IMG/VR virus record: IMGVR_UViG_3300027874_000007
Span: 1 to 40,383 of that record
Reading direction: 5' to 3' (one strand)
Source of the DNA: a virus
Lineage: Duplodnaviria; Caudoviricetes
DNA length: 40,383 bases
The position numbers were made by a program, and so were the translations under genes. The notes under the pieces were generated by a model that made no database searches, had not been told where the DNA came from, and saw only the letters and a list, made by a program, of their open reading frames with translations. Positions 1 to 40,383 of the stretch are shown piece after piece (the stretch's first letter is position 1; the number at the start of each line of letters is the position of its first letter).

Positions 1-99
1 CGTAGTCGGGTCCGAGCTGCCGCTGGAGTTGTTGGCGAAGCTGCATCTCCTGATCGTTGAATTGCTGCGTCAGGAACGGATCGAAGTCGGCTTTCCCGG
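1..99. repeat. 99-bp terminal direct repeat, left copy (assembly overlap of a circular contig)
   Basis: 1-99 (cgtagtcgggtcc...ctttcccgg) is identical to 40285-40383, and an ORF reads continuously across the join. Confidence 0.97.
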
Positions 100-436
100 C
101 TTGGATGTCTTGGAGCTCCCGCTGCCAGCCCGCGATGATCTGCGGATTCGGGGCGATCATCTGCCCGTATTGTCCGAGCGTCCCCGCCGCCTGCCCGCCA
201 AACTGTGGGGTCAACTGCTGCTGCCCCCCGATATTGGTGAACACGTTGGGCAGTGCCCCCGTCGCCCCGGCGGCAATGATGTCTTGGTAGGGCTGGTTCA
301 GCTGCGATTCGATCGAGGGGTTATACTGGAGGCTATAGTCCGCTGCCGGGGCCGCGACGGGTGGCGGGGGCGGCGGCTGCGGCGTCTTCGGTGCCTTGCC
401 CTTCTTGCCTCCGCCTCCTGCCTTCCGCTTCGCCAT
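1..436 (-). CDS. Putative DNA ejection/internal virion protein, 5' part (continues at 40284-39764; 318 aa total)
   Basis: ATG at 436 overlaps the TGA of the upstream gene. MAKRKAGGGGKKGKAPKTPQPPP...DPFLTQQFNDQEMQLRQQ runs in frame into ORF 39764-40330. Q/G/A-rich, and located in the ejection cluster. Confidence 0.75.
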   Translation of the reverse strand, partial: MAKRKAGGGGKKGKAPKTPQPPPPPPVAAPAADYSLQYNPSIESQLNQPYQDIIAAGATGALPNVFTNIGGQQQLTPQFGGQAAGTLGQYGQMIAPNPQIIAGWQRELQDIQAGKADFDPFLTQQFNDQEMQLRQQLQRQLGPDY

Positions 437-1245
437 CAGTACCCCGTGGTTGTTGGTGTGTTGGTGGTGCTCATCGGCAACGATGGCGTCGTCGTCGGGG
501 TCAGGGTGCTCTGCGGCAGCGACACGTTCGAGGTCGTCGGAGTCGTCGGGAACAGCGAGCCACCCGTGGCGGCAGCCTGCGTGCCGTGGAGGTAGCCCAT
601 GATCTGCGCGAGGGTGGACTGCGCCGAAGGCCCGACATTCGCCATCGGCCCCGCATCCGTCTGCGAGGTGTTGCCCATCGAGATGTCATAGGTCGGTGCC
701 TGCGAGCCCGCCAAGTACATCTGCCGCTCGAGATCAGGGACGGCGGGCTGCGCTTTCTTCTGGCGGCGGAGCGCGTTCCGTTGCTGGCGGAGCGCCGCCT
801 TGTCCGGACCCTTCTTCATCACCGCCAGCTGCTTGTTCATGGCATTCAGCTGCTGGTTCCGCCCGACTGCCTGCTGATAGTTCGAGAGCGCCTGCGCGTA
901 GCTGGTCATCGGCGTCCCAGTGTCCGGCGTCCCGGCGGTGGTCCCGGCCGCGCCGCCTGCTCCGGTTGCCCCGCCCATGCCCGCGCCCGTCTGTCGGAGC
1001 GTCATCCCCGGCAGCATGCCGAGGAGGTAGGGCGTCATCTGGTTGTAGAGCGCCTGGCCTTGGAGCAGTTCCTGCCCGCCGCCAATCAGCTGATCTTGGG
1101 CGAGCTGGCGCAGGCGTAGCTCGTAGCCGGTCGCGGGCGGGAGCTTCGGGCGCTTGTACTTCTCGGAGGCGAGGATGTCCCCCACGCTCCCCATGATGCC
1201 GCCCAAGATGTTCAGGGCACCGCCGGTCGCTCCCATTCCTGCCAT
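436..1245 (-). CDS. Putative DNA ejection protein (P22 gp7-like position)
   Basis: Likely start is MAGMGATGGALNILGGIMGSVG after GGAGGAG. Gly-rich amphipathic N-terminus and Q/A-rich body; first of four large genes before the lysis cassette. Confidence 0.65.
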   Translation of the reverse strand: MAGMGATGGALNILGGIMGSVGDILASEKYKRPKLPPATGYELRLRQLAQDQLIGGGQELLQGQALYNQMTPYLLGMLPGMTLRQTGAGMGGATGAGGAAGTTAGTPDTGTPMTSYAQALSNYQQAVGRNQQLNAMNKQLAVMKKGPDKAALRQQRNALRRQKKAQPAVPDLERQMYLAGSQAPTYDISMGNTSQTDAGPMANVGPSAQSTLAQIMGYLHGTQAAATGGSLFPTTPTTSNVSLPQSTLTPTTTPSLPMSTTNTPTTTGY

Positions 1246-1249
1246 CGGG

Positions 1250-1549
1250 CTACTCCTCCGGTTGCTGCTGCAGGGGTGGGAAGCCGGGCGGTGGCGGCGG
1301 TGACTGCCACTGCGGCGGGGGCTGGTAGGTATTCGGCGGTGCAATCTGACGCACGGCTTGCAGCAGATTGTTCAGCACCTGCGCCCGCTGCCGTGCGGCC
1401 ATCTCCTCGCCTTGGAGCAAGCGGTTGAGAAAATTGTACCCGTCCCCCGAGAGCAGCACGTCCACCAAGAGGTTCGGCTGCTCCTGCGCCACCGCCTCGA
1501 GATACCCGAGGAGGAGGTTCCGCACCTGCGTCTTCTGCTCAGGCGTCAT
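1250..1549 (-). CDS. Hypothetical late protein (99 aa, Pro/Gln-rich C-terminus)
   Basis: Clean ORF in the operon, preceded by the GGCATAGAGG motif. Confidence 0.7.
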   Translation of the reverse strand: MTPEQKTQVRNLLLGYLEAVAQEQPNLLVDVLLSGDGYNFLNRLLQGEEMAARQRAQVLNNLLQAVRQIAPPNTYQPPPQWQSPPPPPGFPPLQQQPEE

Positions 1550-1555
1550 GCCTTC

Positions 1556-1565
1556 CCTCTATGCC
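1556..1565 (-). promoter_or_regulatory. GGCATAGAGG motif, copy 1
   Basis: Exact 10-mer, 6 nt before the ATG at 1549. Confidence 0.5.
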
Positions 1566-1774
1566 TAGTAGGTGCCGCTCGAGGTGGGACGTTTCTCCTT
1601 GGCGTGGAAGCCGGCGAGGGTCTGGGCGAGGCGGGCCCGCTGGCCCAGCTTGCCGCCCTTCCCTGCGGCCTTCGCGAGCTTCTTCTGGGGGATCTTCTGC
1701 CCCTGCGGCACGCCGAGCTGCTTATGGAGCGCTCCCGGATGCTTGATCGCGGATTTTATCCATCGTTCGGCCAT
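1565..1774 (-). CDS. Small basic conserved phage protein (WI..AIKHPGALH..LGV family)
   Basis: MAERWIKSAIKHPGALHKQLGVPQGQKIPQKKLAKAA...GQRARLAQTL resembles a recurrent uncharacterised phage family; AAGGAG RBS. Confidence 0.8.
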   Translation of the reverse strand: MAERWIKSAIKHPGALHKQLGVPQGQKIPQKKLAKAAGKGGKLGQRARLAQTLAGFHAKEKRPTSSGTY

Positions 1775-2169
1775 CGCCGTCTCTCCTTCCGTCGGTTGCA
1801 CGTCAAGTGTGCGAGGCGGAGGTTCTTGGCATCATCACCGCCACCTTGGCAGCGGGGAATGACGTGATCGACGCTCAGGCGCTCTCCTGCGAGGGGCGCG
1901 TTGCATATCCAGCATGCCGTGCCATCGCGTTCCATGAGCAAGGCGACGACCATGGTCCGATAGTGGAGGATTGACTGGCCGCGATGCCGACCCGTGCGCT
2001 GACGGTATGCCCGTTGCGCGGCTCGTATCCGGTCCCGGTGGAGGGCGTAGTAGGCAGCCTGATAGGCAGGATTCGGGCGGCCATCTTCGAGCCGTGGTGG
2101 CTCATCGATCCCGAGAGAGCCATAGGCAACTCGCGGTCGTGCGTCCGGTCCTCGTCTCCAGTTCGCCAT
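1756..2169 (-). CDS. HNH endonuclease (free-standing)
   Basis: RDGTACWIC...SVDHVIPRCQGGGDDAKNLRLAHLTCNRRK is a canonical HNH with a CxxC motif. Confidence 0.92.
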   Translation of the reverse strand: MANWRRGPDARPRVAYGSLGIDEPPRLEDGRPNPAYQAAYYALHRDRIRAAQRAYRQRTGRHRGQSILHYRTMVVALLMERDGTACWICNAPLAGERLSVDHVIPRCQGGGDDAKNLRLAHLTCNRRKERRRWPNDG

Positions 2170-2170
2170 G

Positions 2171-2455
2171 TCAGTATCCTCCGGTAAGGTCCGGCTTCTT
2201 GACCGGCATCTGGAGCGCCCCGATGCCGCCGAGGCCGCCCGGGCTAGTCTTCACCGGCTTCGGCCGCGGTGCCGGGGCCGCCATCTTGGGTGGCTTCGGC
2301 ATCCCCGGTTGCTTCGGTGGCTTCGGCTCCTTCACTTTGCTTGCGAAGTCCGCGAGCTTCGATGCCGAGAGCCCGGTCTTCGTCGCGAGCCCGGCGCGCT
2401 TGCGGCCTAACTCCGCTCCAAAGAAGCGCCGTTGTCTGGGGGTGACGCTGGGCAT
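2171..2455 (-). CDS. Small basic Lys/Pro-rich phage protein
   Basis: MPSVTPRQRRFFGAELGRKRAG start after an AAGGAGGAG RBS; similar to the MPxxSxxQxRF small phage proteins. Confidence 0.75.
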   Translation of the reverse strand: MPSVTPRQRRFFGAELGRKRAGLATKTGLSASKLADFASKVKEPKPPKQPGMPKPPKMAAPAPRPKPVKTSPGGLGGIGALQMPVKKPDLTGGY

Positions 2456-2642
2456 GGCTTGGCTCCTCCTTTCCATCGGTGGCGAGCACGTCATGGAGGA
2501 CGGCGATCGCCCCGTCGAGTTGCTGGCAGGCTTGCTCCGTCATGCGGACCGCCGCTTGATACTCGACCAAGTGCCGTTGCTGCGCGCCGCGCTGCTCCTG
2601 CAGGTTCCGCAGCCGCTCCTCGAGCTGTTCGCGCTCGATCAT
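2244..2642 (-). CDS. Coiled-coil protein following the tail fibre (possible fibre assembly helper)
   Basis: ATGA-coupled to the fibre gene. Heptad-like N-terminal ~55 aa; the 3' part overlaps the next gene. Confidence 0.6.
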   Translation of the reverse strand: MIEREQLEERLRNLQEQRGAQQRHLVEYQAAVRMTEQACQQLDGAIAVLHDVLATDGKEEPSHAQRHPQTTALLWSGVRPQARRARDEDRALGIEARGLRKQSEGAEATEATGDAEATQDGGPGTAAEAGED

Positions 2643-3967
2643 GCTGCGGCTCCTTCGAGGGCACTGACGCGTGCGGCGAGATCCTTCACCGCGTTGACGA
2701 GTGCGACGAGGATCGGGTGCATGTCGAACGTGAGCACGCCGGGCGTCGGCTCCTCGTCGGCGGGGTCAAGTTTCATGCTGGTTTCACTGACGCATTCGGG
2801 GAAGACGTCGCGCACTTTCTCGGCATCGAACCCGTAGCAGAGCGGGCCATCGGGCTGCGCTTTCAGCCGGTACGTGATCGGTTCGAGTTGCGCGATCTCC
2901 GCGAGGCCGGCGGCGTACGGGGCGATGTCCTGCTTGAGTCGCGGGTCAGAGGGGTTCGCCCACGTCGTGCCGCTCGCCTTCTGGCCCGTGGGACCGGTGA
3001 TGAAGAGGCTCCCCGCACTGTCAAAGTAGGCGAAGCTCCCGGTCACCGTCGTGGAGCCGATCGGAGTCATGTAGGCCACCCAGCGCGTCCCCCGCGCGCT
3101 CGCCGTCCAGTTTTCCGTGGCTTCCGCGCGCCAGATCGCTTGCTCGCTAAAGGTCGCACCCGATCCCACGCCGCTGCCGGTGAACGTCGCGAGCACATCG
3201 CCACTCAGGGTTGGTGACGGGGAGGCCAACGTGCCGCGCGCTTGACGCCCCGCGACCTTGCCACCGGCACTCGTCCCGATCCCCGTGATGGAGACGACGG
3301 GGGACCCGCCATCGATGCCGGGCACAGAGAGGTTGCCTGCGTTATCGATCGCGAGGAGCGTCGGCCACGTACTGCCGCCCGCCGCCTTCCGGAAGATGCC
3401 GAAGGTGTCGCCGGTCGCGTTGAACGACATGGCCCAGCTGGGTTTCGTCGCGTCGTCTTGCGCATCAGCATCGGTACGGTTGTAGGACCACTCCGCGACG
3501 TTGGTGCTCCACAGCCGATGGCGCGCCTTTGCCGTCGTCGCGCCGCCGATCAGGTAGCTCGCCGTCGTGCCACCCGGCACCGCCGCGCTCTTGGTCGCAT
3601 CGGTCGGCGTCAGCGTCGCGCCCGACACCGACCACGGCAGCGCGCTCCAGACGGCATCCGTGCCGTTCGATTGCAGCGCCGTATTGGCCGCTCCGAGTGC
3701 CACGCGCGTGAGCGCCGGCGTCCCGTTGGCCACCAAGATGTCCCCACGCGCGAGCGGGGTTGTCGTGCCCACGGCCGCACCCGCGAGCTTCGCGATCGTC
3801 GGATTCGGATAGGTGCCCGTCAGATCGCCGCCTGCGGGCCCGCTGGGGGGCGCGCTCCCCACGGGAACGACGGCCCAGACGACGCCATCCCACTGATAGG
3901 TCGCGCCGTTCGGGGCTGCGTACTGCTGCCCATTCGTCGGACTGTTGGGGAAATCGAGCGCGGCCAT
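2639..3967 (-). CDS. Tail fibre with C-terminal intramolecular chaperone (Peptidase S74)
   Basis: Start MAALDFPNSPTNGQQY; GPAGGDLTGTYPNPTI motif; C-terminal SDPRLKQDI...LEPITYRLK...GFDAEKVRDVFPECV...LVNAVKDLAARVSALE. Confidence 0.9.
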   Translation of the reverse strand: MAALDFPNSPTNGQQYAAPNGATYQWDGVVWAVVPVGSAPPSGPAGGDLTGTYPNPTIAKLAGAAVGTTTPLARGDILVANGTPALTRVALGAANTALQSNGTDAVWSALPWSVSGATLTPTDATKSAAVPGGTTASYLIGGATTAKARHRLWSTNVAEWSYNRTDADAQDDATKPSWAMSFNATGDTFGIFRKAAGGSTWPTLLAIDNAGNLSVPGIDGGSPVVSITGIGTSAGGKVAGRQARGTLASPSPTLSGDVLATFTGSGVGSGATFSEQAIWRAEATENWTASARGTRWVAYMTPIGSTTVTGSFAYFDSAGSLFITGPTGQKASGTTWANPSDPRLKQDIAPYAAGLAEIAQLEPITYRLKAQPDGPLCYGFDAEKVRDVFPECVSETSMKLDPADEEPTPGVLTFDMHPILVALVNAVKDLAARVSALEGAAA

Positions 3968-4173
3968 CACACCCCCCGTGCGGAGGCAGCGACCCATTGC
4001 TGGGAGGTGCCGTCATCGTAGTAGACATAAAGCTGGCCGTCGGGATCGCTCCGCCACCAGAGTTGGCCCACTTGCGGATTCGTCGGTGCCGTCGGACCGA
4101 TCACCAGCGTCATCGATTGGGTCAGCATCGGGGCCAGCGCGGGATGCGCGAAGAGGGGGCGGGCCATCGTCAC
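3967..4173 (-). CDS. Small tail-fibre-associated protein (APTNPQVGQLWWRSD repeat)
   Basis: GPTAPTNPQVGQLWWRSDPDGQLYVYYDDGTSQQWV; paralogous to the adjacent gene. Confidence 0.75.
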   Translation of the reverse strand: MTMARPLFAHPALAPMLTQSMTLVIGPTAPTNPQVGQLWWRSDPDGQLYVYYDDGTSQQWVAASARGV

Positions 4174-4174
4174 C

Positions 4175-4447
4175 TCATCCCAGATTCACGGGGACCCATT
4201 GCTTGGAGTTCCCGTCATCGTAGTAGATGTAAAGCTTGCCGCTGTCGCTCCGCCACCAGAGCTGCCCGACGGTCGGGGTCGTCGGCGCGGTCGTGCCGAT
4301 CGAGGCGAGCCCGACTCTGTTCCAGGTCGTCCCGTCCGAGCCGTAGAGCGCTTTCTCTCCGGTGTTCCAGTACGTATCCCCCGCCGCGCCGGCCGCAGGG
4401 GCGCTCGCGTAGGGGGCGGCATTGGTGATGCCATAGTCGCGCGCCAT
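4175..4447 (-). CDS. Small tail-fibre-associated protein with two fibre repeats
   Basis: GDTYWNTGEKALYGSDGTTW and GTTAPTTPTVGQLWWRSDSGKLYIYYDDGNSKQWV. Confidence 0.8.
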   Translation of the reverse strand: MARDYGITNAAPYASAPAAGAAGDTYWNTGEKALYGSDGTTWNRVGLASIGTTAPTTPTVGQLWWRSDSGKLYIYYDDGNSKQWVPVNLG

Positions 4448-5686
4448 TTAGCCCACCACCACCACCCGGTAGCCCGCCCCGAGATTCGGGTTGTAGCGGA
4501 TCGTCACGGTGTTCACGGTGGCGGCGTCCCAGTCGACCATGACCGCGGTGTACGGCGTCGCGCCGTTGTAGACCGACACCTGCACGTCGCGCGTGTTCAG
4601 GTTGTGGGTGACGGTCTCCGGCGACGCGGTCCCCGTTAAGGCAGCGGCGAATTTCTTCGCCATCCCGGTGACGGCGGTGTTCACGTAGGCTTGCGTCGCG
4701 ATGACCGTGGTGTCGACCGCCGTCGTGCCCGCGCTGACGACGATCCCGGTGCCGGCGCCCACGGCAAAGACGTTGCCGGTGAGCGTCAAGCCGTTGCCCG
4801 CGCTGTACGAGCCAGGACCGCCGAACTGCGTCCAAGTGAGCGCCGTTGTCCCGATCGTGATCGGGAGGTTGGTCGTCATCACCCACGCGGTGTCGCTCTG
4901 GGTCGTGCCCTCGGAGACGAAGACTGCCGCATTCAGGATGTCGTTCGCGGCGGCAGCGTCCGTCGAGCGCGTCCATGCACCGGAGGCGGCGACATAGATC
5001 CCATTCTCGGCCGGGGCGGTCTGGTTCTTCAGCAGCACGCGGTCGCCCGCCGCGACGGTCACGCCATCGACCGCAATCAGCCCCCCCGTCGCGATGACGA
5101 CGTTTGCCGTCGAGGCGACGCGGACGGCATCCTTCCAAGCGAGGCCGTTGATGGCGGCATCGACGTAGCCCTTCGTCGAGGCGTCCGTGGCAGCGGTCGG
5201 CGTCCCGAGGTTGGTTAGCTTGAAGCCGCCCCAGGAGACGTCTGCGGTCGGGGGCGCGAGGGCGGAGTGGTTGATGGCGGAGTGGTCCGCGTTGAGATGG
5301 GTCGGCGTGCCGTGCGTGTGGTCCGAGTGCGGCACCGTCACCGCCGAGCCGGTGGCGGAGGCCGCGCCGAATGCCGTCTGGGCGGTGACGGCCCCAAACG
5401 TCGGCATGCCATGCTTGTGATCCTCGCGGGCGAAGTTGGTCAGGGTCCCGACGACCGGGGCGTCCCCGATCGCCTGCGTCGTCACGGTCGTCGCCGGGGT
5501 GGCACCCGCGCCTGCCTTCGCCGCTTGCCACGTCGTGCCGTCGTACCAGTACAGCGTGTTGGCGGTCGTGTCGAAATACATGAGCCCCTTCACCGGGGAC
5601 GCCGGTGCGGAGCCCAAGTTTTGCATCACTGCGTTGCGGAGCTCGTTTTTGACGAGGTCAACGAAACCGTAGATGGTCGGCATCAC
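4448..5686 (-). CDS. Tail fibre / virion structural protein
   Basis: TNLGTPTAATDASTKGYVD, GLAWKDAVRVAST, DGVTVAAGDRVLLKNQTAPAENGIYV and VTHNLNTRDV are motifs common in phage fibre proteins. Confidence 0.85.
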   Translation of the reverse strand: MMPTIYGFVDLVKNELRNAVMQNLGSAPASPVKGLMYFDTTANTLYWYDGTTWQAAKAGAGATPATTVTTQAIGDAPVVGTLTNFAREDHKHGMPTFGAVTAQTAFGAASATGSAVTVPHSDHTHGTPTHLNADHSAINHSALAPPTADVSWGGFKLTNLGTPTAATDASTKGYVDAAINGLAWKDAVRVASTANVVIATGGLIAVDGVTVAAGDRVLLKNQTAPAENGIYVAASGAWTRSTDAAAANDILNAAVFVSEGTTQSDTAWVMTTNLPITIGTTALTWTQFGGPGSYSAGNGLTLTGNVFAVGAGTGIVVSAGTTAVDTTVIATQAYVNTAVTGMAKKFAAALTGTASPETVTHNLNTRDVQVSVYNGATPYTAVMVDWDAATVNTVTIRYNPNLGAGYRVVVVG

Positions 5687-5693
5687 ATCCCCC

Positions 5694-6068
5694 CTAGCTC
5701 AGGTACGCCTCACCACCGACCGCTGCCGAGAATGTCAACGTGACCGTCGTCGCATTCGGGTAGTTCACGTCCCCCGGGATGATCTCGCGGCCCGTCGAGT
5801 CTACCGCCGTCACGTTGGGCCGGAAGGACAAGCTGTGCGTGATCGTCCACGTCGGTGCCGCGGATGCCTGCACGTAGCGGTATCCCAGCGACGCTGGCGA
5901 CCCCGCCGGAGGATCAGCCCAGACCGTGTCATAGTCCGTGCCCGATGCCTTCTCGAGCACCTGACCCACCGTGCCCCCTGCGGGGACGCCTGGGCCAGTC
6001 GGCCCCTGCGCGCCGCCCGTGGCGGGCTCCCGCCAGACCATCTGATGCGAAAAGAGCGGGCGCGGCAT
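5694..6068 (-). CDS. Small fibre-like structural protein
   Basis: GPTGPGVPAGGTVGQVLEKASGTDYDTVW plus YVQASAAPTWTITHSLSFRPNVTAVD. Confidence 0.8.
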   Translation of the reverse strand: MPRPLFSHQMVWREPATGGAQGPTGPGVPAGGTVGQVLEKASGTDYDTVWADPPAGSPASLGYRYVQASAAPTWTITHSLSFRPNVTAVDSTGREIIPGDVNYPNATTVTLTFSAAVGGEAYLS

Positions 6069-8596
6069 CAGGATTTCCGCGACTGGTCGGTGCCCGTCGG
6101 GGCGTAGTAGACGACGAGCCCGATCAACGGCACGTCCCCGACGACACTGCCATCCGTCGTGATGTCTCCGGAGAGCGAATAGCCGTCACCGCACTGGAGT
6201 GGTTGCAGACGGCGGCGGTTCGGCCCCTGCGGATAGCGGAGTGTCTGGCGATAGACGCCATCGACGTTGATCGTCATCGCCACGGGATGATTCGTGTTCT
6301 CCGTCGCCTGCGCGATCATCTCGAGCGCACGGAAGGATTTCCGGACGGCGCGGTTCGGGGGCTGCGCGTCCCCGTAATCGAGCTCCGGGAGCGAGATGCG
6401 CGTCGCCACCCCGCGCGGAGTATCGGCATTCGCCACGAAATCCCGGTCGGTACGTCGCCCATATGTCTGCGGCTCGACGAACCACGCATTGCCGTATTCC
6501 CCGATCACCACGGCTTGCCGCCCGGTGAAATCCCGATGCTTCAAGCAGAACGCGTTCGGCACCCACATGCGCGCCGTCGTCATCCGCATCGGGCCCCCCT
6601 GCGGGACGAGGGAGAAATCCCACCGGATGACGAGATCATTGTCGGCAGGCGTCTGCGCGGAGGCACTGGCGCTCCGGAGCCCGAACCACGCCGTCTTGGT
6701 CGCGGTGTCGTACACCGAGACGAGGGTGTTCAGGGTGCCAATGTTGACGTTCTGCTGCGTCCACGTGTGGAGTCCCAGCGCCCGGGTGATGTCGGAATCC
6801 CGTGTGCCGCCGAGACTCGCGACTGCGGAGAGCAAGTGAAAGTGGCCCTCTGCGTCACAGAAAATCACGTCGTCATCCACGGCGAGGACGGCATACGGAC
6901 TCGGCGCGCATCCCAGCGCCGTGGAGCGCGTGCGATAGCTCCACTGGAGGCGATCCGTGGGCGTGTCATCCACGTAGAAGATCCCGTAGGGGTATTTCCA
7001 GAGGTAGAGGACACCTTGATACTGCGCGGCACCGTAGAGCCGCCGCCCGATGTTCGAGGCGACGCGGATGCTCATGTAGGGGACGGCAGGTGCCGCCGTC
7101 GTCTGGAAATCCTCGTGATCGGCGGGGGTCGACCAGTAGATCCGGTGCGGATCATTCAGGTTCCCGAAGATGACGAGCGAGTCCTGATGCACGATCCCGT
7201 TGAGGGGTTGCTTGCTGGCGTCCTGCGTGGTCCCCCAGTCCGCAGCGGGCTTCGCGATGGGGGCCGCTGTCTGCCCGTCGCCGGGAAGAACTTGGACCGG
7301 ATCGACGCCGTTCAGATAGAACAGCTTCCGCAGCCGTGACGCATCCTCCTTGCCGCCGACGACAAAGCGCCCGGGACGCACCATCGCCAGCGGATAGTTT
7401 GCCCAGATAGCATCTAGGTTGCCGTGGGCCCCCAGTGCCCCGCGCGTCGGATCTTCCTTCAGGATGTAGCCGCCTGCGGGCGAGAATTGCTCGATGTTCG
7501 CGACGGTGATGAGGACGGGGCCCGCACGGCGGGTGACGCTCGCCACGGTCTGGTTCGTCGCGAACGGCGTCACCGTGGAGATCTGCGTGCTGGACGGAAA
7601 ATCCTTGACCACCTGCGACTCACCGCCGACGATGATGATGTCCCCGGGACGGAACGCGTTCACCGTGTTCACTTGGGTCGTGATGATGTTCGACCCTGCC
7701 ACGACCGTCGTGCTGCCCGAGATCGCAGAGGTGTCGTCAGGAACCCACTCGATCTGCGCCGCGATGTGCGCGGATGCCCACCAGACATTCGAGGTGAGGG
7801 CCGCGAGCCGATGTGCGCCTGAGTTGACCGTGGCGCGATTCGTCCATCGGAATGTGCTCGTATAATCCGGCGTGACGGTGGACGAACTGGACGCAGCGAG
7901 CGCGATGCCGATGAGGGGGTAGGACTGCGACATCCCGCTGATGCTGGAGGTGGTCGATCCCGTCGATGAGGCGCTCTCGTTCTCGCGAACGGTGAGCGGC
8001 ACCTTCACATCGCTGGTGCTGGTGGAGATGATGTTGACGTTGGCGGTGCCTGGCGAGAACGTGATCGTCACCGTGTCCCCGGATTGGATCTGCTGCGTGA
8101 TCACGGCACCCCAGATCTGCCCGTGCAGCCCGGATGCCTGCGTCACCTCCGTCAGAAGCGTGTACGTGTTGCCTCGCGAGTCCGTGATGCTTGTCGCCCC
8201 GCCGGTCAGCGCCGAGATGCGAACGGCGTGCAAGCATCCCACGGCGACGATGGAGGCGAACGGCGCGGAGACCCATGGGGAGGTGACGGTGCCAGCGATC
8301 CCGGTCAGCAGGCGTGTCCCGAAATACTGGGACGTGGGGAGCGCGTCCACGAACACCATCGCGATGATCGACGGAGCGCCAGCTGTCGTCGGAGTCCATG
8401 CCACTTGGAGCGGAAGGGAATCGATCCCCTGCGGGTCGTAGTACGTCGCGGCGGGCTCCTTGTTGATCAGATCGTTCTCCACCACCACGTTCTCACCGAT
8501 CAGGATCTCGCCAGCTTTCGCCCGCCAGCGGTTCGGGTGCGACACCATCCCCGCCGTGCCGAACGGGACCAGATAGGCCGTGCCCTGCTGCGGCAT
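6068..8596 (-). CDS. Tail nozzle / DNA stabilisation protein (P22 gp10 / T7 gp12-like)
   Basis: 842 aa, beta-rich propeller-like repeats (HQDSLVIFG..DPHRIYWS, GCAPSPYAV); follows the adaptor gene. Confidence 0.7.
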   Translation of the reverse strand: MPQQGTAYLVPFGTAGMVSHPNRWRAKAGEILIGENVVVENDLINKEPAATYYDPQGIDSLPLQVAWTPTTAGAPSIIAMVFVDALPTSQYFGTRLLTGIAGTVTSPWVSAPFASIVAVGCLHAVRISALTGGATSITDSRGNTYTLLTEVTQASGLHGQIWGAVITQQIQSGDTVTITFSPGTANVNIISTSTSDVKVPLTVRENESASSTGSTTSSISGMSQSYPLIGIALAASSSSTVTPDYTSTFRWTNRATVNSGAHRLAALTSNVWWASAHIAAQIEWVPDDTSAISGSTTVVAGSNIITTQVNTVNAFRPGDIIIVGGESQVVKDFPSSTQISTVTPFATNQTVASVTRRAGPVLITVANIEQFSPAGGYILKEDPTRGALGAHGNLDAIWANYPLAMVRPGRFVVGGKEDASRLRKLFYLNGVDPVQVLPGDGQTAAPIAKPAADWGTTQDASKQPLNGIVHQDSLVIFGNLNDPHRIYWSTPADHEDFQTTAAPAVPYMSIRVASNIGRRLYGAAQYQGVLYLWKYPYGIFYVDDTPTDRLQWSYRTRSTALGCAPSPYAVLAVDDDVIFCDAEGHFHLLSAVASLGGTRDSDITRALGLHTWTQQNVNIGTLNTLVSVYDTATKTAWFGLRSASASAQTPADNDLVIRWDFSLVPQGGPMRMTTARMWVPNAFCLKHRDFTGRQAVVIGEYGNAWFVEPQTYGRRTDRDFVANADTPRGVATRISLPELDYGDAQPPNRAVRKSFRALEMIAQATENTNHPVAMTINVDGVYRQTLRYPQGPNRRRLQPLQCGDGYSLSGDITTDGSVVGDVPLIGLVVYYAPTGTDQSRKS

Positions 8597-9625
8597 CTAC
8601 CAGCTCCAGACCGGGAGTCCGCCCGTCGTCCAGAGCGGTGGGCCCCAGGCCTGCGTCACGCGGGACGGCTGGACAACGCCCCACCGGGACGACATCCGCC
8701 GCAGCCCGCGGCGGTACTCGTCCATCATCGCCTTCCACTGCGCTTGGAACTGCTGCCAGACCGGTGTGGCTGACGAGTCGTCCTTGTCCGCCAAGATGAG
8801 ATACGCGAGCCCATAGGACAGAATCCGGCGGTGCTGGATCGGCACCATCGGGATCGCGCCCTCCGCGAGTACATCGGGCCGACGGATGTACTCGAACTCG
8901 ATCTGGACGGGATAGGGCGTGTCGGGCGTGTAGAGATAGTGCGAGAACCGGAGCTTCGTTTCGGTCACGCGAGCCGCGACGACGGGCAGCCCGCTCTGTG
9001 TGCGTCCGGCCGCCATCGGATAGGTCTGCGGGTAGTAGCGCTCGAGATCGGGCGGATCGATGACGTCGATCGTGTAGGGGAAGCCACTCGCCGGGAACGC
9101 CATGATGAAGAGCGGCGAGGTGCCGCGGATGAAGTCGGTCGGGAGCTCGTAGGTGTCAGGATACGCCATCCAACTCGTGACGGACTTGGTGCGCCCCGTC
9201 CACGGCTCCGAGAGCGTGATGTAGGTCACGTTGTTCGGGACATCGTTCTGACTGACGGTGACGAGATGGCGTGCGGGGGTGGTGTCTTCTTGGATGCGAT
9301 AGCCAGCGAGCGACGTGCCGTCGGGGAGGATCTGCGCCGTCACGGAACGGCTGCCCATCGTGAACGTCGCCGTCAACTTGTGATCGCCGTTGATCGGCTG
9401 GCTTAACTGGATCGCGCCCCGCGGCCACGCCCGCGCCCAGAGCCAGTCATACGGGACGACGGTCGACGGCCCGAATTGGCCGCCCGAGAGCAGCGCTCGC
9501 TCAACGATCGTCAGCCACTCGTATGCCCGGCCGTCATATTGTGAATTCCCGTCGTCGGGCTCGCCGGCGAGGAAGAGGCCATCCTTCTTGAGATCAACCG
9601 CAGTGGTGAAGTAGCCCACGGGCAC
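8597..9625 (-). CDS. Head-tail adaptor (tail tubular protein A-like)
   Basis: YDWLW, YELPTDF, IEFEYIRRP..L....IPMVPIQHRRILSYGLAY pattern, and its position. Confidence 0.7.
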   Translation of the reverse strand: MPVGYFTTAVDLKKDGLFLAGEPDDGNSQYDGRAYEWLTIVERALLSGGQFGPSTVVPYDWLWARAWPRGAIQLSQPINGDHKLTATFTMGSRSVTAQILPDGTSLAGYRIQEDTTPARHLVTVSQNDVPNNVTYITLSEPWTGRTKSVTSWMAYPDTYELPTDFIRGTSPLFIMAFPASGFPYTIDVIDPPDLERYYPQTYPMAAGRTQSGLPVVAARVTETKLRFSHYLYTPDTPYPVQIEFEYIRRPDVLAEGAIPMVPIQHRRILSYGLAYLILADKDDSSATPVWQQFQAQWKAMMDEYRRGLRRMSSRWGVVQPSRVTQAWGPPLWTTGGLPVWSW

Positions 9626-9631
9626 CTCACC

Positions 9632-9991
9632 TCAGAGCCAGATCAGGCGTACCGCCGAGATCGCCGCCGTCGTCTGGAGAATGAGCGGGGTGATGGCGAG
9701 CGCCAAAACCGTGGCGCAGTTGGGATTGAGCGCAACGCCCGTGTCGCCGGCGGCGCCCTTCAAGACGATCGGGGTCACGTTGGTGGGCGGCGGGATGATG
9801 ACGAGCATCGTCGCGCCCGTCGGCATGGCGAGCGTCGTTGTCCCCGACGCGAGGGTCACGATGTCGATGTCCCCGACCGCTTGATCCATCGTCCACGCCG
9901 CACTGATCGGGACCGGCAGCGTGGAGACATCCATGGCCGTCAGCCCGTCAATGTGGGCTTGGAAGAGTGCTCGAGCGGTGACCGCTCCCAT
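9632..9991 (-). CDS. Hypothetical virion protein (119 aa)
   Basis: Likely start MGAVTAR just after the upstream stop; beta-rich. Confidence 0.65.
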   Translation of the reverse strand: MGAVTARALFQAHIDGLTAMDVSTLPVPISAAWTMDQAVGDIDIVTLASGTTTLAMPTGATMLVIIPPPTNVTPIVLKGAAGDTGVALNPNCATVLALAITPLILQTTAAISAVRLIWL

Positions 9992-9998
9992 GGGCGGC

Positions 9999-10415
9999 TC
10001 AGCTCGCGGCGGGTATCCGCTGCCGCTCCCGGGCTGGGGCTGGAGGTTGCGGAGTCTCGATCGGTTTCGCGCCGACCGTCGCAAACGTGCCCCGAATGTG
10101 CCCGATCAGGTGCTGTTCCTTCTCGGAGCTGTTCATCTGATCACCGCAGAATTCGCACGTCCAGACGATCGCCGGCCCACCCGTGGAGACCACGATCGGC
10201 GTCGCCGCCATGACGTTGCGGTACTCCTCCGGGACTTGCTCCGGTGGAATCGGCATCCCCCCCTGATCGAACCACTGGCCATTTTGCCACGTGTAGAGTG
10301 CCATGCCGGTCGGCCCGAGATGCGCGAAGCTCCGCGTGGGATTGATCCGCACGCACGTCATCTGCGTGGTGGCGCGGTCGGGCTCAAGGATGTGGACCGG
10401 TTCAAGCCGCGCCAT
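9999..10415 (-). CDS. Hypothetical protein with C2H2-like zinc finger
   Basis: WTCEFCGDQMNSSEKEQHLIGH; TGATG-coupled. Confidence 0.7.
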   Translation of the reverse strand: MARLEPVHILEPDRATTQMTCVRINPTRSFAHLGPTGMALYTWQNGQWFDQGGMPIPPEQVPEEYRNVMAATPIVVSTGGPAIVWTCEFCGDQMNSSEKEQHLIGHIRGTFATVGAKPIETPQPPAPARERQRIPAAS

Positions 10416-10795
10416 CAGTAGCCCTCAACCTCGCAGACAAGCTGCTGCGTTGGCGGGATCGCGGTTGCTGCCGCGAGTTCTGCGTCTCCGCCGCCCGCCG
10501 CCGCATTCGCCATCGCGACGAGTTTGGGGCTGGTGGCGTCCCCGTTCCACGTCCACCCCGGATTACTCGCACCAGCGACCGGGGTCACACCGACGACGAC
10601 GATCCGCTGGACCCGGCGGGGACATCCCAGCTGGAGCTTGTCGAGTGCCACGCCGCCGGTCGCATACGTGTTGTTGGTCCCGGCATTCGCCCCGGTCGGA
10701 AACGAGATGGCGATGATCCGTCTGGTCCGCCCCGGCGCCGACAGGATCTTGTCGGTCGTGGCGTAGGTGATCTCTGCGAGGGTGATCGCAGCCAT
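10415..10795 (-). CDS. Virion structural (decoration-like) protein
   Basis: TYATGGVAL motif, Ala/Thr/Gly-rich, strong GGAGG RBS, downstream of the capsid gene. Confidence 0.7.
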   Translation of the reverse strand: MAAITLAEITYATTDKILSAPGRTRRIIAISFPTGANAGTNNTYATGGVALDKLQLGCPRRVQRIVVVGVTPVAGASNPGWTWNGDATSPKLVAMANAAAGGGDAELAAATAIPPTQQLVCEVEGY

Positions 10796-10804
10796 CGCGC
10801 CCTC

Positions 10805-11233
10805 CTAGGTGGTGCTCACCACGTCCACGGTGCGGCTGCCGGATGGGTAGCACTTGGCGTAGAGCTGCGCCGTGCCGCTCGCGGGAGCGCCGGTCACACT
10901 GAACCGCAGCACTTGGCCCTTATCGAGATGGATCTTCGTGGTCCGACGCAGGCATGCGCCCGCCGCAATCGCTGCCGTCGGCCCGGTCACGGTCGCCGCC
11001 ACGGTGTAGCTGCCACCGATCGCCGGGGCCGTCGCCGCCGTGAAGACATAGGCCGTCGCGGCCGTCGCGGTGCCGATCAGCGCGCCCACCTCGACGACGT
11101 CCACGCCCTCCGAGGCGACGAAAAATGCCTTGTCACCCGTGGTGGTGACGTTGCCGGCCACGGCGTTCGCGGCGTCGGTCGCTTGCCCGTTCGCGGGAAA
11201 GGCCCAGGTGTATGTCCCTGCATCCATTGCCAT
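10805..11233 (-). CDS. Putative capsid decoration/cement protein
   Basis: 142 aa, Ala/Thr-rich beta protein directly after the major capsid gene; AAGGAG RBS. Confidence 0.65.
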   Translation of the reverse strand: MAMDAGTYTWAFPANGQATDAANAVAGNVTTTGDKAFFVASEGVDVVEVGALIGTATAATAYVFTAATAPAIGGSYTVAATVTGPTAAIAAGACLRRTTKIHLDKGQVLRFSVTGAPASGTAQLYAKCYPSGSRTVDVVSTT

Positions 11234-11245
11234 CGGAGTGTCTCC

Positions 11246-12208
11246 TTACGGGTTCGCGAAGTTGTTGCCGGTGATCCGCAGCACGCGCGCCTCGCGCGGG
11301 TTCGCGGTGGGATGGTAGAGGCCAAACCCGAGCTGCCCGTACCATGCGCAGCCCAAGTTCCGCCCGTAATCGTCCGCGATCTTGAGCCGCAACTCCGGGG
11401 TCTGCGCCTCCGCGAACGCCACCGCCTCGTCTCCGAAGATGAACGCCTGACCGATGTTCGTCCCCGCAGAGGTGGTCACCTGGAGCACGGTATCGTGGTT
11501 GGTCTCGATGATCCGGATGTTCTCCACCATCCCGATCTCACCGCGCTGGAGCTTCTCCGGATTGCCCAGCACGTACCATTCCTTGAAGAGCGTATCGTTC
11601 CGGACCGACCGCGTGGTGGCCCAGTTGGCGATCCCGATGTAGGCGTCGCCCTCCCCGAAGTACGGCATCTTGAGCGTGCCATACGCGTAGTCCCGGGCGA
11701 TCTGGAGATGGTTGATCCCGATGGCCGATGTTGCGGCGACCGACGGCGTGCCGGTCGTGTCGATCGTGAAGCCCGATGCCGAGCTGGGCGTCATGGTGAT
11801 CAGGCCCTTCTTGAACCCATCGCCGGCGGAGACATCCAACGTGAGCTTCATGATCTCGCGGAGCCGCTTCTTGACGAACGCGGGGAGATCGTACTTCGCG
11901 AAGTCGTCCCAGATGTTGGTCCACGTGACGGCTTCGCCAAATTCGAGGATCAAGAACGAGGTGCCGGAGATCCCGACGGCGGTTTCTGGAATCCGGATGT
12001 TCTCCTGGAGGATGCCCTTCGTCGGAGATTCCGGCGGGCCGGTCATCGTGAAGAGGTTGACGGTGTCGCCCTTCTTCTTCCCAAAGCCGTCGACCGGCTC
12101 GACCCACTGGATCACTTCGGCTTTCTCAAAGGCGGCCTCGTACATTTGTTCAGAAAGGAAGTTATTCCTGAACGGGCCCGTCGGCGTATCTTGGCTCCAG
12201 GTTTGCAT
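11246..12208 (-). CDS. Major capsid protein (HK97 fold, N4-gp56-like)
   Basis: GKKKGDTVNL, EFGEAVTWT, GEIGMVENIRIIETN, FIFGDEAV, DDYGRNLGCAWY; follows the scaffold gene. Confidence 0.88.
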   Translation of the reverse strand: MQTWSQDTPTGPFRNNFLSEQMYEAAFEKAEVIQWVEPVDGFGKKKGDTVNLFTMTGPPESPTKGILQENIRIPETAVGISGTSFLILEFGEAVTWTNIWDDFAKYDLPAFVKKRLREIMKLTLDVSAGDGFKKGLITMTPSSASGFTIDTTGTPSVAATSAIGINHLQIARDYAYGTLKMPYFGEGDAYIGIANWATTRSVRNDTLFKEWYVLGNPEKLQRGEIGMVENIRIIETNHDTVLQVTTSAGTNIGQAFIFGDEAVAFAEAQTPELRLKIADDYGRNLGCAWYGQLGFGLYHPTANPREARVLRITGNNFANP

Positions 12209-12220
12209 ATCCGCGCTCTC

Positions 12221-12730
12221 CTATTCTCCTCGATGCCGCCGCCACGTCCGCATGCGGTGGCAATTCGCACAGACCAAGTCGCACTTGGCGATCTCCGCCA
12301 AGGTCTTTTCGAGCGAGCGCCGGACGAGCTCGCTGCCGCCAAACTGAAAGAGCTTCTCCGTACCAGGCCGGTGATCGAAATCCATTGCGCAGGGCGGGAA
12401 GTGACCACCACAATCCACGCACGGTGCCGCTTTGAGGCGGGCGATCAGTTCGTCACACCGCTGACGGCGCAATAATTTGCCGCGTGCAAGGATCTTCGGT
12501 TTGTTCTTCTCGTACGAGCGACGAACAACTGCGCGCTGTCGTGCCGGATTGGCGCGGCGTGTGGCTAGGCCTCGTTTAGCCGTGCACGTACGACAGTAGA
12601 ATTGCAATCCATCAGGCATCCGGCGGTGTTTGCCGAATGCGGCATGGGGTTTCACGACCCGACAATCCGGACATCGCTTGTGGTGCTCCGGAAGAACAGG
12701 AGGTGCTTCAAGTGTGAGCAGATCACCCAT
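12221..12730 (-). CDS. HNH homing endonuclease (free-standing)
   Basis: KRCPDC...YCRTC N-terminal Zn motif; CVDC...DFDH...EIAKCDLVCANCHRMRT. Visibly lower GC than its neighbours. Confidence 0.92.
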   Translation of the reverse strand: MGDLLTLEAPPVLPEHHKRCPDCRVVKPHAAFGKHRRMPDGLQFYCRTCTAKRGLATRRANPARQRAVVRRSYEKNKPKILARGKLLRRQRCDELIARLKAAPCVDCGGHFPPCAMDFDHRPGTEKLFQFGGSELVRRSLEKTLAEIAKCDLVCANCHRMRTWRRHRGE

Positions 12731-13488
12731 CAGGCGGCATTCTCTCGACCGAGTAGGATGGCCTGCCGATGGCGGATCAGATCCGAGATGGTCTTCGGTT
12801 GCTGCGGCGCCGGTGCGGCGCCACCCGCGGCGCGACGCGCGGAGCGGAGCAACGCCGGCGGGGCGGTCTGTGCAGGGGCGGCCTCTGCGGGTGCGGTGGT
12901 CTGGCCCCGGATGTGCGCGATCTCCTGCTCCGCCATCTGGCCCAGCTGATCGATTGCGACCGACAGCGGGAGGTTGACGAGGTTCTGGTACTGCTCGTTG
13001 TAGATCGTCTGCACGATCCGGCGGTTGTCGCCTAGGTTCCGGCGCTCGAGCATCTCCTCCATCACGTCGTCATGGACGGATTGCGCCTGTTGGCGCTGAT
13101 CGCGCCGACGGAGTTCCTGATCGACGGCGCCGAGTGCCCCTTGGACCAGCGCCGCGTTCTCGCCCTGCGCCGTCCGGATCCGCCGCTCGATCGAGCTATT
13201 GAGCGCGTCCTGCCAGGCCTCCTTATTCGAGAAGAGGAGATCGGAGTCGGGGATCTCGATGCCGGGCGGCGGCTCGAATTGCGGCGGGGCCGCAGGGGGC
13301 TGCCAGCCCGGCGTCCCCAGCGAGTCCAAGATCTGGCGCCGTTGCTGATCGACGGCCACGCCGTACGCATTCGCCAGATCGTTGAACGACTGGCGGACAG
13401 CACCCGCAGCCTCTGGGTCCAACTCGATCACCCGATTGCCGAGCTGCACCTGTTCCTTCGCCGGTGCCGCTGGCTGCGGTTGGATCAT
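12730..13488 (-). CDS. Capsid scaffolding protein (putative)
   Basis: 252 aa, helical, Q/E/A-rich with an extended linker and terminal helix; upstream of the capsid gene. Confidence 0.72.
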   Translation of the reverse strand: MIQPQPAAPAKEQVQLGNRVIELDPEAAGAVRQSFNDLANAYGVAVDQQRRQILDSLGTPGWQPPAAPPQFEPPPGIEIPDSDLLFSNKEAWQDALNSSIERRIRTAQGENAALVQGALGAVDQELRRRDQRQQAQSVHDDVMEEMLERRNLGDNRRIVQTIYNEQYQNLVNLPLSVAIDQLGQMAEQEIAHIRGQTTAPAEAAPAQTAPPALLRSARRAAGGAAPAPQQPKTISDLIRHRQAILLGRENAA

Positions 13489-13772
13489 GCCGCTCCCTCC
13501 TGCTGCTCTCGCACGTGGCGTTGCTCCGCCTTCTCGCCGGCGACGACACGGTTCCGCAGCCGCTGGACGATCCGCCGATAGGCGCCGATCTCATGCGACA
13601 GCGTGAGCGCGGTCTCCGACGTCAAGCGCCGGTTCGCGAGCTCGCGGTCCATCTCCTTGAGCGCGTCCTCGACCAGCGCATTGCAGAACGTCTCCATGGC
13701 GACGAGCAACGACCGTGCGGCGTGCCCGTCTCCGACGAGCTTCGCGACGAGCGGATCCAGCTCAATCGCCAT
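13485..13772 (-). CDS. Small helical head-module protein (95 aa)
   Basis: Start MAIELDP coupled by TGATG; typical small gene between portal and scaffold. Confidence 0.7.
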   Translation of the reverse strand: MAIELDPLVAKLVGDGHAARSLLVAMETFCNALVEDALKEMDRELANRRLTSETALTLSHEIGAYRRIVQRLRNRVVAGEKAEQRHVREQQEGAA

Positions 13773-14215
13773 CAGCCGACCTCGACCAGCTGCTGGGCGT
13801 GCTTGTCCACGGAGACGTCCACTTGGATGGCACCGCCGAGCTGGAGCAGATCGATCTCGCGAGCGAGCCGGACCATCTGCTTGCACGCGCCCTCGAGGAG
13901 TTCAGTGAGCGGGCGGAAGCGCTCCGGAATGTCGGGACGCAAGACGAGTTGCCCGGCGAGTCGGGCCCAGCGTATCGCCTGATCCTCAAGGCGCTCCGTG
14001 TCGCCAGTCATCGTGCCCTGGATGTCCCAGGTCGGATTGCCGCGGAGCCGCCGTGCCGCCGACACGATCGTGTGGTGGAGTCCGATCGTCGTATCGCGGG
14101 CCAGCTGCATCCAACCGTGATCGGCGGGGAGCTTGCCCACGTTGTACGCCAGCCAGACCAGCCACTGACGAGCTTTCGGCAGAGACGCGCCACGCACACG
14201 GATCCGGTCACTCAC
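13772..14215 (-). CDS. Hypothetical protein
   Basis: Probable GTG start at 14215 overlapping the upstream gene end; start uncertain. Confidence 0.6.
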   Translation of the reverse strand: MSDRIRVRGASLPKARQWLVWLAYNVGKLPADHGWMQLARDTTIGLHHTIVSAARRLRGNPTWDIQGTMTGDTERLEDQAIRWARLAGQLVLRPDIPERFRPLTELLEGACKQMVRLAREIDLLQLGGAIQVDVSVDKHAQQLVEVG

Positions 14216-14399
14216 CACCCCCGCCACCTCCATCCTTCGCCTTGCCCAAGGGATACGCCTTCGGAACGCCGCGCCACCGGTCCTTGACGGCTTCGGCCAT
14301 CGTTCCCGGCCCCGACCACTTCTGATCGCGATCGCGATTCGGAGCGTTCGCGTCTTCGGGCCGCGTGCTCTCGAAGCCTTTGGTCCAGTCGGCAGCCAT
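14208..14399 (-). CDS. Hypothetical protein (63 aa)
   Basis: MAADWTKGFESTRPED..., TGATG-coupled. Confidence 0.6.
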   Translation of the reverse strand: MAADWTKGFESTRPEDANAPNRDRDQKWSGPGTMAEAVKDRWRGVPKAYPLGKAKDGGGGGGE

Positions 14400-14659
14400 C
14401 AGCGCACCGCCTTTTTCTGTTTCTCCTCGATCAGCGAGGAGATGGTCTTCCGTCCTTCGGGCCGCACCGACACGCCATGCACCTCGAGCGAGAGATCGGC
14501 GTGGCCGTCGCGGAGCCGGAGCTCGTCCACGGCGCCGTCCAGTGTGACGCGGACGGTTTTCCCCGGCTCCAACGCGCTCCGGAGGCGTTCGGGTTTGGGA
14601 TCGGCCAAGCAGATCTGCGCTGAGCTGCCGGAGTCGGATGCCCCGCCGATCACCATCAT
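14399..14659 (-). CDS. Small head-module protein with scaffold-like C-terminal motif
   Basis: MMVIGG...LEPGKTVRVTLDGAVDEL...RKTISSLIEEKQ; ATGA-coupled to the upstream gene. Confidence 0.65.
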   Translation of the reverse strand: MMVIGGASDSGSSAQICLADPKPERLRSALEPGKTVRVTLDGAVDELRLRDGHADLSLEVHGVSVRPEGRKTISSLIEEKQKKAVR

Positions 14660-15648
14660 ACGCCGCCCCCGCCACCACCCTGCGCGAAGTCGCCGCCCGT
14701 CCACGGATTGCCCGCGCCGAAACTGCGGCCCATGTAACTCCCGGCACCCATGGCACCGGCGCCGCCCATGCCATATTGGCCCACGCCGCTGCGCTGCTGA
14801 TAGCCGCCGCCCATCCCGCCGCCCCCGCCCTGCATGCCGAGGCCACCGCCGTAGCGCGCTTGGAGGACCTGCTGCATCTCCGGCGAGTAGCCGCCGAACA
14901 TGCCGCCGCCACCGGGCCCAAAGGTTCCGCCGGGGCCGTAATAGCCCCCGACTGCGGTCCCGAGGCCGCCGCCACCCGCGCCGCCATAGCCCATGCCGCC
15001 CCACGTATTCTGGTACATCGGCGGCGCGCCCATCGGCTGCCAGCCACCACCGCCGCCACCGGGTTGCCCGAGGCCTGGGAGTTGCCCGGCGGCTTGCGCT
15101 TGCGGGTAGCCCCGGAGCTGGTCTTGGAGCCCGGCATTATCGCCGCTCCAGCCAGCCATGCCGCCACCCGGAATCTGCGGCGTGGTACCGGGCGTGACGG
15201 ACTCGTTCCACGGCGCGGGTCCCGCGGGAGGCTGCGGCGTGAAGGCACCCGGCGTCTGGTTCGGTGGCGTGCGGACGGGACGCTGGTTCTGCCCCGTCGC
15301 GAGGAAATCTTGGACCCGGGTCGCCTGCGGTGAGGTAGGCCCAAGCTGGTTCACCCGTTGCTGCAGCCACGGACGCGCGGCAAGGAACTGCTGTCCCTGC
15401 CCACCCTGCGCCGCCTGCTGGAACGCCCCGCGCTGGCGCGGTCCCAAGCCGAGCCCCAAGCCGAGCGGCGGCGCCGTCGGCGGCCGTGGTGTCGGAGCCG
15501 CTCCTGCGCCGGGTCTCTTCGCCTGCCCCGGCGGTGCCGATGGGACGCGACCGGGCCGCCCGCCGGTTGCCTGCCCCAAGGTGGGTTGGGCGCGCGGCGG
15601 GGCCGGACGGGCGGCTGGTCTTGGCGGGGGCTGACCCTTTCTTGGCAT
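14656..15648 (-). CDS. Low-complexity Pro/Arg then Gly/Gln/Tyr/Met-rich protein (330 aa)
   Basis: Starts after the GGCATAGAGG motif and its stop is coupled to the next ATG; coherent composition. Confidence 0.7.
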   Translation of the reverse strand: MPRKGQPPPRPAARPAPPRAQPTLGQATGGRPGRVPSAPPGQAKRPGAGAAPTPRPPTAPPLGLGLGLGPRQRGAFQQAAQGGQGQQFLAARPWLQQRVNQLGPTSPQATRVQDFLATGQNQRPVRTPPNQTPGAFTPQPPAGPAPWNESVTPGTTPQIPGGGMAGWSGDNAGLQDQLRGYPQAQAAGQLPGLGQPGGGGGGWQPMGAPPMYQNTWGGMGYGGAGGGGLGTAVGGYYGPGGTFGPGGGGMFGGYSPEMQQVLQARYGGGLGMQGGGGGMGGGYQQRSGVGQYGMGGAGAMGAGSYMGRSFGAGNPWTGGDFAQGGGGGGV

Positions 15649-15660
15649 CGGTCGCTTACC

Positions 15661-15670
15661 CCTCTATGCC
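15661..15670 (-). promoter_or_regulatory. GGCATAGAGG motif, copy 2
   Basis: Exact 10-mer, intergenic, 12 nt before the ATG at 15648. Confidence 0.5.
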
Positions 15671-15681
15671 CTCACGCGATG

Positions 15682-15933
15682 TCAGACCGGCGTCTGCCAT
15701 TCGCAGTCGAAATCCGCATCGGATTTCTTGACGAGGATCTGGCCCGTCACTCCACCCGCTGGCACGCCGGGCCCCGTTGGTCCGGCGGGTCCGGCTGGGC
15801 CAGTCGCACCGTCCGCGCCGTCCGCGCCTGGCGGTCCCGGTGGCCCTGGCACCCCTGGCGGCGGTGGGTACTCCACCTCGATCGGGGAATCATGTGGCCA
15901 CGACGGCACGCGGGGCGTTACCTCTCCAGCCAT
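15682..15933 (-). CDS. Collagen-like small protein (possible head fibre)
   Basis: (Gly-X-Y)n run followed by GVPAGGVTGQILVKKSDADFDCEW; GAGGTG RBS. Confidence 0.8.
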   Translation of the reverse strand: MAGEVTPRVPSWPHDSPIEVEYPPPPGVPGPPGPPGADGADGATGPAGPAGPTGPGVPAGGVTGQILVKKSDADFDCEWQTPV

Positions 15934-15942
15934 GGTCTCACC

Positions 15943-17985
15943 TCACGGCATTTGCTGGCCGCGCTGGCCTGTTGGATTCGGAGGAGGCCCGGCGGCGGCG
16001 GCCGCAGGATTCGCGGCGGGATTCTGCGGTGCCCCAGGTCCGCCACCGGGCGGCATTCCAGCCTGCGCCTGCAGCATGGCCGGATCAGGCATCGGCTCGT
16101 CGGGATCGCGTTCGACATCGCTGGGATCGATCCCAAGCGATTGCAAGATGATGGCGTACTCCTTGAGCGGCGAGAAGCGCGTCGTGATCACTTGGAGCAA
16201 CGCGGGATTTGATGCAGCCTGTTGTCGGAGCATCATCAGCTTCTGGAGATCCTTCACGCGTTGCAGCTGGTACTTGTAGCCCTGCACCTTGAAACTGGGC
16301 GCCGACGCGAAACACGCAAAGCGCTCCTGCGGCGAGAGCATCGCCAAGCTCTGCGCATTCTCCGGCCCAACGATGCCGCCCATCCGCGCAATCATCGAGT
16401 CGTCGGCAAACTGCCAGATCGTCAGCCAGCAGAGCTCGAGCAACGGCTCAATCGCGGTGTCCTCGAACCTGAGCGCAATGTTCGAGAACAGATCGTTGCC
16501 GGCATCCTCGACCTGCATGATCTCCGTCGCGGATTGCTTCCGCTGCGGCAGCCGGCCGAGCTGCAAATCGTTGATGCGAAAGGCCTCTTGGCGCATCCGG
16601 CTGATCCGGTCCAAGACGTTCAGCATGTCCTGGTTGAGCGTCCCGGTATCGACCCGCTTGACCACATCGGCGTCCCCGCGGCCTTCCGCGATCTCGAGAT
16701 CGATCCCCGGGCGCAGCCCGCCCTGAATTACACTGGGGTCCTCCAGCATGTAGGAGCGGATCTCCTTCACGCCCAGTGCCGCGTTGAACCCGGCATCGAT
16801 CATCAGGTTCGTCAGCTCCGACTCGGCTTCGACCAGCGGCCGAGCGATGTCGATGAACGCATGGTGCTGCTCCGCCGTCGGCGTCGGCAGCAACGGCACG
16901 GAGATGAACGGCCGCTTGCCTGCCCAGAGGATGTCTCGGATCCGCACCGGTCTCCGGACGACCGACGTCCCCCCAGCCGTCAGGAACATGATGCCCCGGC
17001 AAATCATCTGGCCGGTCTGCGGGTGGATCAGATCCCCCCAGTATTCGCGCAGCAGAGCCCGGTGCTGGGGCTGGCGGAGCGCAGGGGCTATCCCCTCCCT
17101 GCGGCGCTGCTGCTCAAGCTTCTCGCCGCCCGGAGACGCGTGACGCATCTTCTCGATCTCAGTCTGCGAAAAGCCCAGCTCCGGCAGATCGGAGATCGCG
17201 ATCTCCACCTCGTGGATGTCGTAGTGATGCGCCGCAGACGGATCCGGGTAGTGGTCCTCGAATGGCACGATGTCGATCCGCAGCCGCATCGTCGCCTTCG
17301 TCTCGAGCTTGAGCGACCCGCCCGGGCCAATCGAGAAGATCTGCTGGTCATCGGGCGCCATGGTCACTTTCCAGGTCACCACCGATTCGATCAGCCCGAT
17401 CTTCAGCGAATCGTAGACGAGCCGCCCGATGCCGTAGGTGGTCGGGATCTTCCCGCCCTCGACCGCCAGCCGCTCGATCTCTTGGCCCAGGATCTTGCAC
17501 GCCTGATCGGCATCCAGGCCCGGCAGCGGGGGCTCCACGCCCTCGTACTTGGCCGAGAACCAATGCGAAAACCCGACCAGCTGCTGTGTCAGCTGCGCGC
17601 AGACCTGCTCCATCGACGTCTCGAGCGACGGGATCACGATGGCCGACTGGCCCGCCCGCTTCTTCACCAGAAACTCGAACTTGCCGTGGAACGCGTCCCA
17701 GTTCCGGCGGTTCAGCTTCCGGCGCGTCTCCCGTGTCGACTTCGATTGCTCGTAGGCGATCTGCATCGCTTGGAGCAGGATCGCATCGTCCACCTGCGGC
17801 AGCGGGTCGGGATCCTCGATCGGCGGTGCCTCTGCGCCGAGATCAGGTGGCGGCGGGGGCGGGCCACCCATCGGCATCCCGGGCGGCGGCATGCCCGGCT
17901 GCGGCGGCTGCGGCAGCGGCGGCGGATTCGGGATCCCGGCCAGCGGGGCCCCCGGATCGAGCGGAATGCCCGGCCCGCCGTTCAC
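15943..17985 (-). CDS. Portal protein
   Basis: 680 aa directly after the large terminase; PFISVPLLP, KQSATEI motifs of podovirus-type portals. Confidence 0.85.
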   Translation of the reverse strand: MNGGPGIPLDPGAPLAGIPNPPPLPQPPQPGMPPPGMPMGGPPPPPPDLGAEAPPIEDPDPLPQVDDAILLQAMQIAYEQSKSTRETRRKLNRRNWDAFHGKFEFLVKKRAGQSAIVIPSLETSMEQVCAQLTQQLVGFSHWFSAKYEGVEPPLPGLDADQACKILGQEIERLAVEGGKIPTTYGIGRLVYDSLKIGLIESVVTWKVTMAPDDQQIFSIGPGGSLKLETKATMRLRIDIVPFEDHYPDPSAAHHYDIHEVEIAISDLPELGFSQTEIEKMRHASPGGEKLEQQRRREGIAPALRQPQHRALLREYWGDLIHPQTGQMICRGIMFLTAGGTSVVRRPVRIRDILWAGKRPFISVPLLPTPTAEQHHAFIDIARPLVEAESELTNLMIDAGFNAALGVKEIRSYMLEDPSVIQGGLRPGIDLEIAEGRGDADVVKRVDTGTLNQDMLNVLDRISRMRQEAFRINDLQLGRLPQRKQSATEIMQVEDAGNDLFSNIALRFEDTAIEPLLELCWLTIWQFADDSMIARMGGIVGPENAQSLAMLSPQERFACFASAPSFKVQGYKYQLQRVKDLQKLMMLRQQAASNPALLQVITTRFSPLKEYAIILQSLGIDPSDVERDPDEPMPDPAMLQAQAGMPPGGGPGAPQNPAANPAAAAAGPPPNPTGQRGQQMP

Positions 17986-19463
17986 AGGAGATCCCGCTGC
18001 TCGCGCTGGAAGCCGTACGCCGGCGGCGGAATGGGCGCCCGCTTCGGCTGCCCGATCCGGGTCGCCTGCGTCAACGATGCCGCCTCACGCAAGAACAGGA
18101 TGTAGCCCATCGCGTCCGAGATGTGGGTGCGCTGATAGTACGGGTCGTCCCGCTTGTGGCTCTTGTTGATGTGCCCGCCGTCACGGCTCCAGAGCACCTG
18201 CTCCAAGTCGGCAATGAGCTCGACGCACCCCGGCGCCACCTCGAGGCGCACGGGGGCCCCCGCCGCCCCCAAGAGGAAGTTCACCAAGTTGACCCGGTTC
18301 CGGTCGGGCGGATTCTGCGGCGGCACGGCAAGTCGCACCCGCGGCCCGCCTGCCATCGCCGCCAACAGCACCTCGTAATCCGTTTTTCCCGTCTGCGCGT
18401 GGCGATGTTCGGCCATGGCGTCACCGCACAAGACGATCTCGTGCCGATGAGTCGAGAAACGTTCGCGGATGGTGTCGCCCAGCTCGCCCAGCGTCCCGGG
18501 CCGGAGCACGATCTCATCCAGCGCCCGCCAGATTTTGCCGTGCTGCTGCATGATGATCGCGCAGAGCGGATCGACGTTCACATCCACGCCCACATAGAGC
18601 GGACGCATCGGGTCGATCGACGGCGGCCCCAAGGTCTTGTTGACGTGCAGTCGGCGCTCGAACCCGCTGTAACAGCGTGCCCCGATCAATCCCGGCAGGA
18701 GCTCGCCCAAGATGCGGATCCGGTAGTCAAGCGACCCCGGTGCGTAGAGCCGCCGTGCGAGGCCGAGCTGCTCCTCCGTGATGTACGGATTGTCCGCCAT
18801 CGAGACGTTGATGATCCGCGTGTCGTCGCCCAGCCGCTTGTGCAGCCACGGCTCGATCTTCTCGGACCAGAGCCACTGACAGACGCCCCCCGACTGCCCC
18901 GGCGGCGGCAGCAAGGTCGCCGCCATCCGCACCAAGACGCGGCTCCCCGCCCCGAACCGAATCGCGCACTCGTTGTAGATCGGCCACGTCGGCGGCTCGT
19001 CGTAGTCCACCTCGTCGATCGCCGCCCCAGCGAATTTATCGCGTCCTTGCTCGCAGCTCTTGAGCACGCACCGCCAGCCCTCGTGCCCGATCACCTCCCA
19101 GTCCGGCGACGTCCGCACCTGCGCGATCTCGGTCTCCGGAATGAACGGCACGATGCCCGGGGCGCCCTCGTAGAGCTGCGGGACGATGTTCTGGCGGCTC
19201 ATCGCGTTCGACGGCGAGACGATCCAGATCAGTTTCGCCGCGCCGCTCCGCAGCCGCCGCGCCACCCGCGCACAGAGCGCAATCGTCTTCCCCGATCGGT
19301 TGGCGCCGAGCAACAGCACTTCGCGCGTATCGTCGTCCTCGACGAACTGCTGCTGCTTCGGATGCGCCTTCGGGAAGCTGCGAAAGTGGCGGAGCGCATC
19401 GGTGGCGACCCGCCGCTCCCATTCGTCGACCACCTCGGCGGCATAGGCGAGCGCGTCCTCCAC
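17982..19463 (-). CDS. terL: Terminase large subunit
   Basis: Walker A GANRSGKT, Walker B VDYDEPP, DNPYI, RNase-H-like GVDVNVDP and HISDAMGY. GTG start overlaps the upstream TAG. Confidence 0.93.
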   Translation of the reverse strand: MEDALAYAAEVVDEWERRVATDALRHFRSFPKAHPKQQQFVEDDDTREVLLLGANRSGKTIALCARVARRLRSGAAKLIWIVSPSNAMSRQNIVPQLYEGAPGIVPFIPETEIAQVRTSPDWEVIGHEGWRCVLKSCEQGRDKFAGAAIDEVDYDEPPTWPIYNECAIRFGAGSRVLVRMAATLLPPPGQSGGVCQWLWSEKIEPWLHKRLGDDTRIINVSMADNPYITEEQLGLARRLYAPGSLDYRIRILGELLPGLIGARCYSGFERRLHVNKTLGPPSIDPMRPLYVGVDVNVDPLCAIIMQQHGKIWRALDEIVLRPGTLGELGDTIRERFSTHRHEIVLCGDAMAEHRHAQTGKTDYEVLLAAMAGGPRVRLAVPPQNPPDRNRVNLVNFLLGAAGAPVRLEVAPGCVELIADLEQVLWSRDGGHINKSHKRDDPYYQRTHISDAMGYILFLREAASLTQATRIGQPKRAPIPPPAYGFQREQRDLL

Positions 19464-19669
19464 TAGGTCAGGTACCTTCGCGGCGGCATCAGCCAGCTGA
19501 TCCGCTGCGGGATCAGGCCGACCAGCGACAAGAGCCACAAGATCACCGCGATCACGATGACCACCCGGATCACCTGCTTGATCGCGGGATCGATCGGCAG
19601 CAGCGTCTCGACGAGGTAGAGGATCAGCCCGATCACGATCAAGATGACGATCAACTGGATCAAGGGCAC
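19463..19669 (-). CDS. Two-TM membrane protein (Thivi_2564-like family)
   Basis: MPLIQLIVILIVIGLILYLVETLLPIDPAIKQVIRVVIVIAVILWLL; AAGGAGG RBS. Confidence 0.85.
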   Translation of the reverse strand: MPLIQLIVILIVIGLILYLVETLLPIDPAIKQVIRVVIVIAVILWLLSLVGLIPQRISWLMPPRRYLT

Positions 19670-20193
19670 GGTGCACCTCCTTCACCCTTGCCGTTCGACT
19701 CGACGGGAATCGCCGGCGGGGCACAGACGGGACAGACGCCTTGCTCCTCCTTCAAGCGTCGCGCCATCGCCAAGACCACGCCCACCAGCTGCTTCTCCGT
19801 CATCGCCCCCGGCGCTTGTCGGGTGGGCTTCGGCCCCTCGAGCAAGACCGCCAGCCGCACTTGGCCTTCACTCGCCCGCAAGACGCCCGTCGCCGCCTGA
19901 CTGACGCGCTGGGCGACGCTGGCGCACTCCCGCAATAGGAACAGCGCTTCCTTGCCGTCGAAGTCGCCCACGTCGACGCGCTGGCGCACCAGCCCCGTCA
20001 GCTTCCGCACGATCGGCTCGAGCGCCGTCCACGCCCCGACCATCCCCTCGCCGGCATCCAAGGTCTTCCGCGCGAGATCGACCACGCGCTCGCCGGAGAG
20101 CCGCGTCAGCCCGTGGGTCGCCGTCAAGTCGGTCGCGACATGCTGCGGGACGAGACCGGCAGCGGCGCCGCGTTTGCGCGTCCGCCCCGCCAT
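19660..20193 (-). CDS. Putative terminase small subunit
   Basis: 177-aa helical protein with a basic N-terminus upstream of terL; assigned by position only. Confidence 0.45.
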   Translation of the reverse strand: MAGRTRKRGAAAGLVPQHVATDLTATHGLTRLSGERVVDLARKTLDAGEGMVGAWTALEPIVRKLTGLVRQRVDVGDFDGKEALFLLRECASVAQRVSQAATGVLRASEGQVRLAVLLEGPKPTRQAPGAMTEKQLVGVVLAMARRLKEEQGVCPVCAPPAIPVESNGKGEGGAPCP

Positions 20194-20202
20194 CGCGCCC
20201 GC

Positions 20203-20394
20203 TCAGTACGTGTCGCTGGGCGTCGCCTCGCCGCCCCCACCACCCGGCTTGCCCGGCGTGGCCCCCTTCGCGGTCTCCTTCGACCACCCCGGGCCGGGAC
20301 TCGGCCGACTCTCGTTCGTCTTCTCGGTCCCCGGCGCCGCGCCTGGCACCTGCCCGGCTGGGGCGATCACTTCGTAGCCATCGGTGAACGGCAT
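20203..20394 (-). CDS. Small Gly/Pro-rich protein (63 aa)
   Basis: MPFTDGYEV...SDTY after a GAGGAGG RBS. Confidence 0.65.
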   Translation of the reverse strand: MPFTDGYEVIAPAGQVPGAAPGTEKTNESRPSPGPGWSKETAKGATPGKPGGGGGEATPSDTY

Positions 20395-20408
20395 GGAGAG
20401 CAGCCTCC

Positions 20409-20549
20409 TCAGTATTGGATCACTTGCGTCTTCGGGGGCGCATCGGGATCGACGGGCTCTTCCTTCGTCGGCGGCGGGACCTCCTCGTCCTCCTCCGGGG
20501 GCGGCTCGTGCTCCGGATGCTCCGCGCGATGCGATGGGTGCTTTGCCAT
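20409..20549 (-). CDS. Small acidic Glu/Pro-rich peptide (46 aa), first gene of the late operon
   Basis: Not in the ORF track. MAKHPSHRAEHPEHEPPPEEDEEVPPPTKEEPVDPDAPPKTQVIQY with an AGAGGAGG RBS. Confidence 0.65.
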   Translation of the reverse strand: MAKHPSHRAEHPEHEPPPEEDEEVPPPTKEEPVDPDAPPKTQVIQY

Positions 20550-20555
20550 GCCCCT

Positions 20556-20565
20556 CCTCTATGCC
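20556..20565 (-). promoter_or_regulatory. GGCATAGAGG motif, copy 3, at the head of the late operon
   Basis: Exact 10-mer, 6 nt before the ATG at 20549. Confidence 0.55.
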
Positions 20566-20613
20566 CCCCGCGCGTTGACACCGGCTGCATCGCGGCGTTA
20601 CATCGGCCAGCAC

Positions 20614-20829
20614 ATGAGCACCCCAGCCGATCGCCACCCCTTCGACCCCGTCTCCGAGGCCATCGGGGAGCTCCGCGCCGAGATGCGCGCCGTCCGCAGT
20701 ACCCTTGAGCACGTGGATACCCGCGTCGGCCGCCTCGAAGATCGCATGTGGTGGGTGATCGGCATCGTCGTCACCGGGCTGCTGGCCCAAGTCGGCACCT
20801 TGGTCGCCGTCCTCGTGCGCGCGCACTAA
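20614..20829 (+). CDS. Coiled-coil plus C-terminal TM protein (XhlA-like architecture)
   Basis: IGELRAEMRAVRSTLEHVDTRVGRLEDRMWWVIGIVVTGLLAQ; a perfect TTGACA at 20575-20580 upstream. Confidence 0.75.
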   Translation: MSTPADRHPFDPVSEAIGELRAEMRAVRSTLEHVDTRVGRLEDRMWWVIGIVVTGLLAQVGTLVAVLVRAH

Positions 20830-20983
20830 CGACCTCCCGCGACCTCCCGCCAGCCCCTGCGCCGTCCCGCCACCCTGGCGCGCGCGCACTAACCGAGCGT
20901 GCATCGGACTGCACACGTTGCAAGTCTGGCACCTCGCATGCTACGTGCCTCCCGTTCGTCGTCGTCGTACGGAGGTCGGTCGC

Positions 20984-21463
20984 ATGGGTCGGGTGGCACG
21001 GGATGCTACGCGTTTGGACGCCGCGTTCCCCGTGCCGCCCTATCTTCCCCCCCCCGCCCGCACCATCCTCCCGTGGGCGCGCCGCTACGTCGCCACCACC
21101 GCCCGCCGCTCGAGCCTCTCCCTTGATGACGCGTGGGATGAAGCCATCACGGCGCTGCTCCGCGCTGCGGTCTACTTTCAGCCCGGCGCTGGCACGTTCC
21201 ATGCCTACGCCCGCACCGCCGTCATCCGCGGCCTCTGGCGCTACTGCCGCCGTCCCAGCCGCCTCCCCATCGAGGGACTTCCCGCGCACGCACTAACAGC
21301 CCCCAGCGCCGAGACCGTCGTGGCGCTCGCCGACCTGGCCGCGGCTTATGCTGCGGATGAAGTCGGGGCAGCGATGGCGATCCAGTCGCCGCGCTCAACA
21401 TCCAGCCTGAGCCCTAGCTTCTTGGCGATGCCATGCATGCCGCGCGTAGCGACAAAGGACTGA
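20984..21463 (+). CDS. Sigma-70 region-2-only protein
   Basis: GGAGGT RBS. SLDDAWDEAITALLRAAVYFQPGAGTFHAYARTAVIRGLWRYCRR follows the sigma region 2.2-2.4 pattern; no region-4 HTH in the ORF. Confidence 0.7.
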   Translation: MGRVARDATRLDAAFPVPPYLPPPARTILPWARRYVATTARRSSLSLDDAWDEAITALLRAAVYFQPGAGTFHAYARTAVIRGLWRYCRRPSRLPIEGLPAHALTAPSAETVVALADLAAAYAADEVGAAMAIQSPRSTSSLSPSFLAMPCMPRVATKD

Positions 21464-21663
21464 GCGAATGCCTGCTCGGCCGTCTTCCCCGCATGCAACG
21501 CCGTCGCGCAATCGTCCGCCGCGCGGAGATAGTGACCGATCCGGTAGATGTTCGGCTGGTAGCGCCGCCGCACTTCGTGCGCCGTCTCCTGCGCATCCAA
21601 GCGTACCAGCAAGGCTCCTAATCGGGCACGGAAGACCGCAATCTCGTCTGTAGTCATGGTCAT
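21346..21663 (-). CDS. Hypothetical protein
   Basis: MTMTTDEIAVF... plausible globular sequence; last gene of a small minus-strand cassette. Confidence 0.6.
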   Translation of the reverse strand: MTMTTDEIAVFRARLGALLVRLDAQETAHEVRRRYQPNIYRIGHYLRAADDCATALHAGKTAEQAFAQSFVATRGMHGIAKKLGLRLDVERGDWIAIAAPTSSAA

Positions 21664-21739
21664 CGACTCGCTTTCTGGAGCCACAGCCGCTCCGCCAGTG
21701 GCACGCGCCGCGGGCATGCCACCAGACGCATCGGCCGCG

Positions 21740-21817
21740 TCACCGCTGGATCAGCCCGAACCGCTGCAGCACATGGACCACGTACATGCCCGCCACAAAG
21801 AGCGCGATCGCCATCAT
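21740..21817 (-). CDS. Hydrophobic micropeptide (25 aa)
   Basis: MMAIALFVAGMYVVHVLQRFGLIQR, ATGA-coupled to the upstream peptide. Confidence 0.45.
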   Translation of the reverse strand: MMAIALFVAGMYVVHVLQRFGLIQR

Positions 21818-21882
21818 GGGATCACCAGATACGCCGTCGCGCTCACCAGCATCGTCACGGCGCTCAGCACAATGATCGTCAT
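21814..21882 (-). CDS. Hydrophobic micropeptide (22 aa)
   Basis: MTIIVLSAVTMLVSATAYLVIP starts 4 nt after the upstream stop. Confidence 0.45.
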   Translation of the reverse strand: MTIIVLSAVTMLVSATAYLVIP

Positions 21883-21886
21883 GGCC

Positions 21887-22066
21887 CTACGCCTCGCACG
21901 CGGCCCGAAACCGCCCCTCGTCGAACCGCGGTCCGAACGCCCGAAACAACGCAACGTACGCCTCCTCGATCTGGTCGATCTTGGCTCCGATCGTCTCCGC
22001 GTACTGCCGATGGCGTCTGAGCTCCCGCACGTACCGCGCGGCATACTCAAAATGCTTCTTCGTCAT
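21887..22066 (-). CDS. Small conserved phage protein (MTKKHF...PRFD..RF..AC family)
   Basis: AGGAGG RBS; pattern recurrent in phage early genes. Confidence 0.8.
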   Translation of the reverse strand: MTKKHFEYAARYVRELRRHRQYAETIGAKIDQIEEAYVALFRAFGPRFDEGRFRAACEA

Positions 22067-22158
22067 GGTCAACCTCCTAGGTAATGTCATGTGGCCATGT
22101 GGCCACTCACTCACATGGACGTGATTACCTAAGAAGGTGTGTCACCGCAAGAGCGCAC

Positions 22159-22593
22159 ATGCCTGGCAAGCGTAACCTCGCCCGCGAACGCGCCCAGCAC
22201 GCCGCCACCGAACACGAGCGGAGCGCCGCTCTATACACGATGCTCTGTCAGGCGCTCCCAGACCGCGAACAAGCGATCATCGGCCACGCCCGCATCCTGC
22301 ACCACCTCGCCTCCCTCCACGTTACCCGTCGCAACGGCCGCCCACTCTCCTGGCGCATCGTCACGCGCTGGCGTCGCCTCCACGCCTTCCCGCTCCTCTC
22401 CGGCGCCTATCGCCCTCACCACCTCGCCCCGCCGTTCTCCACCACGCACGCCATCACCGCCTGGCTCCTCACTCGCCTCTCCTCTGACGAGCACGAACTC
22501 TTCCGTGTCGGTCAACCCTCACGCGTGGAACCGCAAGGGAACGCGCCCCGAGATTCGCGTAGCGCAGAGCGCACCCTGGCCGACGCCGCATAG
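22159..22593 (+). CDS. Putative winged-HTH DNA-binding protein
   Basis: IIGHARILHHL...SWRIVTRWRRLHAFPL...STTHAITAWL resembles Xis/MerR-type wHTH. Confidence 0.55.
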   Translation: MPGKRNLARERAQHAATEHERSAALYTMLCQALPDREQAIIGHARILHHLASLHVTRRNGRPLSWRIVTRWRRLHAFPLLSGAYRPHHLAPPFSTTHAITAWLLTRLSSDEHELFRVGQPSRVEPQGNAPRDSRSAERTLADAA

Positions 22594-22879
22594 CGCAACC
22601 TGACTGGGCCTCGAGAGCGCCGGCGTTGCATCCCGCGTTGCACCCGGAGCTCGCTTGAGCGTAACCCTGCGGAGTGCAAGCGACTGCAGGCGGCGAGCAT
22701 CAGGGGGCCAGCCTGACGCCAGGGGTTTTCCACTACCCCCTCCGCTCGAGTGCCTCAGAATCGGGCAGGCGGGAAGGCAGAGCTCAAGCCAGCTGCCATG
22801 CGAGCTGCGACGACCCCGGGCTTGCCGACCGCTTCGACGACTCGCTCGCCGGCCCGGGGCCGAAGCATCCCCTCCTGTA

Positions 22880-23190
22880 CGGAGCTGCCAGAATGGCAAC
22901 TTTTCGAGGCACCAGAAGTGGCCGGAGGGGGGGTGCCACGGGGTACACCAAACATTCTGCTGGCGCTGTGCCCCCCCTCTTCCCCTAGTGTTCTATACCC
23001 CTTGGTACCCCTGGTACCCTGGTGGGGGGGTAATAAAAGAGCAACGGATACCGTGGTTTGAGGAGTGCCAGGGAGGTGCCACGGGTGCCAGCGGAAAGTC
23101 TTCAGAAGGGGCTGGTAGGGCTGGCACCCCTGGCACAGGGGGAGGGGGAGAAGGAGAGGTGCCATGGGGGGTGCTGGCACCCCTTGTAGA
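22880..23190. other. Putative replication origin with GTGCCA/TGGCAC iterons
   Basis: Non-coding gap next to the primase-helicase gene. Repeated GTGCCA/TGGCAC in both orientations, tandem TGGTACCC copies, an AT patch (taataaaaga), and the GC-skew switch point. Confidence 0.7.
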
Positions 23191-23192
23191 GG

Positions 23193-25331
23193 TCAGGGGG
23201 CGAACCAGCGGCGGGGGCGGGAGTGGCCGCGGCGGGAGAAGCCGGCGCGTTTGAGGATATCGGTGACGCGGTGGGTGTCGGTGCCTTTCCAGCGGTCTGG
23301 GGGGAGATGGAGGCAGGCGTCGAGGATCTCGGTGGAGGAGACGTGGGGGAGGGGGGCGATGTAGTCGAGGACGAGGGGTTCCCAGGGGTCGGCGTCGTAG
23401 CGATCGTCTTGGGCGGCGGCGAGGAGAGGGGCGTGAGCGGGGGAGGGCCACCAGGGGGTTCCGGCGCGGAATTCGGAGACGGCTTCGGCCCAGAGCTGGT
23501 CGCGGTCGCGGGTGGCGGCGGGGGGATCGAGGGTGGTGGTGGTGATGGGCCAGAAGCGCCGGGCGCCGGTCGGATCGTGGAGGTAGGCGTCGTCGTTGGT
23601 GGTGCCGATGAAGAGGCACTGGCGGGGGCGGCGACGGAAGGTGCGGGCGTAGGGGGGGCGATAGACGTCGACGGGGCGGGAGAGGAAGTCTTTAATGCGG
23701 GAGGAGGCGATGGCGCGGAAGGCGTCGAGTTCGCCGACTTCGACGAGCCAGTGGCCTTGGAGTTGGTGGGCGGCCTGGTCGGAGGAGAGGTTTGGGAGGT
23801 GGGGGAGGAAGTAGGGGCCGGCGAGGGCGCGGATGAGGGAGGATTTGCCGGCGCCTTGGGGGCCTTCGAGGATGAGCATGTGATCGGCTTGGCAGCCTGG
23901 GGCGAGGATGCGGGCAACGGCGGCGATCAGCGTCCAGGTGCCGACGAGGGACGTGGTGTGGGAGTCTGGGGCACCGGCGTAAGTCTGGAGCCAAGTGGGG
24001 AGGCGGGGCTGCCCGTCCCAGACGAGGGCGTGGAGATAGTCGCGCAGGGGGTGGATGGGGGTGGCGTCGGCGGCGGTCGTGGTGGCGGTGTGTGCGGTAT
24101 CGGGGCCGATGGTCCAGCCGCGGGTGCGGGTGCACCAGTGGGCGACGTAGGTGAGGTGGGCATCGGAGAGGTCGGTGCCGACGGTGGGGGTGGGGTAGCC
24201 GGAGAGGGGAGGAGGCGGGCGGCGCCAGAGGATGCGGTCAGCGAAGGTGTCGTGGGCGAGGGTGCCGGCCCACAGCGGGTCGTTCATCAAGAGGTCGGCG
24301 ACATCGCCGGCGGAGGCGCGGGTGCGTTTGCCGATGGGGTGGAGGCGGGGGCCCGGTGGAGGCGGCGCATCGGCGTCGGTGGGAGGGGGGACGTCCTCGC
24401 GGAGCCCGAGGCTCTGGCGAGCGCGGGTGACGGCGTCGGGGGGAAGGGCGGTGAGGACGGCGGCGGTGGTCAAGTCGGTGCAGTGGGAATGGGAGCAGTG
24501 GAACCAGCCGGGGCCGCCGGGGCGTTGGGGGGCGTAGACGACGGAGGAGCCGTTGAAGCGGGACCCGGTCGAGTGGTCGTCTTCGCGGGGGCAGCGGGCG
24601 GCGGACTTGTCGGGGCCGAGCGGGGGTCCGAGCCAGCCGGCTTCCTCGAGGGCGCGACCGAGGAGCCCATCGCGGACGGCGGCGGCGGTGGGGGTCGCGG
24701 CGTGGACGGGGCGGGTATCGAGGAGCTCCACGAGCCAGGCGGGCGCGTCCGCGACGGGGAGGTCCTCGAGGGAGTAGCCGAGTTCGAAGGTGTAGGGGCG
24801 TCCGGAGCGGTGACCGGAGGGGGCGGCGATGATGTAGCCGCCGTCGGCTTTGAGATCGATGCCGCGGCCGAGGCCGTGGCGGGGGCCGCGGACGTGGGGG
24901 CGATTGGGGCGGGCGAGGAGGAGATGGAGGCCGCCGCCGCCCGTCAACTGGCGGGGCGTATCGGGGAAGGGCCCGTAGCGGGCCTCCAAGTCGGACAAGG
25001 AGGCGTCGCCGCCGTTGCGGGGATCGACATCGACGACGAGGAGGCCGGAGGGGCCGCAGGCGATGGCGAGGTGGGCGCGGGGCCACTCGGACCACCAGCG
25101 GGTGACGGTGGCGGGATCGGTGGTGGCGTCCTTGACGCCGTTCGGGGTGCGGGGGTGTTTGCCGGGGGAGCCGCAGTGGCCGGCGGCGTCGCGGGAGGGG
25201 TGGGTGCGGGGGCACGCGCAGTCGCTTGAGTCCGGGGTGACTTCCCAGCAGGGGAAGACGGCGCACTGGTGGGAGAGGTAGCCGAGGGCGGCGGTGAGGA
25301 GGGGTGAGGGCTCGTGTGCTGGGCCCATCAT
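23193..25331 (-). CDS. Bifunctional primase-polymerase fused to VapE-like helicase
   Basis: AVFPC...GKHP..NGVKDAT, VVDVDPRNGG, TGGGGLH, DLKADGGYIIAAPS; then LEGPQGAGKS, VGELD, FIGTTND..YLHDPTGARRFWPI. Confidence 0.93.
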   Translation of the reverse strand: MMGPAHEPSPLLTAALGYLSHQCAVFPCWEVTPDSSDCACPRTHPSRDAAGHCGSPGKHPRTPNGVKDATTDPATVTRWWSEWPRAHLAIACGPSGLLVVDVDPRNGGDASLSDLEARYGPFPDTPRQLTGGGGLHLLLARPNRPHVRGPRHGLGRGIDLKADGGYIIAAPSGHRSGRPYTFELGYSLEDLPVADAPAWLVELLDTRPVHAATPTAAAVRDGLLGRALEEAGWLGPPLGPDKSAARCPREDDHSTGSRFNGSSVVYAPQRPGGPGWFHCSHSHCTDLTTAAVLTALPPDAVTRARQSLGLREDVPPPTDADAPPPPGPRLHPIGKRTRASAGDVADLLMNDPLWAGTLAHDTFADRILWRRPPPPLSGYPTPTVGTDLSDAHLTYVAHWCTRTRGWTIGPDTAHTATTTAADATPIHPLRDYLHALVWDGQPRLPTWLQTYAGAPDSHTTSLVGTWTLIAAVARILAPGCQADHMLILEGPQGAGKSSLIRALAGPYFLPHLPNLSSDQAAHQLQGHWLVEVGELDAFRAIASSRIKDFLSRPVDVYRPPYARTFRRRPRQCLFIGTTNDDAYLHDPTGARRFWPITTTTLDPPAATRDRDQLWAEAVSEFRAGTPWWPSPAHAPLLAAAQDDRYDADPWEPLVLDYIAPLPHVSSTEILDACLHLPPDRWKGTDTHRVTDILKRAGFSRRGHSRPRRWFAP

Positions 25332-25654
25332 GGGGAGCTGAGGGTGAGCACGGGCCGCGTGGGGAGTGCGGGGCCACTGGGGGTGATGGGATCGGTCCAC
25401 GGGGTGGGGAGTGTGGTGGCGGCGAGGGCGACGGCGCGGACGGCGACCCAAGGATTCGGGTCGCGGCGGACCAGCGTGCCGAGCGCGGAGCGCCACGCGC
25501 AGACCCAAGACGCGTCGGTGTGGGTGGCGTCGGAGACGAGGAGGACACTCTCGCCGTAGGCGTGGAAGAAGTCGAGGAGGAGCCCGCCGTCGGCCCAGCC
25601 AACGCGGTAGGAGCGGGCGAGGAGCGCCCGGAGGTCGTTGAGGGGCACGCTCAT
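25328..25654 (-). CDS. Hypothetical protein
   Basis: ATGA-coupled at both ends. Confidence 0.6.
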   Translation of the reverse strand: MSVPLNDLRALLARSYRVGWADGGLLLDFFHAYGESVLLVSDATHTDASWVCAWRSALGTLVRRDPNPWVAVRAVALAATTLPTPWTDPITPSGPALPTRPVLTLSSP

Positions 25655-25815
25655 GGCAGCGGGCGTCCTCTGATGCCGCGGAGTTCGGCGTCGATATCGC
25701 GGAGGTCGTTGGCGGCATCGGAGACGCCGTGCCAGTCCTGATCGCGGACCTTGGCATCGAGGTAGGCGATGACGACGAGGCGGAGCTGCTCGAGATGGGT
25801 GAGTCGATCCATCAT
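25651..25815 (-). CDS. Hypothetical protein (54 aa, DWHGVSDAANDLR motif)
   Basis: Coupled at both ends. Confidence 0.65.
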   Translation of the reverse strand: MMDRLTHLEQLRLVVIAYLDAKVRDQDWHGVSDAANDLRDIDAELRGIRGRPLP

Positions 25816-25982
25816 CCGGCGGGCTTCTCCTCGAGGGGGAGGAGTTCTTGGCCGCAGCGGCGGCAGCGGATGCGGCAGCCGCCGGCGTCGCGGGCCTGGT
25901 ACTCGCGGGTCTTTTTGGGATGCGGGCAGGGGCGGCCGGCGCCGGCCGAGCGCGACTCGCCGATGGTGCGACGGCGACCCAT
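25812..25982 (-). CDS. Small Zn-finger-like protein
   Basis: CPH...CRRCG; coupled at both ends. Confidence 0.55.
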   Translation of the reverse strand: MGRRRTIGESRSAGAGRPCPHPKKTREYQARDAGGCRIRCRRCGQELLPLEEKPAG

Positions 25983-26341
25983 CACTTGCGCTCGATCTGG
26001 CGTGGAGCGGGTGGTGGAAGGGCTTGGGGACGTGGAACGCCGCCGGGCGGGCTCTGTCCCTGGACATCCCGGGTCCAGAGGCCCGCGTTCCAGCTGACGA
26101 TGAGCCGTTCGATGGCGCGATCCATGTCTTGGCGGTCGACATTGCCGATGAAGGTGAATTCGGGGCCGTCGCGGTTGAAGAGCCAGAGGACGAAGCCCGT
26201 CGGGTGCGAGAGCGTGCGCGCGAGGCGCAGATCGAGGAGCGCGGCGGCGACGCGGGCCTCGTCGTCGAGGGCGCCTTGGAGTTTCGGGTCGACCTTCCGC
26301 TCCGGGGCGGGCAGCGCGCGGGGTTTGCGTGGGCGTTTCAT
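25982..26341 (-). CDS. Hypothetical protein
   Basis: GFVLWLF...FIGNVDRQDM; coupled at both ends. Confidence 0.65.
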   Translation of the reverse strand: MKRPRKPRALPAPERKVDPKLQGALDDEARVAAALLDLRLARTLSHPTGFVLWLFNRDGPEFTFIGNVDRQDMDRAIERLIVSWNAGLWTRDVQGQSPPGGVPRPQALPPPAPRQIERK

Positions 26342-26517
26342 CGTGGATGCTCCATGACGAGGCGGACGATGGTGACGAAGCCCAAGTCGGTGACGAGTGG
26401 CATGCGGCACTCGGAGCCGTCACGGTAATACGGGCAGGGATCGCCCATGTGGAGGATGCGGCTTTCCAGCGCGTGATCGTCGAAGCTGACGCGGCAGCGA
26501 AGGCACGAGAGGATCAT
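26338..26517 (-). CDS. Small Cys-rich protein
   Basis: CLRC...CP...C; ATGA-coupled. Confidence 0.55.
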   Translation of the reverse strand: MILSCLRCRVSFDDHALESRILHMGDPCPYYRDGSECRMPLVTDLGFVTIVRLVMEHPR

Positions 26518-27029
26518 GCGTAGCTGTGCTCCTGGGTGATGAGGCCGTGCTCGATCGCGGCGGCGACGGCGAGCATCACGGCATCGGCGTGGTCCAATTT
26601 GAGCGCTACGCCGGGGAACCGGCGGCAGGCAGCGACGCAGACGGCGTTTTTCCGAGTCACCTTGTCGGTGGTCTCCGGGAGGCCGACCAGCTTCCGCCAG
26701 CGCTGCGGCTGGACCACGGCAAACGGGATCGCGCAGGCGACCAAGAGCGCCGTCCAGAGCCCCTCTCCATATCCGGTCGTGAAGATGGAGGCGCGACCCT
26801 GCCCGGGTCTGGCCCCCTGCGCCTCGAGATAGGCGAAGGTGATCGGGCGCACCCGCTGCAGCGCCTCCAAAAGGGTGACGATGTCGTAGCGGCGGCGCTT
26901 GCCGGTGCCGACAGCGGTCCAAATGACGGGCGTTGCGGTCACATGGATCGACTGATGCCCATCTTCCGCCACCCGAAGGACGGCAAAGGCCCCCGCAAGG
27001 CCGGGATCGCACCCGAGATAGAGGCTCAC
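26514..27029 (-). CDS. RuvC-like Holliday junction resolvase
   Basis: LGCDPG..GA, YLE, GYGEG, VQPQRWRK, DHADAVMLA. Confidence 0.88.
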   Translation of the reverse strand: MSLYLGCDPGLAGAFAVLRVAEDGHQSIHVTATPVIWTAVGTGKRRRYDIVTLLEALQRVRPITFAYLEAQGARPGQGRASIFTTGYGEGLWTALLVACAIPFAVVQPQRWRKLVGLPETTDKVTRKNAVCVAACRRFPGVALKLDHADAVMLAVAAAIEHGLITQEHSYA

Positions 27030-27532
27030 GACATCGCCAACAGGAGTTGTCGGGGCGGATCGAGGCGTGCCGTCATGGCGCGCGTGAATGCACCCGTGCC
27101 AGGGAACAGATCCACGATCTCATCGCCGGGAAGCGCATAGAGCACGTCGAGCACCCAGTGACAGAAGCCCGGCGGCTTGGCACCGATCAGAATGCGTCCA
27201 TTCAGAGACGCGCTCTCCAGATGCCAGTCCCGGACCGTGTCCTCCGTGCGGGGCCGTTTGCGGCCCCCGCGGACGAGGACCGGCTCCCACGCGTAGGCGA
27301 CCGTGACGCCGGCGCGGAAGGGGGTATAGGGCTTCACCCACGCGAGGACGCGCACATCATCTGGACAGAGCGGCAGGAGCTCGCGGAGCGCACTGCTTTT
27401 GGTGGAGAGTGCCCAGCCATCCGGGTACTCGTGGACGAGCTGGTGGATCAGGCGAGGCTGATCCACCTCCGTCTGCTCCGGGTAGTAGCCCGCGTACCCG
27501 GGATAGGGTGGATCGGCATAGGCGAATCTCAT
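27026..27532 (-). CDS. Minimal amino-DNA methyltransferase (beta-class motif order)
   Basis: YADPPY (motif IV), AWVK, AWEPV, AKP, VDLFPGTG (motif I); 168 aa. Confidence 0.85.
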   Translation of the reverse strand: MRFAYADPPYPGYAGYYPEQTEVDQPRLIHQLVHEYPDGWALSTKSSALRELLPLCPDDVRVLAWVKPYTPFRAGVTVAYAWEPVLVRGGRKRPRTEDTVRDWHLESASLNGRILIGAKPPGFCHWVLDVLYALPGDEIVDLFPGTGAFTRAMTARLDPPRQLLLAMS

Positions 27533-27963
27533 GCCGCCTCCCATCGGAGCTTTCCCTGCGTCGGGTGGAGATCGACGCGGGGGCGACTCTCGCGGGACCA
27601 GGATCCACCGCCCACCTCCCCGATCAGCTGAAAGCCTGCGGCGCGGAGGCTCGTACCCGGTTCGCTCTCAAGGATATAGGTGACGCAGCGCTTGTAGCCG
27701 AGCGCGAACGCGGCCCGCCGAGCTGCCCCATAGAGGAAGGAGCAGGCGTTGCGGGTGCCGTCAGTGGCGACGCGGGTGATCTCGACCGTCCAGCCATCAT
27801 CGAGGCGGCGAGCGACCGGGCGCCCGACGATGGCAACCCCGATGATCGTGCCATCCTTCGCAGCTCCTAGGCAGAAGCGGCACCCACGACTAGGTCCGTG
27901 GTGGCGGTGGAACCGCGCCACGTAGGCGTTCGCTTCCCGGAGTGTCAACGGGACGCAGATCAT
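27529..27963 (-). CDS. XF1762-family protein (Mom-like GNAT fold)
   Basis: EANAYVARFHRHH...GVAIVGRPVARRLDDG..EITRVATDGTRNACSFLYGA..ALGY...TYILESEPGTSLRAAGF. Confidence 0.88.
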   Translation of the reverse strand: MICVPLTLREANAYVARFHRHHGPSRGCRFCLGAAKDGTIIGVAIVGRPVARRLDDGWTVEITRVATDGTRNACSFLYGAARRAAFALGYKRCVTYILESEPGTSLRAAGFQLIGEVGGGSWSRESRPRVDLHPTQGKLRWEAA

Positions 27964-28163
27964 GCCGCCTCCGGGCCCCGGGCGCGGGCGATGATGACGA
28001 TCTCGTCGGCTGAGAGGCGCACGTCCACGATGTCCCACCGGCCACCGACCCCCAGCGGCCTCACATATATAGAGGTGCTCGAGCGGGCGGGACTGGCCCG
28101 GAGCCGATCCCGCAGGAGGGCGACGACATGCGCCGCCAAGAGGGGCCGCGGGGCGCTAGCCAT
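27960..28163 (-). CDS. Hypothetical protein
   Basis: Overlap-coupled in the operon. Confidence 0.55.
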   Translation of the reverse strand: MASAPRPLLAAHVVALLRDRLRASPARSSTSIYVRPLGVGGRWDIVDVRLSADEIVIIARARGPEAA

Positions 28164-28392
28164 GGTCCTCGTCCAACAGATGGCGCTCCGCCTCCCGCGC
28201 GATGCACTCCAATGCCTGATCCAGTTGGAGGTGCTCCACGACCGGATAGAGGTAGTGGTACACGGCGCGAACCGTCAGCGGATACGTGCGGAGCCGTGGG
28301 TGCCGGCGGAGCATGCGCTCTATGGCGACGTCGTGCAGCCGGGTCGCCTGTTGACTAGTCATCGTGCCGGCCGTCCTACCGGGAGCGTTCAT
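28156..28392 (-). CDS. Hypothetical protein (start could be 28362)
   Basis: Fills the operon slot. Confidence 0.55.
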   Translation of the reverse strand: MNAPGRTAGTMTSQQATRLHDVAIERMLRRHPRLRTYPLTVRAVYHYLYPVVEHLQLDQALECIAREAERHLLDEDHG

Positions 28393-28594
28393 AGGAGAGC
28401 AGCTCGCACTGCTCGATCAGGCGGTCCGGGGCATCGTGGCCCTGGATGCGGTACAGCAGCCGCCGCCCGCCGGCGTACTCCTCCGTGACGCGCGCGACGA
28501 CTATATAAGGATAGGGCGGGTCGTCGGTGGGGGTCGACACGGCGACGGCAAACGTCACCAGCCCCCCGATCTCGAACCGATGGCCCGTCTCCAT
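28376..28594 (-). CDS. Hypothetical protein, first gene of the replication operon
   Basis: GGGGAGG RBS; small beta-barrel-like sequence. Confidence 0.65.
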   Translation of the reverse strand: METGHRFEIGGLVTFAVAVSTPTDDPPYPYIVVARVTEEYAGGRRLLYRIQGHDAPDRLIEQCELLSYERSR

Positions 28595-28730
28595 CTCCCG
28601 CCCCTCCCCTCAAGGCGGGCGGGTGCCCTCCGCCGCGCCTTGGGTTTCGGCTCTGGGGAGGGCCCGCCGGGGACAGCGGGCAAATAAGAGCCGAGACCGA
28701 GCCACCATCCGCCTCCACCCCCATCCGCCG

Positions 28731-28992
28731 TGCAATGCGGTGCAACGAGAATGCAACGCACGAGACTGCAATAGGGGGGACTTGTGCGCTATGCTGCGGA
28801 CACGCCCGGCATCAGAAGTCCGCGATAATCCTCGATTCCGCTGTCGGGCGATGTAGCAAGCTGCATGGCGAGGTACCCACTCATCGGGTTCGAAGCCTGA
28901 CGCTCTGTCCAACTGAGCTACGGGCGCAGAGTGATTCCGCGGACTTATCATTATGTGGCTACTTGCGTCCAGCGGGTGCAACGGAATGCAAT
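28731..28992. other. attP region: tRNA-derived core with flanking arm-type repeats
   Basis: TGCAAY at 28731, 28741, 28752, 28767 and at 28977, 28987. Inverted AAGTCCGCG..AATC at 28816-28830 and 28933-28946. Lies at the integrase 3' end. Confidence 0.8.
28884..28927 (-). pseudogene. 5' half of tRNA-Arg(TCG) (attP core)
   Basis: GCGCCCG TA GCTC AGTTGGACA GAGC G TCAGG CTTCGAA CCCGA gives the acceptor 5' strand, D arm and anticodon arm. No T arm follows. Confidence 0.88.
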
Positions 28993-30122
28993 GGGGTTTT
29001 TTGTGACAGGCGCTCCGTCTCCTGTCGCGACCGCTCGAGCCGCTCTCGGAGCGCCTCCACGTTGCCCAGGTTGTAGTGCTTGATCATCGACTCCGACTTG
29101 TGGCCGCTGATCGCCATCGCTTCCGCCGTCGAGAGCACGCCCGATGCCAGCATGTCCGTCACCGCGGTGTTCCGCGTGTGGTGGAAGGTGTAGCCGCCCT
29201 CCCGGCGCCCGACCGGCAACCCAGCCGCACGGCACGCCTTCTGCCACGCCTTCTTGAAATCCCCGACGCAGCCGTAGGTCTTGGAGATGTTCTTCACTCG
29301 CCCGGCATGACAGTGCCGACCGTGGAAGAGGTAGGGGCACCAGGGCCGTTCCTTCCCGATCGCAAGGAGCCGCTCGATCTGCGCCATCGCCGCATCGTCC
29401 AGCGGGACGACATGCGGCTCGTCGTTCTTGCACTCCTCCGGTGGCCACTCAATCAAGCGGCGCTCGAGGTTCACCCACGCCGCACGCGTACGCGAGAGCT
29501 GGCCCTTCCGGATGCCGTAGAGGCGGGCAAAGTCCAGCAGCCGGACCACGAAGTCGGGCAGGTGCTCCGCCAAGATCGCGTGGTCTCCACCTTTGATATA
29601 GATGCCCCGCGGACTCTTCGTCTTGATCATCGAGACGTGCGGGACGCCGGCGAGCTCGCCTGCCTGCTTGGCGAGGTTCAGCGCCCGGCGGAGCGACTGG
29701 CACCGCTTGTTGATCGTCACATCGGAGACTGTGCCCTCCGCCTGCCACTTCTCCTGCATCTGATCGATGTGTTTCGAGCGGAGATCGCGGGCCTTCTTCG
29801 TGCCGATGGCGACCTTGAGGACATCCACATGCCCTTGGACGGTCCGGAGCGACGCGGACCCGTTCTTCCGATGATAGGTGATCAAGCGATCAAGGAGTTC
29901 TGAGACGAGGAGCCGGGCTTTCGTCTGGGGCACCCCAGACTCTGACGCAGCGACCGCCAGCGAACGAATTTTTCGGGCTTCCCGGATGTCAGTCGTCTTG
30001 GTCGACCGGAAGACGGTCTGCCCGTCGACGACGGTCGTGTACCAGAGCTTCTCGCCCCACACGCCCGCCTTCGTCAGTCGGCGGTAGAGGCCGGGCTCCA
30101 CTTGGAGGATCGTCTTCGCCAT
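28959..30122 (-). CDS. int: Tyrosine integrase
   Basis: YGIRKGQL (R), CKN (K), FHHTRNT (HxxR), SGHKS, KHYN (Y); start MAKTILQ coupled by TGATG. Confidence 0.95.
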   Translation of the reverse strand: MAKTILQVEPGLYRRLTKAGVWGEKLWYTTVVDGQTVFRSTKTTDIREARKIRSLAVAASESGVPQTKARLLVSELLDRLITYHRKNGSASLRTVQGHVDVLKVAIGTKKARDLRSKHIDQMQEKWQAEGTVSDVTINKRCQSLRRALNLAKQAGELAGVPHVSMIKTKSPRGIYIKGGDHAILAEHLPDFVVRLLDFARLYGIRKGQLSRTRAAWVNLERRLIEWPPEECKNDEPHVVPLDDAAMAQIERLLAIGKERPWCPYLFHGRHCHAGRVKNISKTYGCVGDFKKAWQKACRAAGLPVGRREGGYTFHHTRNTAVTDMLASGVLSTAEAMAISGHKSESMIKHYNLGNVEALRERLERSRQETERLSQKTPLHSVAPAGRK

Positions 30123-30313
30123 CACGCCGGCTCCTTCGGGAGCGGCGTCTCCAAGTAGGCGAGGATCGCCCGCTCGCAGATCGCGCGCAGCGGCATCCGC
30201 TCTTGGGCGGCGCGGATCTTCAATGCCTTCCACTGCTCGACGGGAAGGGCGATCGTCGTGGTGATGGGCTTCGGGGGGGTCTGTGGAGGGGCCTTCTTGT
30301 AGGGTGTTGTCAT
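30122..30313 (-). CDS. Ribbon-helix-helix DNA-binding protein
   Basis: TTTIALPVEQWKALKIRAAQERMPLRAICERAILAYL. Confidence 0.85.
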   Translation of the reverse strand: MTTPYKKAPPQTPPKPITTTIALPVEQWKALKIRAAQERMPLRAICERAILAYLETPLPKEPA

Positions 30314-30353
30314 GCCCCATATCGTACTGTCGCTGCATGGAAATAGCAATAGG

Positions 30354-30770
30354 TCAGGTGCCTTGGAGGGTGCAGGCCTCGATCCAGCGCCGCACCGCCC
30401 GCCGGGACCACTCGACGCGGCCCCCCTCGCAGTGCTGGCGGCGACCGGGGATCGCGTCGGGCGGCTGATGGCGGATCCACGAGACGGAGCGGTGGATCAT
30501 CCGCGCCAGCTCGTGAATGCCGATGTAGTCGTCGGGTGGTTCGGGGGATTGCGGCATCGCACGGAGCTGCAGGAAGCGCTTGATCGCCCGCGTCTGCATG
30601 TCCGTCGTGCCGACGAGGACGCCGAGCACGGCGTCGGGGTCGCTCCAGTCCTCAAGGCCGAAGGTCGCTGCGCGTCTCAGCAGGGCACCGGGCTTCCGTC
30701 CATTGCCACCGTCACCCGCATCGCCCTGCATGGCAGGAGGGGTGTAGACCTCCGCTCTGGCTTCTGTCAA
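30354..30770 (-). CDS. Excisionase/AlpA-like wHTH protein
   Basis: YIGIHELARMIHRSVSWIR...GGRVEWSRRAVRRWIE; start uncertain. Confidence 0.7.
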   Translation of the reverse strand: MTEARAEVYTPPAMQGDAGDGGNGRKPGALLRRAATFGLEDWSDPDAVLGVLVGTTDMQTRAIKRFLQLRAMPQSPEPPDDYIGIHELARMIHRSVSWIRHQPPDAIPGRRQHCEGGRVEWSRRAVRRWIEACTLQGT

Positions 30771-30807
30771 GGTGGGGTCGTAGCGTAACGGAAAGCATGT
30801 CGAAGAC

Positions 30808-30847
30808 TTCTGAATGGTATCAGAAACGACACGTTTCGGCGCGAAAC
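30808..30847. promoter_or_regulatory. Interlocking operator-like palindromes over a leftward -10
   Basis: TTCTGA-atggta-TCAGAA, GAAACG-aca-CGTTTC, GTTTCG-gcg-CGAAAC. The first spacer reads TACCAT on the minus strand. Confidence 0.55.
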
Positions 30848-30859
30848 TGCCGAATTTTC

Positions 30860-31147
30860 CTATCGCTTCCGACGTGGCCTCCGCGTGGGCTTCTTCTTCT
30901 GGAGGTCTTGGAGGAGTCGCAGCTGCTCCGTCAGGACGGCAATCTGCTCCCGCGCCCGCAGGAGTTCATCGCGGTTCGTGCAATGCTCCCGCAGCAGATC
31001 ACGCACCAGCTCCGACTGCGTGAGGCTCCCTAACCGTGGCCGCTGACTCTCCACGTAGTCACGTGTCACGGCGTCGAGACTTAGACCCAGCCGTTTCACG
31101 GCCCACCCTTTTCGTGTCCGCTTTACCGGAGGTGTCGGGCTTGTCAC
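30860..31147 (-). CDS. RHH plus coiled-coil regulator (candidate immunity repressor)
   Basis: KRLGLSLDAVTRDYVESQ...TQSELVRDLLREH followed by leucine heptads; divergent from the plus-strand operon. Start uncertain (31099/31147/31243). Confidence 0.65.
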   Translation of the reverse strand: MTSPTPPVKRTRKGWAVKRLGLSLDAVTRDYVESQRPRLGSLTQSELVRDLLREHCTNRDELLRAREQIAVLTEQLRLLQDLQKKKPTRRPRRKR

Positions 31148-31198
31148 GCCCTTTTTTTGCGCGAACCCGCGCTTTTTTGCCACCAATCGTTTTCTCAC

Positions 31199-31227
31199 TG
31201 GACTATGTGTGATCCATCGTCTATAGA
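31199..31227 (+). promoter_or_regulatory. Putative rightward sigma70-type promoter
   Basis: TGGACT-N17-TATAGA in an AT-rich divergent gap. Confidence 0.4.
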
Positions 31228-31329
31228 TGCGCCTCTTCGGCACAACTTGCGACGCGACCGTTCCCGCAAATCACTCCTCCAGTCAAGACCGGTACACGGG
31301 GGGAACGGCACCATCTCTGGGAGGATGGG

Positions 31330-31596
31330 ATGATGGGACGGCGACGCGCCCGAAAGTCTCCGCCTGCGCCCAATGGACGGCGTGGACCAGGCGGGGCCCA
31401 GCGGAAGAATCCGCTCGCGATCTCGTGGGAAGAGGCGGCGCACTTGGTGGACATGCACCCGCGCACCCTGAAGCACCATCTCAAACGCACGGACGCCGCG
31501 TGTCTCGTGCGGATCGGGAAGCGGTATCGCCTCGATCGGAAAGGCTTTTATCGCTGGTGCCGGCAGCTGGGCTTCGAGGGGGCCTCGAGTCTCTAG
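31330..31596 (+). CDS. Excisionase-family HTH protein (Cro-like position)
   Basis: ISWEEAAHLVDMHPRTL...VRIGKRYRLDRKGFYRW; GGAGG RBS. Confidence 0.8.
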   Translation: MMGRRRARKSPPAPNGRRGPGGAQRKNPLAISWEEAAHLVDMHPRTLKHHLKRTDAACLVRIGKRYRLDRKGFYRWCRQLGFEGASSL

Positions 31597-31605
31597 GAGG
31601 TCGTG

Positions 31606-32508
31606 ATGGCGAACGATCCGTGGCGACGAGACTGCATCGGCAGCTCCGACGCGCCGGCGGTCGCGGGCGTCGATCCGTTCCGGTCGGCGGGGGACATCTG
31701 GGCGGAGAAGACGGGACGCATCCCGGCCTCAGAGGGGGACGAGAATGGCAGCCATGCCAGCCTCACCCCGCTCTCCTTGGGGAGCGTGATCGGCCCGCTC
31801 CTCGTCAACTACGCGGCGCGGATGATCGACCGTCCCGTGGCGGGGGAAGTCTGGTACCGCCATCCGACGGCGCCGATGGCCTGCAGCGTGGACGGGATCT
31901 CGCTTGAGTCGCCCGGCGTGCTGATCGAGGCCAAGACGACGGGGATCATCGCCCCGGTGCCGCCGCAGTACGCCCACGCCTACGGCGAGGACGGAACAGA
32001 TGAGGTGCCGCAGTCCGTCACGATCCAGGTGCATCACGCGTTCGCGGTCTTAGATGCCCAGCCGAACATGCCGCCCATCCAGACGGCGCTCGTCCCCGTG
32101 CTGATCGGGGGCCGCGGCATCCGCTGCTATCGCCTCACGCGAGACGAAAAGCTCGTCAGCGATCTCATCCATCTCGAGACGGCGTGGTGGGAAGACTACG
32201 TCGAGGGAGACCGCTGCCCGCCGAACGATCCGCCGTCGCTGCCGACCCTCAAGCGCTTTGCGCGCCGCCCGGAGACGCCCCCGCGCCCGGTCGATCCTGT
32301 CTACGTCTCAGAATGGCTCCAGGCCAAGGACGTCTTGAAACAGGCGACGGCGAACGAGGAATACCTCCGGCGGCTGATCCTAGCGGAGCTGGGCGACAGC
32401 GAGATGGGCGAGTGCACGCTGGGCCGGCTCACGTTCAAGGAGACGAAACGGGCAGCCTACCACGTGGGCGCGACCACCTTCCGGACCCTCCGGTTCGAGC
32501 GCAAGTGA
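31606..32508 (+). CDS. YqaJ-like (lambda-exo family) exonuclease
   Basis: WRRDCIGSSDAPAVAGVDPF.SA.DIWAEKTG, CSVDG, IEAKT, IQVHH. Confidence 0.92.
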   Translation: MANDPWRRDCIGSSDAPAVAGVDPFRSAGDIWAEKTGRIPASEGDENGSHASLTPLSLGSVIGPLLVNYAARMIDRPVAGEVWYRHPTAPMACSVDGISLESPGVLIEAKTTGIIAPVPPQYAHAYGEDGTDEVPQSVTIQVHHAFAVLDAQPNMPPIQTALVPVLIGGRGIRCYRLTRDEKLVSDLIHLETAWWEDYVEGDRCPPNDPPSLPTLKRFARRPETPPRPVDPVYVSEWLQAKDVLKQATANEEYLRRLILAELGDSEMGECTLGRLTFKETKRAAYHVGATTFRTLRFERK

Positions 32509-32678
32509 TGGACTGGTGGCAGTTCGGCTCTGGCGCGCTGGGCGCCTTCTGCGGCTACATGGCGGCGTGGGGCGTGCGGGCATGGCATGACCGGGAGCGG
32601 TCCCGGCGCTGGGTGATCGGGGACGAGGAGTTTCAGCGATGGGCGATACAGAAGTCGCAACAGCAGACCGACAGGTAA
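32508..32678 (+). CDS. Small membrane protein
   Basis: TGATG-coupled; N-terminal TM MDWWQFGSGALGAFCGYMAAWGV. Confidence 0.5.
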   Translation: MDWWQFGSGALGAFCGYMAAWGVRAWHDRERSRRWVIGDEEFQRWAIQKSQQQTDR

Positions 32679-33595
32679 TCGCGGGCACGCTCGAGGGGGT
32701 GATCACGTCCTCCGCGATGGAGGCGATCACCCGCAGCGAGCTCGACGTGCAGATTGTCACGGCGCGGCGCTTCCCGCGCTCCCTCGCCCATTTCAAGGCC
32801 AGAGCCCTCACCATGATCCGGCTGGACGTGGAGACGGCGCAGAGCTGCTTCTACGTGCTCCCGCGGCGCCAGCGTCAAGCGGACGGCACGTTCAAGCGGG
32901 TGACGATTGACGGCCCCGGCGTGCGGCTGGCGGAGATCGCGCAGGTGGCCTACGGCAACATCCGTGCCGGCGCCCGCATCGTCGCGGAGACCGATCGGGA
33001 GGTGGTGGCGCAGGGGTTCTGCCACGATCTCGAGACGAACACGGCAGTCGTGATGGAGGTCCAGCGCCGCATCGTGGATGGGAACGGGCGACGCTACTCG
33101 GACGACATGATCACCATGACGAAGAACGCCGCGTGCTCCATTGCAAGACGCAATGCCGTCTTCGCCGTGATTCCCCGCGCCTTCATCAATCCGCTCCTCG
33201 AGGCTGCCAAGAAGGTGGCCGCAGGCGATGCGAAGACCCTCTCGGAGAGCCGCACGCGCGCCCTCGCCGCATTCGCGGAGATAGGTGTGTCTGCGACTGC
33301 GGTCTGTGACAAGCTCGAGCGGCGTGGCGTCGAAGATATCGACTTGGAGGATCTCACCTTGCTCTCCGGGCTCCTGACCGCGATCCGCGAGCGTGAGACC
33401 ACCGTGGAGGCGGAATTCCCGCCGGTGCCGGGCGAGCCCACGGGGAGCCGCACTGCGGCAGTGGCGGAGACCTTGGCCCGGCGGCGGCGTGCCGCCGATC
33501 AGGCGACCGGACGCGGCGCGGAGTCTCCTGCCACCCCACCCCCGGCGGCACCTCCGGAGACTCCGACGCCCCCCACCCCATCGGAGACCCCGTGA
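32639..33595 (+). CDS. Putative single-strand annealing protein (recombinase partner of YqaJ)
   Basis: Position after the exonuclease; QIVTARRFPRS, FYVLPR, IDGPGVRLAE..YGN motifs of a widespread phage family; disordered C-terminal tail. Confidence 0.6.
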   Translation: MGDTEVATADRQVIAGTLEGVITSSAMEAITRSELDVQIVTARRFPRSLAHFKARALTMIRLDVETAQSCFYVLPRRQRQADGTFKRVTIDGPGVRLAEIAQVAYGNIRAGARIVAETDREVVAQGFCHDLETNTAVVMEVQRRIVDGNGRRYSDDMITMTKNAACSIARRNAVFAVIPRAFINPLLEAAKKVAAGDAKTLSESRTRALAAFAEIGVSATAVCDKLERRGVEDIDLEDLTLLSGLLTAIRERETTVEAEFPPVPGEPTGSRTAAVAETLARRRRAADQATGRGAESPATPPPAAPPETPTPPTPSETP

Positions 33596-34108
33596 GTGCT
33601 CGACTTCGGTGCCCTCTTCGCGTGGTGCGATCTCCACGCCTCACGGTGGCAAAGATTCAGACTGGATCTGTCGCTCGCGCTGGACGAGTTTACTGCCGAC
33701 GCTCTTAAGCAGATCGCCGCTCGTCCGACTTACTACGATCGCCAAGGCTTCCCGATCCCGGCAGTGGACGGCGTGGAGCCGACGCTGGTGTGGGCGCGCA
33801 TGGCCCAAGACGTGGACTACAAGCGCGTCGCGTGGGACGAGCTGCCTGACGGCTCCTACCTCTCCACGGTCTGGCTGGGACTCGATCACGCGTTCGCTGG
33901 CCCACCGCTCATCTTCGAAACGATGCGCTTCTCCAAGGAGACGCATGAGTCCGCGATGTTCCCGGCCATGCGCTTCCGTGACGAGCTGTCCTTTACCGAT
34001 CCCGTGGACGGTGGGGAAACCACACAGCTTCGGTACCGGACAGAGGAGGAGGCACTTGCGTCGCACCATGAGATTGTGCGCCGCATCCGCATCCGGGAGG
34101 GACACTGA
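33596..34108 (+). CDS. Conserved phage hypothetical protein (STVWLGLDH...PLIFETM family)
   Basis: YYDRQG.PI, STVWLGLDH, PPLIFETM, RYRTEEEALASH. Confidence 0.75.
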   Translation: MLDFGALFAWCDLHASRWQRFRLDLSLALDEFTADALKQIAARPTYYDRQGFPIPAVDGVEPTLVWARMAQDVDYKRVAWDELPDGSYLSTVWLGLDHAFAGPPLIFETMRFSKETHESAMFPAMRFRDELSFTDPVDGGETTQLRYRTEEEALASHHEIVRRIRIREGH

Positions 34109-34317
34109 TGACGGGGACGCAGATCTTCCTCTGGATCGCCATCGTCGCCAACTTGGCTGCCGTGGGAGTGAGCCTCTGGCACATCCGCCAACTGAAGAAG
34201 GCGCGCGCGATGGCCCAAGAGAACCTTGAGATGGCGGCACGCCTGAACGGCAAGGCGCAGGCGTTCATGGCGCAGATGATGGAGGACGCAGAGGGGCCCC
34301 GCCTCCCGCTCCAGTGA
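34108..34317 (+). CDS. Small single-TM protein
   Basis: TGATG-coupled, GGAGG RBS; N-terminal hydrophobic helix followed by a coiled coil. Confidence 0.7.
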   Translation: MTGTQIFLWIAIVANLAAVGVSLWHIRQLKKARAMAQENLEMAARLNGKAQAFMAQMMEDAEGPRLPLQ

Positions 34318-34318
34318 G

Positions 34319-34501
34319 ATGGCGTCCTCCGCGCTCTCTCGGCTGGAGCGGCGGGCGGTCCAACGTCGCGCGGCCCGCGAGTGCCCGCCCCATCCTCCGA
34401 ACCGCCAGTTCTGGCAGCCGGGCGACTACGCGACACCGGACCGCCTCGTCTGCGGACGCTGCTTCACCGTCTTGGCACAGCGCAAGTCCACCCGGCGCTA
34501 A
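34319..34501 (+). CDS. Small Zn-finger-like protein
   Basis: CPPH...CGRC. Confidence 0.5.
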   Translation: MASSALSRLERRAVQRRAARECPPHPPNRQFWQPGDYATPDRLVCGRCFTVLAQRKSTRR

Positions 34502-34529
34502 GATGCACCACGATGGCGCATGTGTGCAC

Positions 34530-34559
34530 TTGACGACACGGTTCAAGTGGGCGTATCGT
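34530..34559 (+). promoter_or_regulatory. Putative sigma70 promoter of the secreted-protein moron
   Basis: TTGACG-N18-TATCGT, 10 nt before the ATG at 34570. Confidence 0.5.
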
Positions 34560-34569
34560 CCTAGGCACC

Positions 34570-34851
34570 ATGAAAACACTCCTCGTCCTCACCCTCTCCA
34601 CCCTCCTCGCTGGCCCCGTCTTGGCGGGCGGCCTCTGGCTCCAGGCGCCCAATGGCAAGTATCTGGGCAACCTGAACAGCAACCCGTTCGACCCGAATTC
34701 GGTCGCCAATCCCTTCGGGCGCTACGGCTCGCAGTTCTCGCCAGACTCGATCAACAACGGGTTTGGACGCTACGGGAGCCCGTTCTCGCCGGACAGCGCA
34801 ACCAACCCCTTCACGAGCGGGGGGCCGCGGATCATGGGGGACGACGACTGA
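34570..34851 (+). CDS. Secreted protein with NPFGRYGS.FS repeats
   Basis: Signal peptide MKTLLVLTLSTLLAGPVLA; YLGNLNSNPFDPNSVANPFGRYGSQFSPDSINNGFGRYGSPFSPDSATNPF. Confidence 0.85.
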   Translation: MKTLLVLTLSTLLAGPVLAGGLWLQAPNGKYLGNLNSNPFDPNSVANPFGRYGSQFSPDSINNGFGRYGSPFSPDSATNPFTSGGPRIMGDDD

Positions 34852-34925
34852 TGCCCGACATCGTCCTGATCGCGCTGATCGCGTACGTCTGCTTGGCGAT
34901 CTACCAGCTCACGGGAGGGAAATGA
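34851..34925 (+). CDS. Hydrophobic micropeptide (24 aa)
   Basis: TGATG-coupled; MPDIVLIALIAYVCLAIYQLTGGK. Confidence 0.5.
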   Translation: MPDIVLIALIAYVCLAIYQLTGGK

Positions 34926-34928
34926 TTT

Positions 34929-35024
34929 TCACTCCGTGGGCTCGTCGGGCGGCTCCACGTCGGGACACTCGTCCTCGTCTTCCTCTGAGTTGACTTCTTC
35001 GGCCTCGTCTTCGGGGCGCTTCAT
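34929..35024 (-). CDS. Acidic micropeptide (31 aa), last gene of the late operon
   Basis: ATGA-coupled to the endolysin, GAGGA RBS; MKRPEDEAEEVNSEEDEDECPDVEPPDEPTE. Confidence 0.5.
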   Translation of the reverse strand: MKRPEDEAEEVNSEEDEDECPDVEPPDEPTE

Positions 35025-35494
35025 GCTGTCCTCGTCGTCGTTGGGGTCGTGGTCGTTGCGGACCAGCCCCACGGCGCATCATCGTCATAGTTCTGACCGC
35101 CGTGGCGAACGCTGACGTGCACGTGATGCGCGTGGGCGTTCTTGCCGGTGTAAGGGCGCCATTGGCCTGCCGGGTGCGGCTGGCCTTGCCCACTGTAGAT
35201 GCGCCGGTTGGAGATCACGTACTTCACCCGCGGCTCCCCGGCGAGGACGCGCTCGCGGAGCCACTCAGCGAATTGGTAGCTGTCGAACCCGTTCTTGGGA
35301 TCGTGGGTGAAGTCTCGAGCGGTGACCACGCGGCAGCACTTGCAGGGATTGTGATCGCTCGTCGCGGCGGCGTGCCGTGCGTCCCCGATGCCGCCATCAG
35401 AGATCTTCGAGCGGTTGGGCGCTGAGCGGTTGATCTCTCCGAGGAGGCCCAGCTGCCCAGTTGCGCCGAGGGCCTTCGCCATGCGCCAACTCAT
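35021..35494 (-). CDS. Endolysin, M15-like Zn peptidase (single catalytic domain)
   Basis: Start MSWRMAK after GAGGAGG; DGGIGDARH, SDHNP, ARD, WRPYTGKNAHAHHVHVS; follows the holin. Confidence 0.8.
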   Translation of the reverse strand: MSWRMAKALGATGQLGLLGEINRSAPNRSKISDGGIGDARHAAATSDHNPCKCCRVVTARDFTHDPKNGFDSYQFAEWLRERVLAGEPRVKYVISNRRIYSGQGQPHPAGQWRPYTGKNAHAHHVHVSVRHGGQNYDDDAPWGWSATTTTPTTTRTA

Positions 35495-35838
35495 CGAGTC
35501 TCCTCCTCGTAGTTCGTGTCCTTGCCGTATCTCTTCTGGAGCAGGAATTCCTTCATCATCCGCGTCTGCTCTTCGAGGGCGGCGGTGTGCTTCTTCATCT
35601 CTTCCAGTTGGCTTTGCTGCACGCCGTTGAAGATCTCGATGGCGCGGGCGTTCGCCTCCATGCGGCTGACAATGGAGCCCATGTCGCTGGTGAAGCGCCC
35701 GAGGATGAACCAGAGGAGGACGCCCGCGACGACGACGGGAAAGCCGACTTGGACGACGACGCGGGAGGCGATATCGACCCACCCCGTGCCAGGCACGACG
35801 ATGGTGGGCGGTTGCTGCGGCGGGGGCGACCCCGTCAT
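35491..35838 (-). CDS. Holin-like protein (one TM plus coiled coil)
   Basis: QVGFPVVVAGVLLWFIL followed by heptads; directly upstream of the endolysin. Confidence 0.7.
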   Translation of the reverse strand: MTGSPPPQQPPTIVVPGTGWVDIASRVVVQVGFPVVVAGVLLWFILGRFTSDMGSIVSRMEANARAIEIFNGVQQSQLEEMKKHTAALEEQTRMMKEFLLQKRYGKDTNYEEETR

Positions 35839-38279
35839 CCGCGCATCTCAAGGCGTGTGTACCGCCGCAGGATGTCGCTCCCGTACTGAGCCGTCTTCGG
35901 TCCGTACAGGCGGGGATCGGGACCACCGAAATAGCGTTCCGCCGTGCCGCGCACGCTGCCGCTCGTGGCGTTGAGATCGTCCCGCAGATGCAGGGCACCG
36001 GCGACCAAGTTGTCCAGCGGATCGTCAATGTTGGCAGGGCGCCCTGTGATGGCTTCCACACGACTCGCGTACTCGCGGAAGGTGTCGGGCATGAGCTGCA
36101 TGAGTCCGCGTGCGCCCTTGTAGCTCACGGCTCGCGGATCACCGGCTGACTCCTGGTCTTGGACCGCACGCATCAGGTTTTCCGGGACGCCGACGACTCT
36201 GGCGACGCTCTTGCGTGCCGCGTCATAGTCGGTCGCATTGAACGCCGTGGGAGCGGGACCGGATGAGGTGTTCGGTTGCGCGGTTCTCCAGTCCGGTCCG
36301 TAGGTGCGCTCCATCTCGTCGTCCATTTGCCGCTGCGTGATGTGGCCCGCCGCGACGCGTCCCTGTAGGTCTTTGCGCGTGGCCTCCTGGCCACCAGGGA
36401 CGATTCGCTCAGCTGGTGGGGCGGCCGACGGCGGAGCCGGTGCGGCATTCGATGGAGCGGGTGGGGCTTCAGAACTGGTGCCCGATTGCTCCATCTCGGA
36501 GGGCTGCGTCAGGAATTTGTCGTAGGCTTTGATCGCCTCCTGCCCGCCAGGACTCCCCACGACGGCGGCACCCGTGCGGGCGAGCGGAACGGCTGCGCTG
36601 GCAGCGATCTGCGGATTCGCGAGCGCGGCACCTATACCCAGATCCTTCAGTCCACCCCACCAGTCCCCGTGATAGAACTTCTGGGCCGCTCGCCCGACCC
36701 CGAAGGCGTAGGCGCCCCCCTGTGCAACCTGCTTGAACCTGCTCCCTGCTGGCGGTGCGGGCGTCTGCGGCACCTCCGGGAGTGACCGCAACGCCGGTTC
36801 CGCCAAGGAGACCGGCGCCACCTCGCGGCCCCCTGCCTTGGTCAGATTGGTGAACGCCTCCGTGGCGACGCCATTCGGATCGATGATGGCACGAACCTCC
36901 GGGCGCACCGTCTCCCAGAGCTTCGCCATCTTGAGCGGATCGCCCTTTGCCCGCTGCGCCAGATCGGTGAAGAAGCCGCCGACGACATTCGACCACTTTT
37001 CGGGCTGCCCGCCGGTGACGAGCACCTTCCGGACAAACTCGAGTCGGTGCGGATCCTTTCCGCTCCCGACCACTTTCTGGAACGCTTGGACAGGCGACTC
37101 CGCGTTGTCGATCGTCGCCGCGAGGTCCTTTGCGGGTCGGATGGCGAGGCGCCATTGCTGGTTGGCGCTCTCAAGTGCCTTCGCCGCAGGTGTGCCCTCA
37201 AGGAGTCCCTTCTTCGCGTCTGCGATCGCTTTCCGAACAGACGAAGGTCCGTTGATGCGCTGGAGCGCCTTCTCCGCCTTGTCCAGATCCTCCCACTCCA
37301 CGGGGGCGCCGCTCTTGAGTTGCTCCTGGATGGCTTTCACCTGCTTGCTTTCAGCCGTCCGCGCGAGATCGCCCCATTCGTCTTCAGCCGTCTCCAGACT
37401 CTTCGCGAGCGTCTGCCCCACCGCGTTCTGGTTCGTCGCCGCGAGGCCTTTCGCCTTGGCGTAGGCGGCGATCTTGTCGTAGGTGCCCTCTTGGAACGCG
37501 CTCCGGCGTGCCGCCTCTGCGGGGGGATATGCCTCGCGGATCGTGGTGCCCGCCTCTCGGGGCGTCGCCGTCTGGAGCTTCTCGATGTCCTCTGCGGCTT
37601 TCCTCGTCGCGGCAGCGTCGGAGATCCCCGCGGCACCTTCGGCGGCGGCGGTTCCGTGGACAGCTTCCCGCGCCGCAGCCGCTTCCCCGACGCCGGCCGC
37701 CACGTTCTCGACGGCTTGCCCGGTGCGTGCCGCCTCCGCAGCCTTCGTGGCAGCCTGCGCCGCCTCCGCGGCTTTCCCCGGGGCTTGGATCGCCTTCTTC
37801 ACGGCACCGACGGTCTGCACGCCACCGGTCAGGAGTTCCGTGCCGACACCTAGGGCATCGGAGAGCCACTGCGGGGCGCCGAGCGCCCGCGAGGCGACAC
37901 TCATCCCCGATCCGGCAAGCATCAACTCCGGAGCGACCACGGGCGAGGTGACGAGCGCGAGGTCACCCAGCCGCGACAGCATCGTCCGATCTTTCGGGTC
38001 GGGCGTGCCTTCCGGGGCGCTGATCCAGTTCGGGAACATCTCGGAGCCGATCCGGCGCCCGGCTTCGATGTAACTCCGCCCGATGTGTTCGACCTGCTGC
38101 TGGGCACGACCGAGGGCCGTCGGCGCGTTCTCCGGCTCAGTCGAGGGTGCCGGTGCCGCTGCAGGCTCGCCGCCGCCGCTCAGGCTCTTCGCGATCTCGT
38201 CGATGTCGGCCGGCGTGGCACCGTCGCCCACCTCAACGCGCTTGGTCTGGCCGTTGATCGTGAGCTCGACGGTGGGCAT
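35835..38279 (-). CDS. Large ejection protein with C-terminal lytic transglycosylase (SLT) domain
   Basis: AVQDQESAGDPRAVSYKGARGLMQLMPDT...DPLDNLVAGALHL; Ala-rich helical body. Confidence 0.88.
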   Translation of the reverse strand: MPTVELTINGQTKRVEVGDGATPADIDEIAKSLSGGGEPAAAPAPSTEPENAPTALGRAQQQVEHIGRSYIEAGRRIGSEMFPNWISAPEGTPDPKDRTMLSRLGDLALVTSPVVAPELMLAGSGMSVASRALGAPQWLSDALGVGTELLTGGVQTVGAVKKAIQAPGKAAEAAQAATKAAEAARTGQAVENVAAGVGEAAAAREAVHGTAAAEGAAGISDAAATRKAAEDIEKLQTATPREAGTTIREAYPPAEAARRSAFQEGTYDKIAAYAKAKGLAATNQNAVGQTLAKSLETAEDEWGDLARTAESKQVKAIQEQLKSGAPVEWEDLDKAEKALQRINGPSSVRKAIADAKKGLLEGTPAAKALESANQQWRLAIRPAKDLAATIDNAESPVQAFQKVVGSGKDPHRLEFVRKVLVTGGQPEKWSNVVGGFFTDLAQRAKGDPLKMAKLWETVRPEVRAIIDPNGVATEAFTNLTKAGGREVAPVSLAEPALRSLPEVPQTPAPPAGSRFKQVAQGGAYAFGVGRAAQKFYHGDWWGGLKDLGIGAALANPQIAASAAVPLARTGAAVVGSPGGQEAIKAYDKFLTQPSEMEQSGTSSEAPPAPSNAAPAPPSAAPPAERIVPGGQEATRKDLQGRVAAGHITQRQMDDEMERTYGPDWRTAQPNTSSGPAPTAFNATDYDAARKSVARVVGVPENLMRAVQDQESAGDPRAVSYKGARGLMQLMPDTFREYASRVEAITGRPANIDDPLDNLVAGALHLRDDLNATSGSVRGTAERYFGGPDPRLYGPKTAQYGSDILRRYTRLEMRG

Positions 38280-38282
38280 GGA

Positions 38283-39764
38283 TCACGGCAGGACGCGGTA
38301 CTGGATCCCGCCGCTCGTGGTGCCGCTCTTGGGCAAGCCTCCGCCTCCGCCGGGGACGCTCGAGGACGTCACCGTGCCCGCGGGCGTGTTGGCCGGCGTC
38401 TTCGTCTGGCTCTCGCTGGATTCGTCCGGGACCGCTTGCCCACCCAGACCGGTGACCACTTGGTTGTAGACCTTGATGAACGTCCGCTTGAAGGCCGCCG
38501 CTTCCTCGCGGTTCATCTTGCCGGCGGCGAGGCGCTTCCAATCCTTCCCGATGAGTTCGATCTCCGGAATGTTGATCCGGAGCCCCTTCGACCCAGCCGC
38601 CAGCGACTTGATCGCCGGGACGATCTTCGTGAGCCCGTTCTTGATGTAGGCCACGTCATCTTGAGTCTGTTGATCGCCCACCGCGCCGCGTAGCGACATC
38701 ACCCATGGGTTGGCTGCCTGCGCCACTCCAGCGGTCTGCCGACTCGTCTCCTTGGATGGGAGCACGTTGTTGATCGCCCGGTTGTAGTCGGGTGCTTGGA
38801 GCCACTTGATGATGCCGGCGCCGCTGTTCTGCACCTCGTTCAACTGGAGGGCATTGGCCTTCGCAGCTTCGGCTCTCGCGGCGTCCGCGGCCTTCCGTGC
38901 GTTCAACTGCTCCGTCGTGAGATCAGCGCCTGAGTCCGTGGTGCCGCCGCCCCCACCGCCCGCCGTGCCGCCAGCTCCACCGGCGCCTGATGGCTTGACA
39001 CCCATCTCGTTGCCCAGCGGACTCCCCGGCGCCGGGGGCTTCATGGCGACATTGGGTTGCGCGCCACGTGCTGGGGGCGCTGCCGCGCCGCCATCGCCAC
39101 CGACCTTGGTCCACCGCCCGAAATTGGGATGATCAGGATCCGCGATCCATTTCTCCCCGACGTCCCAATGCGCCGCGCGTTCCTCCGGGGTCTTCGGCGG
39201 CGGTACCAATTCCCCGCGCTCGTAGGTCTTCAGGCGGAGATTGATCCCCAGCCCCTTGATCAGATTGTTAAACTCGTTCTGATCCACCGCCATCTTGAGG
39301 CGCAGGAGATTGATCTGCTGGCCTAGGTCACCATGCGCCGACCGCATGTCCTGATTCGTCATGTCGAGGGCTTGCTTCGCGGCGAGGACGTTCAGACCCG
39401 AATTGTGGCGATCGATCGCAGCGTTGTACGCCCGGCGATAGTCGGCATCGGCGGCGCCAGCCATCCCGAAGGTCAAGATGTTGGCGAGAATCCCCGGCTT
39501 CGTGTCTTCCGGCAGATAATCCCGGTGCCCCGCGGCGTTCGCGGCTTGCGTGAGCTGGAAGTACTGGTTGAACCGCTGCTTGATCTCAGACGGCGACAGC
39601 CCGGCATCCTGCGTGACGGCACCCAGCGGCTGCTGCGACGGATCAGGAGCGGATTGGTCGACCGTGGGCGGCTGGGGCGTTCCCTGCGACGGCTGCACCG
39701 CAGGTGGCCCCGTCGTGCCATCGCGAAACTGATACCCTCCTGCCCACGGACCGGGCCCGTTCAT
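38283..39764 (-). CDS. Putative DNA ejection protein (493 aa)
   Basis: Between other ejection-like genes; Gly/Ala/Gln-rich; TGATG-coupled. Confidence 0.65.
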   Translation of the reverse strand: MNGPGPWAGGYQFRDGTTGPPAVQPSQGTPQPPTVDQSAPDPSQQPLGAVTQDAGLSPSEIKQRFNQYFQLTQAANAAGHRDYLPEDTKPGILANILTFGMAGAADADYRRAYNAAIDRHNSGLNVLAAKQALDMTNQDMRSAHGDLGQQINLLRLKMAVDQNEFNNLIKGLGINLRLKTYERGELVPPPKTPEERAAHWDVGEKWIADPDHPNFGRWTKVGGDGGAAAPPARGAQPNVAMKPPAPGSPLGNEMGVKPSGAGGAGGTAGGGGGGTTDSGADLTTEQLNARKAADAARAEAAKANALQLNEVQNSGAGIIKWLQAPDYNRAINNVLPSKETSRQTAGVAQAANPWVMSLRGAVGDQQTQDDVAYIKNGLTKIVPAIKSLAAGSKGLRINIPEIELIGKDWKRLAAGKMNREEAAAFKRTFIKVYNQVVTGLGGQAVPDESSESQTKTPANTPAGTVTSSSVPGGGGGLPKSGTTSGGIQYRVLP

Positions 39765-40284
39765 CAGCCGCCGCCCGCCGTCGATCCCTGCTGCGACGCC
39801 ATATTCCCTAGGGCACCAATCGAGCCACCGACCTGCTGCCAGCGCTGGCCTGTCTGCCCCATCATCTCCCCGATGTATTGGCCCTTCGTCGGGTAGGCTT
39901 GGGCCCCTAGCTGCGCTAGCCGATCCTGCTGGTATGGTTGCTGCGCGGCCACGTCATAGCCAGACATCTTCCCCATCGCCTCCCCGAATTGCCCCATCGT
40001 CTGCGGCACGGTCCCGTAGAGACCCATGGTGGCCCCGGTGTTTGCGAGCATCGAAGCGGCGCCGCCCAGCTGGTTGCCCCGGAGCCCCAGCGTCTGGTTG
40101 TAGATCTGGTTCGTGCCTTGGCCGTACTGCCCCCCGAGGCCGAGCGCCTGGTTCGCAGAATTCGCGTAGGCGTTCTGGAGGAGATCGTTCAGCTGCGTGC
40201 CGCGCTGGAATTGCGCGGAGCCCAGCGCGGTCGTCTTGTACTGGTTGAATTTGGAGAGTGCCTCGATCCCGGCGGAGGAATTTC
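39764..40284 (-). CDS. Putative DNA ejection/internal virion protein, 3' part of the gene starting at 436
   Basis: In frame across the circular join. G/Q/A/M-rich helical composition typical of podovirus ejection (pilot) proteins. Confidence 0.75.
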
Positions 40285-40383
40285 CGTAGTCGGGTCCGAG
40301 CTGCCGCTGGAGTTGTTGGCGAAGCTGCATCTCCTGATCGTTGAATTGCTGCGTCAGGAACGGATCGAAGTCGGCTTTCCCGG
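40285..40383. repeat. 99-bp terminal direct repeat, right copy
   Basis: Identical to 1-99. Confidence 0.97.

Follow-up and report, generated by a model that had tools for sequence, protein, structure and literature searches.

The window, the whole 40,383-nt stretch of DNA analysed here, is a complete circular phage genome (99-nt terminal repeat, completeness 100%, GC 67%). Pfam and PHROG searches identified a large terminase, portal, capsid, tail fibres, a transglycosylase-bearing virion protein, a primase-helicase and an integrase. On the minus strand, virion genes start at 20549 and continue past the genome end to about 35000, and a short sigma-type gene lies on the opposite strand. The original prediction placed this gene just outside the start of the divergent late operon; the location is correct, but a small plus-strand gene intervenes (Table 1). 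The phage contig sits in a binned genome record titled Candidatus Methylomirabilota and, since it matched just one of the 251 genomes of that phylum, the host is uncertain.

Table 1. Positions of the features discussed in the text (window coordinates unless a locus is named).
Feature	Position	Strand	Basis
Region-2-only sigma-70-family protein, 159 aa	20984..21463	+	Pfam, AlphaFold model, fold searches, profile comparison, family alignment
Candidate promoter for transcription of the sigma gene by host sigma: TTGCAA, 18 nt, TA preceded by TG at -15/-14 (TGCTA), T-7 missing	20918..20943	+	
Partner gene, 144 aa: long N-terminal helix and predicted Xis/MerR-type winged helix	22159..22593	+	Linkage, model, fold search
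GGCATAG site 1, which opens the packaging block of small genes, a putative small terminase, the large terminase and the portal	20559..20565	-	
GGCATAG site 2, after portal, head of head/tail block; ATG 15648 lies 15 nt downstream	15664..15670	-	
GGCATAG site 3, which opens the block that passes over the genome end as far as the lytic transglycosylase (internal virion) gene	1559..1565	-	
First late gene, 46 aa, acidic/proline-rich	20409..20549	-	ORF and motif spacing
Large terminase, late block 1	17982..19463	-	Pfam/PHROG
Portal, late block 1	15943..17985	-	Pfam/PHROG
Major capsid protein, late block 2	11246..12208	-	PHROG
Small coiled-coil/membrane gene between site 1 and the sigma gene	20614..20829	+	Pfam scan, locus comparison
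Variable small-gene cluster	window 21346-22066; L001 4900-6400; L024 1675-4010	- (window)	
Paralogues of gene 20203-20394, at the late-operon start	L003 3253-3657; L050 3098-3410; L070 850-1150		

The intervening coiled-coil/membrane gene was found at that position in the closest relatives only, its homologue in L074 sits after the portal gene in antisense orientation, and it is probably outside the sigma/motif system. A promoter-like site for this gene (20575-20603, plus strand; TTGACA, 18 nt, TA(CATC)) stands back to back with late site 1 and shares its 18-nt spacing and missing T at -7 with the candidate promoter of the sigma gene; the membrane gene is possibly a moron gene expressed in the lysogen. 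A scan of 14000-24000 for consensus sigma-70 promoters returned 0 sites. Several further elements were observed along the genome. The small gene at 20203-20394 encodes a D-G-Y-E...G-P-G-P-x-W motif, and in distant relatives the late operon begins with tandem paralogues of it. The late region also holds two HNH endonuclease genes (1756-2169 and 12221-12730, minus strand) that occur in some relatives only. Small minus-strand genes between the sigma and partner genes, different in every relative, mark an accessory-gene hot spot, and the low-coding stretch between the partner gene and the primase end (22600-23190), with G-runs and GGTGCCA/TGGCACC repeats, is a candidate replication origin.

The sigma-type protein and its family

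The sigma-type ORF has a GGAGG at 20971 and contains DDAWDEAITALLRAAVYFQPGAGTFHAYARTAVIRGLWRYCRR and TAPSAE, the latter confirming the APSAE linker described earlier. Sequence and model give the same layout: a sigma-2 domain (about residues 18-93), a linker, a conserved P-S-x-E and a C-terminal helix (109-133). Pfam Sigma70_r2 (PF04542) matched residues 29-92 at E 3.5e-5 with 23.9 bits, just below the cut-off of 24, and homologues scored up to 35.1 bits. Comparison of the family profile with full-length sigmas gave a probability of 99.1 (E 4.4e-19) over a match spanning region 2 through the linker. The AlphaFold model is helical, and its best structural match was region 2 of E. coli sigma70 (1sig_A; model residues 21-91 on sigma70 376-446, 70 residues, rmsd 1.9) at Z 9.8, a modest value that lies below the level the fold-comparison tool treats as decisive for helical bundles; the top rows were sigma-2 domains. 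Foldseek also placed sigmas in its top rows, yet no row reached E 0.001, and T4 gp55 scored Z 5.8 against the model, below canonical sigmas. The window protein had no Pfam match to region 4 and no such element in its AlphaFold model; it is not a complete sigma-70 factor of groups 1-4, the region-4 helix-turn-helix being missing from the chain. The original description of a sigma-70 region 2 without region 4 was thus upheld.

A profile search for the family recovered 144 proteins, of which 69 were scanned for region 4. It was absent from all 43 of the closest members, 18 of which matched region 2, and present in 14 of 26 distant weak matches; the close homologues are therefore short proteins without region 4, not the uniformly full-length sigmas that would have marked the window copy as a remnant. 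Stop codons of the gene were observed in 52 of 55 loci, and 19 pairings with the window copy gave dN/dS values of 0-0.47 over a core of 75 codons. By these comparisons the ORF belongs to a maintained region-2-only family under purifying selection, and the window gene is for that reason not a pseudogene or truncated sigma; a weak search for longer homologues of the protein found none. Neither the sigma protein (at E 0.1) nor the partner protein matched any of 50,697 phage records, and the family therefore appears uncharacterised; a literature search, with most subscription papers outside its reach, found nothing on it. Several copies of the sigma gene lie among non-phage genes, two of them broken (L054, apparently frameshifted, and L055). 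Neighbours in L032, L035, L036 and L054 include a PAS/GAF histidine kinase, an ECF sigma plus DUF4267, a glycosyltransferase and a TPR protein; the sensor kinase, ECF sigma and glycosyltransferase stand beside the gene in L032, L035 and L036, and the partner is also present in L032 and L035. Gene content suggests that these three settings are prophage ends or remnants.

Conservation was followed residue by residue in 125 proteins. The predicted core-binding acidic helix is conserved (D49 93%, D52 94%, E53 97%, R60 100%), as are the DNA-facing helix (Y75 95%, R82 95%, W85 85%, R86 91%, Y87 86%, R90 86%) and P107-S108-x-E110. An RpoS alignment together with the structural range equates Y75, R82, W85 and R86 with Y430, Q437, T440 and R441 of sigma70, in which Q437 and T440 are described as facing -12 and Q437, T440 and R441 as acting at or near -12 (PMC2613000, in the text available). 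The putative DNA-reading residues of region 2.3-2.4 are conserved nearly as well as the core-binding ones, which argues against the pure decoy offered originally as the alternative, a protein that merely sequesters core polymerase, since such a decoy would presumably need no DNA-facing residues. The melting tryptophan pair of primary sigmas (W433/W434) is replaced by T78/A79, a loss that would be equally expected of a decoy. Alternative sigmas also lack this pair, need near-consensus promoters and thread their linker through the active-site cleft, as described in the accessible part of bioRxiv 10.1101/534826; this fits a near-invariant motif.

The GGCATAG motif and putative promoter geometry

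The 10-mer GGCATAGAGG occurs exactly three times in the window (1556, 15661 and 20556), always on the minus (late) strand and 6, 12 and 6 nt before the ATGs at 1549, 15648 and 20549, respectively, just as first reported; the mean in shuffled sequences was 0.02, and none of 100 shuffles reached three copies. The exact 10-mer did not hold as the conserved element. The conserved core is the 7-mer GGCATAG, which closer relatives extend to GGCATAGAG, and the remainder overlaps a purine-rich Shine-Dalgarno-like stretch. The count of the bare 7-mer is unremarkable (5 copies in the window vs 2.6 expected, a number attained by 11 of 100 shuffles), so that it is significant for where it lies and how well it is conserved. 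Bare GGCATAG also falls in coding DNA, with two further copies in the window and six in G001, the only other complete relative. Such copies arise by chance, so the purines downstream of the word probably contribute to specificity.

At orthologous block heads, GGCATAG was present in 14/14 loci for site 1 (330-nt window), 9/9 for site 2 (80 nt; 11/11 with a wider window) and 4/4 for site 3 (60 nt), whereas 16 other late genes had it at 1 of 205 starts and six other genes at 0 of 83 (80 nt). Loci for this test were not chosen by motif, duplicates were removed, too-short loci were dropped and the window's own copy was counted. The expectation that the motif would accompany the gene in relatives was thus borne out. 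G001, whose sigma protein is 59% identical, carries GCATAGAG exactly three times, on the late strand and before the same genes, in a comparison of two complete genomes. A viral motif scan returned 26 stretches, 7 of which matched window genes and 19 of which did not; among close relatives, none lacking the sigma gene was found. Five distant phages (32-33% capsid identity) gave no sigma-gene match and no motif excess, a weak control in which the best genome was 83% complete. Some relatives carry extra motif copies before tail-fibre and other genes. A one-mismatch copy at 12228, before the capsid gene, was rejected as a site (0/17 capsid starts). An antisense GCATAGAG lies inside terL, over L-Y-A/P codons, in L001, L017, L021, L066, L068, L069, L072 and L073 and is missing from the window; 12 of 13 sequences use TAT for its Tyr, but TAT also prevails in two other Tyr columns (10/13), and codon context may explain the TAT codon.

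Geometry was compared at 38 hand-picked sites. The word lies 9-16 nt from the start codon at 37 of them. No column exceeded 0.35 bits up to position -1, apart from which a G bias was seen just before the word, and no conserved -35 or other upstream box was detected at these sites, in line with the earlier observation. At sites 1 and 3 the spacing is TA-N10-ATG (to 20549 and 1549 in the window) in 14 of 18 copies and N11 in the other four, and at site 2 the start follows 11-16 nt after the core, which would leave a short leader without a clear ribosome site. A T-12/A-11 register on TAG would put +1 at the ATG for sites 1 and 3, and translation of the first late gene from a leaderless mRNA is predicted. 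The sigmaE/sigmaK-like CATA register favoured earlier, C-12/A-11, would place +1 two bases earlier and is less well supported by the spacing. In the binned host genome G010, GTGCTA-N-ATG matches cluster at N=10, 11 and 13, many with a T at -7 when read by eye, hinting at leaderless host genes.

The sigma gene itself appears to have a promoter of a different kind. TG(C/T)TA was found near its start in 38 of 39 loci, three of which were scored on a copy inside the ORF, vs 73 of 599 background windows, and never with a T at -7. This element resembles a weak extended -10 promoter of host type and differs from the late word in the -16 to -13 positions; the TG at -15/-14 is described as read by sigma region 2.5/3 (bioRxiv 10.1101/534826, accessible part). 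The partner gene carries TG(C/G)TA-N10-start in L001, L017 and L018 and N11 in L020, and such a site lies near the start in 4 of 17 separately placed partner copies. Since this spacing matches the late TA-N10-start, it was counted for the T-12/A-11 register.

The predicted winged-helix partner and the candidate readers of the motif

The original prediction missed the linked gene downstream, whose product is a predicted winged-helix protein. A same-strand partner follows the sigma gene in 34 of 52 loci, and in 14 of the 17 whose downstream sequence extends 1.5 kb or more; it abuts (gap of 9 nt or less) or overlaps the sigma gene in 17 of 33 loci, many of them close kin. A Pfam scan of the partner gave no match, and the searches for its homologues were shallow. 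Its model best matched the GIsul2 excisionase at Z 5.5 (rmsd 2.4, 57 aligned), which is below the level the tool trusts, and many further rows were Xis, MerR, BldC or packaging-related. Identity as a detached region 4 was rejected, given a probability of 0.3 (E 0.18) for its profile against full sigmas and the Xis/MerR types in the fold search; a home-made profile found no region-4-like ORF at E<1 in either complete genome. Late regulators are usually located directly before the late operon, and the sigma/partner cassette occupies that place in L003 (VRR-NUC, methylase, sigma, partner, late genes) and L050. An inverted repeat (22070-22139, 16-nt arms, 81%) with ATGTGGCC repeats occupies the gap between the minus-strand gene 21887-22066 and the partner gene; a counterpart lies upstream of 1641 in L014, several relatives share a TCATGTAGACG-like word upstream of their partner gene, and the inverted-repeat region is a candidate operator.

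The explanation that we favour, with moderate confidence, is a gp55-like, -10-only late sigma, a mini-sigma that would redirect host polymerase to GGCATAG and so switch on the three virion-gene blocks. The sigma-2 protein likely docks on the host's RNA polymerase instead of host sigma and likely reads GGCATAG as a stand-alone -10 element. For this central claim of the original prediction, the fold, the family and the motif conservation all speak; against its straightforward acceptance, the partner, by its modelled fold a candidate co-activator or rival motif reader, co-occurs with the motif equally well, and co-occurrence thus cannot tell which protein reads it. Geometry and residue conservation favour the sigma over the partner.

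The strongest alternative, though an improbable one, is that specificity truly lies with the winged-helix protein, which would bind GGCATAG and activate polymerase carrying host sigma, the sigma-2 protein meanwhile displacing or sequestering host sigma in the manner of D29 gp53. The predicted Xis/MerR DNA-binding fold and the linkage of the two genes would suit such a role, the motif has TA at -12/-11 like host-type promoters, and a sigma-2/3 mimic that displaces SigA has been described (bioRxiv 10.64898/2026.10.05.756390, in the portion available). The motif, however, occupies the obligate -10 position, where a bound protein would be expected to block polymerase rather than recruit it, and it is one asymmetric 7-mer without a repeat or upstream site. 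It also lacks the TG and T-7 found by eye in many GTGCTA-N-ATG sites of the binned host genome, and the DNA-facing sigma residues are nearly invariant.

Placed below this, and likewise doubtful, is that host sigma reads the motif as a late promoter with the help of a different, unrecognised activator or antiterminator of the phage, the sigma-2 protein being a decoy or serving other promoters such as its own TGCTA promoter. Many phage ORFs lack an assigned function, and the TG(C/T)TA at the sigma gene, which has no T-7, is strongly conserved in its own right; on the other side, the cassette in L003 and L050 has the usual place of a late regulator. Moreover, a TG at -15/-14 is read by sigma region 2.5/3 according to the accessible text of bioRxiv 10.1101/534826, and this region is absent from the sigma-2 protein. 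Least probable of all, and very unlikely, is that GGCAUAG works at the RNA level, enhancing translation or serving as an operator in fusion with the Shine-Dalgarno of each block's first gene, and that the sigma-like protein has other targets: the word's distance of 9-16 nt to the start codon and the AGAGG/AGGGG-type purines after the word in closer relatives agree with it, but in the more distant L003, L051 and L070 the core is retained before GT, AA or GA without a Shine-Dalgarno, in L050 a gene that has its own Shine-Dalgarno starts 94 nt after it, the word is restricted to block heads, RNA structure at the three sites is unremarkable (z -0.86, 0.04 and 0.38), and a loose pattern gave only 23 matches in the 4.9-Mb binned host genome, three of them on the phage contig, so that the word is not a common start signal there.

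A candidate late system and its known counterparts

Under the favoured mini-sigma explanation, host sigma would transcribe the sigma gene after induction from its weak extended -10 promoter (TGCTA, no T-7). The acidic region-2.2 helix (D49, D52, E53) would then bind the beta-prime clamp helices, the linker ending in P-S-x-E would thread the active-site cleft in the fashion of ECF linkers, and the region-2.3/2.4 helix (Y75, R82, W85, R86, Y87, R90) would read G-16 G-15 C-14 A-13 T-12 A-11 G-10. At sites 1 and 3 transcription would start at or beside the ATG to give a leaderless mRNA, and the purine stretch would act as a ribosome site only on read-through RNA. The linked winged-helix protein would be the likeliest helper compensating for the missing region 4, and might instead have a separate job.

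The closest precedent is the T4 late system, in which the sigma similarity of gp55 is limited to domain 2 and helpers gp33 and gp45 (the sliding clamp) take part, as described in the available parts of PMC7892883 and PMC2988020. The two share, to the extent covered there, a resemblance to sigma in domain 2 alone and a -10-like box with nothing conserved at -35 (here in sequence only); transcription of late genes by host core polymerase and a separate helper protein would be further common points, both candidates here. By sequence the window protein does not belong to the gp55 family, falling in no PHROG family at E 0.01 and matching none of the 50,697 phage records; with a Z of only 5.8 to gp55, it is probably an independent truncation of a group 3/4-like sigma. 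The setting also differs, being a 40-kb integrase-bearing phage with three promoters only and a different promoter sequence. T4 gp55 has a C-terminal clamp-binding motif, whereas C-termini in the window family are not conserved, and the portion of the ORFs scanned contained no gp33/gp45-type families. Whereas T4 gp33 does not read sequence, as far as the sources at hand describe it, the helper candidate in the window is a predicted winged helix.

Among podophages, phiEco32 gp36 acts with gp79 as a middle/late sigma with the -10-region consensus AATGTA; its acidic helix binds the clamp helices and its region-2.4 residues read -14 to -12 (PMC12276001, available text). The window system would resemble it in being a podophage sigma with a short -10-region word, an acidic clamp-binding helix, DNA-reading region-2.4 residues and a second phage protein as helper. 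By the same account, gp36 keeps an essential sigma-4-like C-terminal domain contacting the -35 region, and the window protein has none. Two-subunit sigmas are described in the accessible part of bioRxiv 10.64898/2026.10.01.756105 (SigO-RsoA of B. subtilis, Sig7-Sig8 of Tn916 and SPO1 gp33/gp34), and another split sigma has been proposed for Francisella MtvS1/2 (bioRxiv 10.1101/2024.09.12.612765, in part). The former group shares with the window cassette two linked genes on a mobile element, one with region 2. The SigO-RsoA and Sig7-8 pairs, as described there, supply regions 2 and 4 and read both -10 and -35; in contrast, the window partner is not region-4-like and no -35 is conserved. Mycobacteriophage D29 gp53, a structural mimic (PF25684) shown to displace SigA, for which the portion of bioRxiv 10.64898/2026.10.05.756390 available names no promoter, forms with gp52 a similarly conserved two-gene phage module with a minimal sigma-like protein without domain 4. 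Unlike D29 gp53 as described there, the window protein has sequence-level region-2 homology and a candidate promoter.

A bolder form of the favoured explanation, tentative and on balance rather unlikely, would be a new split sigma in which the sigma-2 half reads a -10-only box and starts leaderless late mRNAs, an excisionase/MerR-type winged helix replaces both region 4 and the T4 gp33/sliding-clamp helpers, and both genes travel together as one cassette, from phage to phage and into chromosomes of bacteria. Most known region-2-only sigmas come from T4-type phages and need the sliding clamp there for full activity. The mini-sigma explanation gives base-level predictions of start sites and points to residues for specificity swaps; if true, it would define a sigma minimum and offer a compact, testable orthogonal promoter system. 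A core of about 100 residues with a 7-9-base promoter in a small integrase-bearing phage would then mean that the design arose more than once.
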